Virus record (IMG/VR): IMGVR_UViG_3300000553_000012
Coordinates: 32,390 to 96,389 of that record
From: a virus
Direction: 5' to 3' (one strand)
DNA length: 64,000 bases
Made by a program: the position numbers and the translations under genes. Under the pieces are notes generated by a model. That model made no database searches. It was given only the letters and a program-made list of their open reading frames with translations, and was not told the DNA's origin. Positions 1-64,000 of the stretch are shown here, in pieces; positions within the stretch are counted from its first letter, which is position 1, and each line of letters opens with the position of its first letter.

Positions 1-103
1 TTCTGACTCTAAAGCAACATGAAAATTATTTTTATATCGCCTGACGCCAAATCCATCATATTCCCAGTCACGTTTATCTGGATCGGGATGAAGTTCTGTA
101 TTG

Positions 104-544
104 CTATGCATCTGTTAATTCCTTAAGAATAAAATTGCCATTTTCTATAGTTATACCAATACGAGGATGATTTGCAGAACAACGAACATAATCTCGGCCA
201 CCATCAATCATATGACCATCCTTTTCAACATAATCATGCCGATAACGAGATACAAGCACTTCACCGTCTTCACAAAGAATCCCGGCAATAGGCTCTTCAA
301 AACAAGATTCCGCGTTTGTGATCATGACAGAATTATTTTGAATAAACATTCCAAAATAATTTGAATGACCTTTAGAACGATCCGGATTTTCTACATAAAA
401 AACATCCACAGGAGTTTCATTCCATCCTCCTGAAGGACGCTTAGTACACCAATATCCAACATATTTTGCATCATATTTGTCTTCAATAATTTTAATACCC
501 TTTTCATCAAAGAAATATCCATGCGGATCAATTTTTACAAACAT
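104..544 (-). CDS. hypothetical phage protein
   Basis: 146-aa ORF, co-oriented with neighbours, C-terminal IDGGRDY motif. Confidence 0.7.
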   Translation of the reverse strand: MFVKIDPHGYFFDEKGIKIIEDKYDAKYVGYWCTKRPSGGWNETPVDVFYVENPDRSKGHSNYFGMFIQNNSVMITNAESCFEEPIAGILCEDGEVLVSRYRHDYVEKDGHMIDGGRDYVRCSANHPRIGITIENGNFILKELTDA

Positions 545-618
545 TGATTTTATTCTACTCCAATTCCATAATTAAATGCAACCTGTTTGGATATAGGCCG
601 GTTGCCCACCTATTTTAA

Positions 619-843
619 TTACCCGTTAGAAATAAAATTATTAAGACCAAGCGCCTTATTAATAATATCATGTTCTGTTGGATATCGAGGAAGTTTAGGC
701 GCTTCTATAGATGTATGATCTTGAACCACCGATATCTTATAACTCCATTCTTGTTCAATTAAACTTCTCTTTGAATGGTATTCTTCCATAAGAAGATCCT
801 TGGCCATCTTAAGAAGTTCTAGTCTAATTAGATATGCATTCAT
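619..843 (-). CDS. hypothetical phage protein
   Basis: 74-aa ORF (MNAYLIRLELLKMAKD...), typical small T4-like protein. Confidence 0.7.
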   Translation of the reverse strand: MNAYLIRLELLKMAKDLLMEEYHSKRSLIEQEWSYKISVVQDHTSIEAPKLPRYPTEHDIINKALGLNNFISNG

Positions 844-874
844 TTTTTTATTCCTGTGTTTGTGTGTGTTAAAT

Positions 875-1165
875 TGGGTCCGTTCTGGTGCTAGGTGGAA
901 CCCATACCCCGGAAAACTTACGCGGCTAAGCGGGTCTCCATAATACCATTATCGTTGGCATTTACACGTTTCTTGCGGTTAAGGTCGCTCGCTCACCTAT
1001 TCTCCACGCTTCTACTCATCGGCAATCGATACTAGTCGCCCCCGTCATGACTACACATAGCTGATAACTTTTGTACCCTCAGCCGCTGGCGCTTTATATG
1101 TAGTCATGGTGGAGGCGGGGAGATTTGCACTCCCGTGTTACCAAACTTTTGTTACGCTTCAACGA
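875..1165 (-). ncRNA. ssrA: two-piece (circularly permuted) tmRNA
   Basis: Minus strand reads: T-arm + CGCCUCC-ACCA (CCA at 1107-1109), intervening hairpin 1044-1106, then 5' GGGGGCG (1043-1037) forming a 7-bp acceptor stem with G3.U70; tag frame 959-918 = ANDNGIMETRLAA*; outer boundaries approximate. Confidence 0.93.
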
Positions 1166-1172
1166 ATATTTT

Positions 1173-1180
1173 TATTTATA
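1173..1180 (-). promoter_or_regulatory. T4-type late promoter (TATAAATA) upstream of tmRNA
   Basis: exact TATAAATA on minus strand; gp55 encoded in window. Confidence 0.6.
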
Positions 1181-1711
1181 TTATTTTCTTTCGAAATGAT
1201 AGATATTATAGTGATTAACTCTGTTTGAAAATTTATTTTTTTTCGAAATCGTTTCTGTTTTATGATTCCATCCTTTATCTCTCATAGATTTTTGAAAGTG
1301 CTTGTTGTCCATAAGCCTATCATACATAGTTCCCAATCTTGGATCTGCTCCGGTAAAATGTATTTTATTAATACCATGTTTATCAACAAGATGATGTATA
1401 ACATGCATCGATTTACCAAATGCACCTATAGGCCCACCATGAGGCTGTCTTTTATCACTATATGACGATATATCGGTTGATGGGTCTTGGCTTGTTCCCA
1501 TACCAACCTCTCCATCATTTGAGAGATAAACACAATGGTGTAAACCTTTATGCTTAAAGAAGGTATGATGAACACCCAATTCGGTCTTTGTTTCACCATT
1601 ATCCATTTCAGCATTTGTGCCAAACTTTGTAGGAGTGTCAACGATTGATTCAGATAAACACCACTGATCAAAAGATAACAATATATTTTTATCTAAAAAA
1701 ATGCTACTCAT
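1181..1711 (-). CDS. His-rich hypothetical protein, putative head-internal protein
   Basis: 176 aa, ~15 His, LLSFDQWCLSE near N-terminus, CATAAATA upstream. Confidence 0.65.
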   Translation of the reverse strand: MSSIFLDKNILLSFDQWCLSESIVDTPTKFGTNAEMDNGETKTELGVHHTFFKHKGLHHCVYLSNDGEVGMGTSQDPSTDISSYSDKRQPHGGPIGAFGKSMHVIHHLVDKHGINKIHFTGADPRLGTMYDRLMDNKHFQKSMRDKGWNHKTETISKKNKFSNRVNHYNIYHFERK

Positions 1712-1727
1712 ATTTCATTTTCATATA

Positions 1728-1751
1728 AATTGCTGGGTCGACCCAGCAATT
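1728..1751. repeat. perfect 24-bp palindrome (hairpin/terminator-like)
   Basis: AATTGCTGGGTC|GACCCAGCAATT. Confidence 0.85.
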
Positions 1752-1757
1752 CTATTT

Positions 1758-2005
1758 ATGGCCCGCCCTATGCATCCGGATACCAGACACATTAATTTCT
1801 CGTCTGACCGACGGGCAATCAGACAATATTCTATCTACTAACAATATATTCCACGATAGAATATGGAATATAAAGATTGTCGTTAAGCAGTTTGGGAATA
1901 ACCCCTCATAGTGTGCATTCGACAATATCATTGGCTGCTGCTAACGCCATTTAACTCACTATCATCATCGCCGAGTTCAAAGCTACGGGCTGACTGTGTT
2001 GCACC
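1758..2005 (-). ncRNA. candidate structured ncRNA (unassigned)
   Basis: ORF-free, GC-elevated, several stems and pseudoknot-type complementarities. Confidence 0.5.
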
Positions 2006-2026
2006 ATTAATATTAATATAAGCTTA

Positions 2027-2215
2027 TTATGATTTATTGTCAATATTTAAAATGCCATTTTTCCAATTTTCAGCAGCGGATTCTACATATTCAAGACTTT
2101 TCCTAGGAAAATATACGGTATCAGTTACATTTTCGTTTTCAATTAAATCCATAGCCCATATAGAAAAATGGTCATCTTTATAATGAATTTGAAATATCCT
2201 AGTCGTTCTAGACAT
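2027..2215 (-). CDS. hypothetical phage protein
   Basis: 62-aa ORF with GGAG SD; KSLEYVESAAENW motif. Confidence 0.65.
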   Translation of the reverse strand: MSRTTRIFQIHYKDDHFSIWAMDLIENENVTDTVYFPRKSLEYVESAAENWKNGILNIDNKS

Positions 2216-2300
2216 ATAATTTCTCCAATATATTGTCGGTCGCGATTAACATCCACCGACTCTAGCCACGGTTAGACCTGCGCCAGCTTTGTCGTATATA

Positions 2301-3275
2301 TTATGCCGCTTCAGCCATCTCTACAGCGAGATTGAGAGCTTGAACCTTCTTTGCTTGATTAGAACCAAACCAGGCACTAGTCATACGGGTATCAGCAGAC
2401 CTACCAAGCAGGTGATCGGTAAGATACGTGACACCGTTATAGGCCTGCCACCAGCTACCCTCAGCATACTTAGCCCCCGGCTGAGTTTGAAGAACATCTA
2501 TTGCTAGTTGTGCAGCCCGGCTGTTTGGCATATTTACGCGCTTAGACTCTTCCTTTTTATCGGAGGTCTTGGGAAAGACTCGGTTAAAATATTCGACAAT
2601 GGTTTCATTGGTATATCGCTTAGAACCAAGATAAGCCGCCATCTCCTTGTACTTGACCAACTTTTCACTGGCGACACCCAAAGTTTCCTTTACCGCATCA
2701 CCATCAAAGGCTCGGCGGTGATTAATCTTAACCATGCGCTGAGCAGTTGCACCAAGAGAAAGAGTTAGCGTATTGTTGCAAACCACTCGGATTGGAGTGA
2801 ATCGCACATCAATCGACTTACCAAATTGGTGAGGATTTGAAAAAAGAAGATAACCATCGACCTTATCACCACCAAAGAGTTCAAAAGAATCCTTGATCTT
2901 AGCCAGACCCCAAACATGGGTGCCACCCTTAAGTGATCCCGCCGTATGCATTTCCATATCACCTGCGGCCACAAAGTCATTGAAAAATTCAAAGGCTTCA
3001 CGATTTTGACATGGATTCCAACTATCCGTTACAATAGTTAGAACCGATCCGTCGGTTTCACGCACAAGCGCTTCGACTCCAGTGGCCACTTGGCGGCCCT
3101 TAAATTCGCCGTAAAGTGGAATCTTTTTAACTTCCCAATCGAGTCCAGCAGCTTCAAGCATTTGCTGAGGAGTCAAATCGGGAAGAACCTTTGTTCCTAA
3201 ACCATGCCAAGGTACTTCACCCACGTAAGCATGTGAATAATCACCATTGGATAGTTGTTCAAGCATATGCGCCAT
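2301..3275 (-). CDS. DUF932-family phage/plasmid protein
   Basis: VPWHGLG, AGLDWEV, TAGSLKGG, TPIRVVCNNTL motifs. Confidence 0.85.
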   Translation of the reverse strand: MAHMLEQLSNGDYSHAYVGEVPWHGLGTKVLPDLTPQQMLEAAGLDWEVKKIPLYGEFKGRQVATGVEALVRETDGSVLTIVTDSWNPCQNREAFEFFNDFVAAGDMEMHTAGSLKGGTHVWGLAKIKDSFELFGGDKVDGYLLFSNPHQFGKSIDVRFTPIRVVCNNTLTLSLGATAQRMVKINHRRAFDGDAVKETLGVASEKLVKYKEMAAYLGSKRYTNETIVEYFNRVFPKTSDKKEESKRVNMPNSRAAQLAIDVLQTQPGAKYAEGSWWQAYNGVTYLTDHLLGRSADTRMTSAWFGSNQAKKVQALNLAVEMAEAA

Positions 3276-3314
3276 AATTTAGTCCTTTCAGTTGGTTGGT
3301 TTGTTTGATTAATA

Positions 3315-3347
3315 AGATTATAATATCATATTTTTATTTTATGTAAA
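3315..3347 (-). promoter_or_regulatory. sigma70-like early promoter with conserved extended -10 box
   Basis: TTTACA...ATATGATATTATAATCTT; same 18-mer recurs at ~42116-42133. Confidence 0.6.
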
Positions 3348-3401
3348 TATGTATTTTGAAAAAAATGCAATTGACATAAAATTATTTTGTGATAAGATAC
3401 A

Positions 3402-3409
3402 TATAAATA
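3402..3409 (+). promoter_or_regulatory. T4-type late promoter
   Basis: TATAAATA upstream of outer-membrane protein gene. Confidence 0.6.
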
Positions 3410-3487
3410 AGAGATAGGGTTGCTACTTAATAAGCACGTGGTGAGTTACGGTTAGCTCATCTTCTTTCAACAACATGGAGTTATAAT

Positions 3488-4048
3488 ATGAAGTCACTAT
3501 TTTTTAGTGTAGCCGCGGCGGCTATTTTAGTTGCAGCAACAGCATCGGTGGCCGGTACTCTTACTGGCGAAGTTCGCATTGGCGATATTGATGGTAATCC
3601 CGGATCGACAGAATATCGCGTCGATTATGGAGATACGTATCATAATGTAGTAATGTATGGCGGAGAAATCGCCGTAAAGCAAAACCAAAATGAAGGCGGT
3701 CTTAGTTCTAAGATTGTTGGTCGTGTCGGGCCAGTTCTTCCAGTAGTACTTGGCTTTGAACCAAAGGTCTATGGTGAATTTGGTGAATCTGTTTCTCAAG
3801 GTAATAATACCGAGTTTTGGGGTACATATGCTGGAGTAAGTCATCCGGTCTATGGTCCAGTTTCGGTAAACGTTGGATACCGACATCGTGAAGGCCTGCG
3901 ACAAGATGTTTCTTTTAACGAAAATCGTCTAAGTACAGGTCTTACATATAATCTAGGTAAGAGCAACACTCTTGGTGTAGAGTATTATCGAACGAGTGGT
4001 ACTACAACATCGGATGTCATTGGTATTTCCGCATCGCATAGTTTCTAA
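3488..4048 (+). CDS. outer-membrane beta-barrel (porin-like) protein
   Basis: Sec signal peptide, alternating amphipathic strands, C-terminal Phe (GISASHSF). Confidence 0.75.
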   Translation: MKSLFFSVAAAAILVAATASVAGTLTGEVRIGDIDGNPGSTEYRVDYGDTYHNVVMYGGEIAVKQNQNEGGLSSKIVGRVGPVLPVVLGFEPKVYGEFGESVSQGNNTEFWGTYAGVSHPVYGPVSVNVGYRHREGLRQDVSFNENRLSTGLTYNLGKSNTLGVEYYRTSGTTTSDVIGISASHSF

Positions 4049-4067
4049 TACTTTTAATAGTTAAAGA

Positions 4068-4100
4068 TAAAGCCTCCGGAGAAATCTGGAGGCTTTTTTT
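4068..4100. terminator. bidirectional intrinsic terminator
   Basis: AAAGCCTCCGGA-GAAA-TCTGGAGGCTTTTTT between convergent genes. Confidence 0.85.
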
Positions 4101-4102
4101 AT

Positions 4103-4648
4103 TTAAAAATTCAACGATATACCGGGGCCAATAAGATCATTTGAATGATGTGAAAACTCATGAGAATATGAAAAATATAATGATATTTTATTGTTGATTT
4201 TATATGTAAAATCGGTTGAGCATTGAATTGCTTGCATATCATATTTTTTATTAAATGCATTTTGATATGTAATGTTTATATCAGCTTGTAATTTAGTTGT
4301 TATATTTTTTTGATATCCGACAACTGTATTATAAAACAATGTATTGTTTTGATTTAATTTAAAATTAGTAAAAGCATCGCCAATAACACCAGATACATAA
4401 AATTCTTTAGAAAGATTATATGTTCCCGAAACAGAAATTTGTTGATTTAAATTCAAACCAACTTCAGTACTAATATCTATACTAAATACTAATGGTATTT
4501 TTTTAAAATAAAGATTATCGATAAACGTATCGATATAAAGATTTTTTTCTCCACCGTAATTATTTTTATATTCTAATGATTGTGTCAATGTCCCGGCATT
4601 GACAAATGAACCATATAATACGGCTAAAATAAAAAAAAACTTATACAC
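4103..4648 (-). CDS. second outer-membrane beta-barrel-like protein
   Basis: signal peptide, mature start AGTLT as in neighbour, C-terminal GISLNF. Confidence 0.65.
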   Translation of the reverse strand: MYKFFFILAVLYGSFVNAGTLTQSLEYKNNYGGEKNLYIDTFIDNLYFKKIPLVFSIDISTEVGLNLNQQISVSGTYNLSKEFYVSGVIGDAFTNFKLNQNNTLFYNTVVGYQKNITTKLQADINITYQNAFNKKYDMQAIQCSTDFTYKINNKISLYFSYSHEFSHHSNDLIGPGISLNF

Positions 4649-4650
4649 GA

Positions 4651-5091
4651 CTACTCCTGTATTGAAAATAATGATACAGTTTTATTTTTCTTTCTATACC
4701 AACGTGAAAGAATATTATCGTTATAATATTCTTCACTATTCAATACATCGCGTATAACTTGTTCTTTCATTTCATAATAATTTACATCGCCTCTGGAAAC
4801 ATGAAGAGAAAGGATCGTTCGGCTAAACGATCCTTTTCCATATAATTCTACGTCTTCTTTGAGAGACTTTGAACTTCCATAATATTTTTTCCAGTCGGAA
4901 AATTTACGAATAACTTTTCTTCTAGTTTTACCTTTTTGAACTACTCTGTTAGTAGAATAGAAGAATTTTTTTCCGATATATTTTTTATTTGTAATTTTAT
5001 TTTGTATAATATATACAAAACCAAAAGAATTGCCGATATGCTCTTCTCTAAAAGGTGTTCCGTTCCAAAGCCAGGGATTTTCATAATCCAC
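4651..5091 (-). CDS. GIY-YIG nuclease (Seg-like)
   Basis: GFVYIIQN...KKYIGKK, YYGSS, YYNDNI motifs. Confidence 0.8.
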   Translation of the reverse strand: MDYENPWLWNGTPFREEHIGNSFGFVYIIQNKITNKKYIGKKFFYSTNRVVQKGKTRRKVIRKFSDWKKYYGSSKSLKEDVELYGKGSFSRTILSLHVSRGDVNYYEMKEQVIRDVLNSEEYYNDNILSRWYRKKNKTVSLFSIQE

Positions 5092-5246
5092 TAATCTTCT
5101 TCATCTTCTTCATCTTCCTCATAATCTTCTTCTTTTAAATCGAGTTCTGATCCACAAAATGGACAATATTCTGGAGTAGTTTCTCCTACTAAAGCTAGAA
5201 TTTTAAATTCTTCATCGCATACAGTACATGTAATCCAATCACTCAT
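5091..5246 (-). CDS. small Zn-ribbon protein with acidic tail (51 aa, not in ORF track)
   Basis: MSDWITCTVCDEEF...YCPFCGSELD...EEDEED; AAGGAG SD. Confidence 0.75.
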   Translation of the reverse strand: MSDWITCTVCDEEFKILALVGETTPEYCPFCGSELDLKEEDYEEDEEDEED

Positions 5247-5356
5247 TTTAGCTCCTTTTGTTTATAAATTTAGAATAATCTTTTTCATCTTTATATGGCG
5301 TCAAGTCTAAATTTGGTGGAGAATACTTCAAATTTTCATGACCCAAATTTTTTATA

Positions 5357-5440
5357 TTATATTAAATCAGAAACAAAAGAAGCATTTTCTATTTCAATAA
5401 GTCTAAAATAATCTGCTTCAGTTGCTTTACGAATATTTAT
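5357..5440 (-). pseudogene. possible truncated GNAT N-terminal relic
   Basis: INIRKATEADYFRLIEIENASF resembles N-terminus of GNAT at 6550-7050; ATA start, stop after 27 codons. Confidence 0.4.
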
Positions 5441-5441
5441 A

Positions 5442-6548
5442 TTAGAGTTTAAATCCAGAAAAAGTGTTTTCTGTAACATCTTGTTTAATTCCTCCAGAAA
5501 CATATGAAACAATATCTACTTCTTGCGGAGCCATTTGAACATCTGCTCCAGCAATCCATTTGGCAGTCCATGGAAGAGGATTTGATCCTGGGCGCCCATT
5601 TAATCCTATAGAGCCCATACGTTTTGCTGCAATATAATCTACATATTCACAAAGTAGTTGTTCATTTAATCCGATTATTGAACCGCCTTTAAAAAGATAT
5701 TTTGCCCATATTTTTTCTTGATTAATGACAGAATAAAACATATTAATACATTCATCTTTAGTTTCTTCTTTAATTTTTGCAAAGTCAGAATCTTCCTTTG
5801 GCAAAATCTTTATTAAATTTTGTGTTGCGGCTAAATGAATGTTTTCATCACGAGCAATCAATTTAATAATCTTAGCATTACCTTCCATCTTTTTGACTTC
5901 AGCAAATGACCATGAACAAGCAAATGATGTATAAAATCTAACGCCTTCTAGTGCATTGACTGCATTGAGACACAACCATAATGCTCTTTTATGATTATAG
6001 TTTCCTCCATATTCTAATCCTGCCGCATTATAAGAACTAGACAAATGTAAAAAATTATTTTGATGAATTAACTCATCATAATATTTGCTAATATCTTTAG
6101 CACAATCTACAATTTCAGAAATATTAAGCATTTCATCAAAAACTTTAGATGGATCTGAATAAACATTTCGAATAATGTGTGTATAAGAACGTGAATGAAT
6201 TGTTTCAAAATATGCCCAAGTTTGAATAAACGTTTCAAGTTCAGGAAGTGAACATATTGGTAAAAAAGCAAGACTTGGCGCCCTGCCTTGAACAGAATCA
6301 AGTAAAATTTGTCTTTTTAAATTTGAAGTAAAAATGTGTTTTTCATGATCAGAAAGACCTTTAAAATCTTTACCATCACGAGAACAATCTATTTCAGTAG
6401 GTTGCCAAAAAAATCCATTTTGCTTTTCAGTCAATTTTTCAAAAATAGGATATCGCTGCTTATCATAACGAGCAATATTGACTGATTTACCAAAAAAACA
6501 ATTTTGTTCAGTAGCATCAAATATATTATTATTAAAAATTGTAGTCAT
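5442..6548 (-). CDS. nrdB: class Ia ribonucleotide reductase beta subunit
   Basis: FFWQPTE, DSVQGR, ETIHSRSY, EGVRFY, RDENIH diiron motifs. Confidence 0.97.
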   Translation of the reverse strand: MTTIFNNNIFDATEQNCFFGKSVNIARYDKQRYPIFEKLTEKQNGFFWQPTEIDCSRDGKDFKGLSDHEKHIFTSNLKRQILLDSVQGRAPSLAFLPICSLPELETFIQTWAYFETIHSRSYTHIIRNVYSDPSKVFDEMLNISEIVDCAKDISKYYDELIHQNNFLHLSSSYNAAGLEYGGNYNHKRALWLCLNAVNALEGVRFYTSFACSWSFAEVKKMEGNAKIIKLIARDENIHLAATQNLIKILPKEDSDFAKIKEETKDECINMFYSVINQEKIWAKYLFKGGSIIGLNEQLLCEYVDYIAAKRMGSIGLNGRPGSNPLPWTAKWIAGADVQMAPQEVDIVSYVSGGIKQDVTENTFSGFKL

Positions 6549-6549
6549 A

Positions 6550-7050
6550 TTATAATCTGATCTCCATTAGATAAGCATCTATAGAATTATTGTTATTGTC
6601 AATTCCATAATGTTTATTGATATAATTAATTTTTTCAAATCCTAATTTCTTATACATATCAATAGCCATTTTATTTCGTGTATATACATGAAGATTACAC
6701 GAAATTATGTTTTTTTGTTTAAGTATATCAATTATAAAATTCATTAAAGCTTTGGCATATCCTTTTTTACGAAAAGGTTGTCCTATAGCCAAACTATCTA
6801 TATAGGCAGTATTTTTTTTAGAATTAATTTTTATCAAAATATAACCGGTTATTTCAAAACCGACTGTATAAACATATATGTTTTTTTGTTTTAAGGCTAT
6901 AAAAAGTGGTTTATTTCTATTTTCATTGCCAACATTAAAACTTTCTTTTTCGATTTTTATAATATCATATAAATCCAATGTGTCGCCAAGACGAATTAGA
7001 TGTTCCATTGCTATGTCCTTTATTATAGATATAACAACTGAGGACAGCAT
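6550..7050 (-). CDS. GNAT (RimI-like) acetyltransferase; true start probably MEHLIR (7008)
   Basis: FRKKGYAKAL acetyl-CoA motif, N..AIDMYKKLGF. Confidence 0.8.
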   Translation of the reverse strand: MLSSVVISIIKDIAMEHLIRLGDTLDLYDIIKIEKESFNVGNENRNKPLFIALKQKNIYVYTVGFEITGYILIKINSKKNTAYIDSLAIGQPFRKKGYAKALMNFIIDILKQKNIISCNLHVYTRNKMAIDMYKKLGFEKINYINKHYGIDNNNNSIDAYLMEIRL

Positions 7051-9320
7051 TAAATTTTACAGCTATCACAATCCTCTTCTTCAATTTTTGTTGATGGCAA
7101 ATCTTTTATTTCAATTTCACCAGATTGATCATTGGTATTGAAATAATATAAATTTTTACCACCATATTTATAATACATCAAAATATGCCCAATCATTTCA
7201 CTTAAAGGAATTTTTTCTTCAGGATAAAATTTAGGATTGTATGAAGTATTTGTTGAGATTGCTTGATCGATATATTTTTGAAGTACCGCACAGATTTTTA
7301 AATAACCTTCTGGTGATTTAATATTCCAAAGAAGTTCATACTTGTTTTTAAGTCTACGAATTTGAGGAACTACTTGTTTTAAAACTCCATCTTTAGATTG
7401 TTTAACAGTAATCAATGATCTTGGCGGCTCAATACCGTTTGTTGAATTAGATATTAAAGCTGAAGTTTCTGCTGGCATTACAGCCATTAATGTGGCGTTA
7501 CGAATACCATATTGTAATAATTGATTACGAAGTTCATTCCACGGTAATCGTTCTTTATGTTCTACTAAATCATCAACATCTTTTTTATAGGTATCAATGG
7601 GTAATAGACCATTACAATATTTAACACAATCAGAAAATTGTAAAGCGCCTTTTTCTTGTGCTAAATCTGCGGAAGCTTTGATAAGATAATATGACCAAGC
7701 TTCCGCAAATTCATCTATAAGTTCTAAATTTGGTTGACTATACGTCATGTTATTAATAGCCATCCAGTAAGCAAGATTAATAATACCTATACCAAGAGGC
7801 CTATAAGCCATACTATGTTTATGCGCTGCTTTTATTGGATATTCTTGATAATCTAGTAAAGCATCAAGAGCCCTGACTGCTAGAGTACAGGGCTTTTCAA
7901 AATCTGATGGATTTTTAATCTTACCCCAGTTGATTGCCGAAAGTGTACACAGGGCAATCATACCGTTTTCATCATTTACATCATTTAAAGGAATGGTCCC
8001 AAGACATATTTCTTGACAAAGATTACTCATACGAATAGGAGCTTTTTCTTTTACAAATGATCCATGATCATTTACATGGTCTACATTTTGAAGATAAATT
8101 CTTCCCGTATCTTTTCTTTCTTGAATAAAAAGCGAAAAAAGGTCTCTAGCTGGAATTGTCTTTTTACGAATTTTTGAAGATCGCTCGTAATTATAATAAA
8201 GGGTTCTAAATTTTTCTGTATCAATAAAAAATGCTTCATATAAGTCTGGAACATCATGCGGCGAAAAAAGAGTGATATTTCCGTCATTAATAAGTCTTTC
8301 ATAGATAACTTTATTAAATTGAACAGAATAATCCATATGTCTAATACGATTTTCTTCTGTACCTTTATTGTTTTTTAATACTAAAAGATCCTCGATTTCA
8401 TAGTGCCAAATTGGGTAGTGAAGTGTCGCCGCGCCGGAACGAATAGAGCCTTGACTACAGGACTTAACAGCAGACTGAAAATACTTATAAAAAGGTATAA
8501 CTCCAGTATGACTAGCATCACCATTGCGAATGGGACTGCCAATAGCCCTAATACGCCCAGCGCCAATACCGATACCAGCTTTTTTAGAAACATATTTAAC
8601 AATTGCTGAAGCTGTTGCATTTATAGAATCCAAAGAATCGTCGGTTTCAATAAGTACGCAAGAGGAATATTGCCGCTGAGGAGTTCGAACTCCAGCCATA
8701 ATTGGCGTCGGAAGGCTGATATCAAAGAGAGAAATTGCGTCATAGTAGTCCTTTACCCATTTAAGTCTATCTTGTTTATATGAAGAAAATAAAACCATTG
8801 AAATAAGCATAAAAGTCATTTGTGGCGTTTCATATAAAGCGCCAGTTACACGGTTTTTTACTAAATATTTGCCTCTAAACTGCTCCATAGCAGCATATGT
8901 AAAAAGATCATCACGATCATGATTTATATAATCGTTTAATTCATTCCATTCTTCTTTTGAATATAGTGAATCAAGTTCCGAATCATAATATCCATATGAT
9001 TTTACTTTTAAATAGTGTTTTAATAAATCGATCGGCTCGTACTGCCCATATACTTCTTTGCGAATATGATAACTTATAAGTCTACCAGCTACATATTGAT
9101 AGTTTGGGGTTTCTTCTGTGATTAATTCTGAAGCTGCTTTGATAATTGTTTCTTGAATATCCGATGTTTTGATTTTATCATAAAATTGAATATGAGACTT
9201 TAGTGCAATTTCAGAAACAGAAACATTTGATATTCCTTCACACGCCCAAGCAATTACTTTATGAAATTTTTCAATGTTTAAAAGCTCTTTTTGACCGTTT
9301 CTTTTAATAACACTAATCAT
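7050..9320 (-). CDS. nrdA: class Ia ribonucleotide reductase alpha subunit with ATP cone
   Basis: VIKRNG ATP-cone, SSCVL, SNLCQEI, C-terminal CDSC. Confidence 0.97.
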   Translation of the reverse strand: MISVIKRNGQKELLNIEKFHKVIAWACEGISNVSVSEIALKSHIQFYDKIKTSDIQETIIKAASELITEETPNYQYVAGRLISYHIRKEVYGQYEPIDLLKHYLKVKSYGYYDSELDSLYSKEEWNELNDYINHDRDDLFTYAAMEQFRGKYLVKNRVTGALYETPQMTFMLISMVLFSSYKQDRLKWVKDYYDAISLFDISLPTPIMAGVRTPQRQYSSCVLIETDDSLDSINATASAIVKYVSKKAGIGIGAGRIRAIGSPIRNGDASHTGVIPFYKYFQSAVKSCSQGSIRSGAATLHYPIWHYEIEDLLVLKNNKGTEENRIRHMDYSVQFNKVIYERLINDGNITLFSPHDVPDLYEAFFIDTEKFRTLYYNYERSSKIRKKTIPARDLFSLFIQERKDTGRIYLQNVDHVNDHGSFVKEKAPIRMSNLCQEICLGTIPLNDVNDENGMIALCTLSAINWGKIKNPSDFEKPCTLAVRALDALLDYQEYPIKAAHKHSMAYRPLGIGIINLAYWMAINNMTYSQPNLELIDEFAEAWSYYLIKASADLAQEKGALQFSDCVKYCNGLLPIDTYKKDVDDLVEHKERLPWNELRNQLLQYGIRNATLMAVMPAETSALISNSTNGIEPPRSLITVKQSKDGVLKQVVPQIRRLKNKYELLWNIKSPEGYLKICAVLQKYIDQAISTNTSYNPKFYPEEKIPLSEMIGHILMYYKYGGKNLYYFNTNDQSGEIEIKDLPSTKIEEEDCDSCKI

Positions 9321-9474
9321 ATATTTTCTCTTTTATTGTAAATGTACCGTCTTCATTATCAATCCATTCTATTTCCGTGCCTTCATTCCAACCAAGAGAT
9401 TCAATAATATCATTTGGTATTTCTATATATGCCAGGCCTGTCGCAGGATCTTCTTGTATTACCAGTTCAAGCAT
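9313..9474 (-). CDS. AbrB/MazE-like small protein (53 aa, not in ORF track)
   Basis: IEIPNDIIESLGWNEGTEIEW pattern. Confidence 0.65.
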   Translation of the reverse strand: MLELVIQEDPATGLAYIEIPNDIIESLGWNEGTEIEWIDNEDGTFTIKEKIYD

Positions 9475-9641
9475 TAAGAAATTCTGCCAAGTCTATGATA
9501 TAGTTTTGTCATAGCCGCAAGCTTTTCAAATTCTACATCATTTTCTCTATTTTTTCTATCTTGAATATAAGATATAATTGCTTCTTTTATAAGAGAATAA
9601 TCATTTTGACTAAACACTGCTCTGGGTCTTTCATCATTCAT
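9474..9641 (-). CDS. hypothetical protein (55 aa, not in ORF track)
   Basis: MNDERPRAVFS...LYHRLGRIS; stop overlaps next start. Confidence 0.6.
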   Translation of the reverse strand: MNDERPRAVFSQNDYSLIKEAIISYIQDRKNRENDVEFEKLAAMTKLYHRLGRIS

Positions 9642-9645
9642 TTTT

Positions 9646-10305
9646 TTATTCGTCCTTTAAAGCTTCAACTACACTAGGAAAATGATGACCAATAATGTCC
9701 CAACATAATAAAGCAATTTCTCTATGCTCTTTTTGTGTGGCTTTATCCATTCTTAATGTACAATAATGAATCCAGCTTCTAAGAGTACCAGCCATATATA
9801 ATGTAGTCTCAGTCATTCCTTCAGGTAAAACTACTCTTGCTTGTTCTTTTGCAATGCCATTTTCTAAAGCCCATTTATATTGTGTGATTGCTTCAGATTT
9901 TACTTTATTTTGACGCATATTCCATGTTTCTTGAAGTCTATGATCATCATTTTCAATAGAATTTTGACGATTCTTTAAATCTTGTAATCGAGCTTCTCGT
10001 GTAATAAAGTTTTCTGATATAGCATATCTTTGGCTAAATTCTTGAAATGAAAATGACCTATGACGAAGAATTTGTCTAGAAATATCTCTAGTCGTTTTAA
10101 TTTCCATTACGATGTGTACTAGTTCAAATGGCGACCAGTGCTCATTGTTAATAAGATATTTGACTAACTTATTTGCGGTCTTAGTATTATTTTGATTACT
10201 AGGATTTGATACTCTAGCTGCATATGCGACAAGATCATTTGCAGTCAAACAATCTGAATATGCTGTGGGTTTAGTAATTCCAATGAGATTGACTTTTGAA
10301 TTCAT
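9646..10305 (-). CDS. thyX: FAD-dependent thymidylate synthase
   Basis: HWSPFE, RHRSFSFQEFSQRY, EQARVVLP. Confidence 0.95.
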   Translation of the reverse strand: MNSKVNLIGITKPTAYSDCLTANDLVAYAARVSNPSNQNNTKTANKLVKYLINNEHWSPFELVHIVMEIKTTRDISRQILRHRSFSFQEFSQRYAISENFITREARLQDLKNRQNSIENDDHRLQETWNMRQNKVKSEAITQYKWALENGIAKEQARVVLPEGMTETTLYMAGTLRSWIHYCTLRMDKATQKEHREIALLCWDIIGHHFPSVVEALKDE

Positions 10306-10499
10306 TCTTGATTAACACTTTCAAATCGTGTATTAATATCAAAAACATAATCACAACTTTCTAGAAAAGTTTTAAAATGATATAATAGATTATCAACAGT
10401 AGCATCTACGGTATCGATATTATAACTTGTATGTTTTGTTGCAGCACCTTCATAATCTGCATTATCATCATCATACATCGAAAAACTAAAACGTCTCAT
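10302..10499 (-). CDS. hypothetical protein
   Basis: 65-aa ORF coupled to neighbours. Confidence 0.6.
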   Translation of the reverse strand: MRRFSFSMYDDDNADYEGAATKHTSYNIDTVDATVDNLLYHFKTFLESCDYVFDINTRFESVNQE

Positions 10500-10702
10500 T
10501 TAAATCTCCATTTTGAAAAATATTTGATAAACTCTTGAATAAAAATTTTAATTACTATTAATGGCCATATAATTGATAATACTGGATGAATAATATCAGT
10601 AGTATCTCCATGCATCCATTTTGCAAGATACACTATAAATATACATATAACTACATATATATAAACAAATAAACCAAAATCCATCATCAGCACTTTCTCC
10701 AC
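10496..10702 (-). CDS. small membrane protein
   Basis: two hydrophobic segments. Confidence 0.5.
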   Translation of the reverse strand: MEKVLMMDFGLFVYIYVVICIFIVYLAKWMHGDTTDIIHPVLSIIWPLIVIKIFIQEFIKYFSKWRFK

Positions 10703-11700
10703 TTATTGAATTCAAGCTTGGCTGACAAACCATTAAATGTTCTTTGATCAATAATATATTTAATATGTTCGATGTCAGCGCCATTGAGGATCATTTCATT
10801 AACATCTTTGCCTTTAAAGGTATTATCCCATATTACAACATTATAACCCTTTTCAATATAATTGTCAATTCGTTTGACTATTTCTTTATTTCTAGGTTCA
10901 TTATCAAAAACATATACAGGATCGATAAAAGAATTGTCTAAATGTACATCTGCACCAGCCATTGCTATAGAATTATTAATAAACATACTATCAAATGGGC
11001 CTTCAAATACATAGACTCTTTCTTTTTTATTTACAGAATCTAGACCAAAGATTTTAGGCCTATCTTCAAGCATAATAGTTATATATCTCATTTTGGATTT
11101 AGGATCAAGAGATCGCCCCTGATATCCAAACATAGTTCCATCTTCTCTGAGAAATGGTATAATAATTCTAGAATGTTCATTATTGAGTTGTAACTTTTCT
11201 GGAATCATACTATTAGTCCAAGCAGCAAATCTTTCACAAAAGAAAAGCTTGGCATGCCATGGAGTATCAATTTTTCTCGATACGATATATTGCTTTGCCG
11301 GATGATATGATGGTAGTTGAGAAATCTTTTTTAATTTACGTAATGGAGAACCAGCAGCTAAAAATTTTGGTGGAGATGGATTAATAATACTCTTTTTTGT
11401 TTCTATAACAGTTTCTTTATTAATAAACGTTTCAACTGTATATTCTTCATATAATGATGGATCTAATTTTTGAATAAATTTAGGAAATGTACAAGCAATA
11501 CCACAATTGTGGCACTTATAATACACATTTCCTTTATTTTGATAAATATAACCTCGGGCTTTAAATTTATTTTTTTCAGAATCACCACAAATTGGACATC
11601 TGAAATTAGCCATATAGGGATTTGTTTTTTTAATTTTGTAAAGATTTAATCGACTAGAAAGTATTCCAGCATATTTAATATCTATCCACACATTATTCAT
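10687..11700 (-). CDS. DNA primase (T4 gp61-like)
   Basis: NFRCPICGDS...YKCHNCG Zn finger, EGPFDS and VFDNEPRN TOPRIM motifs. Confidence 0.95.
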   Translation of the reverse strand: MNNVWIDIKYAGILSSRLNLYKIKKTNPYMANFRCPICGDSEKNKFKARGYIYQNKGNVYYKCHNCGIACTFPKFIQKLDPSLYEEYTVETFINKETVIETKKSIINPSPPKFLAAGSPLRKLKKISQLPSYHPAKQYIVSRKIDTPWHAKLFFCERFAAWTNSMIPEKLQLNNEHSRIIIPFLREDGTMFGYQGRSLDPKSKMRYITIMLEDRPKIFGLDSVNKKERVYVFEGPFDSMFINNSIAMAGADVHLDNSFIDPVYVFDNEPRNKEIVKRIDNYIEKGYNVVIWDNTFKGKDVNEMILNGADIEHIKYIIDQRTFNGLSAKLEFNKWRKC

Positions 11701-11768
11701 CTAGTATACCTTTATTATTGAGTCAGTATACTCATTATAACTAATATCAATTTAATGTAAATGGGTAT

Positions 11769-12125
11769 TTAATTTAAAAATGGCGGAATCCACGGAATTA
11801 TTCCCATTTTAAAAAGAATAAATGCTATAAGCACTCCAATAATTAAAAATCCCATTTTATGTCGTGCTAAAGAATCTCTAATCAATATCATATCATCATG
11901 ATGTTTTTTATTTTCATCTTTAATTTCTTTTAATACATTATAAATATCAGATGTTATGTCATCTTGTTTAGTAAGTTTTACTTCATGAACAGCAAGTAAT
12001 TCTTTGATAGAAGACGAAACGTCTGATAATTTATCCATAGTCGTGTCTAATTTTGTAAAAAAACCAGACATTTGATCGATATCACGCTCAAGTATTGCTA
12101 CTCGTGTTTCTATTTCCCCTGCCAT
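11769..12125 (-). CDS. coiled-coil protein with C-terminal TM helix (possible lysis/holin-like)
   Basis: heptad N-region, hydrophobic C-terminus, follows spanins. Confidence 0.55.
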   Translation of the reverse strand: MAGEIETRVAILERDIDQMSGFFTKLDTTMDKLSDVSSSIKELLAVHEVKLTKQDDITSDIYNVLKEIKDENKKHHDDMILIRDSLARHKMGFLIIGVLIAFILFKMGIIPWIPPFLN

Positions 12126-12133
12126 TTTTTCCT

Positions 12134-12400
12134 CTATTTACAAAACTTATTGATCCAAGCAATCACGCCATTATGATCGATGTTTAAATCATTATAAGAT
12201 TTGATATCAACAATCCATTGATCTAATATTTGTTTTTCAGTCATACTTCCATTTGGAAGTGGCTTTAGATCATTATGTTTGATCATGTATTCTTGCGGAG
12301 GAACACATGTTTTAGTTGTTACCGGTGGAGGCGCGTAAATTGTTGAGCACCCGAGTAACATCGGGGCCAACATCACAGCTAGAATTATCTTTAACTTCAT
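12134..12400 (-). CDS. outer-membrane spanin (Rz1-like lipoprotein)
   Basis: lipobox LLGC, Pro-rich, overlaps 3' end of TM/coiled-coil gene. Confidence 0.75.
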   Translation of the reverse strand: MKLKIILAVMLAPMLLGCSTIYAPPPVTTKTCVPPQEYMIKHNDLKPLPNGSMTEKQILDQWIVDIKSYNDLNIDHNGVIAWINKFCK

Positions 12401-12704
12401 TTGTAACTACCGTTGTTGCAACGTCAGCGGCATGCTGAACATTTTGTTTCTTTTTATTTATTACAACGACAGTTGGAACCGCTGCATTAATTTGATCCTG
12501 AAGATTCTTTTCTTTGATTATTTCTGCATCCAGTTGGCTCTGGATTGCGGCCTGGTGACATTTGTTAGATGCATTGGTATAACCTAAGTGATAGATGAAG
12601 AATCCCACAGAAAGGGCTCCAGCAAGCACCACACCCATGCCTATTAACTGACCGACAAAAGACTTGAAGACCAATCCAAGAATAAAATCAAATATCTTAT
12701 CCAA
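12312..12704 (-). CDS. inner-membrane spanin (Rz-like)
   Basis: N-terminal TM helix, periplasmic coiled coil, Cys near C-terminus. Confidence 0.72.
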   Translation of the reverse strand: MDKIFDFILGLVFKSFVGQLIGMGVVLAGALSVGFFIYHLGYTNASNKCHQAAIQSQLDAEIIKEKNLQDQINAAVPTVVVINKKKQNVQHAADVATTVVTNEVKDNSSCDVGPDVTRVLNNLRASTGNN

Positions 12705-13071
12705 GATTAACTCCAGTCACCATTTTTCTTAAAGCATTAATATTGTCTTCAACACCTTTTTGATTTTCTTTTTTATATTTTGTTTTAAAAACTGGAGGAT
12801 TATCTATACTGGGTTTAATTCCAGCCGTGCTATTTGTTGGAGCTCCAGAAGACATACCTGCGCCAGGCGCTCCAGCTGCCGGCGCCGCGCCATCTTCCTG
12901 AAGTCCGGCATGTTTAAGTGCAGACTTCTTAAAATCTGCACCAAAAAACTTTAATTTTTTCCCATTAGATGCTTTCCAGCCTTGGTCACCATTTGGAGTA
13001 GTATATGGTTTTACGTAAGGTTTGCCTTGTACTTCTGTAATATAATTTTGAATTTCCTTAAACGTTTTCAT
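12697..13071 (-). CDS. putative head-internal protein (start MKTFKEIQNYITE)
   Basis: T4 internal-protein-like N-terminus; start overlaps upstream stop. Confidence 0.6.
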   Translation of the reverse strand: MKTFKEIQNYITEVQGKPYVKPYTTPNGDQGWKASNGKKLKFFGADFKKSALKHAGLQEDGAAPAAGAPGAGMSSGAPTNSTAGIKPSIDNPPVFKTKYKKENQKGVEDNINALRKMVTGVNLG

Positions 13072-13469
13072 CAGCAATGCCACCGGCGTAAAGACATCGC
13101 TTTGCGCGTTGGTCTACCCTTTTCATCTTTCATTGGGCCTGGCATACCACCCATTCTAGCACAAAATGATTTTCTACGTTTAGCTGCTTTACTGCCGGGT
13201 TTTAGTTTACTTGGAGGAGTAGTGACTGCCGTATGTATGCCAAAGTGTTTAGCACCTTTACGAGTAAGTCCAGCACCAGATTCAGTAGAACGATAGTATC
13301 CTTTAGAGTCTGCACCACGTTCAAGCAGAGCATCTTCTTTGACTGGTACACAATTCGGAACTTCTTTACCGTCTTTCTTTTTCTTACCAATCATTTTATA
13401 CCCTTTCCAGCATGGATCGGGCTCTTTCATTTTTTTGTTTTCATTTATAAAAGAAGAAAATCGTTTCAT
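13071..13469 (-). CDS. basic virion protein
   Basis: MKRFSSFINE start; PCWKGY...VPNCV and RRKSFCARM motifs seen in T4-like virion proteins. Confidence 0.7.
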   Translation of the reverse strand: MKRFSSFINENKKMKEPDPCWKGYKMIGKKKKDGKEVPNCVPVKEDALLERGADSKGYYRSTESGAGLTRKGAKHFGIHTAVTTPPSKLKPGSKAAKRRKSFCARMGGMPGPMKDEKGRPTRKAMSLRRWHC

Positions 13470-13726
13470 TATGACATTTCTGCTGCAATATAATTTGCTA
13501 CAGTATCAATATAATCTTGAGCCATTGTGATTTTTGCATGACACCATTCAGGTAATTCATCATCTGATTTAATCATACCAAGAATTTTTTCAGAATTCAT
13601 AACAGTACTTTTTAGATAATTGATTGTCATATGTGTATCATGATCTGCTTTGACTTCTTCTTTCACACACTTGCAAGGAGAAGCATTGCATTCTGTACAT
13701 TTTCTCATTTCTTTGAATTTTTTCAT
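13469..13726 (-). CDS. putative head-internal protein
   Basis: MKKFKE start; LPEWCHAKITMAQDYI motif. Confidence 0.65.
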   Translation of the reverse strand: MKKFKEMRKCTECNASPCKCVKEEVKADHDTHMTINYLKSTVMNSEKILGMIKSDDELPEWCHAKITMAQDYIDTVANYIAAEMS

Positions 13727-13727
13727 T

Positions 13728-14120
13728 TTAGATTTTCCTCAGTTTTTCTAATATATTCTCATCGGAGATAATATCTTTACTATTTATATTTTCACCTGTT
13801 AATCCTATATTTAATACCTTATCTGGCATAAAATGAAGAAATTCTAAAAAAGGTTTTAGATATTCTTTATATTCATATAACTTAAAAAATAACATTCTTG
13901 TCGCTGGAATTAATCCAAATATATTATAAATTATTATAATATGATTGAGTATAAGTCGATCTTTTAAATCACCGGTTTCTGCATATATGTTAAATAATCG
14001 TTTTAAATATTTAAATCGTTTGAGATCATCATAAAACTCGATGGTGTCATAACATTGTGGATTTTCATAATGTTTTGCTGAATATAATAAAAAATTAGTT
14101 TCATCAAGCTTTTCATACAT
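13728..14120 (-). CDS. conserved T4-like hypothetical protein
   Basis: HYENPQC..EFYDDLKRFKYLKRL..LILNH. Confidence 0.75.
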   Translation of the reverse strand: MYEKLDETNFLLYSAKHYENPQCYDTIEFYDDLKRFKYLKRLFNIYAETGDLKDRLILNHIIIIYNIFGLIPATRMLFFKLYEYKEYLKPFLEFLHFMPDKVLNIGLTGENINSKDIISDENILEKLRKI

Positions 14121-14132
14121 TATAAAATAATA

Positions 14133-15401
14133 TTAAGAACCTATCGCCATCCAAAATACGTAATTATTTGTAGCAGAAGTTGTTCTGATAGTAAAAGTGG
14201 AGTTATTTACTGCAAATATATACGGAACATTGGCGGCCGCCGCTCCTGGTGTACTATTACTGGTAGCTGTTATACTATAAACATTTACAGAAAAAAGTGT
14301 AGTATTTGGAAAATTGATGGCGGCAGTAGATGAATTTGCGTTTGCCTGTCCCCACTGCATCTTTAGTCCATTTGACATCGTACTCCAACCATTTTGTGAA
14401 ATAGATGATGAACCTATAGAAATCGTTGTACTATTAATTACAACATTAGAAGTTGAATTGCCTATACTTAAATTAGAGGCACTTAATACAGCAGAAGTAT
14501 TTGTGGTTGTATTATATAATCCTTCAACAGTTGAATTTCCAAAACCATAAACAGTTGAATTTCCAACATTAGCCGAAGATGAAGTAATAATATATACACT
14601 TATATTACCACTACTATTTGCGGTAACTAAAGCTTCTGCTGTTGAATTTCCAAAACCATAACTAGTTGAATTTCCACTGTAAAAATGAGTTGAATTAGAA
14701 AAAGTATTTACTGTAGAATTTCCAACCGAGTATTGAATAGAATTTGCTGTAAACTTGGATCCAGCAGCCGAAGTATTACCGACTGTAAATGTGGCTGTGC
14801 TTGTCACATTACCAATATTGACATTACCACCAGCATCTATACGCATTCTTTCATTTGTAGAAAGAGAGCCACCTGTAAAAAAATTAATATAATTGGTTCC
14901 GCCACCAACAGAAGCAACCCCGATAGAAAGATTTGTGTTGCCAGAATACAAATAAGCATCTGAAGGGTTACTTATGGTCCATAGTGTATTAGACCACCCA
15001 GAAGATAATATTCCGATATCTACATAGTTATTTCCTATTGGGCCATTATTATCATAAACAGCAAAATCAGCGGAAGCAGAAGATTGATTGTTTGAATTCC
15101 AAATGATACCTTGAATATAATTGTTTTGATTCCCTACAAATTCAACAAGTGATAAATCTGTAGAATTCCAACCAATGACTGTATTGACTGTAGAATTGCC
15201 AACAGTTAATGTATTACTTACGGCTAAATTGCCTTGAAAAGTTGGAGAAGTATTATTAAAGACTCCAGCAAGTAAAGTACTCGGATTTATGGAAAAGGTA
15301 TTAAGAGTAGTTCCAGTATTTTGAACAATTACTAAGAGGTCAGCATTTGAAAATGATGAAGTAAGCGTTAAATTGCTTATTTTAATTGGACCGTTGGACA
15401 T
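14133..15401 (-). CDS. tail-fibre-like protein with GNST repeats
   Basis: ERMRIDAGGNVNIG fibre motif; C-terminal NGW...NGLKMQWG...WMAIG domain. Confidence 0.75.
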   Translation of the reverse strand: MSNGPIKISNLTLTSSFSNADLLVIVQNTGTTLNTFSINPSTLLAGVFNNTSPTFQGNLAVSNTLTVGNSTVNTVIGWNSTDLSLVEFVGNQNNYIQGIIWNSNNQSSASADFAVYDNNGPIGNNYVDIGILSSGWSNTLWTISNPSDAYLYSGNTNLSIGVASVGGGTNYINFFTGGSLSTNERMRIDAGGNVNIGNVTSTATFTVGNTSAAGSKFTANSIQYSVGNSTVNTFSNSTHFYSGNSTSYGFGNSTAEALVTANSSGNISVYIITSSSANVGNSTVYGFGNSTVEGLYNTTTNTSAVLSASNLSIGNSTSNVVINSTTISIGSSSISQNGWSTMSNGLKMQWGQANANSSTAAINFPNTTLFSVNVYSITATSNSTPGAAAANVPYIFAVNNSTFTIRTTSATNNYVFWMAIGS

Positions 15402-15424
15402 ACTGACCTCTTAGTATTATAATA

Positions 15425-17740
15425 TTATGAATTTGGTGTCGTTGAATTATCAGCCGCATTCTCAGTAACATATGGACTTGTACCAGCTAAAGCAACAATA
15501 GTTTCTGACATTACTCGTCCAGATCGGCCGCCTAGTGTAACATTTACTGAATTACCAGAACTTGCACTAGCAAAAGATGCAGCAAAAGTAATACCAGAAC
15601 CAGTACCAGTACCGCCACTAGAATTAGAGTAAGTAAACACTAAATTAGCAGTGGTTAAACCGGAAGTAAATAGCCCCTGATTAGTAATTGTAATTGTTGA
15701 ATTGCTAACACTTGAGCTTGTAAGATTAGCCCTTCCTGCAACAATTTGGCCAGTAGAAGTCATTGATGTACTGGCGACGGTGGGATTGCCACTAACAGCA
15801 TATGTTCCAGCACCACCGGTCGTTCCGGATAATTGAGCTAAAATCTGTGTATTAGCTGCTACACCTGTACCAGCGATAATATTGCCCACAGAAATTGTGC
15901 CCGTTACTGAAGATGCTGTTAAAATATTACCAGTAATAACTCCGGTGAAACTTGCGAGATTATATGTACAAGTAACAGTAACAATATCACCAGCAACATA
16001 ACTTGAAGGTGTACCAGTAGCTGTCACATTTGCAAGGTGTATTTGCCGTTGATAGGTATACGTTAATGAACCAGTATTAGTAAATCCATAACCAGGATAA
16101 GCTACTGCAACTGAAGATATATTAGCTCCGGCCGTGCCGGATTGTGTATTTGTTGTAATTGTAAGAAGACCGTTTGCAGTACCTCCAGAAACAATAATTG
16201 TTTCGCCATTTGAATATCCTGAAGTAGAAGTACTATTAGGACTGGCTCCTGTAATTGGTCCAGTACCATATTTTAATTCTACCCAACCAGATGAAAGGCT
16301 GCGGCCATATACTGTTTTTTCATAAGATGAGAAAGTTATCGTATTGCTTGTAGCACCTCCGGTAGCATAAGCATTACTAGAAAGAACAATTGTTGTGGCA
16401 TTAACTGATACTACTTTTGGTATCACCGTTGACATAGTAACTGTAGCACCAGATGCACCATTTGAAATTGAATTGGCGCTTACAACATAGTTTCCAATAC
16501 CATTTGTTGCGGTAGTTGAAACTACATATGTGCCATTAGCGATAGCAAGAGTGCTATTAGCTAATATTTCTTGTCCAACAGCTAAAGGAGGACCGGTAAA
16601 AGCAGTGACATTTAAAATATTACCATTTGATCCAATGGTGCCATTTGAAATTGTACCAGTAATAGTAGTAACGGTTGTTGATGTAGTGCCGTTTAATTGT
16701 GATAGACTTGGAATATTATTTCCAGAAATAATCATGCCTGGTGCAATATATGTAAAGGTGCATGTTGCACTAGCATTAGTAAGATTTGATGGTGCTGATA
16801 AAAGAACCGCAGACGAATTAATGACATTTGCAACAGCAATTGTATTGGCCCATACTGGAAGGGCGCCGGTTGTATTGGCAGCAGTAGAATAAATTGCCAT
16901 GCCCGGAGCAATATTTGCAGTTGAGGCAATTCCGGTTAAAATAGTATTACTTTGGCTAAATGCAGCAGTAGTACTATATGATGTAGCTACGTTGCCTCCC
17001 TGATAAGTGGCATTTGCAGAATAATTAGTAAGAAAATTGTTTCCTGAAATTGTATTTGCTGTAATTGTAACAATATTTGGAATATTTAACATGTTCCAAA
17101 TACCAACCGCAGCGCCATTTTGAATAGCACCAGTTGTTGTGTTTTGATACATATTTTGACCACGAACACCATCATTATAGAAATTTACATTAGCACTTGT
17201 TACATTTGCATATGCCCATTGTTGAGACATTGTAACCGCAGTACTATTAATTATTGAAGTAACAATAGCTCCGGAAGATAAATTACCAAAAACAGTATTT
17301 GAATTAATAAGCATATTCACATTTATGCCAGAAGTAGAGGTTAAATTTCCAATAATATTACTTGTGGTAAAAGTCATATTTGCAGTTTGATTACTAATAG
17401 GAGAAGGCGAAGATAAAGTAACTGCTGTGGTATTAATAATATTAAGCACTGTTATAGCGCCATTTGACCAACTTCCACTACCAGTAGCATTGGTAGCAGC
17501 AGAATATAGCACTTGTCCCGGAAAAACATTTTGTGTAGATGGCAATCCAACCATAATTGAATTACCTTGAGCTACATTTGCAACAGATGTAGTTACAGTA
17601 TATGCAGTTTGATTTGATGTAAAAGTTGCATTAGAAATAGAAGTAACATTTGCTGTTTGTGCATATGCCTTATCTTTAGCTAATACACCAAGAAACTTGG
17701 GTGCACTATTGGCTTGGTCTGAGGCTCTCCATAATGGCAT
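15425..17740 (-). CDS. large Asn/Ser/Thr/Gly-rich virion structural protein
   Basis: MPLW start, GRSGRV..ETIVA C-terminus, very few charged residues, late promoter upstream. Confidence 0.75.
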
Positions 17741-17766
17741 TTTTTTTCTCCTTACGAGTGTTTATT

Positions 17767-17955
17767 CTATTTATTTATATGAAACATCTTAGAAACATAC
17801 TCAGAGGGTTTCTCGACGACATCTGGGTTATGCACAACAGTAATATTTATAGTAGGATCATCTGATATTTTTAAATGAACAGAATCATTGTGTTTAATCT
17901 TTGGCACGGCTTCCTGTCTATTTAATATAGTAATATTTTTATGTATGACCGGCAA
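17767..17955 (-). CDS. hypothetical protein
   Basis: 62-aa ORF in late operon. Confidence 0.5.
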   Translation of the reverse strand: MPVIHKNITILNRQEAVPKIKHNDSVHLKISDDPTINITVVHNPDVVEKPSEYVSKMFHINK

Positions 17956-17958
17956 GTA

Positions 17959-19008
17959 TTAATCCTTAACCAAATTCGGATTATTTCGACGCCATTCAGC
18001 TTCTTTAGCTTCTTCACGAATATTACGATTTTGAGCTATAATTTCACGAACGGCAGATTCTACTGCACGATAGCGATTAGCTTCGACATAAACAGAAGCT
18101 TTGGGTTCGACTTCTTCTTTCATAGGCTTCTTTTCTTGTCTGAGTAATTTAAAATCTTCTGAATCTAAATGGCCATTGTGATTTTTATCAAGTTTCTTTT
18201 GATTGCCTTTAAGTTCTTCTTCACCTACAATCTTAGCGGTTTTTGCTTTAATTTTTGCATCTGGATCATACGGTGCTTCTGGCGTAGGCATTTGTCCACC
18301 GCTTTTTCTTACTTTATCAAAATTTTCTTTAGAAGCTCCCATATGCTTTCTCATTCTATCTTTATCTGCTGGCTTTTCTGGTTTACCAAGATGATAAAGT
18401 GCGGCTGTAGCATGAGCCCTAGAAATATGATGAACATTATTATCATCAAATTTAACATGACCGCCTTCTCTACTATCAGCGGCCTTCCCTAATTGATCTG
18501 TGAATGAAGGTGGTTCAGATGGACCACCGGCTTCATCTGAAGTCATTCCAGCTCTTTTAGCAGCACCAAAAGATTTTGAACCTTTTGGTCGACCGCGGCC
18601 ACGCTTTACTGGAGCATCCTCTTCTTCAATAAAAGAACGGAACTTGCTGATTCCTGTTCCCCAAAGAGGAGCGGTCATTTCTTCAATTTTTACTTCTTCA
18701 TTTGCTTTTTCTTTTAATTCAGTCTCTTCTTTCTTTAATTCCGGGTGCATTCCATAATAAGCACCGAGAGCTATCTTCTTACGTTCTTCTTTTGACTTAC
18801 CAGCAAACTTAGGATCATCAGAGTGAACAAAATCATCAATGACATTGCCGGCCGTCATTTTCTTTGTTAGTTTTTCTGAAAGTTCAACGCCAGACTCAAT
18901 GCCGTGATCAAACATAACATCGGCAGATAAAATATCACCATCTTCATCATATACTTCTGTTGAATTGATGATATGTCCTTCGCCGAATTCTTCGTGGTAA
19001 ACTTTCAT
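17959..19008 (-). CDS. putative head-internal protein with AT-hook and EF-hand-like motifs
   Basis: KRGRGRPKGSK; LDKNHNGHLDSEDF; FAGKSKEERKKIALGAYY. Confidence 0.65.
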   Translation of the reverse strand: MKVYHEEFGEGHIINSTEVYDEDGDILSADVMFDHGIESGVELSEKLTKKMTAGNVIDDFVHSDDPKFAGKSKEERKKIALGAYYGMHPELKKEETELKEKANEEVKIEEMTAPLWGTGISKFRSFIEEEDAPVKRGRGRPKGSKSFGAAKRAGMTSDEAGGPSEPPSFTDQLGKAADSREGGHVKFDDNNVHHISRAHATAALYHLGKPEKPADKDRMRKHMGASKENFDKVRKSGGQMPTPEAPYDPDAKIKAKTAKIVGEEELKGNQKKLDKNHNGHLDSEDFKLLRQEKKPMKEEVEPKASVYVEANRYRAVESAVREIIAQNRNIREEAKEAEWRRNNPNLVKD

Positions 19009-19042
19009 TGAAATCTCCTAAAATTATACTTCTTATTATTTA

Positions 19043-19486
19043 TTAAATTTTATTTTTAATGGTGGATCTAAGCATCCAAGAATGTTTTTTGTGAATATCG
19101 GTTCTGTCTTGTAAAAAATTACTGACACCAATTTCACCAACTTTTTCTGCTTCATTATACGCTTTTCTTAAAGATATTATTACTTTTTCATTATCATCTA
19201 ATAATTGACCGGCCATTGACACTCCATCGGGAATAGTTGTAGCATCTGAAATTGTAGTCAATTCGGAAAATCTACTAAATGATCCGGGAGCATATTCATC
19301 TAATGATCTAATATGTTCTGCCACTGCATCTGTGGCTTCCCAAACTTCATCATAGATTTTATTAAATAGCTTATGATATTCGTAGAAGTCTGCACCCTCT
19401 ACATTCCAGTGATAATTATGAGTTTTTAAATAAAATGCAAATGTATCAGCCAAAACAACTTTTAATGCATCAGTTAGTTTGCTCAT
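19043..19486 (-). CDS. dps: Dps/ferritin-like DNA-protection protein
   Basis: THNYHWNVEG..HKLF..Y......DAVAEH ferroxidase signature. Confidence 0.92.
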   Translation of the reverse strand: MSKLTDALKVVLADTFAFYLKTHNYHWNVEGADFYEYHKLFNKIYDEVWEATDAVAEHIRSLDEYAPGSFSRFSELTTISDATTIPDGVSMAGQLLDDNEKVIISLRKAYNEAEKVGEIGVSNFLQDRTDIHKKHSWMLRSTIKNKI

Positions 19487-20375
19487 TAGGATCTCCTTTT
19501 ATATAATTTCCACTCATATTACGAATAACAGAACCATCTTTTTGAGAAACCCAGCCAATGATAGTATATCCCCGTTCTTTCCAATCTGGAGCTTGTGATA
19601 TCAAAGATTTATTATATATTACAACAAATTGTTTTATACCACTTCTATGATAGTATTTATTTGATAAAATATAAGCACGATCATTTGGATCTTGTTGTTG
19701 AGAAGCCATATGTTCTGCGGCTTTATATGCTTCTAATTTATTATTATGCATTAATCCCGGATTTTTCAAAATATCTTGTTCTTGGCCGGGGGAACCGGCA
19801 GGAATTGCATTAACCGAAGAATCTTCTTTTAATACGGAAATAAATCGAGAACTTATTACTGACCAATCTATAATTTTATAAATGTTTTTTAGATATTCTT
19901 TTTTATCGGCCCGATAATCTAAAGCCCAGGCGTGTTCCCACCAATCAATCAAAAGCATAATCTTCATGCCCGGATGATATTCGTGATTATGAATTACATG
20001 AATTTTACAAGAATCATCAAGATAAATCCAACCAGACCCTTGAATTTTCATAGCTTCTTCTTCAATTTTATCTTGAAGATTTGCAAAAGAACCATATATT
20101 GCTTCTATTTTATTTTTTACAGTCCCTGTAAAGTTTGATTTATTCGGTTCACAGAATTGACTAAAATATAAATTATGAAGAATAGCCCCCCCAAAATTAA
20201 AGTCTTTATCGCCTTCATTTTTATTATACCTTTCAACATACTTAGATGCTAGACCACGATAATGATAATCTATGGTATCTTTACTCATAACGGGTTCCAA
20301 GTCAAAATCTTGATATCTCAATTTTTTTTGAACTAGTTTTATTTTTTGTTCTGTAAATGATCCAAAATTTTTCAT
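19470..20375 (-). CDS. sod: Fe/Mn superoxide dismutase with C-terminal extension (start MKNFGSFTE)
   Basis: LEPVMS..T..YH, LHNLYF, QGSGW, DWWEHAW metal-ligand motifs. Confidence 0.88.
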   Translation of the reverse strand: MKNFGSFTEQKIKLVQKKLRYQDFDLEPVMSKDTIDYHYRGLASKYVERYNKNEGDKDFNFGGAILHNLYFSQFCEPNKSNFTGTVKNKIEAIYGSFANLQDKIEEEAMKIQGSGWIYLDDSCKIHVIHNHEYHPGMKIMLLIDWWEHAWALDYRADKKEYLKNIYKIIDWSVISSRFISVLKEDSSVNAIPAGSPGQEQDILKNPGLMHNNKLEAYKAAEHMASQQQDPNDRAYILSNKYYHRSGIKQFVVIYNKSLISQAPDWKERGYTIIGWVSQKDGSVIRNMSGNYIKGDPNEQTN

Positions 20376-22252
20376 TATAATTCTTCTATGAAATTCCAAG
20401 AACAAACAACGTTAGCGGTTCCTCCAATACTGCCCGGCAAGTTTTGAATACAAAGAGTTAATGTGGCAGGATTTCCATTTATATCAGAACCCAGATTGTA
20501 TGTTCCGGGTATACCATCAAATGTTGTTGATCCTGCGCCAGAAGCTGTTAATCCAGATAATATAGTCAATCCGCCGGTTATTGTAGCAGTATTACTCCAA
20601 GTCCAATATCGACTAGACCTACCAGTATTTGCATTAATTAATGCAGAATTTCCATTATAGGCATAAGTTCCATTAACATTTGCATTATATACTATAGTGT
20701 ATAAAAATGTATCTGCTGTAGCATTTTTTCCTTGATTATTTTGATCTATAATTGTAAATTCTCCAGGAGAAATATCAGAACCTATCCAAGGAGAACCTGC
20801 TCTAAGCCCGATAGTCAAAACAGGCGTTAATGTAGTACCAGGAATATATCCAGAAACATTGTATGCTGTTGTAGGAGAAGGATTACTTGACAATTCCGCG
20901 TCTGATTGAAAAGCAATTCCTGACATATTAAATACTGGTGTTGTTGTGGTAAATGAACCGGTAGATCCATTTAATATTTCACGTCTTAATGGAAGACTAT
21001 TATCAGTAATAAATGTAGTATTACCTATAAGTGAAGGAGAAGAGTAACTTTGAATATGGACAATTTGTGGTCCAATTGGTGTTCCTAGACCAAATCTAAC
21101 TCTTCCAGTTCTTCCTCCAATTAAATCAAACCAAAAAGTATAATATTTGTTCAATCCAGTAGTAAAGATATTCATACCAGATGGTCCTGTACCATCTAAT
21201 TTATCTTGATTAAAGCTATTAGCATATACTCTATCTTCAACAATAGAACCATTTGCCACTTGACGCCTTACAACTACTGCTAAAGTATTTGCTGATGTGT
21301 TTCCTTGTTCCCAATATATTCCATTATTAATATCAAAAAGTCCAGTTCTACGAATAACACCAGATTCTCCAGCAGTAACTTCATAGTTTACTGTAGTATA
21401 AAGAGTATGTGATGTTCCTGGTATAATTTTATATCTATTATATGTTTGTTTATATGCATACCCACCAGCAGTATTACCACTCGTCATTTGTATTTCTGAT
21501 GTATTGGCAAGGAATATACTATTAGAATTAGTTCCATTCAGTATTTGTGACCACCTGTATAGTATATCATCATCAACTACAGGAACGAACCAATTCTGAC
21601 TACTAGTAGTAGATATTCTTAATTTTGATAGCGCGTCTGTGGACCACGTAGGCGCCTGTTGAGTATATACATAGTTTGTTGTATTTGATATAACATCAAC
21701 AGGTATTGGAGCCGAATTACTTACGGGTATTGTATTAGCAAAATACAATAAACTGTTTACTGAATTTGGAAAATTATTAATCGCAACAGGTAATGCTTCG
21801 GCAGCAGTTATACTATCGCCATTGCTTTGATATATTGATATTTGATTAGAAGTTTGTATAAAAACATTGCCTATAACTTCAGTAGTAAAAGGACTGAATG
21901 TAGTAAATAAAGGATTAACATTGTTAATAGATGAGCCATCACTATTAAAAATGAGAACATTAGATGTACTTGGAAAATTATTAATCGCAACAGGTAATGC
22001 TTCGGCAGCAGTTATATTATCGCCATTGCTTTGGTGTATACTTACATTAGATGCTGTGGTGACATTGACATTGCCACTGATAGAGATAGTATTATTACCA
22101 ATATCTACAGGAAGTCTAGATGAAGCATTAATAGCTGAACCATTACTATTAAAAATAACAACATTACCAGTAATTGGAAGCGGTTCTGTATTGCTAATAG
22201 AATTTGTATTACTATTAAAAATAGAAACAGAATTTGTAAATACATATGACAT
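20375..22252 (-). CDS. Asn/Ser/Thr-rich virion/fibre protein with N-terminal repeats
   Basis: TDALSKLRIS, DKLDGTGPSG, GRVRFG motifs; internal repeat. Confidence 0.7.
   Translation of the reverse strand: MSYVFTNSVSIFNSNTNSISNTEPLPITGNVVIFNSNGSAINASSRLPVDIGNNTISISGNVNVTTASNVSIHQSNGDNITAAEALPVAINNFPSTSNVLIFNSDGSSINNVNPLFTTFSPFTTEVIGNVFIQTSNQISIYQSNGDSITAAEALPVAINNFPNSVNSLLYFANTIPVSNSAPIPVDVISNTTNYVYTQQAPTWSTDALSKLRISTTSSQNWFVPVVDDDILYRWSQILNGTNSNSIFLANTSEIQMTSGNTAGGYAYKQTYNRYKIIPGTSHTLYTTVNYEVTAGESGVIRRTGLFDINNGIYWEQGNTSANTLAVVVRRQVANGSIVEDRVYANSFNQDKLDGTGPSGMNIFTTGLNKYYTFWFDLIGGRTGRVRFGLGTPIGPQIVHIQSYSSPSLIGNTTFITDNSLPLRREILNGSTGSFTTTTPVFNMSGIAFQSDAELSSNPSPTTAYNVSGYIPGTTLTPVLTIGLRAGSPWIGSDISPGEFTIIDQNNQGKNATADTFLYTIVYNANVNGTYAYNGNSALINANTGRSSRYWTWSNTATITGGLTILSGLTASGAGSTTFDGIPGTYNLGSDINGNPATLTLCIQNLPGSIGGTANVVCSWNFIEEL
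21766..22033. repeat. 64-bp intragenic direct repeat (21766-21829 and 21970-22033)
   Basis: one mismatch; 204-bp period; encodes QSNGD(N/S)ITAAEALPVAINNFP. Confidence 0.85.
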
Positions 22253-23091
22253 TATATAATTCTCCAGCCACTACGATAGATAAATGTCAAACTCATATTA
22301 TTGATACCCATTATTACCGTTGTATTATTATCTATAGAGCCGCCCGCAGGAGCAGTTACAGTTATATTATTTATTGAACAATTTCCACTCTCATCTTTTA
22401 TTATTATTTGTAAACCGTTTTTATTTGTTTTTGGTAATGTAATGGTACATGCTGTTGGACAATTAACTCCAATATAATAATCTTTTTTATTGGCTGTATA
22501 ATCTGTAGTTACTAAAACTGTTCTAAGCGTAAGTTCATCAATAGAGCCTGCTCCGCCGCCGCCCATTTGTGAAATGCGTGAAGCAAATTGATGTAAATCC
22601 AAAACTGATTTTTTAAGAAGATCCATTTCTTTGCGAAATGCTGGAGGAACTTCATCTTTTGGTAATTCATCTGCTGGAATTTTATCAATAGATTTACTGA
22701 TAGCTTCTACTGATTTACTGACAAAATCATCTGGAAGTTGAGGTTGTTTTTCTACTGGTGTATTTACTGGTTGAGTTATTTGTCTTGTTGTAGAATTTCT
22801 TGCATCTACAAAAGACTCTTCTACAGGAGTATCTTCTTTTATTTCTTTTATTTCTTCTAAATCGAGTATTTCTTGAATAGCTGGTTGTTCAATTACCTTT
22901 ATGGGTTCATGATCAATAACTTTTACAGGTTTAATTCCAAGAAGAGCATTTTCAAAACTTTCTAGTAGTTTTCTTTCTCTTTCTTTTTTTTGTATATTTT
23001 TTTCAATTTTTTCAAATGTAGAATCAGAAACTTCCGGATTACCTAGAAGTCTAGACCAGCTATCTAGAAGTTTCTGTTCTTTTTCATTCAT
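22252..23091 (-). CDS. hypothetical virion protein with fibre-like C-terminal domain
   Basis: GGGGAG hinge; DYYIGVN..TITLP..IIKDESG..GWRII. Confidence 0.7.
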   Translation of the reverse strand: MNEKEQKLLDSWSRLLGNPEVSDSTFEKIEKNIQKKERERKLLESFENALLGIKPVKVIDHEPIKVIEQPAIQEILDLEEIKEIKEDTPVEESFVDARNSTTRQITQPVNTPVEKQPQLPDDFVSKSVEAISKSIDKIPADELPKDEVPPAFRKEMDLLKKSVLDLHQFASRISQMGGGGAGSIDELTLRTVLVTTDYTANKKDYYIGVNCPTACTITLPKTNKNGLQIIIKDESGNCSINNITVTAPAGGSIDNNTTVIMGINNMSLTFIYRSGWRII

Positions 23092-24752
23092 TAGTGGCCC
23101 GAACTTCCACTTTTACCTGGTGGTAACATATTAATTGTTCCATCTGCCATTCTAATAGGAACAAGAGATGAGAATACTTTTTTACGTTTACCAGACGTAC
23201 CTTCTGGTACAGATAATTCAGTTACAACATTATCATCATATTCTATTTCATTATTCAAACGCATACCTGAACGAGCAGGCCCAAATAATGGTGAAGGTTC
23301 TTGAGAAGGTGGATTATTTTGAAATCTTTTTATAAGTTTATCTTTTAATCTTTGTCTCTGAGGAGACTTTGGATCTTTTGGTGAAGTACTAATAGCAGAT
23401 GAATATGCAGAAAGCATTGTTCTTCGACTAAGTTCATCAATATTTTCAACTTCTTCTTTTACGATAGAAAGATATTTTAATCCACTGTGGGGTTCATTAT
23501 GTAAGGATCTTTGAAGTTTAGCCAAAGCATCGTGTTTATTTGGTGATCTAATATAATGATGAACGGTTTCACGTTCTTCTGTTTCTGGATTATATGTATT
23601 AGATTTTAATTTATGAAGCGGCCATTGTAAGTTTGATCGGCGCTCATCTGTTCCAACTTTTTCTTTTTGTATTTTTTTTATAACTCTTTGCATGGCGCCC
23701 TTTGCTTTTGCTTTCATTGGACTGCCTTTGGCGCCTTCCTCAATATCGTGAGGCTTTACTATTTTAGAATTCATTTTCTTTTTTCCTTTTGCTTTTTCTG
23801 GAACAGTTATTAAATTATCCATTTTATCATATATTGGAAATCCATCTCCGGCAGCACCTCCGGTATCACCTCCACCAGTAGGTTCAGTGAACCCGCTCTC
23901 TCTGACATCTTTAAATTTCTTTTTTAATTTATAATTTTTAGAATCAGGATTTTTTGATAAAATATAATTTTTTCCTCCATCTTGGCGGCCGCCATCTACT
24001 AAATCTGCTCCACCCCATCCGCCCGACGTACCTTCTCCGCCGATACCCTCTTCATCCACATAGGTTTTTACGATCTTCATGGCTTTACGTCTCTGAAGTT
24101 GTTTTTTATTATCTTCGGGTTCTACAGTCTTATCATAACCGATTGGTTTATCTTTTGCGCTTTTTCTATCAAAAGGAACGTTGTAACGAACCGATTCATA
24201 TGGATTATCTGTTACTTGAGTAGTATTGCCTGCGCCAGAACCCGATTTATTGCCAAATGTAGCATTCATTCCCATTATTTGCTTATCCTTAAAATTTGGC
24301 GCCTTTTTATACTTCTTTGGTTTGGTCTCTTCAAACTGATTTTTAGATCCGGCATTTTGAGGATTTTGAGGTTGAGCGGGTCTCGTTCTAGCATTATTAG
24401 CGTACTGTATACTCTGATTGTGTAGTTGACCAGCATGTATTTCTTGTTTATTATGCGCTGTTGTAATTTTTGCCCTTTGTGCTGCAGCTTCTGCTGTTCT
24501 CTTGGCTGAAGCTTGTACGGCTGCTGCTGCTAACTTAACGACCTTGGCGCTGTTTTTTGCCGCCTGTGATGCTTTCTGAATAGAAGCTTTTTGATAAGCT
24601 ACCGCTTCTGGTGGAGTAGACACTTCTGGTTTACTTCTAAATCCAGGAGCATTTCCAGTCCTAAAACTCGTCTTAATGGGTTTATTAGTCTTAGGAATGC
24701 TAGTAATAGCGGCTGAAGTCTTAGAAGAAGTGGGTTTGCTTGAAGATTCCAT
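23091..24752 (-). CDS. low-complexity basic protein, putative head-internal protein
   Basis: Lys/Gly-rich, multiple xxE putative prohead-protease sites. Confidence 0.6.
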   Translation of the reverse strand: MESSSKPTSSKTSAAITSIPKTNKPIKTSFRTGNAPGFRSKPEVSTPPEAVAYQKASIQKASQAAKNSAKVVKLAAAAVQASAKRTAEAAAQRAKITTAHNKQEIHAGQLHNQSIQYANNARTRPAQPQNPQNAGSKNQFEETKPKKYKKAPNFKDKQIMGMNATFGNKSGSGAGNTTQVTDNPYESVRYNVPFDRKSAKDKPIGYDKTVEPEDNKKQLQRRKAMKIVKTYVDEEGIGGEGTSGGWGGADLVDGGRQDGGKNYILSKNPDSKNYKLKKKFKDVRESGFTEPTGGGDTGGAAGDGFPIYDKMDNLITVPEKAKGKKKMNSKIVKPHDIEEGAKGSPMKAKAKGAMQRVIKKIQKEKVGTDERRSNLQWPLHKLKSNTYNPETEERETVHHYIRSPNKHDALAKLQRSLHNEPHSGLKYLSIVKEEVENIDELSRRTMLSAYSSAISTSPKDPKSPQRQRLKDKLIKRFQNNPPSQEPSPLFGPARSGMRLNNEIEYDDNVVTELSVPEGTSGKRKKVFSSLVPIRMADGTINMLPPGKSGSSGH

Positions 24753-24754
24753 GA

Positions 24755-26338
24755 TTAATCCTTATGTACTTTACATCCAACACGGCCACACTTATCGCAA
24801 GGTTTTTCTTTAGATGGTTTTGGAGGAGCTAATCCAGAACGAACATCATCATACATCTTCTTCACATCGTCTGGTTTCATAGTGCTGGGTGCACCCGCTG
24901 CAAAGTTTTCATATTTACCGTTTTGTGCATGTAGTCTTTGATTTGAAGCAGATACTCCAGCAGTGCCTTCGGCATCCGGATCTCTTTCCCCTGCTGAATG
25001 TAGATTTACTGATTTAAAATTATAATACCCATGTGTACCATGCTGGCCATTATATTGATTTATGAGTTTTTCATACTCTGGAATGCGATCAGATCCAGCA
25101 ACCATATGTAAGTCTGTAACACCGTTTTCATGAAGTCTAGAAAGTTGATGTAATAGGGTTGGATGATCTTTGTCTGCTACCTGAGTAACGACATCTGGAA
25201 AAGCTTTCTTAGCGTGTTCTTCTTTTTGTTCTGGAGTAAGAGGATTCTTCTTGTTATCATGAGTCCTAGATAAAATCATACTAGAAGTACCGTTATATTT
25301 TTTAGCAAGTTTCTTGACTAGATTATACGCAACTTCATGCCCAGCGTGTGGTGGATTGACTCTACCAAAAAACATCACATGATGCCGACGATGCATATTT
25401 GTCGGATCAACAGATTCGGCCCATTTTGTAGGAGCAGTAGAAGGAGGAGTAGCCGTTTGTGTGGTTTGATCAGTATGCCCCAAAGCTTTTTTGATAGAAT
25501 TTCTATCTTCTTGGTTTTCAAGATTGATATTGGATGGATTTAATTGTGTTGGAGAAAACTGTACAGTCAAATTCCCCGATGAATGTTTTCCTCTAACACG
25601 AAAACGTCCCGTTCCAGTTGCAGGAGGAAGATTAGTTCCTGTTCTATCTTTTTCTTGGGATAATCCTGCTCTATATGTTCCATGTGTTCCAACATGAAGT
25701 ACGTCTACACCATGATCTTTCAAATAGGCATGCATGGGAGATAAATCTGTTTCTTGACTATAAACATTACTTTGCCCGCTCAATGATCTTGTGCCTCTAG
25801 TTGGAGGAGGAACAGTTTCATTGATGTGGTCTAAAAAAGATTTTCCACTCTCATGATGCGAATTTTCTATTGCCCTAGCAAATTCTGGATGCTGTCTTCT
25901 AACATTATCAGAAATATGCCATTCGCCTTTTTCTGGATCATGGTTTAGCGTAAGTTGTCCAAATGCCGCTCTAGTGCCGCTGTGTTTAACTTCACCATGA
26001 TACACATTTGGTTCGTCTTCACCTGCTTTTTCTCTTTTATTGAGAAGTGAAAAATCAATACCTTTGGTAGATCCGGGAGGCTTTTCATCTGAAGATATCA
26101 TATTATCATTTTTTAAAACATCATGAAACTTCCCTTCATATGTAATTCCTCGATTTTCTTCATTAAGTATTTTATATGATATAAACTTTGCAAAACTTTC
26201 AGTTCTCATTTGAACGTCAGGATTAACTAGAATTTGATTGGGATGTTCACCAGTCATAGTTCTACCATTATTGATAGCATTACTTTGACCCTTAGCAGCG
26301 TTAAGTCGCTTCATAATTTTGTCGAGAAAATCTCCCAT
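24755..26338 (-). CDS. fusion: PD-(D/E)xK-like domain + HxGH nucleotidyltransferase (cytidyltransferase-like)
   Basis: GITYE..ID..GEVK; FGRVNPPHAGH, KNPL, AGSDR, GERDPDAEG..SAS. Confidence 0.75.
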   Translation of the reverse strand: MGDFLDKIMKRLNAAKGQSNAINNGRTMTGEHPNQILVNPDVQMRTESFAKFISYKILNEENRGITYEGKFHDVLKNDNMISSDEKPPGSTKGIDFSLLNKREKAGEDEPNVYHGEVKHSGTRAAFGQLTLNHDPEKGEWHISDNVRRQHPEFARAIENSHHESGKSFLDHINETVPPPTRGTRSLSGQSNVYSQETDLSPMHAYLKDHGVDVLHVGTHGTYRAGLSQEKDRTGTNLPPATGTGRFRVRGKHSSGNLTVQFSPTQLNPSNINLENQEDRNSIKKALGHTDQTTQTATPPSTAPTKWAESVDPTNMHRRHHVMFFGRVNPPHAGHEVAYNLVKKLAKKYNGTSSMILSRTHDNKKNPLTPEQKEEHAKKAFPDVVTQVADKDHPTLLHQLSRLHENGVTDLHMVAGSDRIPEYEKLINQYNGQHGTHGYYNFKSVNLHSAGERDPDAEGTAGVSASNQRLHAQNGKYENFAAGAPSTMKPDDVKKMYDDVRSGLAPPKPSKEKPCDKCGRVGCKVHKD

Positions 26339-27486
26339 TAGACTTTAGCTCCTAGTGTCTTTGATGCTCTAAGTACCGCTGAGCGGGCCCTATTTGCTGC
26401 CGAAAATCCCTTGCGATCTACAATCTTTAAACCACCCGCGACAAATCCTTCTGGGCCAGTTTCTTCTCCGTTAATCGCATGGCCATATCCACCATGGGCA
26501 GTCTTTGCTAATGCTTTAGAAAGCAAATTGGTTGCTTCTTGAACATGACCATGGATTTTAAATGATTTGTCAAATGCCTTTTTATTTTTATTTACATGTG
26601 CTAAAGCAGCATCTCTTTCAGCGGCTTTGACATCTTTTGTTTTTTGTGTTTTTACAGAATCGATTCGTTTTTGATGATGCTTATTTAAATGATTAATATA
26701 TCCTTCAGTTGTTGGAGTTTCTCCACTAGTAACAGTAGAATTGATATATGATCTAAGAGTATCTTCGTGTCCTACATGATGATCATGAGTATGATTATTC
26801 ATGAGTTTTTGAGCCTGATTCAAATGATTTAAAACCCGGCGTTTCATTACAGGATCAATATTATGCTGTTCATCATGAGATACTAGATGACTTACAAGAT
26901 GAACATCAGGATGCTCTCCAAACTCAGAAAGGTCCGTAACAGGATGAGCTTCCCTGTTCGGACCCGTAAGTTCTGAATGAATAACCGTACTGACTTTAGA
27001 TTGTTGAAGTTTCTTACCCTCTTTGGTGTTAGTCGGTACAGAATATTCAATTGTATTTGGTGTATGACTTATTCTTCCATTAGAGATAGTCCTTGTAGAT
27101 GGATCGCTCATATATCCGCCTTGCCATTCTCCTTCACGTTTAGGAAGAACTTTAGGAAGATGCTCTAGAAGAAGTTTTAATGGGTGTGCTAAGTAAGGTT
27201 TATGACCATGTTGTTTATCAATGTCTTCTGGACTAAAATTGTATTGAGCACCAGCGCCCTTATACTTTACACCAACTCTGCCATCTTTATCTCGCATGAC
27301 TTGATAAGACAGCTTATCATCAATTTTACGCGAAATAGGAGTAGAACTTTCGGTTGCACCCTTAAGAGTATCTATAGCATGTTGAGCAGCATCGTGGCCA
27401 TCAAATGTTCTATCGGCCGGGTGTTCAATATGCTGTATGCCACCTGCGGGTGATCCTTCAATCAAAAAAAACTTGAATGTAAGCAT
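26338..27486 (-). CDS. DUF6267-like His-rich protein
   Basis: HIEHP, KID, HTPNTIEY, PEGFV..KIVDR..FSAAN motifs. Confidence 0.7.
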   Translation of the reverse strand: MLTFKFFLIEGSPAGGIQHIEHPADRTFDGHDAAQHAIDTLKGATESSTPISRKIDDKLSYQVMRDKDGRVGVKYKGAGAQYNFSPEDIDKQHGHKPYLAHPLKLLLEHLPKVLPKREGEWQGGYMSDPSTRTISNGRISHTPNTIEYSVPTNTKEGKKLQQSKVSTVIHSELTGPNREAHPVTDLSEFGEHPDVHLVSHLVSHDEQHNIDPVMKRRVLNHLNQAQKLMNNHTHDHHVGHEDTLRSYINSTVTSGETPTTEGYINHLNKHHQKRIDSVKTQKTKDVKAAERDAALAHVNKNKKAFDKSFKIHGHVQEATNLLSKALAKTAHGGYGHAINGEETGPEGFVAGGLKIVDRKGFSAANRARSAVLRASKTLGAKV

Positions 27487-27513
27487 GATTATACCTTATT
27501 TAAGAATATAAGG

Positions 27514-27521
27514 TATTTATA
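27514..27521 (-). promoter_or_regulatory. T4-type late promoter heading the virion-protein block
   Basis: TATAAATA on minus strand. Confidence 0.65.
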
Positions 27522-28058
27522 TTATAACCAATCTGGCTTTTCTCTTTTTTTCCAAGCATGAAGATGAATTTTTGCTCGTTTATAATATTGGCGATAATTT
27601 TCTATTGGATTATCGCTGATAATATATTCTGGTGCCATAGCAGAAGGTGGAATAGTAAAGTCCCAATCTTTTAGATTATACGGTGGTGATTGTAAATGAA
27701 ATCCTAATCCACTAGATTTGACTTTATGAATTTTTTCATATCGATATTGATATTCATCCATAAGGGCAAACATATGATCTACAAGCCAAGAATAATTTTC
27801 AATCGATCGCCGACACCAAACGGCACTAGGATGATTGGTGTGTGTGGCCGAGTACATAATGTTTTCACGGGCATCATTTAATCTCCACCGCTTAACTTTA
27901 CGTCCAGTCTGTGTTTGATCAACATATTGTTCACCATCAAGAACACGGTGTGCTGTTGACAATAATTGCGCCGACTCAAGAATCATTTTTACACAATGTT
28001 TATCAACTAGACACTGTGCGGCAATATTAGGATTAGAATCTACATAAAAAATATTCAT
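27522..28058 (-). CDS. pyrimidine-dimer DNA glycosylase (DenV-family)-like protein
   Basis: MNIFY..DKHCVKMILESAQLLSTAH, THTNHPSAVW. Confidence 0.8.
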   Translation of the reverse strand: MNIFYVDSNPNIAAQCLVDKHCVKMILESAQLLSTAHRVLDGEQYVDQTQTGRKVKRWRLNDARENIMYSATHTNHPSAVWCRRSIENYSWLVDHMFALMDEYQYRYEKIHKVKSSGLGFHLQSPPYNLKDWDFTIPPSAMAPEYIISDNPIENYRQYYKRAKIHLHAWKKREKPDWL

Positions 28059-28078
28059 AATTTATCTATTTGGATTAA

Positions 28079-28366
28079 TTAATCGTCATAATTAATTACA
28101 TTAACAAATTGCCACTTTTTTTCGGTTGTCCAATCTTTAAGATACTCATTATCTCTATCAAAAAGTTTTAGATATTCATCATCAGCAATTTCACGAGAAG
28201 ATGTAATCGTTTCTCCAATATGATATTGTGAAAATTCTTTAAAATTTTCATTATAATCGCCCAATATATTCATTGTAACTTCATCAAGAGCATGTTCTTC
28301 TTCTTTTGCTTCTATGACATATCGCTCACGAAACATAGAAATTGTTTCCACCAAATATCGCGGCAT
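28079..28366 (-). CDS. hypothetical protein
   Basis: 95-aa ORF with SD. Confidence 0.65.
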   Translation of the reverse strand: MPRYLVETISMFRERYVIEAKEEEHALDEVTMNILGDYNENFKEFSQYHIGETITSSREIADDEYLKLFDRDNEYLKDWTTEKKWQFVNVINYDD

Positions 28367-28448
28367 AATTTATCTCCTAAAAAAATTTTTAAATATAATA
28401 AACAATATTACAAAAGATACTAAAAATACTGTAATGTGTGGTTCAATA

Positions 28449-28811
28449 TTAAGATTCGTTCTTTGTATATCCATTACTCTTAGCCCATAAATGTAAATCT
28501 TTTGAGGTATAAATTGCATTATGAAGTTCCATATATCCACAATCCATACCAATACCATATGACTCGGGTCCAAAATTAAATACATCATATAACACCCAAC
28601 GATATGTTCCATGATCTTTTAATTCACCCTGAACCAATCGCTTAATTACAGAATAAAATGCTTTAAGCTGATCATCATAAGATAAATTTTCCCAGAATTC
28701 ATTGTTGGCTTTTTCTTCCTCAAGTGTTGCTTTTTTGATATTTTCAGTAAGTTCTTTATATTCTGGGCTACTAAAAAAATCTTTCATACTGGTTTTGTTT
28801 TCTTCAGACAC
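28449..28811 (-). CDS. hypothetical protein
   Basis: GTYRWVLYDVFNFGPESY..GMDCGYMELHN. Confidence 0.65.
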   Translation of the reverse strand: MSEENKTSMKDFFSSPEYKELTENIKKATLEEEKANNEFWENLSYDDQLKAFYSVIKRLVQGELKDHGTYRWVLYDVFNFGPESYGIGMDCGYMELHNAIYTSKDLHLWAKSNGYTKNES

Positions 28812-29076
28812 GGGATTTCTTTCTTTTAGATTTAACTTTAGCTTGTTCTTCTTCGGCTCTTTGATATTTTTTTTCTAATTCTTCAGCCACTCTTTTTTTA
28901 ATAGCACCCATTATATCATCTTTATTATATTCTAACACATAAATCCACATATGTTTTTTTTCATCATATATTGGATTTTCTAATATTGGCCAACCTAATG
29001 CATCTCTACACCATCTACAATGAATAAATGCTCCAGTTTTTGTATATGCTGAAAATGTAGATTTTACCAAATTCAT
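28804..29076 (-). CDS. hypothetical protein
   Basis: 90-aa ORF coupled to neighbours. Confidence 0.55.
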   Translation of the reverse strand: MNLVKSTFSAYTKTGAFIHCRWCRDALGWPILENPIYDEKKHMWIYVLEYNKDDIMGAIKKRVAEELEKKYQRAEEEQAKVKSKRKKSRV

Positions 29077-29480
29077 AGATAATCATATCCTTCTTCATCA
29101 AGAGAATAACATACATTTTTAATGTTAAACGTAGCTATTGCCCTTTGGCAACCTACACACGGCTTTGCTAATCCCGATATAAGACGTCGTTTTTTCTCGT
29201 TTTCCCACTTAATTCGATATACATACAACGTCGATTTCGATACGATTTCGGCGTCATATTTACGAATTGCATTATAAATTGCATCGGTTTCTGCATGAAG
29301 AAAAATGGCATCAGAATTTGTGCCATATTTTTTTTGAAAAGGATGAGACTTGTTTTTGTTGGTTCCAATTGAGATAATGTCATTTTTATAAACTAAACCG
29401 GCGGCTAGCCGGGCCCTCGCAAAAGGTTCAACTGATTCCGCAACTTTCGAAAGTGCGTTCATTATATCTGTATCGTTCAT
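29073..29480 (-). CDS. zinc-dependent cytidine/dCMP deaminase-family protein
   Basis: HAE and PCVGC motifs. Confidence 0.8.
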   Translation of the reverse strand: MNDTDIMNALSKVAESVEPFARARLAAGLVYKNDIISIGTNKNKSHPFQKKYGTNSDAIFLHAETDAIYNAIRKYDAEIVSKSTLYVYRIKWENEKKRRLISGLAKPCVGCQRAIATFNIKNVCYSLDEEGYDYL

Positions 29481-29646
29481 TTAGATTCAAAATCCATCCT
29501 TTAGTCGGGTCAAAATATGTTACATAATCATCATATCTACAAGATGATAAAAAATCAACCATTTCTTTTTGTTGTTCAAATTTTACTTCATATTGCATTT
29601 TGTACTCCTATTCATAATCTCATTATATTATATTTTAATATAAATG

Positions 29647-30105
29647 TCAACTAGGATACCATGTTCCGGCAAAAAGTTTATTTTGATCGGACACAGGAAT
29701 AAATTGAATATGATCCATATCTCTAAATGTGTGAGGCTTATTTGGTTCTCCCCAATCACCTCCCCATATTAAACCTTGATTTTTTGCTAACTTACCGAGA
29801 AATGAAAAGTCACCAAAAAAGGAAGGTTCGCCATTGACTTTTTTTACAATATCAACAGCCAACCCGTAATGATGTACACCAACAGTTTTTAATTGTGTGG
29901 CTTTTGCCTCATATAACTGAAGTTGTCTTTCACTGCTTCTAAAAGTTTCTAAAACCATAAGAGGCGCTTCATTCTTTTCAGATTCAATAAGCAATGCCTC
30001 TATTTTTGTTCTAAATGCAGGAAACAACATATTAAGATCATTGACTCTATTTGTAGTATGAAATAAAGGACTTTTTTGAATTACATCTATATAAAAATTA
30101 CTCAT
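29647..30105 (-). CDS. M15-family peptidoglycan peptidase (endolysin)
   Basis: ETFRS..RQ..LY, HHYGLAVD, WGGDW, DMDHIQ. Confidence 0.85.
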   Translation of the reverse strand: MSNFYIDVIQKSPLFHTTNRVNDLNMLFPAFRTKIEALLIESEKNEAPLMVLETFRSSERQLQLYEAKATQLKTVGVHHYGLAVDIVKKVNGEPSFFGDFSFLGKLAKNQGLIWGGDWGEPNKPHTFRDMDHIQFIPVSDQNKLFAGTWYPS

Positions 30106-30276
30106 TAATTACTCCATTAATATTTTTTATAATAAAGATGTCTAGGACCGGCTTCTCCAAATAAGCATTTAGATAAAAAAAGAGCATCTTTTAGAGTCGT
30201 AGAGTTTAATTCTAACATCTCTATTTTTTTATTATTAGGATTAACATATGCTATCATATATTTTTTTACGTATTTC

Positions 30277-30969
30277 TCAGATTGTTCTTCCATTGCGTTT
30301 TAATCCATGATAGTCATAATAACTATTAATGATATTTATTGCTTTATCAATCCACCTATCACGCTTTTGCTGAAAAAATTGAGGACTATCATTGTCTACA
30401 GCTATTAAAACGCCAAGATTAGTTATAGGATTGCCTGTACATTCTTCATACATAACTGCATAACACGCGGTTTGCATAAAATACCCATCAATCCATTCTA
30501 TTTTTTTTGGACGATTGGACGTTTTCCAATCTAAAATAAATCGCTTATTTCTAAACTTAGCTACACAATCTACCGTTCCCGCTACTCCAAGATGTTTTGA
30601 AAATAAAGGAACTTCTATTCCATAAACTTCTTCAATATCATCTAAATATTCTTTAACAGAAGTAAAAAGATCAATTGTTCCTATATCTAATGATTTAAAA
30701 TCAATTTGCTTATTATTAAGATAATCTTCAATTATAGAATGAAGCTTTGTTCCTCGATTTGCCGCTTTAGTTGAAATTCTATTGGCTTCTTCTTCACCAA
30801 CTCTTTTACGCCATTCTATTAAACCTTCTTTTTTTTCCCAACCAAGAACGGTAGTAACACTGGGCGCTTTAGTTCCATCAGGAAGAACATAAAAGCGCCC
30901 AGCATCAGTATCTTCTCTATTGAGCAAAAGCGGGGTGTAAAGGTTGTGCGCGAATTGTTTTTGATTCAT
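30277..30969 (-). CDS. PD-(D/E)xK exonuclease
   Basis: PSVTTVL, RGTKLH, AGTVDC, DWKTS, YFMQ..Y. Confidence 0.85.
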   Translation of the reverse strand: MNQKQFAHNLYTPLLLNREDTDAGRFYVLPDGTKAPSVTTVLGWEKKEGLIEWRKRVGEEEANRISTKAANRGTKLHSIIEDYLNNKQIDFKSLDIGTIDLFTSVKEYLDDIEEVYGIEVPLFSKHLGVAGTVDCVAKFRNKRFILDWKTSNRPKKIEWIDGYFMQTACYAVMYEECTGNPITNLGVLIAVDNDSPQFFQQKRDRWIDKAINIINSYYDYHGLKRNGRTI

Positions 30970-31672
30970 ATTGTTCTTTTCTAATAATATATTCTTTTAT
31001 CATTTTACTTCGGACTATGTCCTCAATATCAAATTCAACTATTCCAAAACTATTCATTCCCGAAAGAATTTTTACAAATTTATAAAATCCACTTTCTTCT
31101 CTTCGAAGGTCATTTTGATTGCAATCGCCGGAAAAAATAATTTTACAGTTTTCTCCAACTCGTGTAATCACTGAATGAAGCTCTTCAAAATTCATATTTT
31201 GAAATTCATCTACTATAACTATACAATCTTTTAATGTAATTCCTCTAACAAAAGAAGAAGTCATAAACTCTATGACGCCTTTTCTTTTGAGTAATTCATA
31301 TGCATCTCCACGCCCTAAAAGCTCGGTGCATATTGAATAATACGGTGATTCATATACTAAGGCTTTTTCTCTAGCACTCCCGGGTAAAAATCCCATATCT
31401 CTGGTTGGGACTACCGATCTAACAATGACTACTTTATTGTATTCTGATTGTTTTGATAATAATTCTTCAAGTGCAAGATAAAGCGCACAAAACGTTTTAC
31501 CCGTACCTGCTGTTCCATATAATAACAAATTTTTATCATCATCATATAAATCAAAGGTTCGTCTTTGATTTTCTGTTATTGGTGTTATTCTGGCTAATTT
31601 CAAATTGTTTTGTTCTTCAAGTGGTTTTACTCTTAATAATTTATTTTGTTTTCTTGAAGTTCTGTTAGCCAT
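30917..31672 (-). CDS. phoH: PhoH-family ATPase
   Basis: GTAGTGKT, MGFLPG, RGITL, DEFQN, GDCNQND. Confidence 0.92.
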   Translation of the reverse strand: MANRTSRKQNKLLRVKPLEEQNNLKLARITPITENQRRTFDLYDDDKNLLLYGTAGTGKTFCALYLALEELLSKQSEYNKVVIVRSVVPTRDMGFLPGSAREKALVYESPYYSICTELLGRGDAYELLKRKGVIEFMTSSFVRGITLKDCIVIVDEFQNMNFEELHSVITRVGENCKIIFSGDCNQNDLRREESGFYKFVKILSGMNSFGIVEFDIEDIVRSKMIKEYIIRKEQYESKTIRAQPLHPAFAQ

Positions 31673-31720
31673 GGGACTCCTTTTAAGGTTACTATTGAGT
31701 CACTTGCACATAAAAAATTT

Positions 31721-32035
31721 TTATACCATCGATCCCCCGAGTTTCTTACGAACTCTGTTAAGAGCATTTCTGGTTTTACTTTCTTTGATGCCTTTTGAAC
31801 CATATCTTTCGGCAAGTGGTGTTGTTGGATTGGCTTCAGCAATCCTAGAAAAAACTTCTTTCATTCCATTATCGGGACGTATACGATCTCCGACACCACC
31901 AATAAGATTTATAGATACAGGAACTTTTTTAATATGTGGATTTTTTTCTAAAAAAACATCTGCCTCAGAGATGCCCATTAAATCATCCCATTGTTCTCCA
32001 GTATTATTATCATGGAACGTATAAATTGGCATCAT
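31721..32035 (-). CDS. FmdB-like regulatory protein lacking Zn-cysteines
   Basis: MPIYTF.....GE start; typical position next to phoH. Confidence 0.55.
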   Translation of the reverse strand: MMPIYTFHDNNTGEQWDDLMGISEADVFLEKNPHIKKVPVSINLIGGVGDRIRPDNGMKEVFSRIAEANPTTPLAERYGSKGIKESKTRNALNRVRKKLGGSMV

Positions 32036-32195
32036 GTCTCCTTTAAAGTATTTATTTCATCTAATACTTCTATCACAAAATAATCAGATTCATTCCAATA
32101 GGCTCTAAATTTTCCAGGATAAGAAATTCTCTCTGCGGCATGAGTATAAACATAATGTAATGACTTAGCTTGTTCATTATCAAATTTTAAAATCA

Positions 32196-32558
32196 TTAAT
32201 CTGCCTGTCTTGTAATAAATGTTTTTCTAATTTTATTTGGTTTAAAATATTGATTTACTGTATCTATCACGTCTTGTATATTATATTCTTGACACGAAAA
32301 AACATCGAGATACAATTCACAACTATTATCACAAAAATGTGCCGTTATATTACTAGTTTCAATGAGTTGAATCACAGTCCAACCGGCAAGATGTTCTTCA
32401 TTATGCCCAAAATGAACAATTTGTGGTTCTCCATATGGAATCATATTGATTTTTTTTACTAAATATTCAATCCACGATCTTAAAATTTCCGGAGATGTAA
32501 TTGATCTCTTATCACATCCTGAGCAATCGAGAAGGGTATGATATCCCCAATATGACAT
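32196..32558 (-). CDS. speD: S-adenosylmethionine decarboxylase
   Basis: WGYHTLLDC, LIETSNITAH (self-cleavage Ser), YLDVFSC. Confidence 0.85.
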   Translation of the reverse strand: MSYWGYHTLLDCSGCDKRSITSPEILRSWIEYLVKKINMIPYGEPQIVHFGHNEEHLAGWTVIQLIETSNITAHFCDNSCELYLDVFSCQEYNIQDVIDTVNQYFKPNKIRKTFITRQAD

Positions 32559-32571
32559 AATATATTACTCC

Positions 32572-32745
32572 TTATTCATAATCATCATCGGATAACCGAA
32601 TTAAATCATCGATACTTTTTGTTTTAATAGCAGAAGTAATTCGCTTATTCTTTTTTCGTTCTCGATATTCTTCATAAGCATAAGAATCATATTCATCTTC
32701 ATTATAATCATCATAATATTTATTTACTTTTCTACTTTTGCTCAT
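32572..32745 (-). CDS. hypothetical protein (57 aa, not in ORF track)
   Basis: MSKSRKVNKYYDD...LSDDDYE, SD upstream. Confidence 0.55.
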   Translation of the reverse strand: MSKSRKVNKYYDDYNEDEYDSYAYEEYRERKKNKRITSAIKTKSIDDLIRLSDDDYE

Positions 32746-32763
32746 TTTTAGTTTAGTCCATCC

Positions 32764-33255
32764 TTATGCTGGAATTTTTGCTTTTGGTTTTGTTGCTGGC
32801 TTTTTTGGAGTTAAAGTTTCTTGTTTAATTTCCAATTTTTGTGGAAGTAATTGTGGAAATGTATCTCTTACTAAATCTTCATCAATATTTGAATAAGGCA
32901 ACTTTTTATCTTTTACAGCTAAAATTAATTTGGCATCTGCTGGATCAAGAGACTCAAGCATATTTATAAAAAGTGCTTCTCTTTTTGCACGAGAAACATT
33001 TGGATTTCCGTCTCCAATAAACAAATACATTTTCCTAAGACTTTGATAAAGCATTGCCTGTTGATCTCCATATTGGCACGGCTTATATGGAGGATCGCCT
33101 GCAGGAAGATTAAATACAAGGTTTGGATCATACGCTAATCTTAGAATAGCCATTACTCCTTGATTTTGAATATATCCCGCCAACATGTTTTGTCTTGTAT
33201 TACGATCTTCTTGCAAATCAATTTTATCAAAAATTTCTGATATACCTAATTGCAT
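32764..33255 (-). CDS. conserved T4-like hypothetical protein
   Basis: LPAGDPPYKP, KREALFINMLESL. Confidence 0.75.
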   Translation of the reverse strand: MQLGISEIFDKIDLQEDRNTRQNMLAGYIQNQGVMAILRLAYDPNLVFNLPAGDPPYKPCQYGDQQAMLYQSLRKMYLFIGDGNPNVSRAKREALFINMLESLDPADAKLILAVKDKKLPYSNIDEDLVRDTFPQLLPQKLEIKQETLTPKKPATKPKAKIPA

Positions 33256-33399
33256 TATTTTTCTCCAAATATAGTTTTAAAATATAATGTAGCATCTTTA
33301 GCGTATTGTATCCATAGCTTTTGATCTTTAATTGGCAATTTATAATAATTTGATTTTTGATATCTCATGGTATATAAATTAAATGCAATTTTGTTATAA

Positions 33400-34245
33400 T
33401 CAAAAGTCATTTAGGTGTTCCATTAAATTTTTGAGTTTATTAGCTACAAAATAATTAAAAAGTTTACTACGATCTTTATTTTGAGAAGAATATTGTTCTA
33501 AAATTTGATTTGCAATATCATCAGGAACAAAATCTAAATCAATAAGTTGTTGATTGCGCTTATAATTTCTAAGCATATATTCATCACAAAAATTTTTCGG
33601 TTCTTGTAAAATCCAGCCAGCCAACTTTTTTGAAGTAACCGGCGTTTGTCTAATTCCCATTACAAATGCATTATCTGGAGATAAAAAATTTGGTATACCA
33701 TCTCCAGCATCACCTCTAATAATGTGTTCCTTTAAAAAGAGGTCTGGATTGTCACAGACAATAAATCTTTTTAGAATAGGACTATATTGCTTAACATTTG
33801 GATATTTTTGCAATTGAGCAAAATCTTTATCACCAGAAAGAATTAAAATCTTTTCTTGATAAGAAAATTCTTTAGTTAAAGTTGCAACGATATCATCGGC
33901 TTCAGCATGATCTACCTGAATTACCTTATAAGGCATAAAATCTTTTATTTCTTGGCGAATTTTATTTAAGATTTCAAATAGTGAATTCCAATCTAGTTCA
34001 GAAGCATCACGATCTTTTTTGCGATTGGCCTTATAATAAGGATATATTTCTTTACGCCAATAATGCTTATCATCACAAGCAATAATCATTTCTCCATAAT
34101 CATTAGAAAATTTTAATCTATGATTACGAAGAGAATTCAGAATCATATGTCTGACAATATTTTCTTCTATTTTAATGTTTTTATGATTACCAATCTGCGC
34201 CATTAGCGTAGAAATCATAATCTGAGAAAAGTCAACGATTATCAC
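33400..34245 (-). CDS. rnh: T4-type RNase H (5'-3' exonuclease)
   Basis: IIVDFSQ, YWRKEIYPYYKANR, EADD, SGDKDF, GDAGDGIPN. Confidence 0.95.
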   Translation of the reverse strand: MIIVDFSQIMISTLMAQIGNHKNIKIEENIVRHMILNSLRNHRLKFSNDYGEMIIACDDKHYWRKEIYPYYKANRKKDRDASELDWNSLFEILNKIRQEIKDFMPYKVIQVDHAEADDIVATLTKEFSYQEKILILSGDKDFAQLQKYPNVKQYSPILKRFIVCDNPDLFLKEHIIRGDAGDGIPNFLSPDNAFVMGIRQTPVTSKKLAGWILQEPKNFCDEYMLRNYKRNQQLIDLDFVPDDIANQILEQYSSQNKDRSKLFNYFVANKLKNLMEHLNDF

Positions 34246-34297
34246 AATGTTACCTCAATTAATTTATATTCTAATTATATAATATCAAAAATAAATG

Positions 34298-34639
34298 TCA
34301 ATCGTCATTTTTAAAATCTATAAGTTCTTCTGCTGCTATTTGCAAGCCATGATTTATGCCCATTGATTTTAATATAAGAGATTTTAGAGATTCTGATACA
34401 AACATCATATCTTTTATATAAGCAGCATCATTAAAATCAAATCCTACAATATTCAATTTAAAAAAAAGTTCTTCTAATATATCAGACACCATAAATTCTA
34501 CAAAATCTATTCTATTTTGAGTAGCTTGCTCCATAAGTTCTTCTAATGAAGCAGAATTTATAAAATTTTTATTAATGCCTGGAAATTGAATTATATTTGT
34601 TGTTTTTGATTCATTTATGACTGGAGCAGTATTTTGCAT
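34298..34639 (-). CDS. hypothetical protein
   Basis: 113-aa ORF, NIIQFP motif. Confidence 0.6.
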   Translation of the reverse strand: MQNTAPVINESKTTNIIQFPGINKNFINSASLEELMEQATQNRIDFVEFMVSDILEELFFKLNIVGFDFNDAAYIKDMMFVSESLKSLILKSMGINHGLQIAAEELIDFKNDD

Positions 34640-34690
34640 AAAATTATCTAAACCCCATCATTGTTATTTGTTTAATGTATATTTTCAAGA

Positions 34691-35656
34691 CTATTTTATT
34701 GATGCTGGATTAATGACATTCACCATATTACGCCAGGCGGATGCACCAGTAGAAGATAAAGGCCATGGCGCATTAGCATGTCCAGCATTTTCACCGCCGG
34801 GACAATCGAAAATCAAAAGCATATTAAAATTGACGGGAACTTGATATGACGTTTTACCGAGTAAGTAGTTTGTTATTGAATTAAAAAAAGCCGATTGATT
34901 TTGTGGTAAAGCCGCAGTTTCAGCAATACCACATGATTTGCCTCGATTACACCAATATGTTAAATTTGCTGGTAAAGGATTAGTTGTTGCTGTAAAATCT
35001 TCTTCTTCTGTTCCAGCAGGATAATGATCAAACATTATTCTATCTACATATACATCTCCAGGATAAAAAGGAAGTACCGCGGCCGGAACTCTCGGGGCGG
35101 CTGGAACCCAAGCCCATAATACATTTGTTGCTCCTTCTTGAACAAATATATCATGAATATGCTGCCATCCTGCAACAAACCCGGCGGGATTGCTTTGAGT
35201 ATTACAGCTATGAATATCAGAAATATTAAATTCCCACCCCGTTCCTCTAAATAAAATAGGATGACCAAAGGCGGCGGCCGCTTTAGCAAAATTACGATAA
35301 TATACATCATCCGCGCCGGCCAATAATCTAGCCGGAGTATCACATCTTACATTAAGAACTGGAGTAATTCCCAAAGCATACATTTTATTTAAACTATCAA
35401 TTGGAAATTTTCCTGGATCTTTTGGATCAACTACACCATTATTAATCCAACAATGAGCATACGTTGGATATGTTCCTGTCAAACTTTTAAACGCGGCCAT
35501 TTGACGAACTGTTCTAGAACAATCATCTATGTCTGATTTTTGCACAGATAATCCTTCTGGATTAACATATGCTCCAAAATAAACGGCTGGTGTGGCCAAT
35601 GCGGGTTTACATATTAACAAAGTTGCCAAAATAGCAAATATTTGTAATAGTTTCAT
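34691..35656 (-). CDS. secreted GH26-like glycoside hydrolase
   Basis: signal peptide; LFR..WEFN (acid/base), WAWVP, FYPGDVYVD...D.Y, IAET (nucleophile). Confidence 0.8.
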   Translation of the reverse strand: MKLLQIFAILATLLICKPALATPAVYFGAYVNPEGLSVQKSDIDDCSRTVRQMAAFKSLTGTYPTYAHCWINNGVVDPKDPGKFPIDSLNKMYALGITPVLNVRCDTPARLLAGADDVYYRNFAKAAAAFGHPILFRGTGWEFNISDIHSCNTQSNPAGFVAGWQHIHDIFVQEGATNVLWAWVPAAPRVPAAVLPFYPGDVYVDRIMFDHYPAGTEEEDFTATTNPLPANLTYWCNRGKSCGIAETAALPQNQSAFFNSITNYLLGKTSYQVPVNFNMLLIFDCPGGENAGHANAPWPLSSTGASAWRNMVNVINPASIK

Positions 35657-35712
35657 TATGTTTTCCTTTATTAATTAATAAAACATATTTTTTATAGTTT
35701 TATGTATTTATT

Positions 35713-36699
35713 TTAACACTCGCAATTGATACGACTTCCATGATCATAAAAAGCAAAATCATAAATTCTACATTCAGTATCAGTGGTGATTGATTTAATC
35801 ACTTTTTCTCTTTTATCTTTAGGAACATAAAAAACAAAGAATCCTCCGCCGCCGGCGCCCATCAATTTACCACCAAGAGCTCCATTTTCCATAGCTTTTA
35901 AGTATATCATATCAAAATAATTGCTAGTAATATCTTTTACAACTTCTTTTTTATCTATCCAAGATGAATGAAGCATATCACCAAAACTATCAAAATCCCC
36001 ATCAGCAAGATATTTAGAAGCACTATAAGCTTTATCTCTAGAACGACAAACTAATTTAAATTTATCAGCATCTTTCATGGCGGTTTGTTGTTTTTGCAAA
36101 ATGCTATTGGCGGATCGGCTTTTTCCACTATATACCAATAAAAGATTATCTTCTAATTTAGTAATATCTTTACGCAATATATTTATACTATTAATAGAAA
36201 CATTTCCATCTTTTTCAAATTCGAATAAATTAAATCCACCATATGCGGCTGCATATTGATCTTGTTTACCAACCGGATAATTACACTTATTCATTTCAAT
36301 TTCACATGCTACATCGGCTAAATACTTTCGAGATGAAATTTCCCAACGAGAAGATGATAAAGCATTAACTAATCCGACAGTAAATGCAGAAGAAGAGCCT
36401 AATCCTGAGCCTTTTGATATAATATCAGATATTGAAGCAATGGTAATTTCTTTATCTATAGAATAGTATTTTAGTGCTTCTTTAGTAATTAGATGTTGCA
36501 TATCCTCAATATCTTTAAACTCTTCAATTGAGTCATACATAATTTTGATTCCAAGATGAGGAGTTTTGTGAACCATAACATAAATAAATTTATTGATAGT
36601 TACGGATAATGCAGCACCTTTTTCTTTACTATAAAATGATGGCATATCACTTCCACCAGAGAAGAAACTTAAACGAAGTGGAGTTTTTGAAATGATCAT
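35713..36699 (-). CDS. hddA: GHMP kinase, HddA-like heptose-7-phosphate 1-kinase
   Basis: TPLRLSFFSGGSD, GSGLGSSS, GKQDQY, GGKLMGAGGGGF. Confidence 0.85.
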   Translation of the reverse strand: MIISKTPLRLSFFSGGSDMPSFYSKEKGAALSVTINKFIYVMVHKTPHLGIKIMYDSIEEFKDIEDMQHLITKEALKYYSIDKEITIASISDIISKGSGLGSSSAFTVGLVNALSSSRWEISSRKYLADVACEIEMNKCNYPVGKQDQYAAAYGGFNLFEFEKDGNVSINSINILRKDITKLEDNLLLVYSGKSRSANSILQKQQTAMKDADKFKLVCRSRDKAYSASKYLADGDFDSFGDMLHSSWIDKKEVVKDITSNYFDMIYLKAMENGALGGKLMGAGGGGFFVFYVPKDKREKVIKSITTDTECRIYDFAFYDHGSRINCEC

Positions 36700-37703
36700 G
36701 GTGTTGTCTTAAAAATAAACATTTCTTTAGGCTTTTTTCGTGATTCAATAGTTGGATATTGTTCAAGCAATGCTTTTAACATAATTTCCCATTGGGTTTT
36801 AATTCTGTTAATGTTATATCTACCATCGACAAAAAATTTATTGAATCCGATTATATCAGAATAGTTTTCATCTTTAATTAGTTGTATTGCAGCATCTAAA
36901 TGACTGGAAAATATGTTGGCATGTATATTCTGATCTTCACGATTTCCTTGATACATAAGATTTAATCCACCAGATGTTTCTGATAAAGCTCCATAATTTG
37001 GATGAACACAAAGAAGTCCCGCAGACATTGATTCAAGCATAGCTCTACAACTCGTTTCAAGCCATATCGATGGATATGCAAAAATATGATATCCATTTAA
37101 CTCTTCTCTAAGTTTATCGTTTGGTACAAATCCATGATATGTCATTTGAGGATGATTAATGACCTCATTATATAAAGGCTCAAACGATTTATCTGCATCA
37201 TCCCAGCCATATATCTTAAAACTTGAATATACATGAAGATGAAGTTCTGGATATTTTTTGGCCAAATGTTTAAATACAGGAATTAATATTTCTAGACCAC
37301 GCTGGGGCGTAGATGTATAAACTAAATGTATCTTACTATCATTTGGTTTAATCAAGGCAGATGATGGAGCCGGATCAATACCAGACTCTAATACAATAGA
37401 TTTATTATCATAAGGAATTCTATGAATAAGCTGATATCGTTGATATTGCCAATTACTAATAAAAACATATTTATGAAAATTGTCTTGAAACTGTTTATCT
37501 TGGAATTTTTGTGATTCTGGATCTTCTGGCAAATCATGACACCAAAAAATACGGATCTTTTCCATATCTAAATCTCTTGGGCGAGAACAAATAATTTGAA
37601 AATTACTTAAAAGTTCTGGATCAAGTAATTCTGCAAGCTTACGTTTAGCAATTTCTGTTCCGCCATTAGCTTTAGCTGAAATTTCATTTTCTTCAAATGC
37701 CAT
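36696..37703 (-). CDS. GT-B (GT4-like) glycosyltransferase
   Basis: GGTE, YTSTPQRGL, YPSIWLETSC...E..SAG. Confidence 0.85.
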   Translation of the reverse strand: MAFEENEISAKANGGTEIAKRKLAELLDPELLSNFQIICSRPRDLDMEKIRIFWCHDLPEDPESQKFQDKQFQDNFHKYVFISNWQYQRYQLIHRIPYDNKSIVLESGIDPAPSSALIKPNDSKIHLVYTSTPQRGLEILIPVFKHLAKKYPELHLHVYSSFKIYGWDDADKSFEPLYNEVINHPQMTYHGFVPNDKLREELNGYHIFAYPSIWLETSCRAMLESMSAGLLCVHPNYGALSETSGGLNLMYQGNREDQNIHANIFSSHLDAAIQLIKDENYSDIIGFNKFFVDGRYNINRIKTQWEIMLKALLEQYPTIESRKKPKEMFIFKTTP

Positions 37704-37726
37704 ATTTTATTTACCTTTCATACATT

Positions 37727-38458
37727 TTATATAGTGTAGCCTGATGCCACAGCATCATTAAAGAACATTTGACAAGTTTCTTTAGAAAATTGTGTTGGAT
37801 TTTTAATGCCAAATCCATGAACTTTCTTAATTAGATCGGGCGTCATTGTAATAATATGACAGCCACAACCATCCGCTTCAATATAGTTAAATGCCTCACG
37901 GGAACTGGCCCATAGAAATTCACATTTATTATGATTTGTATATTCATAACAATAATCAATACCATCTACAATAATATTAACGGGGTCAATACCAATATCA
38001 GCAAGACGTCCGGCAAATACCGACACAATACTTGGAACTTCTGTATTTAGATTATTAACAGCATTTTTAATCTGTTCAAGCGTAAACACTGCCGTGACAT
38101 TTAATGAAATGCCTTCATCGCTGAGTTGCTTAATAAGATTGTATGTAGGTGTACCGTCTGTATGCATAATAGGGATCTTAACATATACATGATAACTATA
38201 CTTTTTGCCCCAGCTATCAATTAGACGGGCCTGACGAATAATATCTGAATCATTATCCGCAAAAACTTCAAGACTTAAACATGTGTCAGGACGAAGACTT
38301 GCTAATTTTGCAATCAACGTATTGGCAAATTCTGTATAATCAGTAACACCGGCTTGACGCATAAGAGTAGGATTAGTAGTAAATCCTAGTATATTTGGAT
38401 TGGCGGCGGCTTCAATGATACCATTCATATCGGCACCATCGGCAAATAATTTAATCAT
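37727..38458 (-). CDS. tal: transaldolase
   Basis: LFADGAD, GFTTNPTLM, VYVKIP (Schiff-base Lys), NVTAVF, SVFAGR, LWASSRE. Confidence 0.9.
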   Translation of the reverse strand: MIKLFADGADMNGIIEAAANPNILGFTTNPTLMRQAGVTDYTEFANTLIAKLASLRPDTCLSLEVFADNDSDIIRQARLIDSWGKKYSYHVYVKIPIMHTDGTPTYNLIKQLSDEGISLNVTAVFTLEQIKNAVNNLNTEVPSIVSVFAGRLADIGIDPVNIIVDGIDYCYEYTNHNKCEFLWASSREAFNYIEADGCGCHIITMTPDLIKKVHGFGIKNPTQFSKETCQMFFNDAVASGYTI

Positions 38459-38982
38459 TTATTTAGACTCCATATCAGTGAACAAGCTTCAAAAACATTT
38501 TCTGCCTCATAATCGGGCTTAATATTTTCATATTCTTTTGGGCATTCATATTCATCGAATATGCCATTTTTAATCCATATAGTTTTCAGACCGGCATTGT
38601 GGCCGCATACCACATCTCTCCACCTATCGCCAACAAAAAAACTCTTAGAGATGTCTACATTATGAATACTACGTAAATAATCTATCATACCTGTATTGGG
38701 TTTATAACTATTTGATCCACGTATTCTAGATGAAATAACATCATCAAAACAAAAATATGTCATATAGAGTTTCATCATTTCATCATGAAATTCATCTGTA
38801 ACTTCAGGATCGGGTTGATTAGTCACCATAAAGGTTTTATATCCAAGGTCTTGAATTAGAAGAATAGCTTGTTTTGAATTATTAAAAAATATAATATCTT
38901 TCATATTCCAAGCACCATGTGGTGGTGTGCCAACCATAGGCGATAATACACCATCTTTATCAAAAAAGACCGATTTTACCAT
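38455..38982 (-). CDS. gmhB: HAD phosphatase, GmhB-like heptose-1,7-bisphosphate phosphatase
   Basis: FFDKDGVL, VTNQ, KPNTGM, VGDRWRD. Confidence 0.82.
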   Translation of the reverse strand: MVKSVFFDKDGVLSPMVGTPPHGAWNMKDIIFFNNSKQAILLIQDLGYKTFMVTNQPDPEVTDEFHDEMMKLYMTYFCFDDVISSRIRGSNSYKPNTGMIDYLRSIHNVDISKSFFVGDRWRDVVCGHNAGLKTIWIKNGIFDEYECPKEYENIKPDYEAENVFEACSLIWSLNK

Positions 38983-39560
38983 TTCGTTTTATTCATTTGA
39001 AGAATTGGATGAGATACTAAACAATGCCATACTACTGCCTGAAAAGCTTCTGAGTGTGGTGTTATTCTAGTAGGTTCTACTATAGGTATGATAATAGAAA
39101 CATCGCTATTGTGGGCTGCATATCCATCGGATTTTCCAACAATACTAAGAACTGTTCCAGTTTTTTCTTTAGCGTATTTGATTGCTTTGATCAAACCAAT
39201 CGAAACATTCTTTTCTTCATTACCGCCTCCAACCGATAAAACAAAAATAGTATCATTTTTATTAAATCGACTTACTTGAAGAAACTGTTCAAAGATTGTA
39301 TCAAACCCTTCATCGTTTGTTCGAGCAGTTAGCTCACTTGAATTATCTGTCGGGGCGTAAGCTTCAATATTACATAATTTACGAAGATCATTGACCATAT
39401 GAGAAGCATTACCGGCCGAACCGCCTACACCAAGAACAAATACACGACCTTTATTAATTTGTGTTTTATGAAGGCTCTTGGCTATATCTTCAATTTTATT
39501 GGTATCAATTTGTGTTGCAATATCTACTACTTCATTAAAAAAAATATTACTAAAACTCAT
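38976..39560 (-). CDS. gmhA: SIS-domain phosphoheptose isomerase
   Basis: GVGGSAGNASH..NDL, TARTND.G, E..Q..WH. Confidence 0.85.
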   Translation of the reverse strand: MSFSNIFFNEVVDIATQIDTNKIEDIAKSLHKTQINKGRVFVLGVGGSAGNASHMVNDLRKLCNIEAYAPTDNSSELTARTNDEGFDTIFEQFLQVSRFNKNDTIFVLSVGGGNEEKNVSIGLIKAIKYAKEKTGTVLSIVGKSDGYAAHNSDVSIIIPIVEPTRITPHSEAFQAVVWHCLVSHPILQMNKTKW

Positions 39561-39561
39561 A

Positions 39562-39969
39562 CTATTTAATCCTTTTTCTCAAATCAGTTGAACTATATGA
39601 ATGCATTCTGGGAGAATTGAAAAAGATTGTGATTCCTTTATGGTCACAAATATCTTTACCAGTAAAATTAGTTTTATTATATTCATAACCCAAGAATCTA
39701 ATATTTATGGGTAATGTGGCCATCATATTTTCTAAGTCTTTTTCTGTATCATATGGTACTATTTTATTAACAAACTTACATGCTGTTAATTGAATATATC
39801 GTTCAAAAACTGATTGAATGGGTCTTTGCTTATCATTTGGCCTATCAATAGTTGGATCTGTGTGTAGTCCAACTATTAAATAATTACAATTATTTTTACA
39901 TTCTTCTAGCATTGTAATATGCCCGGGGTGTAATAGATCAAATGCCCCACAAGTAAATCCTACAATCAT
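39562..39969 (-). CDS. HxGH cytidylyltransferase-superfamily nucleotidyltransferase (TagD/HldC-like)
   Basis: GAFDLLHPGH, LIVGL..D, ER, SSTDLR. Confidence 0.85.
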   Translation of the reverse strand: MIVGFTCGAFDLLHPGHITMLEECKNNCNYLIVGLHTDPTIDRPNDKQRPIQSVFERYIQLTACKFVNKIVPYDTEKDLENMMATLPINIRFLGYEYNKTNFTGKDICDHKGITIFFNSPRMHSYSSTDLRKRIK

Positions 39970-40148
39970 AATTTATTAATTTCTGGTTCTTCAATTTCAA
40001 TATCTTCAATATATCTATCTTGATAATCTTTTGCTACTTCTAGACAAAAAGATAATACTGCCAATGGACTAATACGAGCAGCAATATTAATTATAATCCA
40101 TTTTGCGACTACTGCTCGTATATATTCCCACCGTGTCAGTTTAGACAT
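39966..40148 (-). CDS. hypothetical protein
   Basis: 60-aa ORF coupled to neighbours. Confidence 0.55.
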   Translation of the reverse strand: MSKLTRWEYIRAVVAKWIIINIAARISPLAVLSFCLEVAKDYQDRYIEDIEIEEPEINKL

Positions 40149-40419
40149 TTTGATACACTACAAAATTAATTATAGAATCCTTACGAAACGATCTCCAGTT
40201 GTTTGCTTCGGTATCCCAAACTGAAACTACATCTGTATTTTCTTTACGTTTTTGTGCTTGTTCTTCGGGATTAATTTGAATGGGTAAATATTTTTCATTC
40301 AAGGTACACAACATATTACGAATTGCACCATCTTTTTTTGTAAACTTGATTTGACAAATATTAGACTTTAAATCATCCATATAGTGTATTGGTAGTATCA
40401 TTATTTTTAATCCTTTCAA
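40141..40419 (-). CDS. SH3/WYL-like small phage protein
   Basis: FTKKDG..R.M.CTL, VWD....WRSFR. Confidence 0.75.
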   Translation of the reverse strand: MKGLKIMILPIHYMDDLKSNICQIKFTKKDGAIRNMLCTLNEKYLPIQINPEEQAQKRKENTDVVSVWDTEANNWRSFRKDSIINFVVYQNV

Positions 40420-40627
40420 CTAATTCATTATATCCACCAATATATTTTCCGTCTTCAAAGATTTGAGGAACAGTTTTTGCGTGTGGTACTTCAGTAAGAA
40501 GCATCTCCTTAAAATATTCAACTTTTTCAATATTAAATTCCACATAAGGAATATTCTTAGAAGTCAAAAGATTTTTTGCCGCGGTACAATAACTACAATT
40601 TGTTTTTGTATATATCCAATATGACAT
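40373..40627 (-). CDS. glutaredoxin
   Basis: CSYC, TVPQIF, IGGY. Confidence 0.9.
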   Translation of the reverse strand: MSYWIYTKTNCSYCTAAKNLLTSKNIPYVEFNIEKVEYFKEMLLTEVPHAKTVPQIFEDGKYIGGYNELVERIKNNDTTNTLYG

Positions 40628-40650
40628 ATGGTTCCTTTCTTATAGAATTT

Positions 40651-40725
40651 TGGTGCGCCCGGAAGGATTTGAACCTCCAACCAGACCGTTATGAGCGATC
40701 GGCTCTACCGTTGAGCTACAAGCGC
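40651..40725 (-). tRNA. tRNA with CAU anticodon, probably Ile2
   Basis: cloverleaf GCGCUUG..., loop CUCAUAA, encoded CCA; paired 1-72; resembles bacterial Ile2. Confidence 0.88.
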
Positions 40726-40729
40726 AAAT

Positions 40730-40804
40730 TGGTTGTCCCGCCGGGAATCGAACCCAGATCCTGCAGTTATAAGCTGCGCGCACTAACCGTTATGCTACGA
40801 GACG
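40730..40804 (-). tRNA. tRNA-Ile(UAU) with C1xA72 mismatch
   Basis: cloverleaf, loop CUUAUAA, UUCGAUU T-loop, encoded CCA. Confidence 0.85.
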
Positions 40805-40812
40805 TCAACATG

Positions 40813-40998
40813 TTATGATATAAAAGATATTTGTTTTTCCATATCTTTCATTTGAGAATATAATGCATTTACTTCTTTGCGTAGATTTTCAATTTCTTCA
40901 ATAGCATCAAAAGCACAATTGGCTTCGGTATAAGCTCCTAATATATCACAAACTTCAGCATATGCACGAAGTCTATCAATAATGTCAGGCTTTTCCAT
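40813..40998 (-). CDS. hypothetical protein
   Basis: DIIDRLR...AIEEIENLR phage motif. Confidence 0.6.
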   Translation of the reverse strand: MEKPDIIDRLRAYAEVCDILGAYTEANCAFDAIEEIENLRKEVNALYSQMKDMEKQISFIS

Positions 40999-41000
40999 GA

Positions 41001-41501
41001 TTAAATTTGTTCCTTATAAAAAATCATTGGTCCGAGTTGTGTAGTTTTAATCATATGTTTCCAATTTGGATGAACATATATTGCGTGAAAAAATAATGCT
41101 CCGTTAGAAACATCATATGTGTTTTTTCTATATACATATTCAGCAATTTTATAGGCCTTTTGATAGACCTTTTGATTAATGTGAGGAAGCTTATTTGAAC
41201 ACACCCAAGAAAATTGGCAATGATTTCCGTGCTTTTGATATACAACACCACAAGGAGTATCTGAAAATATTTTATTATATTTGGTTCTATTTATAATTAC
41301 ATTACTAACTGCCATTTGACTCTTTATTGGTTGATTTCCGGCTTCAAAATAAGCGTTGTCAGCCATACATTTAATTTGTCTTTCATCATTTAGATTCATT
41401 ATATTAGTTTGTATTGGATTTGCATATGTGCTATATACTCCAAATATAAATGATAATATAGCCAATAAAATTAGTACAATTAATTTATATTTGTTTAACA
41501 T
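41001..41501 (-). CDS. SleB/Hydrolase_2 cell-wall hydrolase with N-terminal TM
   Basis: CMADNAYFEA, NVIINR, CQFSW, GALFFHA.YV.P.W; start MLNKYK after AAGAGGA. Confidence 0.85.
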   Translation of the reverse strand: MLNKYKLIVLILLAILSFIFGVYSTYANPIQTNIMNLNDERQIKCMADNAYFEAGNQPIKSQMAVSNVIINRTKYNKIFSDTPCGVVYQKHGNHCQFSWVCSNKLPHINQKVYQKAYKIAEYVYRKNTYDVSNGALFFHAIYVHPNWKHMIKTTQLGPMIFYKEQI

Positions 41502-41509
41502 TTTAGTCC

Positions 41510-41712
41510 TCTTAGTAAATGATTTTGGTTCAGATCCAAAAATCTGACTACTAAGAAGATACAAAGACCTTCATCGTCCATCCCTTTCGACTTAGGAATG
41601 CAAAATCATTAGTGTTTTCGTTGGTGGAATTATCATGAAGATAATTCCGCTTTCTAGCCATCTATGACATTGAAGCTTGCGTCGAATAGTATGGAAGAGT
41701 GATCTTCCACTT
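41510..41712 (-). ncRNA. candidate structured leader RNA upstream of cell-wall hydrolase
   Basis: follows TATAAATA (41714-41721); several hairpins and crossing long-range pairings. Confidence 0.55.
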
Positions 41713-41723
41713 ATATTTATATG

Positions 41724-42110
41724 TTATCGTCTCATACTTGCTATTTCTTTTGCCTTTTCTTTGTTATCAGCAAAAATCGGCACCAAATTAGATTTATGCA
41801 TAACAGCCACACCGATAAGTTTATTTTCTCCGGAATAAACCATTGCTTTTGGTTTAACCGCCACTCCACTAGGAATAATATCTGATGTCTTTGGCGTGTA
41901 TCTATCAATAGGACTAGAATACATACCATAGCTATTGGAGGGGCTTGGAGTGGGTTGTTTATTATTAGATGAGGTATATCCCATCTTTTTAAGATGCTTA
42001 TCTAGCTCTTTCTGTGCAGCTATAATTTTAGCAGTTTTTTTTGATGTTTTTCGCCTACGAGTGTTTGTTGTGGTAAAATAAACCGGCATTAACGTCATAT
42101 CAACCTCCAT
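41724..42110 (-). CDS. conserved phage hypothetical protein
   Basis: YSG..LIGVAVMHKSNLVPIF...A.EIASMRR. Confidence 0.75.
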   Translation of the reverse strand: MEVDMTLMPVYFTTTNTRRRKTSKKTAKIIAAQKELDKHLKKMGYTSSNNKQPTPSPSNSYGMYSSPIDRYTPKTSDIIPSGVAVKPKAMVYSGENKLIGVAVMHKSNLVPIFADNKEKAKEIASMRR

Positions 42111-42115
42111 ATTAG

Positions 42116-42148
42116 AAGATTATAATATCATATGTTAAATTAATGTCA
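42116..42148 (-). promoter_or_regulatory. sigma70-like early promoter
   Basis: TTGACA...ATATGATATTATAATCTT. Confidence 0.6.
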
Positions 42149-42631
42149 ATAATCAAAAACAGCAATTAAATCTGGAAGTTCTCCTAAGTCTGAATTATGG
42201 TGTGCAGAGTTAAACATTTTAAAATCATCTTTGATATATTTTTGAACTTGCCAAATTGGATAAGGAACCCTATGAATTCCGTGATTTTTTCCTCTATGAT
42301 GCGACATACATAACACTTTCATATTATACGGACTATCTATAAAATCTTCCGATTCTTTAAATGAAGACCAATCAAAATCAGGATGATCTATTTTTACTTT
42401 ATTCCAATCAATAGCATTAGCATATGCCCATTCTATATAAAAATGATGACATTCTCTGTTTTCTTTAGATCCACATATCCAACAAGGAATATCTTCTTCT
42501 TTTATTAATTTTTTTACTGTACGTTTAAATGTGGAAGAAGAAGTTCTCTTTTCATGGTAAGGATACCACACATCAATTTCAAAACTATCTTTTACTTCAT
42601 GCCGATCTAGTGAGTTTGTCATTAGTCCCAA
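42146..42631 (-). CDS. HNH-like protein
   Basis: CWICG...ECHH...NMKVLC..HH...GIH. Confidence 0.7.
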   Translation of the reverse strand: MGLMTNSLDRHEVKDSFEIDVWYPYHEKRTSSSTFKRTVKKLIKEEDIPCWICGSKENRECHHFYIEWAYANAIDWNKVKIDHPDFDWSSFKESEDFIDSPYNMKVLCMSHHRGKNHGIHRVPYPIWQVQKYIKDDFKMFNSAHHNSDLGELPDLIAVFDY

Positions 42632-43044
42632 AGTGCTCTAAAATATTTACCAAATAGTCGAAGACCATTATCAATTCGCGCACAATATGAATTATATTTT
42701 TCTATATCAAATACTGATTTTGATTCCCAACAAGAATTTGAAATTTCGCCAAAAGTAGAAATCATTTCATCAAGAACCCAAGTCCAACGGGCGTCAAAAT
42801 TATCATCAATGTCCCATTCATTTATTTTTTCAGGGGCCGCGGTTGAACGAATATCTTCAGGTACATCTTCATCATCTACAAAAGGTGTACCGTGTTTAGT
42901 TTCTTTTAATTGAATAAGCATTGGATGAATAATTAAAGAAAGCGTGTGATCCATATTCCAAGTATCCCATGGATCGATTTTGATTTCAATCTTACGTTCT
43001 TTTCCAGATTCAAAGCTGGGAAATCTACCTAACTTAATTTTCAT
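42622..43044 (-). CDS. conserved phage hypothetical protein
   Basis: WDTWNMDHTL, LDEMI..F, GLRLFGKYFRALWD. Confidence 0.75.
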   Translation of the reverse strand: MKIKLGRFPSFESGKERKIEIKIDPWDTWNMDHTLSLIIHPMLIQLKETKHGTPFVDDEDVPEDIRSTAAPEKINEWDIDDNFDARWTWVLDEMISTFGEISNSCWESKSVFDIEKYNSYCARIDNGLRLFGKYFRALWD

Positions 43045-43297
43045 TAGTAGCTTCTTTCTTTGGTTTTGGATTACCCCAATATGTATTAGTCTTAACTTTA
43101 ATAAACCTACGGTTAGTTGCTGATTTATCTGGATTTGGTATGGTAATCCATGGATTCTTCAATTGTTTCCATGCAATTGAAATATTTTCTAATTTTTGTA
43201 AATAAGTTCTATCTGCTCGAATAGATTGGCAAATTCCGCGAGAAACTGTAGAATGAATTCCTTTTGATGTATACTTTTTTCGTGTTTTTACTGCCAT
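43034..43297 (-). CDS. hypothetical protein
   Basis: basic 87-aa ORF, NPWITIPNP. Confidence 0.65.
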   Translation of the reverse strand: MAVKTRKKYTSKGIHSTVSRGICQSIRADRTYLQKLENISIAWKQLKNPWITIPNPDKSATNRRFIKVKTNTYWGNPKPKKEATNEN

Positions 43298-43321
43298 TTT
43301 ATATTCCTTTAATTATTAAAT

Positions 43322-43395
43322 TGGAGAGACCGGAGAGAATCGAACTCTCATCTTTGGCTTGGAAGGCGATTATAATACCATTATACTACGGTCTC
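43322..43395 (-). tRNA. tRNA-Gly(UCC)
   Basis: GAGACCG/CGGUCUC-U-CCA, loop CUUCCAA; anticodon stem has mismatches. Confidence 0.8.
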
Positions 43396-43396
43396 G

Positions 43397-43618
43397 TTAC
43401 GGAAGCATATCATAAAATTTGCCGGAATTTTGGCCGATTGCTCTTACTCTATTTTTTGGATATCTTTTTTTAGCATATTCTAATGCTCTAGCTATAGATT
43501 GGGGCCTATTAGCTATGCCTCCTTCTATTTTTCTCCATGTATTATCTATACCTAAGACTTCAATTATAATTGTTTCATATTTTTCTGAAGCTTCATTGAA
43601 ATCTTTAAAATTTTTCAT
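43397..43618 (-). CDS. small protein with capsid-targeting-like N-terminus
   Basis: MKNFKDFNE. Confidence 0.6.
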   Translation of the reverse strand: MKNFKDFNEASEKYETIIIEVLGIDNTWRKIEGGIANRPQSIARALEYAKKRYPKNRVRAIGQNSGKFYDMLP

Positions 43619-43845
43619 TAGACTGCCATTTTTGGAGTTGCTGGTGATAATGCATTTAAGGAATCGAATAACATAGCATCGGCTGATTCTTGACTACCAA
43701 AACTAATACCTAATCCTCGTCTAGCATATGCAGCCATTACTGTAGCCAATACTGTAAGCTCTTCGCCAGTTTCACATTCCATAATTATTTCATCTAATTT
43801 ATTTAAGAAATGCTTTACTTTTAGTTCTAATTCAATATCATCCAT
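43618..43845 (-). CDS. hypothetical protein
   Basis: 75-aa ORF with SD. Confidence 0.6.
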   Translation of the reverse strand: MDDIELELKVKHFLNKLDEIIMECETGEELTVLATVMAAYARRGLGISFGSQESADAMLFDSLNALSPATPKMAV

Positions 43846-43882
43846 CTTAATTCCTTGATAAGAGTTTTAAATAATTATACAT

Positions 43883-43957
43883 TGGTGCTCTCACTCTGAC
43901 TTGCACAGAGAATAAGGGGTTACAAAACCCTCGGTATACTACTTTACCTATGAGAGC
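43883..43957 (-). tRNA. tRNA-Thr(UGU)
   Basis: GCUCUCA/UGAGAGC-A-CCA, loop UUUGUAA; atypical T-loop UGCAAGU. Confidence 0.78.
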
Positions 43958-44239
43958 TTACTTTTCATTATAATATTCTACAGCATAATCTTTTATAAAA
44001 ATCAAATCATTATTATCAATATGCTTTTGAACACAGGTATCACATAAAATAGCGCCATTATGATAATCTACTTCTTCTACAAATTTCCAAACTTGTAGAT
44101 CAATAATATTTGATCCATAATGTCCAAAAAGTCTTCCTGTGCTTTTTTGATATTCAGAAGAACAATTTTTAGCTTGAGTTTCAGAATAATAGTTTTCATA
44201 TTTTATATTACAACTATCACATTTTACATATTTTTTCAT
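43958..44239 (-). CDS. hypothetical Zn-binding protein
   Basis: CDSC...GHYGS...CDTC. Confidence 0.6.
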   Translation of the reverse strand: MKKYVKCDSCNIKYENYYSETQAKNCSSEYQKSTGRLFGHYGSNIIDLQVWKFVEEVDYHNGAILCDTCVQKHIDNNDLIFIKDYAVEYYNEK

Positions 44240-44856
44240 TATATACTCGTTGTTGTTATAGACGTTTTTCCTGAATGATCATCATGATTGACATGATGTG
44301 CGTGAAAATTGACATCCGGATGATCTTGTTTTAATGATAAAAACGAAGAAAGATTGTCTTTAGAATCATCATATAAATGAACAGACTTATAGCCATGTTG
44401 TTTAATTAGATTAGAAATAACTTTTCTTTTTGTTTCGGGTGGACGGCCTTCCATATTTCCGGCGCGTCTTACATGAACTTTATTAATATCTATACCATAT
44501 TTATTCATAAACTCTGAAAACTTTGGCTGATCATCAAAATCTGATCTAGCAGTTACAATTTCTGTTTTACCTCCCTGTCTATGTATTGCTTTTAGTTTAG
44601 CAAGCATTTTACGGATTGGTTTTGCAGTTTGATTGAGTTTGTTAGCTGATCTAAAATCGCTAAAATCATAACTATGTCCTGATGGAAGCTTATGATTATT
44701 GAATTCTTGATTAGTAAGAGACTGTACTCTTTCTCCTTGAGGATTTAACACATGAATTTGTAATTTACTTGGATCATGCGCAAAAAGAGTTTCATCCATA
44801 TCAAATGCATGAAGTGTATTATTAGACTCATATACAAATTGAACAAAAGATGTCAT
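44239..44856 (-). CDS. HAD-superfamily phosphatase-like protein, His-rich
   Basis: FDMDETL, VTAR, K, YDDS; MTSFVQFVYE start. Confidence 0.78.
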   Translation of the reverse strand: MTSFVQFVYESNNTLHAFDMDETLFAHDPSKLQIHVLNPQGERVQSLTNQEFNNHKLPSGHSYDFSDFRSANKLNQTAKPIRKMLAKLKAIHRQGGKTEIVTARSDFDDQPKFSEFMNKYGIDINKVHVRRAGNMEGRPPETKRKVISNLIKQHGYKSVHLYDDSKDNLSSFLSLKQDHPDVNFHAHHVNHDDHSGKTSITTTSI

Positions 44857-44882
44857 TTTTTATCCTTTTTGGATATTTATTA

Positions 44883-44957
44883 TGGCGCGTCTGCTAGGAA
44901 TCAAACCTAGAATAAAAGTTTAGAAGACTCTTGTGATATTCATTTCACCACAGACGC
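44883..44957 (-). tRNA. tRNA-Arg(UCU)
   Basis: GCGUCUG/CAGACGC-G-CCA, loop CUUCUAA. Confidence 0.8.
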
Positions 44958-44963
44958 CAAAAT

Positions 44964-45182
44964 TTAATATTTTTTAATTTTTTTGTCTAATGAAATTTCA
45001 GCCCAATCCAGCCAATCGAGTTCTTCATTATCTAATCGTTCACCATGCTTATATCTTTTCATAAGCTCATCTCGCATTTGTTTGATGGCGCTTACTCCAT
45101 TTTTATATGTCGGTAAAGAATATTGTTTGACACTCATCATGCTAAGTTTCCTTTCATATTCATATTTAATATCATTATACAA
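44964..45182 (-). CDS. hypothetical protein
   Basis: last minus-strand ORF before strand switch; start uncertain. Confidence 0.5.
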   Translation of the reverse strand: MYNDIKYEYERKLSMMSVKQYSLPTYKNGVSAIKQMRDELMKRYKHGERLDNEELDWLDWAEISLDKKIKKY

Positions 45183-45204
45183 TCTTTTTAATTAATGTAA
45201 ATAG

Positions 45205-45212
45205 TATAAATA
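45205..45212 (+). promoter_or_regulatory. T4-type late promoter
   Basis: TATAAATA upstream of gp3-like gene. Confidence 0.65.
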
Positions 45213-45233
45213 AAAAAGAATTTGGAGAAATTT

Positions 45234-45749
45234 ATGACAACACCATTTCAACCATCAGATATTAATTTTTTATCTCCTCTTGGTTTTAAATTTCAAATTA
45301 CAAAGCTTCCTAATTTTGACTATTATGTTCAAAGTTTTGATTTTCCAGGTCTTACTCTAAATGAAACAAAAGATTTACAAACCCCGTTTAATAAAATAAT
45401 TATTCCGGGTGATCATACAACATGGGATCATTTTTCTGTTACATTTAAAATTGATGAAAATATGAACGGATATTTTGAAATTTATAATTGGATAATCGGA
45501 ATTGGCAAACCCGACAATTTTGGCCAATATGCGGCTTTAGCATCTCAACCAAATGGCTATGGAGTAGAAATTGATGCTGATCTTATAATTTTAAATGGAA
45601 CAATGAATCCCAATATAAAAGTAACTTTTCTTGATGTAATACCTGTCAGATTGTCAGGATTCAAATTTGATTCTACAGAAATAGATGTAAACTATATTAC
45701 AGCTACAGCAGAATTTAAATATCGAGAATATGTTTATTCTTTAGTTTAA
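45234..45749 (+). CDS. tail completion/tube terminator (T4 gp3-like)
   Basis: NFLSPLGFKF, PGD, F.IDENM..Y.EIYNW; position before uvsY-uvsW. Confidence 0.85.
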   Translation: MTTPFQPSDINFLSPLGFKFQITKLPNFDYYVQSFDFPGLTLNETKDLQTPFNKIIIPGDHTTWDHFSVTFKIDENMNGYFEIYNWIIGIGKPDNFGQYAALASQPNGYGVEIDADLIILNGTMNPNIKVTFLDVIPVRLSGFKFDSTEIDVNYITATAEFKYREYVYSLV

Positions 45750-45765
45750 TTACAAAAAATAGTTA

Positions 45766-45794
45766 TTGACAATTCAAATGTTTTATTGTATAAT
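45766..45794 (+). promoter_or_regulatory. sigma70-like promoter
   Basis: TTGACA-17-TATAAT. Confidence 0.75.
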
Positions 45795-45840
45795 GAGTAT
45801 AACGTGAAAAAATACTATACTATATTATGGAGAATATTCT

Positions 45841-46275
45841 ATGAAATTAGAAGAAATATATGATCTATGGAAAGAAGATTCAAATATTGATATTACAATT
45901 ATCGATAAAGTAGCGGTAAGTATTCCAAAACTTCATCATAAATATTATCAGATATTTTCTAATGAAAGACTTATTCTAAGAAAATTAGAAGCAGATTATA
46001 AAAAGTTATATCTATTAAAATTTGATTATTTTATGGGAGTACTTGATAAAGAAACTCTTGAAGAAAAGAGATGGAAACCTAATCCAAGAAATATCTTAAA
46101 ATCTGATATTCCAATGCATATCGATGCTGATGAAGATATTATCAATTTAACGTTAAAAATTTCATATCAAAAAGAAAAAATATTTGTTTTAGAGTCTATC
46201 ATTAAACAAATTCATGAAAGAGGATATATTGTTAAAAACTGGTTAGACTATCAAAGATTTATTAATGGAGCATAA
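45841..46275 (+). CDS. uvsY: recombination mediator
   Basis: W.EDS.ID, IPKLHHKY, synteny with uvsW. Confidence 0.88.
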   Translation: MKLEEIYDLWKEDSNIDITIIDKVAVSIPKLHHKYYQIFSNERLILRKLEADYKKLYLLKFDYFMGVLDKETLEEKRWKPNPRNILKSDIPMHIDADEDIINLTLKISYQKEKIFVLESIIKQIHERGYIVKNWLDYQRFINGA

Positions 46276-47726
46276 TGGACGATATAATAAAAATCTCTAA
46301 AGTAAATGAGACACACATAAAAATAGATTGCGATGCATCCGTAGCCATGGAGCTATCGGATCATTTTACATTTATGATTCCAAATGCTAAATTTCATCCA
46401 TTAGTTAAAAATAAAATCTGGGATGGGAAAATAAGATTAATGAATATAATGAATCGGCAAATATATGCTGGTTTATTAGATAGTGTTAAAGACTTTGCTA
46501 AATCTAGAAATTATGAAATAGAATTGTTGTCAGATTTTAATGATAATGAATATTCTTTAATAGAAGCTGAAAAATTTATTAAATCTCTTAATATACCATT
46601 TGAACCGCGGGATTATCAAATATCGGCTTTAGTTCATGGCATACGTAAAAATAGAGCATTGTTATTATCTCCAACAGCATCAGGAAAGTCATTAATTATA
46701 TATTTACTAATGAGATATTATAATGCGAGAACTCTTATTATTGTGCCAACTGTTTCTTTGGTTCATCAACTTGCTGGTGATTTTGCTGATTATGGGTTTA
46801 TGGATGGTGATAGTATTCATCGCATTACTTCTGGTACCGATAAACAATCAGATTGTAAAATTGTCATATCAACGTGGCAAAGTTTATACAAGATGGATAA
46901 AAAATATTTCTCGCAATTTGATGTGGTGATAGGAGATGAAGCACATCTTTTTAAAGCAAAATCTCTCACATCAATTATGGAAAAATTAACAGAATGCAAA
47001 TATAGATTTGGATTTACGGGAACGCTAGATGGCAGTGAGACAAATAAGCTAGTTCTTGAAGGTCTTTTTGGTGCAGTTAAAAAAGTTGCTTCTACTGTAG
47101 ACTTAATAGAAAAAAAATATTTAGCAGACTTAAAAATAAAAGTTCTTATGCTCAAATATTCTGATGAAGTAAAAAAACAAAATAAAAGAAATGATTATCA
47201 AACTGAAATAGATTTTATAGTAAGACATACAGGAAGAAATCGATTTATCAAAAATTTAGTGTTATCATTAAAAGGCAATACACTTTTATTATTTCAATAT
47301 ATCGATAAACACGGTAAAGAATTATATTCTGAAATTAATAATGAAGCTGTAGATAGAAAAGTATTTTTTATTCATGGTGGAATAGACGGAACAGATAGAG
47401 AAGAAATTCGTAAAATAGTTGAAAATGAAAAAAATGCTATAATTATAGCATCATCCGGCACATTTTCAACAGGAGTAAATCTTAAAAATTTACATAATGT
47501 CGTATTCAGTTCTCCAAGTAAGTCTAAAATAAAAACACTACAATCAATTGGCCGCGGCCTTAGAAAATCAAATACCAAAGAATTGATGACTCTTTTTGAT
47601 ATAGCAGATGATTTATCTTGGAAATCTAAAACAAATTATACTTTAGAACATTTTAAAGAAAGATTGAAAATTTATGCATCTGAAGGATTTGATTATAAAA
47701 TTTATTCAATCGATATCAAAGAATAA
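46275..47726 (+). CDS. uvsW: SF2 DNA helicase
   Basis: WDGKIRL, SPTASGKS, DEAH, QSIGRGLR. Confidence 0.95.
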   Translation: MDDIIKISKVNETHIKIDCDASVAMELSDHFTFMIPNAKFHPLVKNKIWDGKIRLMNIMNRQIYAGLLDSVKDFAKSRNYEIELLSDFNDNEYSLIEAEKFIKSLNIPFEPRDYQISALVHGIRKNRALLLSPTASGKSLIIYLLMRYYNARTLIIVPTVSLVHQLAGDFADYGFMDGDSIHRITSGTDKQSDCKIVISTWQSLYKMDKKYFSQFDVVIGDEAHLFKAKSLTSIMEKLTECKYRFGFTGTLDGSETNKLVLEGLFGAVKKVASTVDLIEKKYLADLKIKVLMLKYSDEVKKQNKRNDYQTEIDFIVRHTGRNRFIKNLVLSLKGNTLLLFQYIDKHGKELYSEINNEAVDRKVFFIHGGIDGTDREEIRKIVENEKNAIIIASSGTFSTGVNLKNLHNVVFSSPSKSKIKTLQSIGRGLRKSNTKELMTLFDIADDLSWKSKTNYTLEHFKERLKIYASEGFDYKIYSIDIKE

Positions 47727-47730
47727 TAAA

Positions 47731-48090
47731 ATGGAAGAATATGAATACATCATGTTAAAATTAGTCAGTGGTGAATTGATAATTTCTAGGATCGATTCTT
47801 CTACAGAAAATGAATACATTCTTGAATATCCTACAATAATCAATTATACACATGATTTTTTTAATTTTAAGACTCAAATATATTTTGTGGCGGTAAATCC
47901 TTTTAATATAATGCAAAAGCTGTTTACTTTAAATAAAAAGCATGTTATGATGGTATTTGATGTTGATATTGAATTAATAATGCATTATGAAAAAACTATT
48001 AGAAAAAAAATTAATCAATATGATGAATCAGAAGAAGAAAACTATTCATTAGAAGAATTTGAAATAACTCCAAATACCAGTATGAATTGA
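47731..48090 (+). CDS. conserved T4-like hypothetical (Sm-like) protein
   Basis: MLKLVSGELII; between uvsW and gp55. Confidence 0.65.
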   Translation: MEEYEYIMLKLVSGELIISRIDSSTENEYILEYPTIINYTHDFFNFKTQIYFVAVNPFNIMQKLFTLNKKHVMMVFDVDIELIMHYEKTIRKKINQYDESEEENYSLEEFEITPNTSMN

Positions 48091-48097
48091 GAATTAT

Positions 48098-48631
48098 ATG
48101 ACTAAACCACATTATGTAGACAATAAATCATTTTATTTAGCTTTAGTAGAATATAAAAAGAAAAAAATTGAAGCGGAAGCATTGGGCAAACCCATGCCAA
48201 GAATTCCGGAATATATTGGAGTATGCATTTTTAAAATAGCTACCAGACTTGCTTCAAAAGGAAATTTTGTAAATTATTCATATAAAGAAGAAATGATATC
48301 TGATGGAATTGAAAATTGCATAAATTATCTTCATAATTTTGATCCGGATAAATCAAACAATCCATTTGCATATTTTACACGAATTCTTTTTAATGCATAT
48401 GTTCTTCGAATTCAAAAAGAAAAGAAACAACTTTATATTAAATATAAGTCATTTGAAAATGCCGTTCTTGTTGGAGGATCACAAGATTTAAATTCTAGAG
48501 ATATGAAAGATTCTACTAATATGTCAGTAACAGACAATATGACTGAATTTGTAAATGATTATGAAAACAAATTAAATGAAAAAAAGATTCCGAAGAAAAA
48601 AGGAATTGAAATTTTTATTGAAGGAGATTAA
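48098..48631 (+). CDS. late-transcription sigma factor (T4 gp55)
   Basis: HYVDN, NFVNYSYKEEMISDGIENC, NPFAYFT. Confidence 0.95.
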   Translation: MTKPHYVDNKSFYLALVEYKKKKIEAEALGKPMPRIPEYIGVCIFKIATRLASKGNFVNYSYKEEMISDGIENCINYLHNFDPDKSNNPFAYFTRILFNAYVLRIQKEKKQLYIKYKSFENAVLVGGSQDLNSRDMKDSTNMSVTDNMTEFVNDYENKLNEKKIPKKKGIEIFIEGD

Positions 48632-48632
48632 A

Positions 48633-48827
48633 ATGAAAACGTCGAGAGAAAATATTCCAGCAATAGTACAACAAATTGGCAATAGTATATTAGATTCTAC
48701 TAATAAAATTTATGTGCGTGAAAATTATAGAATGACTTTAGTATCTATTCGTAATTATTGTGATGAGATTATTGGAACATATGATAAAAATTCTCTTAAA
48801 GAAGAAGCTAAGAAAAAGAGGGCTTAA
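48633..48827 (+). CDS. hypothetical protein
   Basis: MKTSRENIP after AAGGAG. Confidence 0.6.
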   Translation: MKTSRENIPAIVQQIGNSILDSTNKIYVRENYRMTLVSIRNYCDEIIGTYDKNSLKEEAKKKRA

Positions 48828-49903
48828 TGAAAATAGCTGTTCTTGGCGATACTCATTTTGGAGCCAGAAACGATAGTTTAATTTTTCATAATTTTTTTAA
48901 GAATTTTTATAATGAAGTATTTTTTCCATATCTTGTAAAGAATAATATCAAATATTTTATTCAAGTAGGCGATCTATTTGATAGAAGAAAATATATTAAT
49001 TTTAATACATTACAATTATGTAAAGAATATTTTTTTGATAAATTAAAAGAATATGATTTAACTATGATTGTTTTTCCTGGCAATCATGACATTTTTTATA
49101 AAAATACTTTAAAAGTAAATTCTCTTAATTTACTTCTACAAGAATATAAAAATAAAGAAATTATTATAGTTGATCGTCCAGTAGATATGTTTTTTGGAAA
49201 AAATTATGAATATAAATTAGCTTTACTTCCATGGATATGCGATGATAATGATGTAGAAACCTTTGAATTTATAAAAAATACAACCTCACAAATTTGTCTT
49301 GGTCACTTAGAATTAAGTGGTTTTGAAATGTATAAAGGAGCACTTCATAATGAAGGCATGGATTCGGCTCTATTTAATAAATTTGATATAGTTCTTTCTG
49401 GACACTATCATCATCGATCTACTAAAAACAATATTACATATTTAGGAACACCTTATGAAATAACTTGGTCAGATTATAATGATCCTAAAGGTTTTCATAT
49501 TCTAAATCTAGAAAATAGACATTTGACATTTATTGAAAATCCTTATAGAATATTTTATAAGATAATATACGATGATTCAAATACTGATCTAAAATCATTA
49601 ATGAATACCGACTTTAGCAAATATAACAATACCTATGTAAAAGTTGTTGTTATATCAAAAAATAATCCTTATTGGTTTGATCTTTTTATTGATGCAATAG
49701 AAAATGCTGGAGCAGTTAATATTCAAGTAGTAGATGATAATCTCAATCTTCAAATGGTGCCAGATGAAGATTTGGTGAATGAAGCAGAAGATACATTGAC
49801 AATTCTTAAACACTACATTGATAATCTTGAAATGGAAACAGATAAATCAGCATTAGACAATCTAATGAGATCATTATATGAAGAGGCTTTGAGTATAGAG
49901 TGA
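48827..49903 (+). CDS. recombination endonuclease subunit (T4 gp47, Mre11-like)
   Basis: DTHFG, GDLFD, GNHD, GHLE, SGHYH. Confidence 0.95.
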   Translation: MKIAVLGDTHFGARNDSLIFHNFFKNFYNEVFFPYLVKNNIKYFIQVGDLFDRRKYINFNTLQLCKEYFFDKLKEYDLTMIVFPGNHDIFYKNTLKVNSLNLLLQEYKNKEIIIVDRPVDMFFGKNYEYKLALLPWICDDNDVETFEFIKNTTSQICLGHLELSGFEMYKGALHNEGMDSALFNKFDIVLSGHYHHRSTKNNITYLGTPYEITWSDYNDPKGFHILNLENRHLTFIENPYRIFYKIIYDDSNTDLKSLMNTDFSKYNNTYVKVVVISKNNPYWFDLFIDAIENAGAVNIQVVDDNLNLQMVPDEDLVNEAEDTLTILKHYIDNLEMETDKSALDNLMRSLYEEALSIE

Positions 49904-51621
49904 TTTATTTTAAATATGTACGCTGGCGCAATTTATTAAGCACAGGGAATACTTTTACTGAAATTCAACTCAATAAAAATCCCACTACACTTATAATCGG
50001 TGAAAACGGTGCAGGAAAATCGACTCTTATAGAGGCTATCTCTTACGGATTATATGGTAAGCCATTTCGTAAGATTAATAAACCACAGTTGATAAATTCT
50101 ATTAATAACAAAAATATGTTAGTAGAAGTAGAATTTAATATTGGTTCTAAAGAATATCTTATTCGCCGTGGAATTAAACCAAATATATTTGAAATTATAG
50201 TGGATGGAAATCTTTTAAATCAAGACGCTTCCGTGCGTGACTATCAAGAAATACTTGAAAAAAATATTTTAAGATTAAGTCATAAATCATTTTCTCAAAT
50301 AATTACTTTAGGTGCGTCTACTTTTATTCCATTTATGCAGCTTCCAGCACATTCTCGTCGTGAATTTATTGAAGACCTTCTTGATATTCAAATATTTTCT
50401 ACAATGAATATTATTCTCAAATCTCGTATTCAAGAAAATAAAGACAATATTGCTGATTGCTCATCTAAATTATCTTTGTGTGAACAAAAAATTGAACTCA
50501 GTAAAAAACATATAAAAACTCTTCAACAAAATACAGAAGAAATGATATCTATTAAAAGAAAATCTATTAATGAACAAGAAGAAATCAAATGGAACATTTC
50601 TAAAAAAATAGACAATAACAGAATAATTATTGAATTAGAAAAACAAAAAGAAATAGATGCAATTTATCCAAATATTACAAAAAGAGATAAGTTTATTTTA
50701 TTAGAACAACAATTAAGAAATAAATTAGATAAGATTAATTCTGATATTGAATTTTATGATAAGCATAAAACTTGCCCTAAATGTAAACAAGATATAGATC
50801 ATAATTTTCATTCTGATATACAGGATGAAAATCAACAGAAAAAAACAGAAACAGAAAATGGTCTTTCTAAAATCAAAGAACAAATAGACGATTTAAATTT
50901 ATTTGTAGAAAAGATTAAAACATTAAAAAACGATATTATTATATTATCAAATGAAATGAAATCGTGGGATCGCGATATTATTGGTATTGACAATTATATC
51001 AAAAATCTTGTAATAGAGATTGAAACATTACAACAGCAAAAACAAAAAATTGAAGAAGATTCTATTGAATTAAATTCTGCCAAAGATGAACTTATAGATA
51101 TTCAAAAGAAAAAAGAAAATTTGACAAATGAACGATCTGTTTTAGGAATGGCTGGAATATTATTAAAAGATGGAGGTATCAAAACTCAAATTATAAAGCA
51201 ATATGTGCCAATTATGAATAAATTGATCAATAAATATTTGGCTTCTTTAGATTTTTTTGTTGATTTTCAACTAGACGAAAATTTTGAAGAAAAAATAAAA
51301 TCTAGATTTCGTGATGAATTCTCATATGGTTCATTCTCTGAAGGTGAGAAGATGAGAATAAATTTAGCACTATTATTTACATGGAGAGCAGTATCAAAAC
51401 TTCGTAATAGTGCAAGTACAAATCTTCTTATTATGGATGAAGTATTTGATAGCTCATTAGATACATCTGGAACTGAAGAATTCTTTAAAATTCTAGAAAG
51501 TGTATCCACTGATAATAATATATTTGTGATATCACACAAAGGAGAGCAATTGATTGATAAATTTAGTAATATAATTAAGTTTGAAAAAACAAAGAATTTC
51601 AGTGTAAAAATAGAACAATGA
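49900..51621 (+). CDS. recombination ATPase subunit (T4 gp46, Rad50-like)
   Basis: GENGAGKS, CPKC hook, FSEGEK, MDEVFD. Confidence 0.95.
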   Translation: MIYFKYVRWRNLLSTGNTFTEIQLNKNPTTLIIGENGAGKSTLIEAISYGLYGKPFRKINKPQLINSINNKNMLVEVEFNIGSKEYLIRRGIKPNIFEIIVDGNLLNQDASVRDYQEILEKNILRLSHKSFSQIITLGASTFIPFMQLPAHSRREFIEDLLDIQIFSTMNIILKSRIQENKDNIADCSSKLSLCEQKIELSKKHIKTLQQNTEEMISIKRKSINEQEEIKWNISKKIDNNRIIIELEKQKEIDAIYPNITKRDKFILLEQQLRNKLDKINSDIEFYDKHKTCPKCKQDIDHNFHSDIQDENQQKKTETENGLSKIKEQIDDLNLFVEKIKTLKNDIIILSNEMKSWDRDIIGIDNYIKNLVIEIETLQQQKQKIEEDSIELNSAKDELIDIQKKKENLTNERSVLGMAGILLKDGGIKTQIIKQYVPIMNKLINKYLASLDFFVDFQLDENFEEKIKSRFRDEFSYGSFSEGEKMRINLALLFTWRAVSKLRNSASTNLLIMDEVFDSSLDTSGTEEFFKILESVSTDNNIFVISHKGEQLIDKFSNIIKFEKTKNFSVKIEQ

Positions 51622-51932
51622 ATTATTATGATCCAAAAAAAATTAAAATAGGTGATAGATTATTAGTAACAATTGATTCAATTTTAACAACTTCACACGA
51701 TTATATTGTACTAACCGATGATAAAAATCATAGTAGTTTATTTTCAATCAATGTTCAAAAATATTTACCTGAAAAAGTTGAATTTAAAATTGGAGATATT
51801 GTAAAAACAATACATACACAAGAAGCAAAATACACAATTGATGCTTTATATGAAGATTGTATTTGGCTTAGATATGATCAACTTCCACAACTATATGTTT
51901 ATGATAAACAAGATGTTTATTTAGTAGATTGA
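51618..51932 (+). CDS. hypothetical protein
   Basis: two KIGD repeats. Confidence 0.55.
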   Translation: MNYYDPKKIKIGDRLLVTIDSILTTSHDYIVLTDDKNHSSLFSINVQKYLPEKVEFKIGDIVKTIHTQEAKYTIDALYEDCIWLRYDQLPQLYVYDKQDVYLVD

Positions 51933-52327
51933 TTTCTGGGTTTTTTAGATTTTGTTATTTCTAAATTATCAATTCTTGTATTAAGCAAATGAAAATGATT
52001 ATCTAAATGATCTATAAGAAATTGAAGCCTTTTATGATCATCTGATTCTAAATTATATATTGCAATATTTCTTTTTCTATCAATGTCTTCTTTTCGATTG
52101 GAAGACATCATAATAGCAGGAGCAGTATAAGCAGCTTGAAAACTAAGAAATAAATTTAATAATATAAATGGATATGGATCAAATTTGAAAGATGCAAATA
52201 GATTAATTATTATCCAAAACGCAATGAGAATTGATTGAATAATGATAAAACGCCATGAGCCTACTATAGAGGCAACTTTATCAGCTAAATGCTGGCCAAA
52301 TGTTAATGGTAGATTAGATTCTGCCAT
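51917..52327 (-). CDS. DUF1003-family membrane protein
   Basis: TFGQ.LAD....VGSW.FI, FDPYPFILLNL.LS..AA..AP.IMMS. Confidence 0.88.
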   Translation of the reverse strand: MAESNLPLTFGQHLADKVASIVGSWRFIIIQSILIAFWIIINLFASFKFDPYPFILLNLFLSFQAAYTAPAIMMSSNRKEDIDRKRNIAIYNLESDDHKRLQFLIDHLDNHFHLLNTRIDNLEITKSKKPRNQSTK

Positions 52328-52350
52328 AAATTCCTCCTATAAGATTTTTA

Positions 52351-52358
52351 TATTTATA
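52351..52358 (-). promoter_or_regulatory. T4-type late promoter for DUF1003 gene
   Basis: TATAAATA, followed by AGGAGG SD. Confidence 0.65.
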
Positions 52359-52374
52359 TATTTTGGAGAATATA

Positions 52375-52893
52375 ATGACTATACTTACGTTGGTAGATAA
52401 TACCGATCAGATTTTAAAAACCAAACTAGAACCATTTAATTTTTACACTCCTCCGTGTGATCCTATTAAATTAGCAAAAGATTTGACTGAAACGATGATT
52501 TCAAATCACGGATTGGGTTTGGCGGCAAATCAAGTCGGTCTTCCCTATCGAGTATTTGTTCTTACTGGTGAGCAAGTTTATGCTTGTTTTAATCCAAGAA
52601 TAGTTGACATTTCTTCAGAAATGGTGTATATTAATGAAGGCTGTTTGAGTTATCCTGGTATGGTAGTAAAGATTAAACGACCAAGAGCAATCAAAGTAAG
52701 ATTTACTATGCCTAACGGTGAAACTACAACAACAAAGTTTGATGGACTTACCTCCAGATGTTTTCAACATGAATTAGATCATTTGAATGGCATATGTCAC
52801 TTAGACATTGCACATCCATTTCATAAAGAAAAGTCTCTTAAACTACTTAAGATACACAATCGAATCCTTAAAAAGACAGGAACTAAAAAATGA
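52375..52893 (+). CDS. def: peptide deformylase
   Basis: GLGLAANQVG, EGCLS, QHELDHL. Confidence 0.93.
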   Translation: MTILTLVDNTDQILKTKLEPFNFYTPPCDPIKLAKDLTETMISNHGLGLAANQVGLPYRVFVLTGEQVYACFNPRIVDISSEMVYINEGCLSYPGMVVKIKRPRAIKVRFTMPNGETTTTKFDGLTSRCFQHELDHLNGICHLDIAHPFHKEKSLKLLKIHNRILKKTGTKK

Positions 52894-53234
52894 GTAAACC
52901 CACAGTCGAAGAATCTTCTGAATATGAAAACTGTTTAGATACAGAGAATGTATCATATGGAGTTTCTAATTTAAATGATTTTTTTCCTGAAAATGCAACA
53001 GAAGAACAAAATGATACTAAGTGGAAAAAACATTGGGTAGGAATGCCCGAATACAAGCAAGAAGACAATCCAACATATAAAACAATCTATGTTCATTTTA
53101 GAAACGAAGAAGATTACCAAGAATTCGCAAACATAATTGGTCAATCTTTGACAAAAAAGACAAAGAGTATTTGGCATCCACGACTAGATCGCGATGCTAA
53201 TGCATTACGTAGGTGGATTGAAACGGATGACTAA
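52890..53234 (+). CDS. small partner of putative DNA glycosyltransferase
   Basis: HWVGMPEY.Q, VHFRNEED..F...GQ..T.KTKSIW.P; coupled to next gene. Confidence 0.7.
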   Translation: MSKPTVEESSEYENCLDTENVSYGVSNLNDFFPENATEEQNDTKWKKHWVGMPEYKQEDNPTYKTIYVHFRNEEDYQEFANIIGQSLTKKTKSIWHPRLDRDANALRRWIETDD

Positions 53235-54144
53235 TCCAAAATATCCTGTCTATATTATTAGTAAGGGTCGGCACGAATCAATGCTAACCTCTCGTTCTTT
53301 GTCTCGTATGAAAGTACCCCATTATATTGCGATTGAACCACAGGACGAAGAGCTGTATGAACAAGCTCTAGATAACTTCGACATTCGTGAATATGTTACA
53401 CTTTTGATTGCTCCATTCAGCAATCACGGTGATGGTCCTGGTCGTGCTAGAAATTGGTGTTGGGATCATTCTATTTCTATTGGCGCAACTAGTCATTGGG
53501 TGATGGATGATAATATCACGGACTTTTATCGTCTCCATGAAAACAGCCGTATACGTGTTGAATCTGGTGTAATATTCAAAGCAGCAGAAGATTTTGTTGA
53601 TCGATATGAAAATGTTCTAATCTCTGGTTTTCAATATAGATTTTTTATTGCTCCTAATCAAAAATATCCACCTTATGTGACAAACACCCGCATCTATTCA
53701 ACTTTGCTTATTCGAAACGATTGCAAACATCGCTGGCGCGGCCGTTACAATGAAGATACTGATATCTGTCTTCGTGTATTGAAAGATGGTGATTGCACTA
53801 TTCAGTTTAACGCTTTTCTTCAAGGTAAAGCGGCGACACAAACAGTAAAAGGTGGCAACACCAGTGAATTTTATCATGCTGAAGGAACACAAGATAAGAC
53901 TCACTGGAGAGACGGGCACCTTAATCCAGAGGGCACCATCAATAAATCACAGATGCTAGTGGACATGCATCCAGACGTTGCCAGAATGGTTTTTCGATAC
54001 GGTAGATGGCATCATTACGTTGATTATAGCTCATTCAAGAAAAATCAACTTAAGCTAAAGTCTGATATTGATTTAAAATCTTTACCTAAAATTAATAATT
54101 ATGGAATGAAATTGATTAAATTAGATAAAAGTGATGTTTCATGA
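53227..54144 (+). CDS. GT-A glycosyltransferase, TAGT/GREB1-like (putative DNA-base glycosyltransferase)
   Basis: PVYIISKGR, ARNWCW, WVMDDNI, YNEDTD..L, KGGNT, RWHHYVD. Confidence 0.75.
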   Translation: MTNPKYPVYIISKGRHESMLTSRSLSRMKVPHYIAIEPQDEELYEQALDNFDIREYVTLLIAPFSNHGDGPGRARNWCWDHSISIGATSHWVMDDNITDFYRLHENSRIRVESGVIFKAAEDFVDRYENVLISGFQYRFFIAPNQKYPPYVTNTRIYSTLLIRNDCKHRWRGRYNEDTDICLRVLKDGDCTIQFNAFLQGKAATQTVKGGNTSEFYHAEGTQDKTHWRDGHLNPEGTINKSQMLVDMHPDVARMVFRYGRWHHYVDYSSFKKNQLKLKSDIDLKSLPKINNYGMKLIKLDKSDVS

Positions 54145-54608
54145 TATCTACAAGTAATTGGAATAAACGATATTTAGAACTAGCAAAACACGTATCTTCG
54201 TGGTCTAAAGATCCTTCTACTAAAATTGGATCCGTAGCTGTTGGAAATGGAGGACAAATATTATCATTAGGATATAATGGATTTCCTAGAAACATTGAAG
54301 ATGATCATCGATTGATTGATAGAGAAATTAAATATTCTTTAGTAGTACATGCTGAAATGAATGTCATTTACAATGCATCTTTGAATGGAGTATCTTTAAA
54401 AGATTCTACACTATATGTACATGGTCTGCCTATTTGTTCAGAATGTGCTAAAGGCGTTATTCAAGTTGGTATTAAAAAAGTAGTTATGCAGTTTGATAAA
54501 AATATTAATAAAAAATGGACAGATTCCTTCAAATTGACGAAAAATATGTTCACAGAATCTAATATTTCTTTTATAGAATATGATGAGGAATTGATAAACG
54601 ATGGATAA
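54141..54608 (+). CDS. dCMP deaminase
   Basis: SKDPSTKIG, GYNGFP, HAEMN, PICSEC. Confidence 0.92.
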   Translation: MISTSNWNKRYLELAKHVSSWSKDPSTKIGSVAVGNGGQILSLGYNGFPRNIEDDHRLIDREIKYSLVVHAEMNVIYNASLNGVSLKDSTLYVHGLPICSECAKGVIQVGIKKVVMQFDKNINKKWTDSFKLTKNMFTESNISFIEYDEELINDG

Positions 54609-55050
54609 AAAATTTGATACTGATGGCTGGGTTATTCCTGTAGACAATGCATTACACGGTAAAGAATATGATGATTGGGAACATGCGAACTCGATGAAAA
54701 CTCTTGGCCGAGTTACAATTTCTTCTAGTCTTTCAGATGAAAGTTTATTGAATGTTTCTCATACCAACATTCAATATAAATACAATGAGGATGAAGTTTT
54801 AGAAGAACTTAAATCCTATATTAATGCTACATACGGTCAGCATTATTCTCAAAATAAATTTCAAGCTACAGAGTTTATTATTGATTCTGGCCATGGCATA
54901 GGATTTTGTATTGGGAATATGATGAAGTATACTCAGCGATATGGACGAAAGGGAACACCCGAACAGTGGCGGCAGGATATTCTTAAAGTAATTCATTATG
55001 CCATTATTCAACTTTATGTTCATGATTCAGAACACAGACTATCAACGTGA
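54601..55050 (+). CDS. DUF3310-like conserved phage protein
   Basis: YKYNE..TYGQHY..GFCIGNMMKY..RYG.K...D..K..HY. Confidence 0.75.
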   Translation: MDKKFDTDGWVIPVDNALHGKEYDDWEHANSMKTLGRVTISSSLSDESLLNVSHTNIQYKYNEDEVLEELKSYINATYGQHYSQNKFQATEFIIDSGHGIGFCIGNMMKYTQRYGRKGTPEQWRQDILKVIHYAIIQLYVHDSEHRLST

Positions 55051-55143
55051 AATGTTTCATATTGACTAAATTGTGGTTGGTATGAAAGAAAAATAATCAA
55101 AAGAGACCAAAATGGTCGATTTACAAAAGAAAGGTAATATAAT

Positions 55144-56106
55144 ATGGAAGTGAAAATTCCCGTAGAAGAATTAAGGAAAAGAAAGCTTTTTGTTGCCACG
55201 CCGATGTATGGAGGCATGTGCGCTGGTATGTTTTGTCGAAGCACAAACGATCTATCAGCCATCGCGGTGCATTATGGTATTGAAGTAAAATACTATTATC
55301 TTTTCAATGAATCCCTTATTACTCGTGCTAGAAATTATTGTATTGATGAATTCATGCGATCAGATTGCACCCATCTTTTATTCATCGACTCAGATATTGG
55401 GTTTAATGCAAATGATGTTCTGACAATGCTTGCTCTTCAATCTGATGAAAGCGAGTATGATATTTTATGTGCTCCATACCCCAAGAAGTGTATTTCTTGG
55501 GAAAAAGTTAAGACTGCGGTTGATAAAGGAATTGCAGATGAAGATCCAAATATTCTAGAAAAGTTCGTTGGAGATTATGTTTTTAATCCCGCCAATGGCA
55601 CAAATGAAATTAAGATTGCTGAACCCGCAGAAGTACTAGAGTCTGGCACCGGGTTCATGATGATTCGTAAGGAAGCACTTCTAAAAATGGGACGTGAATA
55701 TCCTCATCTTATGTATCGACCGGATCATGTTAGAACTGCTGCATTTGACGGTTCCCGAGAAATCATGTGTTTATTTGATGCTCTTATTGATAATAAACAT
55801 GCTCAAATTGTTCCTGAAATTCGCGAGTTTTATAAACAAAATCCAAATGCCACTCAAGAAGAAGTTGTCGCATTTATCGATGATGTTAAGAATAGTGCGT
55901 TTGGATTTGAATATTCAAATCGTTATCTGTCAGAAGATTACATGTTTTGTCAATGGGCCCGTAAGATTGGATTAAAGGTTTGGTTGTGTCCATGGATTGG
56001 ATTACAACATGTTGGATCATATGTCTTTGGTGGTTCTCTTGCTGATTTAGCGGCGGTGGGGGCGGCTGCCACGGCTGATCCTTCTAAACTTGGAAAAAAG
56101 GCTTGA
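55144..56106 (+). CDS. GT-A fold glycosyltransferase-like protein
   Basis: ATPMYGG, NESLITRARN, FIDSD, GTGFM, YLSEDY.FC. Confidence 0.8.
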   Translation: MEVKIPVEELRKRKLFVATPMYGGMCAGMFCRSTNDLSAIAVHYGIEVKYYYLFNESLITRARNYCIDEFMRSDCTHLLFIDSDIGFNANDVLTMLALQSDESEYDILCAPYPKKCISWEKVKTAVDKGIADEDPNILEKFVGDYVFNPANGTNEIKIAEPAEVLESGTGFMMIRKEALLKMGREYPHLMYRPDHVRTAAFDGSREIMCLFDALIDNKHAQIVPEIREFYKQNPNATQEEVVAFIDDVKNSAFGFEYSNRYLSEDYMFCQWARKIGLKVWLCPWIGLQHVGSYVFGGSLADLAAVGAAATADPSKLGKKA

Positions 56107-56131
56107 CATTAATTTTATAGTGATATATTAT
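56103..56131 (+). promoter_or_regulatory. sigma70-like promoter
   Basis: TTGACA-17-TATTAT upstream of gp45. Confidence 0.6.
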
Positions 56132-56162
56132 AGATTATATTATAATAAAGGAGCTTTATATA

Positions 56163-56819
56163 ATGATTTTAAGTAGTGATACTTTACTAATTTTGAAGAA
56201 TTTTTCTTCTATTAATTCAAGCATTTTGTTTCGTGAGGGAAACATTATTAGAACTATTTCTCCTCAAAAGACAATTATGGCCAGCGCAAATATTGCCGAA
56301 ACTTTAACAAAGAATTTTGCAATTTATGATCTACCAAGATTTTTAAGTGTTATTTCTTTGTTTGATAATCCCGAACTAATTCTTAATGATAATGATGTAA
56401 CAATTGTATCCGATAAGCGTAAATTAGTATATACATATGCTGATCCTTCTACTTTTGTTACACCACCAGCAAAGGATATTACTTTTCCAATTGCAGACAT
56501 TAGCTTTGAATTAAAAAATGAAGACCTGCAAAAGGTTCAACGAGCAGCTAATGTTCTACAACTTCCTGAAATTTCAGTGTTTGGTGATGGTTCTACTATT
56601 TCTTTAAGAGCATATGATAGTAAAAATCCTACGGCGGATTCATATAGTTCGGATATTGGAGAAACTAATAGTAATTTTAATGCAATTTTTAAAAATGAAA
56701 ATCTTAAGATCATTCCTAATGATTATACTGTAGATATTTCATCTCGAGGTATTTCTCGATTTAGTTCGTCTAATGTAACATATTTTATTGCTACAGAGGC
56801 AACTAGCACCTTTTCTTAA
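56163..56819 (+). CDS. sliding clamp (T4 gp45)
   Basis: LKNFSSINSSI, FAIYDL..FL, ENLK. Confidence 0.93.
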   Translation: MILSSDTLLILKNFSSINSSILFREGNIIRTISPQKTIMASANIAETLTKNFAIYDLPRFLSVISLFDNPELILNDNDVTIVSDKRKLVYTYADPSTFVTPPAKDITFPIADISFELKNEDLQKVQRAANVLQLPEISVFGDGSTISLRAYDSKNPTADSYSSDIGETNSNFNAIFKNENLKIIPNDYTVDISSRGISRFSSSNVTYFIATEATSTFS

Positions 56820-56913
56820 TTTTGAATGCTGCGCCAGCAGAGTTATTGGAGAATAGTGCGGCATCCTTTCTCGCGAATAACATTTAATTTTATTTTATCA
56901 TGAAAGGTGAACT

Positions 56914-57852
56914 ATGCTTGAAGACTATTTGTGGGTCGAAAAATATCGACCAAAAACTATTAATGATTGTATTTTACCAGAAAAATTAAAAGCTACGTTT
57001 CAACAATTCGTAGATCAAAAAAATATTCCAAATTTACTTTTAACTGGTGGTTCTGGAGTTGGTAAAACTACTGTGGCGCGTGCTATGTTGGAAGAACTTG
57101 ATTGTGACTATATTGTAATCAATGGTTCACTTAATGGAAATATTGATACATTGCGTAATGAGATTATGCAATTTGCATCTAGTGTATCATTCAAGGGTGG
57201 TAGAAAATATGTCATTCTAGATGAGGCAGATTATCTCAATATTCAAAGTACTCAGCCCTCTCTTCGTAATTTTATGGAAGAGTTTAGTAGAAATTGCGGT
57301 TTTATTTTAACTTGTAATTTTAAAAATAGAATTATTAAGCCGCTTCATTCCAGATGTTCTGTAGTAGAATTTAAAATTGCAAAAAAAGATAAACCAGAAC
57401 TTGCTGTTCAGTTTATGAAAAGAGTATTAAATATTCTAAACACAGAAAGAATTGTGTATGACAAACAAGTTGTTGTTGAACTCATTAATCAACATTTTCC
57501 GGATTGGAGAAGAATTCTTAATGAATTGCAAAGACATTCTGCTTCGGGTAGCCTCGATTCGAGTATACTTAGTAGTTTTATTAGTGATGGTTATAAAGTA
57601 CTCATTTCATCTTTAAAAGATAGAAATTTTGTCACTGCTCGTAAATGGGTGGCAGAAAATTCAGATATTGATAGTGCTGAGTTATTCAGACACATATATG
57701 ATAATATTTCCGATATTGTTAAGCCAGAATCAATTCCTCAACTAATACTTCATCTTGCAGAATTTCAATATAAAGCCGCTTTTGTTGCTAATCAAGAAAT
57801 CAATTTGGCCGCCTTTATTGCTTCAATCATGAGTGACTGTGAGTTTCGATAA
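56914..57852 (+). CDS. clamp loader large subunit (T4 gp44)
   Basis: LWVEKYRP, GSGVGKTT, DEAD, PLHSRC. Confidence 0.95.
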   Translation: MLEDYLWVEKYRPKTINDCILPEKLKATFQQFVDQKNIPNLLLTGGSGVGKTTVARAMLEELDCDYIVINGSLNGNIDTLRNEIMQFASSVSFKGGRKYVILDEADYLNIQSTQPSLRNFMEEFSRNCGFILTCNFKNRIIKPLHSRCSVVEFKIAKKDKPELAVQFMKRVLNILNTERIVYDKQVVVELINQHFPDWRRILNELQRHSASGSLDSSILSSFISDGYKVLISSLKDRNFVTARKWVAENSDIDSAELFRHIYDNISDIVKPESIPQLILHLAEFQYKAAFVANQEINLAAFIASIMSDCEFR

Positions 57853-58343
57853 TGGATATATTTGATGTTATGAATAAATCTGAAGAGGTGATAGAAGAAT
57901 CAAAAGAAAAAAATATTCCATCTTTTCCATACACAATATTTGATTATATTAATAGTATTAGTAATAATAAAAATATATTCAACAATTCAGATGATCCAGA
58001 ACTTTTAGAAAAAAATTATCAACCCTGGCAAGTTAATCGCGGTTTATCATTTTATACTGATACTATACAATATGTTAATATAATTAACGAAAATTATCAT
58101 ATTGATAAAAAATTGCAATATGACTTTCTAATAAATACTATTAGACCAAAGAAAAGATATTCAAAATGGTTTAAAAAAGAAAAAGTAGGTGATATAGATA
58201 TTGTAAAAACAGCTTTTGGTTATTCTGAAAAAAAAGCTGAAATTGCGTTATCTGTGTTATCCGCCGAGCAATTAAAAGAAATAAAAAGAAGACTGAGTCA
58301 AGGTGGATTAAAAGATGAGATTAACAGTAGATACATTAGTTGA
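57852..58343 (+). CDS. clamp loader small subunit (T4 gp62)
   Basis: VNRGLS, QYDFLIN.IRPKKR.SKW. Confidence 0.9.
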   Translation: MDIFDVMNKSEEVIEESKEKNIPSFPYTIFDYINSISNNKNIFNNSDDPELLEKNYQPWQVNRGLSFYTDTIQYVNIINENYHIDKKLQYDFLINTIRPKKRYSKWFKKEKVGDIDIVKTAFGYSEKKAEIALSVLSAEQLKEIKRRLSQGGLKDEINSRYIS

Positions 58344-58710
58344 AGTTCTTTTAAAAGAACCCGATGATTTCTTAAAAGTAAAAGAAACTCTTACACGTAT
58401 TGGTATTGCATCTCGTAAAGATAAAACTCTTTATCAATCTTGTCATATTTTACACAAACAAAAAAAATATTATATTGTTCACTTTAAAGAATTATTTGCA
58501 TTAGATGGAAAACCCACAGATTTTTCAGATATAGATGAAGCAAGAAGAAATACTATAATAAATTTATTAGTTGAGTGGAATTTAATTAAACTTGTTAATT
58601 TAAAACAAACAAAAGAACCAATTGTATCATTAAGTCAAATAAAAGTTCTTTCATTCAAAGAAAAATCTGAATGGGAACTAATTGCAAAATATAATATTGG
58701 AAAAAAATAA
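58315..58710 (+). CDS. regA: translational repressor
   Basis: DDFLKVKETLTRIG, QSCHILHK, HFKELF.LDG. Confidence 0.96.
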   Translation: MRLTVDTLVEVLLKEPDDFLKVKETLTRIGIASRKDKTLYQSCHILHKQKKYYIVHFKELFALDGKPTDFSDIDEARRNTIINLLVEWNLIKLVNLKQTKEPIVSLSQIKVLSFKEKSEWELIAKYNIGKK

Positions 58711-58725
58711 TTTTTAGGTGTTTAT

Positions 58726-59400
58726 ATGTTAAATTATGATGATAAGTGCCATATTATTGAAAGTAATTTGGATAATAAAAAATATTGGCTTTGGCCAAAA
58801 GAAGACCGCGATCTTTGGGGTCATTGCTCTAATGAATGGCCTATGTTAAAACAGATGTGGGAACAATTCATCGACAAATACGATGTATGCATTCAAGCGG
58901 GTGGTGCATGTGGTATGTATCCTAGACTTCTTGGAGAAAAATTTAAAAAGCTATATACATTTGAACCAGAACCATTAAATTTTACATGTTTGGTTTTTAA
59001 TTGTCAAAATGATAATATTCACAAATATAACGCCGTTTTAGGCGATAAACACACTACAGTTAAATTGGTTAGTAGAGAAGATTATATATACAATCGTGGA
59101 ATGTATCACGTAGGAATCGATGGAACCTACGAAATTCCAATGTTAATGATAGATGATTTTAATTTATCTGATTGTGATTTTATTCAATTGGATATTGAAG
59201 GCTGTGAATTAATGGCGTTAAATGGTGCTAGAAATACTATAGAAAAATTTAAACCTGTAATTTCTTGTGAAAATGGAACAGAAGATATTTTGCGCTTTCT
59301 TCAATCTATAGCACCATATAAACATGTAGCCAGATTACAAACAGGATATGATCATGGAACTAAACTAGGAAGATATGATGATACATATAAGGTGATTTAA
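58726..59400 (+). CDS. FkbM-family SAM methyltransferase
   Basis: IQAGGACG, TFEP, LDIEG.E..AL.GA..TI....P. Confidence 0.82.
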   Translation: MLNYDDKCHIIESNLDNKKYWLWPKEDRDLWGHCSNEWPMLKQMWEQFIDKYDVCIQAGGACGMYPRLLGEKFKKLYTFEPEPLNFTCLVFNCQNDNIHKYNAVLGDKHTTVKLVSREDYIYNRGMYHVGIDGTYEIPMLMIDDFNLSDCDFIQLDIEGCELMALNGARNTIEKFKPVISCENGTEDILRFLQSIAPYKHVARLQTGYDHGTKLGRYDDTYKVI

Positions 59401-59567
59401 TGCCGGAACCGTGGGATCCAGTTTGGGTTCAAGCCTCTCCACCGCCTAAACCAATATGGATTTGTAAACTTTTGGGAAATACTATTAATGTATATTCTAA
59501 TATACCTTGGTGGAGAAGAATATTAATATCTATAATTTTTGGAATAAAATGGGAAACCCCCCATTGA
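59400..59567 (+). CDS. hypothetical protein (55 aa, not in ORF track)
   Basis: start overlaps upstream stop; Trp/Pro-rich. Confidence 0.5.
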   Translation: MPEPWDPVWVQASPPPKPIWICKLLGNTINVYSNIPWWRRILISIIFGIKWETPH

Positions 59568-59629
59568 CAATTTGATATTAATACATAAATAATAACAGTC
59601 ATTGATCGCTTCGGGATGGTGACTGATAA

Positions 59630-59647
59630 CCCTTGCTAAACAGGAGG
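59630..59647 (+). promoter_or_regulatory. ROSE-like RNA thermometer hairpin 1
   Basis: CCUUGCU-AAAC-AGGAGG: UUGCU pairs with SD leaving a bulged G. Confidence 0.6.
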
Positions 59648-59652
59648 ATAAT

Positions 59653-59745
59653 ATGCAAGTTACTTTTCTAGAAGTCATATCCTTGACTTCAGCGCTCATT
59701 TGGTTTTCAATGTTATTTTATACATTAATTCCAAATGAAGATTAA
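59653..59745 (+). CDS. 30-aa single-TM small protein (not in ORF track)
   Basis: MQVTFLEVISLTSALIWFSMLFYTLIPNED, strong AGGAGG SD. Confidence 0.55.
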   Translation: MQVTFLEVISLTSALIWFSMLFYTLIPNED

Positions 59746-59753
59746 AATTCAAT

Positions 59754-59773
59754 CCCTTGCTAATTTTAGGAGG
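59754..59773 (+). promoter_or_regulatory. ROSE-like RNA thermometer hairpin 2 (hsp20)
   Basis: CCCUUGCU-AAUUUU-AGGAGG directly before hsp20 start. Confidence 0.65.
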
Positions 59774-59778
59774 AAAAT

Positions 59779-60210
59779 ATGTTACTATCAAATGTAAATC
59801 CATTTTTTATTGGCTTTGAAGATACTGTGAGGCGTCTTAATTCGATGCAAGAAGCAATGTCTAAGCAAGTTACCGGATATCCCCCATATAACATCTGTAA
59901 AACAAATAATACTGATTATATTATTGAATTTGCGGTTGCGGGATTTTCCGAAAAAGATATTGATATTGAACTTGAAGAAAATGTTCTCAAGATTAAAGGA
60001 AAACTTGAAACTACTGATGATCTTGTTGAAGGCGGTATCAATAAGACATATTTTTATAAAGGAATTGCCGACCGCGCATTTACTCGCCAATTTACTCTTG
60101 CTGATGATGTAGAAGTAAAAGAAGCAAAATTAATTAATGGTATGCTTAAAATTTATTTGGAACATATTATTCCAGAATATAAAAAGCCTAAACGAATAAC
60201 CATCAAATAA
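59779..60210 (+). CDS. small heat-shock protein (Hsp20/IbpA-like)
   Basis: YPPYNI, AVAGF, KGIA.RAF.R.F.L, NGML. Confidence 0.93.
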   Translation: MLLSNVNPFFIGFEDTVRRLNSMQEAMSKQVTGYPPYNICKTNNTDYIIEFAVAGFSEKDIDIELEENVLKIKGKLETTDDLVEGGINKTYFYKGIADRAFTRQFTLADDVEVKEAKLINGMLKIYLEHIIPEYKKPKRITIK

Positions 60211-60217
60211 TGTTACT

Positions 60218-60242
60218 GGGGGAGAGAATATCTCCCCCTTTT
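60218..60242 (+). terminator. intrinsic terminator after hsp20
   Basis: GGGGAGA-GAATA-TCTCCCC-TTTT. Confidence 0.8.
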
Positions 60243-60302
60243 ACTATGTACTATTATTATATATTGTAGTATAATATATTATGTTATTTGCGTGGAGTTT
60301 AT

Positions 60303-62816
60303 ATGAATTTTTATAAAAATATATTTCAACTCGGTAATCACATTTTTGTTCGAGCAATTGAAAATGGAAAAAATGCAAAATATCGAGTAGAATATTCTCC
60401 TTATCTTTTTGTTCCAACAAAAAAAACAACCGCAGAATATAAAACACTTTTTGGAAAAAGTGTAGATAAGCTTAGTTTTAATAATATTAATGAAGCGAAA
60501 GATTTCATAAAATCATATAAAGACGTTTCAGGTATGGAAATTCACGGCCTAGATTCGTTTCTTTATCCATATATCAATGATGTTTGGCCAAGAGAAATAA
60601 ATTACGAACGCGATTTGATTAATATCGGACTCATTGATATTGAAGTTGAATCTGATAGTGGATTTCCTAATATTGAAAAAGCTGATAAAGCCATAACGGC
60701 CATTTCAATAAAAGTAAAAGATAAGATTTTTACTTTAGGTTGCGGAGAATTTATTTCTGATGATCTTACTGTAAAATATATTAAATGTAGAGATGAAAAG
60801 GCTTTACTTGAAAATTTTATTGATACCTGGCGTTTTTTGAATCTAGATGTAATATCTGGATGGAATGTTGAATTTTTTGACATTCCATATCTAGTAAATC
60901 GAATCTATAGAGTTCTTGGAGAAGAAAGAGGTAAAATGTTATCTCCATGGAATATGATCCATGAAGGTAAAGTAAAAGTCAACGGAAAAGATCAACAAAC
61001 ATACAATATTCGTGGAATTTGTATTCTTGATTATCTTCAACTTTATAAAAAGTATACCTATAGCAATCAAGAATCTTATAAGTTAGATCATATTTGTTCT
61101 GTAGAAATTGGTGAAGGAAAAACAGATTATTCTGAATATGATAATCTTTTTGATCTCTATAAGCAAGATTTTCAAAAATTTATTGAATACAATATTAAAG
61201 ACGTAAATCTGGTCGATAAATTAGATAAAAAGCTTAATTTTATCGATCAAGCATTAACTATTGCTTATGACGCCAAAATAACATTTGATGATGTTTTTAG
61301 CCCAGTTAAAACTTGGGAAGTCATTATTCACAACTATCTTATGGAACAAAAGATTGTAGTTCCACCAAAGAAGACTACAGAAAAAAGTATGCAATTTGCC
61401 GGAGCATATGTCAAAGATCCGCTTGTCGGGTTACACGACTGGGTAGTTTCTTTTGATATTAATTCTCTCTATCCATCTCTTATTGTACAATACAATATTT
61501 CTCCTGAAACTTATGCTGGTAAGATTAAATATGATTTTTCTGTGGATCAACTTTTGGGTGGTGCTTTTGGCGAAGATGAAATTCAAGATATTCTAAAAAA
61601 ACAAAATATGGCTATAACCGCCAATAGCTGTCTTTGGAATAAAGAACAGAAGGGCGTAATGCCGGCATTGGTAGAAAAAATGATGGCCGAGCGAAAACTG
61701 TTTAAGAACAAAATGATCGAGGCGCAAAAAGAATATCAGACAAATAAAACCAAACAACTATTCAATGATATAGCCAGATATAATAATATGCAGATGGCCC
61801 GTAAGATCCTTCTTAATAGTCTGTATGGTGCTTTAGGAAATCAGTACTTTCGCTATTTTTCTATTGAATTTGCTGAAGCTATTACTCTTACTGGCCAATT
61901 TGTAATTAGATGGATTGAAAGAAATCTAAATGAATACTTGAATAAGACAATAAAAACGACAAATAATGACTATATTATTGCTGTTGATACAGATTCGAAC
62001 TATTTAAATCTTGGTCCATTAGTTTCTACGCTAATTCAAGATGCATCTAATACAAAAAATACAAATAAAATTGTAGATATCGTTGATAAAATGTGTCAAA
62101 ATCGTATAGAACCCTTTATAGACTCGTGTTTTAATGATTTGGCTCAGCATACTAATGCATATATCAATTTTATGAAGATGAAACGTGAAAGTATAGCAAA
62201 TAAAGGCATTTGGACCGCAAAAAAGCGATATATTTTGAATGTTTATGATAATGAAGGTATAAGATATGCTGAGCCAAAACTCAAAATGATGGGAATTGAG
62301 GCTGTAAAATCATCTACACCCGCAAATTGTCGTGAAAATATCAAAAAAGCACTAAAATTGATCATGGAAACCAATGAAACCGTTCTTCAGAACTTTATTC
62401 AAGACTTTAAATCCAAGTTTATGACGATGAGATTTGAAGATGTAGCTTTTCCAAGAGGATGCCGCGGTCTTTTAGAATATGGAAATAAAACCGATATATA
62501 CAAAAAGGGTACTCCAATTCATGTTAGAGGAGCTTTAATGTATAATCATCTATTAAAGAGCTACAATTTGACTAACAAATATCCATTAATTCAAGAAGGT
62601 GAAAAAGTCAAGTTTTGTTACATGAAAACACCCAATCCCATAAAGGAAAACATCATAGCCACACCAAGTATATTACCGAAAGAATTTAATCTGGATAAAT
62701 ATATAGATTATGAAATGCAATTTACAAAATCTTTTATAGATCCTTTAAACAGCATTTTAGAAGTCATTGGATGGTCTCCAGAAAAACTATCTACATTGGA
62801 GGATTTCTTTGGTTAA
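60303..62816 (+). CDS. family B DNA polymerase (T4 gp43)
   Basis: DIEV exo I, SFDINSLYPS, KILLNSLYG, DTDS, KKRY; no intein or split. Confidence 0.97.
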   Translation: MNFYKNIFQLGNHIFVRAIENGKNAKYRVEYSPYLFVPTKKTTAEYKTLFGKSVDKLSFNNINEAKDFIKSYKDVSGMEIHGLDSFLYPYINDVWPREINYERDLINIGLIDIEVESDSGFPNIEKADKAITAISIKVKDKIFTLGCGEFISDDLTVKYIKCRDEKALLENFIDTWRFLNLDVISGWNVEFFDIPYLVNRIYRVLGEERGKMLSPWNMIHEGKVKVNGKDQQTYNIRGICILDYLQLYKKYTYSNQESYKLDHICSVEIGEGKTDYSEYDNLFDLYKQDFQKFIEYNIKDVNLVDKLDKKLNFIDQALTIAYDAKITFDDVFSPVKTWEVIIHNYLMEQKIVVPPKKTTEKSMQFAGAYVKDPLVGLHDWVVSFDINSLYPSLIVQYNISPETYAGKIKYDFSVDQLLGGAFGEDEIQDILKKQNMAITANSCLWNKEQKGVMPALVEKMMAERKLFKNKMIEAQKEYQTNKTKQLFNDIARYNNMQMARKILLNSLYGALGNQYFRYFSIEFAEAITLTGQFVIRWIERNLNEYLNKTIKTTNNDYIIAVDTDSNYLNLGPLVSTLIQDASNTKNTNKIVDIVDKMCQNRIEPFIDSCFNDLAQHTNAYINFMKMKRESIANKGIWTAKKRYILNVYDNEGIRYAEPKLKMMGIEAVKSSTPANCRENIKKALKLIMETNETVLQNFIQDFKSKFMTMRFEDVAFPRGCRGLLEYGNKTDIYKKGTPIHVRGALMYNHLLKSYNLTNKYPLIQEGEKVKFCYMKTPNPIKENIIATPSILPKEFNLDKYIDYEMQFTKSFIDPLNSILEVIGWSPEKLSTLEDFFG

Positions 62817-63075
62817 TAAAGACATTAAAGAGATAAATGATTTTGACTTTGGATTTACTAGCATTCCTGAAGAAAATTTTATTAAACCAGAAATAATTGA
62901 TGCTACAGAAGAAAAATATAAAAAAATCATTGATCAAATGCTAAAGGCAATTAATCCTTTGCTCAATAATTTGGCTAAAGACGCCGATAAGACAGTTTAT
63001 ATTCATTGGCCAAATAGAAAAGAAAAGATTGATGAATTTAGAAAGAAATTATATACTATTGCTGGTAAAAATTGA
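62767..63075 (+). CDS. hypothetical protein
   Basis: DFDFGFT..PLLNNL..YIHWPNR; start uncertain. Confidence 0.65.
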   Translation: MDGLQKNYLHWRISLVNKDIKEINDFDFGFTSIPEENFIKPEIIDATEEKYKKIIDQMLKAINPLLNNLAKDADKTVYIHWPNRKEKIDEFRKKLYTIAGKN

Positions 63076-63100
63076 CAATAATGTACATATAATGTATAAT
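63072..63100 (+). promoter_or_regulatory. sigma70-like promoter
   Basis: TTGACA-17-TATAAT upstream of uvsX. Confidence 0.75.
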
Positions 63101-63119
63101 GAATGAAAAAGGAATCATA

Positions 63120-64000
63120 ATGAGCATTTTAGAAAAACTAAAAAAAACTTCAACTATCAAAGAAACGTCTATTCTTTCTGACTCAAAGTTTTTTGAAAAG
63201 AAAGATATGATCACAACATCTATTCCAATGCTAAATGTGGCGTTATCAGGAAGATTAGATGGTGGATTGGTTCCGGGCCTTACTTTGATTTGTGGTCCCT
63301 CTAAACATTTCAAGACGTGTTTTAGTCTTATTATGGCCAAAGCCTATATGGATAAGTATCCAGAATCGGCTTTATTGTTTTATGATTCTGAGTTTGGATC
63401 TCCTCAAGCATATTTTAAGACTTTTGGCATTAATCCTGAACGGGTATTGCATACACCGATCACTGATCTAGAACAACTTAAGTTTGATATCACTCGACAA
63501 ATAAATGAACTAGGAAGAAATGATAAAGTCATTATTATTCTAGACTCATTGGGTAATTTGGCTTCTAAGAAAGAAGCAGAAGATGCTCTAGAAGGTAGAG
63601 GCGCCGCTGATATGAGTCGGGCTAAGCAAATTAAAAGCTTGTTTCGTATTGTAACGCCGCATTTGACTATGAAAGATCTTCCATTTATTGCGGTCAATCA
63701 TATCTATATGGAACAGGGGTTATACCCAAAAGCGGTGGTCAGTGGAGGATCGGGCCCATATCTATCGGCTGATACTATCTGGATTCTTGGCCGCCAACAA
63801 GAAAAAGACGGTAAGGACCTTACAGGATATAATTTCATTATTAATATTGAAAAGTCTCGATATGTTCGTGAAAAGTCTAAGATTCCAATCGAAGTATCAT
63901 TTGAAGGCGGAATTTCTACTTGGTCCGGTCTTTTAGATATTGCTCTAGAGTCTAAACATGTCATCAAGCCAAGTGTTGGTTGGTATCAAAAGATTGATCC
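63120..64000 (+). CDS. uvsX: RecA-like recombinase (truncated by window end; absent from ORF track)
   Basis: MSILEKLKK..NVALSG..GPSKHFKT..YDSEFG..DSLGNLAS. Confidence 0.95.
   Translation, partial: MSILEKLKKTSTIKETSILSDSKFFEKKDMITTSIPMLNVALSGRLDGGLVPGLTLICGPSKHFKTCFSLIMAKAYMDKYPESALLFYDSEFGSPQAYFKTFGINPERVLHTPITDLEQLKFDITRQINELGRNDKVIIILDSLGNLASKKEAEDALEGRGAADMSRAKQIKSLFRIVTPHLTMKDLPFIAVNHIYMEQGLYPKAVVSGGSGPYLSADTIWILGRQQEKDGKDLTGYNFIINIEKSRYVREKSKIPIEVSFEGGISTWSGLLDIALESKHVIKPSVGWYQKID

What the first reader, a model, noticed from the sequence alone, without database searches (positions are those of the whole stretch)
35713..39969. Self-contained phage pathway from central metabolism to NDP-heptose and a glycosyltransferase
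Seen: six tightly packed, co-oriented genes: HxGH nucleotidyltransferase, GmhA-like isomerase, GmhB-like phosphatase, transaldolase, GT-B glycosyltransferase and HddA-like kinase. Established: transaldolase makes sedoheptulose-7-P, and GmhA, kinase, GmhB and a nucleotidyltransferase convert it to NDP-manno-heptose. Inference: here transaldolase supplies precursor rather than acting as the usual pentose-phosphate auxiliary gene. The phage would then make its own activated heptose to decorate virion proteins, its DNA or the host surface, independent of host LPS sugars. This is the best candidate for an undescribed system in the window.
Basis: partly seen in the sequence, partly recalled or inferred. 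Interest (0 to 1): 0.88.

Follow-up and report, generated by a model that had tools for sequence, protein, structure and literature searches.

The report
Phage cassette making activated heptose
An uncultured T4-like phage carries six tightly linked genes that should turn ordinary sugar phosphates into a nucleotide-activated seven-carbon sugar and attach it to a target that is still unknown, phage DNA being the leading candidate; the cassette is common in related phages but has never been tested.

Summary
Six co-oriented, mostly overlapping minus-strand genes at 35713-39969 encode an HxGH nucleotidyltransferase, a GmhA-type isomerase, a HAD-IIIA phosphatase, a transaldolase, a GT4 retaining glycosyltransferase and an HddA-type GHMP kinase.

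The same six genes in the same order occur in 21 of 38 related viral loci with enough flank. Catalytic residues are invariant across these families.

The transaldolase link is not specific to phages. Four bacterial HddA loci carry GmhA-GmhB-transaldolase, one of them inside a polysaccharide locus. This supports sedoheptulose-7-P supply.

The cassette is a hybrid. It pairs an alpha-type kinase with an HxGH transferase where cells use HddC; only 3 of 80 bacterial loci show that pairing.

The acceptor is unresolved. The glycosyltransferase is an old gene of this phage group, sitting next to rnh, which argues for a conserved target. A published phage cluster (Pyle et al.) of HAD/kinase, CTP-transferase-like enzyme and GT4 makes heptosyl-5hmC DNA. 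This window has a TET-associated glycosyltransferase, and several relatives have TET/JBP. These loci are not adjacent to the cassette and do not strictly co-occur with it.

It is a new variant of known kinds. This scan met the same cassette before in at least 19 other genomes.

The parts
39562..39969 (-). HxGH (cytidylyltransferase-fold) nucleotidyltransferase, 135 aa. Proposed heptose-1-phosphate nucleotidyltransferase; the nucleotide is unknown.
   Evidence: PF01467 at 53 bits; best NCBIfam hit TIGR02199 rfaE_dom_II at 73.9 bits (cut-off 181.5), then TagD at 49 bits; phrog_7878 at 119 bits. By sequence about equally close to the solved ECT, TagD and 5x9q chains. H14, G16, H17, R121, H123 and S126 are invariant in 47 viral homologues. 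It lies next to the GT and kinase in most related loci.
38976..39560 (-). GmhA-type sedoheptulose-7-phosphate isomerase (SIS domain), 194 aa
   Evidence: The four best NCBIfam hits are GmhA models (53-57 bits, below cut-offs). All 13 solved-structure hits are phosphoheptose isomerases. The residue signature S48/H54/D58/S109/G112/E171/H179 is identical in 39 of 43 bacterial GmhA homologues that lie next to HddA.
38455..38982 (-). HAD-IIIA phosphatase, 175 aa. Proposed GmhB-like heptose-1,7-bisphosphate 7-phosphatase.
   Evidence: TIGR01662 HAD-SF-IIIA at 59.5 bits (over its cut-off); GmhB models at 30-45 bits (below cut-offs). Only weak solved-structure hits. D8, D10, K94, D119 and D123 are invariant. 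tblastn finds its homologues beside HddA in most bacterial loci. It is the most divergent member of the cassette (28-43% identity in most relatives, up to 77%).
37727..38458 (-). Transaldolase, 243 aa, Staphylococcus-type subfamily. Proposed supplier of sedoheptulose-7-phosphate.
   Evidence: PF00923 at 126.6 bits; TIGR02134 at 245.6 bits (cut-off 282). In the alignment to the T. acidophilum transaldolase 3s0c, D7, E64, K94 and F148 are the transaldolase-type residues, not the aldolase-type ones. These residues are invariant in 37 homologues. Only 33% identical to cyanophage talC. It is the only TAL_FSA gene in the 96-kb record.
36696..37703 (-). GT-B glycosyltransferase of the GT4 (retaining) type, 335 aa. 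Proposed heptosyltransferase; acceptor unknown.
   Evidence: PF00534 and PF13692; phrog_2170 at 165 bits. AlphaFold model with pLDDT 94.7. Z about 27 to HepE, sucrose-phosphate synthase, MshA, PimA and BshA. E216 and E224 (an EX7E motif) are invariant, as are many N-terminal residues. More than 3,400 representative relatives. Homologues lie at the same nrdC-GT-rnh position in phages Cr30, DLP6 and phiM12.
35713..36699 (-). HddA-type GHMP kinase, 328 aa. Proposed D-glycero-D-manno-heptose-7-phosphate 1-kinase (alpha-anomer type).
   Evidence: GHMP N and C domains; NF049969 HddA at 162 bits (cut-off 600), next family 63 bits; phrog_34407 at 250 bits. Solved heptokinases 3k85, 4usk/4usm (WcbL) and 4n3o score 127-131 bits, against 42 bits for the next kinase family. 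Bacterial homologues lie beside GmhA and/or GmhB homologues in 62 of 80 loci.

Best explanation
The six genes form one translationally coupled cassette that builds and spends an activated heptose.

Proposed steps (all inferred; none assayed):
1. Transaldolase makes sedoheptulose-7-P from fructose-6-P and erythrose-4-P.
2. The GmhA-type isomerase converts it to D-glycero-D-manno-heptose-7-P.
3. The HddA-type GHMP kinase phosphorylates C1 (alpha anomer expected).
4. The HAD-IIIA phosphatase removes the 7-phosphate.
5. The HxGH nucleotidyltransferase, which takes the place of the HddC used by cells, makes an NDP-heptose. CDP or ADP is more likely than GDP.
6. The GT4 retaining glycosyltransferase transfers the heptose to an acceptor that is conserved across this phage group.

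The leading candidate acceptor is a hydroxymethylated pyrimidine in the phage's own DNA, at roughly 40%. A host envelope glycan and a phage protein are the alternatives.
For: - Family assignments and best hits.
- Catalytic residues are invariant in every one of the six families, across 36-74 unique viral homologues.
- The full six-gene order recurs in 21 of 38 viral loci with enough flank. A four-gene core (NT, GT, kinase, SIS) recurs in a second arrangement without transaldolase.
- Bacterial relatives of the kinase sit beside GmhA and/or GmhB homologues in 62 of 80 loci. Four of these loci also carry the transaldolase. One, in an Ignavibacteria genome, reads GT4-GT2-epimerase-HddA-HddC-GmhA-GmhB-Tal-Bac_transf.
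- The transaldolase has the transaldolase-type residues Glu64, Lys94 and Phe148.
- The GT is a confident GT4 retaining fold. This fits an alpha-linked donor from an alpha-type kinase (established knowledge of GT4 and HddA).
- For DNA as acceptor:
  - Pyle et al. (10.1101/2023.12.21.572611) showed that a phage HAD/APH enzyme, a CTP-transferase-like enzyme and a GT4 retaining GT-B (top PDB hit BshA) yield 5-heptosyl-hmC and the di-heptosyl form.
  - This window has a strong TAGT gene at 53194-54144.
  - Tet_JBP, TAGT or a divergent ThyA-like gene is present in 8 of 9 cassette-bearing genomes that are at least 74% complete.
  - The GT is conserved at one genomic position in phages of unrelated hosts, which argues for a phage-intrinsic acceptor.
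Against: - No enzyme has been assayed, and most scores lie below the curated equivalog cut-offs.
- By sequence the nucleotidyltransferase is about as close to TagD and ECT-type cytidylyltransferases as to the heptose enzymes. Its C-terminal motif R-M-H-S-Y-S-S-T fits the published (F/L)XXGXSTT hallmark only in part.
- The same transferase family stands alone or beside hexose-type genes in other phages.
- Against DNA as acceptor:
  - The TET/TAGT loci lie 14-23 kb from the cassette and carry their own partner enzymes (TAGT, or a GATase-like gene).
  - One cassette-bearing genome that is 93% complete (G004) has none of these markers.
  - DLP6 has the same TET and a GT homologue, and C48C1 the same TET, yet neither appears among the kinase hits. 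phiM12 has a GT homologue but is not among the TET hits.
  - No C5-methyltransferase was found.
  - No TET or ThyA-like gene was found in this 57%-complete record.
Confidence: 0.6

Rival explanations
1. The pathway is the same, but the heptose goes onto a host envelope glycan (LPS core, O-antigen, capsule or exopolysaccharide). This would change the infected cell's surface, for example to block superinfection or to stop progeny adsorbing to debris.
For: - The bacterial relatives of the GmhA-GmhB-Tal-HddA block lie in surface-polysaccharide loci.
- GT4 enzymes commonly act on lipid-linked or envelope acceptors (PimA and HepE are among the top folds).
- The literature on pelagimyophages reads phage rfaE and glycosyltransferase genes this way (PMC7029224).
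- A secreted GH26-like hydrolase lies directly downstream in this phage.
Against: - The GT and its N-terminal (acceptor) half are conserved, at one genomic position, in T4-like phages of Caulobacter, Stenotrophomonas, Sinorhizobium and uncultured aquatic hosts. Their surface glycans differ.
- There is only one GT and no flippase, polymerase or membrane segment in the cassette.
- The GH26-like gene is absent from all relatives examined.
Confidence: 0.2
2. The pathway is the same, but the acceptor is a protein: a virion protein (a glycan shield or adhesion aid) or a host protein.
For: - The top Foldseek hits include the protein O-glycosyltransferases SdgB and GtfA.
- Distant GT relatives are fused to GT41 (OGT-like) domains and TPR repeats, which are typical of protein-directed transferases.
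- Virion glycosylation is known in mycobacteriophages and giant viruses (own knowledge).
Against: - The cassette lies among tRNAs, small ORFs and replication genes next to rnh, not in the structural module.
- No TATAAATA late-promoter motif lies directly upstream of it.
- The similarity to SdgB and GtfA is generic to GT4: Z values for small-molecule and lipid transferases are equal or higher.
Confidence: 0.13
3. The product is not a canonical NDP-manno-heptose. Either the HxGH enzyme is a TagD-like cytidylyltransferase acting on a primary phosphate (for example the heptose 7-phosphate, as with CDP-6-glucitol or CDP-glycerol), or the transaldolase/isomerase pair makes another higher sugar such as an eight-carbon one.
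For: - The best solved-structure hits of the transferase are ECT and TagD.
- Automatic source names call its relatives glycerol-3-phosphate cytidylyltransferase.
- R121 matches the first position of the RTEGISTT-type cytidylyltransferase motif (own knowledge).
- A Campylobacter cytidylyltransferase acts on fructose-6-P (abstract of PMC10918830).
- Transaldolases can take other aldose-phosphate acceptors (own knowledge).
Against: - The best profile hit is the heptose-1-P adenylyltransferase domain (TIGR02199, 74 bits against 49 bits for TagD).
- A conserved anomeric kinase and a conserved phosphatase would be pointless if the 7-phosphate were the activated group.
- The phage GmhA shares its full active-site signature with bacterial GmhA homologues of HddA loci, whether or not a transaldolase is present.
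Confidence: 0.1
4. The transaldolase is only a general pentose-phosphate auxiliary gene (as proposed for cyanophage talC) that happens to sit inside the sugar cassette. The heptose pathway draws on the host's own sedoheptulose-7-P.
For: - Related phages carry the NT-GT-kinase-SIS core without any transaldolase (17 of the 38 well-flanked loci lack it; also Cr30), so it is dispensable.
- Transaldolase is a well-known phage auxiliary gene (phrog_440).
Against: - Its start overlaps the phosphatase stop by 4 nt.
- It keeps its place between GmhB and the GT in all 21 six-gene loci.
- The same GmhA-GmhB-Tal order occurs in four bacterial HddA loci.
- It belongs to a different subfamily from cyanophage talC (33% identity).
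Confidence: 0.15

Closest known systems
[quoted passage not shown]
   Same: It has the same first three enzyme types. It uses a GHMP-type anomeric kinase whose closest solved relatives are 3k85, WcbL (4usk) and C. jejuni 4n3o. Bacterial relatives of the phage kinase sit in such loci.
   Different: The phage cassette has no HddC-type (PF00483) guanylyltransferase; an HxGH (PF01467) enzyme takes its place. That pairing was seen in only 3 of 80 bacterial loci. The phage cassette also includes a transaldolase and a single soluble GT4, and it sits in a lytic T4-like phage.
Phage 5hmC-heptosylation gene cluster 'contig 53' (Pyle, Lund, O'Toole, Saleh; bioRxiv 10.1101/2023.12.21.572611; cited in PMC13229309 as Cell Rep 2024)
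   Same: Both combine a HAD phosphatase, a sugar kinase, a CTP_transf-like nucleotidyltransferase and a GT4 retaining GT-B enzyme whose top PDB match is BshA. The published product is heptose on DNA.
   Different: - There the kinase is APH-type and fused to the HAD; here it is a separate GHMP kinase.
- Contig 53 has no isomerase or transaldolase and drew on E. coli heptose-7-P.
- Contig 53 lies in a methyltransferase + TET cluster, whereas this cassette lies next to rnh with no base-modifying gene adjacent.
- Sequence homology between the two GTs could not be tested.
ADP-heptose pathway and 'HENase' nucleotidyltransferases (HldE/HldC), including viral NDP-heptose enzymes (Tang et al., Science 2024, as summarised in PMC11573728 and PMC11461863)
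   Same: It uses an HxGH-fold heptose nucleotidyltransferase, and TIGR02199 is the best profile hit here. Viral isomerase, kinase and transferase sets are reported as able to make ADP-heptose.
   Different: - Those pathways use a PfkB-type beta-kinase; here the kinase is GHMP-type.
- The commentary states that a phosphatase was absent in viruses; here one is present.
- The (F/L)XXGXSTT hallmark is only partly kept.
- The transferase partner here is GT4, not GT9.
Annotated partial cassettes in isolates: Caulobacter phage Cr30 (gp006 isomerase, gp008 kinase, gp009 GT, gp010 epimerase, plus a TagD-like gene) and Synechococcus phage SynMITS9220M01 (gp203-206)
   Same: The GT (43% identity), kinase (37%), nucleotidyltransferase (48%) and SIS genes are homologous. 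The position upstream of rnh and nrdC-type genes is the same.
   Different: They have no transaldolase, and no HAD phosphatase was detected beside them. Cr30 has an epimerase instead. None has been studied functionally as far as the searchable literature shows.
Phage UDP-arabinose pathway for arabinosyl-5-hydroxycytosine DNA (RB69, DLP3, HY126; PMC13326640)
   Same: The logic is the same: SIS isomerase on a ketose phosphate, anomeric kinase, HAD phosphatase that removes the terminal phosphate, nucleotidyltransferase, then a GT acting on DNA.
   Different: The sugar is a pentose and the isomerase is of the arabinose-5-P type. The kinase and transferase are fused and belong to other folds. The cluster is adjacent to a ThyA-like 5-hydroxy-dCMP synthase.
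Cyanophage transaldolase talC (auxiliary metabolic gene)
   Same: It belongs to the same superfamily (PF00923; phrog_440).
   Different: It is only 33% identical and belongs to another subfamily: TIGR02134 here, against the fsa/talC type. The gene here is embedded in, and co-inherited with, a heptose cassette.

Membership tests
[quoted passage not shown] | SIS-domain sedoheptulose-7-P isomerase with the GmhA active-site residues | tested here: met
   The best NCBIfam and PDB hits are all GmhA. The seven-residue signature is identical to 39 of 43 bacterial GmhA homologues beside HddA. Scores stay below the curated equivalog cut-offs.
[quoted passage not shown] | GHMP-family heptose-7-P 1-kinase (HddA/WcbL) | tested here: met
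   Solved heptokinases score 127-131 bits against 42 bits for the next family. NF049969 is the best hit, at 162 bits against a cut-off of 600. GHMP motifs are invariant. Bacterial homologues lie in gmhA/gmhB loci. Substrate and anomer were not assayed.
[quoted passage not shown] | HAD-IIIA heptose-1,7-bisphosphate 7-phosphatase (GmhB) | tested here: inconclusive
   HAD-IIIA membership is met (TIGR01662 over its cut-off; DxD, K and DD motifs invariant). GmhB models score only 30-45 bits, and no solved GmhB was hit. The assignment rests on context.
[quoted passage not shown] | HddC-type (NTP_transferase, PF00483) guanylyltransferase | tested here: not met
   None of the six contiguous genes is PF00483; the only transferase is PF01467. 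The bacterial locus L185 does have PF00483 at that place.
ADP-heptose pathway / HENase nucleotidyltransferases | HxGH-fold heptose-1-P nucleotidyltransferase matching rfaE domain II | tested here: inconclusive
   TIGR02199 is the best hit, but at 73.9 bits against a cut-off of 181.5. The solved ECT and TagD chains score as high as 5x9q.
ADP-heptose pathway / HENase nucleotidyltransferases | C-terminal (F/L)XXGXSTT motif (as given in PMC11573728 and PMC11461863) | tested here: not met
   The sequence reads R121-M-H-S-Y-S-S-T. Only the S-S/T-T part is kept; positions 1 and 4 are R and S. R121, H123 and S126 are invariant in the viral family.
ADP-heptose pathway / HENase nucleotidyltransferases | PfkB/ribokinase-type heptose-7-P kinase (HldA or HldE domain I) | tested here: not met
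   The kinase in the cassette is GHMP-type. No PfkB domain is present in the six genes.
Phage DNA heptosylation cluster (Pyle et al., subclass III, contig 53) | CTP_transf-like transferase + HAD phosphatase + sugar kinase + GT4 retaining GT-B | tested here: met
   All four activities are present at family or fold level, against the paper's Tables 1 and 2. The kinase fold differs (GHMP against APH). Sequence homology to GT53 could not be tested because no sequence was at hand.
Phage DNA heptosylation cluster (Pyle et al., subclass III, contig 53) | Neighbouring cytosine methyltransferase and TET/5mYOX (or ThyS) that make the hydroxymethyl acceptor | tested here: not met
   There is no such gene within or next to the cassette. 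PF12851, PF00303 and PF00145 were not found in this 57%-complete record. A TAGT lies 13 kb away. TET in relatives lies about 20 kb from the cassette.
Transaldolase (as opposed to fructose-6-P aldolase) | Schiff-base Lys, with Glu and Phe where the aldolases have Gln and Tyr | tested here: met
   In the alignment to T. acidophilum transaldolase 3s0c, K94, E64 and F148 align with its Lys, Glu and Phe. They are invariant in 37 homologues. Which residues distinguish the two enzyme types is from own knowledge.
GT4 retaining glycosyltransferases | GT-B fold with the EX7E motif in the C-terminal domain | tested here: met
   Model pLDDT is 94.7. Z is 25-27 to MshA, PimA, BshA and HepE. E216-x7-E224 is invariant in 74 homologues.

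The most novel reading that the evidence does not exclude
A large clade of aquatic T4-like phages replaces or decorates a pyrimidine in its DNA with heptose: a heptosyl-hydroxymethyl-uracil or -cytosine, a seven-carbon analogue of base J or of glucosyl-hmC. The donor would be made entirely by phage enzymes starting from fructose-6-P and erythrose-4-P, through a kinase/transferase pairing almost unseen in cells.
Probability: 0.35. Interest if true: 0.8.

Novelty: new variant of a known kind. Interest (0 to 1): 0.6.

Why it matters
If the cassette works as inferred, lytic phages do more than borrow host sugar nucleotides. They carry a complete route, precursor supply included, to a sugar that some hosts may not make.

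The route uses a non-orthologous replacement of HddC by an HxGH enzyme, so the activated heptose may be CDP- or ADP-alpha-heptose. I found no description of such a metabolite.

The cassette is abundant: at least 598 viral contigs hold the GT, and the GT family has more than 3,400 representative clusters.

The conserved GmhA-GmhB-transaldolase block, in phages and in bacterial polysaccharide loci, gives a testable role for transaldolase as a dedicated supplier for heptose synthesis.

If the acceptor is DNA, this would be a natural, self-sufficient version of the heptosyl-hmC chemistry so far shown only by heterologous reconstruction. It would bear on restriction evasion and on enzymatic DNA labelling. 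Caulobacter phage Cr30 offers a culturable test case.

Tried and rejected
- Nucleotide search of the cassette against 50,697 phage records gave only four short matches.
- The GT has no sequence-level match to any solved structure.
- The search for related loci with the 80-sequence GT alignment failed for lack of a conserved stretch; a 12-sequence alignment worked.
- Promoter and terminator scans and a TATAAATA search gave counts at chance level and no clear transcription start for the cassette. The timing of expression therefore stays inferred from position only.
- Rejected: the transaldolase is the cyanophage talC type (33% identity, different NCBIfam subfamily).
- Rejected: it is a fructose-6-P aldolase (Glu64 and Phe148).
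- Rejected: the GmhA proteins linked to a transaldolase form a class with altered active-site residues. The same signature is found in viral types A and B and in bacterial homologues with and without transaldolase.
- Rejected as a rule: the cassette strictly co-occurs with TET, TAGT or ThyA-like genes.
  - G004 (93% complete) has none of them.
  - DLP6 and C48C1 have the TET, but the kinase search did not find them.
  - phiM12 has the GT, but the TET search did not find it.
- T4 beta-glucosyltransferase was not among the 50 structural matches listed for the GT model. This is no evidence that the folds differ.
- The GH26-like gene downstream was considered as a partner, but it is absent from all relatives.
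- No literature was found on Cr30 heptose genes, and none that mentions NDP-heptose together with phage.
- A search on transaldolase together with hddA or gmhA listed no paper, among the 12 of 49 shown, holding transaldolase together with hddA.

Full report
**Observation.** The window comes from an IMG/VR virus record of 96 kb, estimated 57% complete. It encodes T4-type RNase H, DNA polymerase, helicase, ribonucleotide reductase and ThyX.

Between 35713 and 39969 the minus strand carries six ORFs that fill the interval. The junctions are a 1-nt gap, a 7-nt overlap, a 4-nt overlap, a 23-nt gap and a 4-nt overlap.
- a PF01467 HxGH nucleotidyltransferase, whose best NCBIfam hit is the heptose-1-P adenylyltransferase domain TIGR02199;
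- a SIS protein whose four best hits are GmhA models;
- a HAD-IIIA phosphatase;
- a transaldolase (TIGR02134, 246 bits);
- a Glycos_transf_1 protein;
- a GHMP kinase whose best hit is HddA (NF049969).

Most scores are below the curated equivalog cut-offs, so these are divergent members, not orthologues by NCBI's standard.

**Each enzyme.**
- *Kinase.* It matches the solved heptokinases 3k85, WcbL (4usk/4usm) and C. jejuni 4n3o at 127-131 bits, against 42 bits for the next GHMP family.
- *SIS protein.* It hits only phosphoheptose isomerases among solved structures. Its residues S48, H54, D58, S109, G112, E171 and H179 are identical in 39 of 43 bacterial GmhA homologues that lie beside HddA.
- *Transaldolase.* It aligns with the T. 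acidophilum enzyme so that D7, E64, K94 and F148 fall on the catalytic Asp, Glu, Lys and Phe. This is the transaldolase pattern, not the fructose-6-P aldolase pattern (the significance of these residues is from established knowledge).
- *Phosphatase.* It is a clear HAD-IIIA member with DxD, Lys and DD motifs, but only weakly GmhB-like.
- *Nucleotidyltransferase.* By sequence it is about equally close to ethanolamine-P and glycerol-3-P cytidylyltransferases and to a putative cytidylyltransferase, 5x9q. Its C-terminal R-M-H-S-Y-S-S-T keeps only part of the (F/L)XXGXSTT hallmark reported for heptose nucleotidyltransferases.
- *Glycosyltransferase.* It has no sequence match in the PDB. It folds with pLDDT 94.7 into a GT-B enzyme of the GT4 retaining type. 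Z is about 27 to HepE, MshA, PimA and BshA, and it has an invariant E216-x7-E224.

Across 36 to 74 unique viral homologues of each protein, the catalytic residues named above are invariant, while overall identity falls to 28-70%.

**Conservation in viruses.** A scan of viral contigs with the kinase found 14 loci. A scan with a GT alignment found at least 598, of which 80 were fetched.

Of 38 loci with enough flanking DNA, 21 carry all six genes in the order NT-GmhA-GmhB-Tal-GT-kinase, and 33 carry at least one other cassette gene.

A second arrangement lacks the transaldolase. It reads NT-(epimerase or HAD)-GT-kinase-SIS and lies directly upstream of rnh. It is seen in L090, L093 and Caulobacter phage Cr30. 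The core is therefore NT + GT + kinase + SIS. This is the main argument that the HxGH enzyme serves the heptose route, even though the same enzyme family stands alone or beside hexose-tailoring genes in other phages.

The GT itself is older than the cassette. Homologues at 41-44% identity sit between a glutaredoxin gene and rnh in Sinorhizobium phage phiM12, after a glutaredoxin gene in Stenotrophomonas phage DLP6, and upstream of the rnh region in Cr30. In phiM12 and DLP6 no kinase homologue was detected.

**Conservation in bacteria, and the transaldolase.** A scan of 185,579 species genomes with a kinase alignment found at least 582 relatives (36-44% identity in the 80 fetched).
- 62 of the 80 have GmhA and/or GmhB homologues within 8 kb.
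- Four loci carry GmhA (46-50% identical to the phage protein), GmhB and a transaldolase (43-45% identical) next to the kinase. They come from an Oligoflexia genome, two Acidimicrobiales genomes and an Ignavibacteria genome.
- In the Ignavibacteria locus the order is GT4, GT2, epimerase, HddA, an HddC-type PF00483 transferase, GmhA, GmhB, transaldolase, then the initiating transferase Bac_transf. This is a surface-polysaccharide locus.

The transaldolase-heptose linkage therefore exists independently of phages. The phage enzyme is also not the cyanophage talC (33% identity), and it is the only TAL_FSA gene in the record.

Only 3 of the 80 bacterial loci show an HxGH transferase near the kinase. 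The phage pairing is thus a non-orthologous replacement of HddC.

**What the product is.** Inferred route: F6P + E4P to S7P (Tal); to heptose-7-P (GmhA); to heptose-1,7-bisP (HddA type, which gives the alpha anomer in characterised enzymes; established knowledge); to heptose-1-P (HAD); to NDP-heptose (HxGH enzyme); to a heptoside (GT4).

A retaining GT4 normally uses alpha-linked donors, which fits an alpha-type kinase. The nucleotide cannot be read from sequence. R121 at the first motif position resembles the cytidylyltransferases (own knowledge), while the best profile hit is the adenylyltransferase domain.

**What the acceptor is.** This is the open point.

I read the paper and its tables. 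A metaviral cluster, 'contig 53', encodes a HAD/APH bifunctional enzyme, a cytidylyltransferase-like enzyme and a GT4 retaining GT-B whose top PDB hit is BshA. Together with a methyltransferase and a TET enzyme in E. coli, it produced 5-heptosyl-hmC (449 u) and a di-heptosyl form (641 u). That is the same set of enzyme classes as here, with a different kinase fold.

In favour of DNA:
- This window holds a strong TET-associated glycosyltransferase gene at 53194-54144 (155.6 bits), next to a dCMP deaminase gene.
- At the syntenic place, relatives carry MazG-like + Tet_JBP + TAGT or a GATase-like gene.
- Of nine cassette-bearing genomes at least 74% complete, eight have Tet_JBP, TAGT or a divergent ThyA-like gene. 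Cr30 is among them.
- The GT and its N-terminal half are conserved across phages of unrelated hosts.

Against DNA:
- These modification loci lie 14-23 kb from the cassette and bring their own partner enzymes.
- G004 (93% complete) has none of them.
- DLP6 and C48C1 share the TET but were not found by the kinase search, and phiM12 has the GT but was not found by the TET search.
- No C5-methyltransferase was found.
- This record shows no TET or ThyA-like gene, though it is only 57% complete.

My estimates are DNA about 40%, host envelope glycan about 20%, protein about 13%, and the rest other or unknown.

**Comparison with what is known.** The cassette works like the GDP-alpha-heptose pathway for its first three steps but fails that pathway's fourth defining feature, HddC. 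It shares the transferase fold with the ADP-heptose pathway but not the kinase type, the motif or the GT family.

Viral NDP-heptose enzymes have been reported, and a commentary on that work states that a phosphatase was absent in viruses. Here one is present. The logic also parallels the phage UDP-arabinose route for arabinosyl-5-hydroxycytosine. Pelagimyophage work lists rfaE and glycosyltransferases as LPS-type auxiliary genes.

My searches turned up no paper on the transaldolase-containing cassette or on the HddA + HxGH pairing.

**Verdict.** This is a new variant of known kinds: abundant, untested, and with an unresolved target. The scan has already met the same cassette in at least 19 other genomes.

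Noticed in passing
window 53194-54144 (+), with 54141-54608 and 52890-53234: There is a strong TET-associated glycosyltransferase (PF20691, 155.6 bits; about 50% identical to genes of Aeromonas phages Aeh1 and 65 and of Tenacibaculum phage PTm1). A dCMP deaminase follows it and an unknown 114-aa ORF precedes it. No TET, ThyA-like or C5-methyltransferase gene was found in this 57%-complete record, so how its acceptor base would be made is unknown.
   Followed up: partly
L023 (G001:64360-67803), L022 (G002), L192 (G007), L193 (G008); Cr30 NC_025422.1 59410-60681: At the place syntenic to the window's TAGT, relatives carry a MazG-like gene and a 434-461 aa Tet_JBP protein. The third gene varies: TAGT (G002), a class-II GATase-like gene (G001, G007) or an unknown 327-aa protein (G008). 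This looks like a hot-spot of alternative thymine or cytosine hypermodification modules. Homologues in Cr30, DLP6 and C48C1 are annotated as 'SNF2 DNA repair protein'.
   Followed up: partly
window 34691-35656 (-): This is a GH26-like protein with a signal peptide, directly downstream of the kinase (Pfam 23 bits; Atlas feature score 0.95; structure TM 0.76-0.78 to GH26 clusters). It is absent from all related loci and from the 98%-complete relative, so it is a strain-specific insertion.
   Followed up: partly
proteins P0264, P0273, P0291, P0361 (relatives of the GT, 687-699 aa): P0264, the one scanned, has a Hint/LAGLIDADG intein inserted after about residue 225. The other three have the same length and the same split match, and probably carry one too.
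   Followed up: no
proteins P0307, P0339, P0377, P0385, P0389, P0394, P0395: Distant GT relatives are fused to GT41 (OGT-like), GT2, GT25 or DXD-type domains and to TPR repeats, forming multi-transferase proteins of 683-1455 aa.
   Followed up: no
window 40651-44957 (-): Five tRNA genes (Met-CAU, Ile-UAU, Gly-UCC, Thr-UGU, Arg-UCU) lie upstream of the cassette on the same strand. A SleB-type cell-wall hydrolase is at 41001-41564.
   Followed up: no
L020 (Synechococcus phage S-H68, MK016663.1 21673-29375): A 51%-identical homologue of the HxGH nucleotidyltransferase heads a run of NDP-sugar 4,6-dehydratase, 3,5-epimerase, reductase-type and 3-dehydratase genes, with no kinase or SIS gene detected. 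The same transferase family may therefore activate other sugars.
   Followed up: no
window 27522-28058 (-) and 52363-52893 (+): A pyrimidine-dimer glycosylase-like gene (PF03013, 23.6 bits) and a peptide deformylase gene are present. The former has moved relative to the 98%-complete relative, where its homologue lies beside the TET locus.
   Followed up: no
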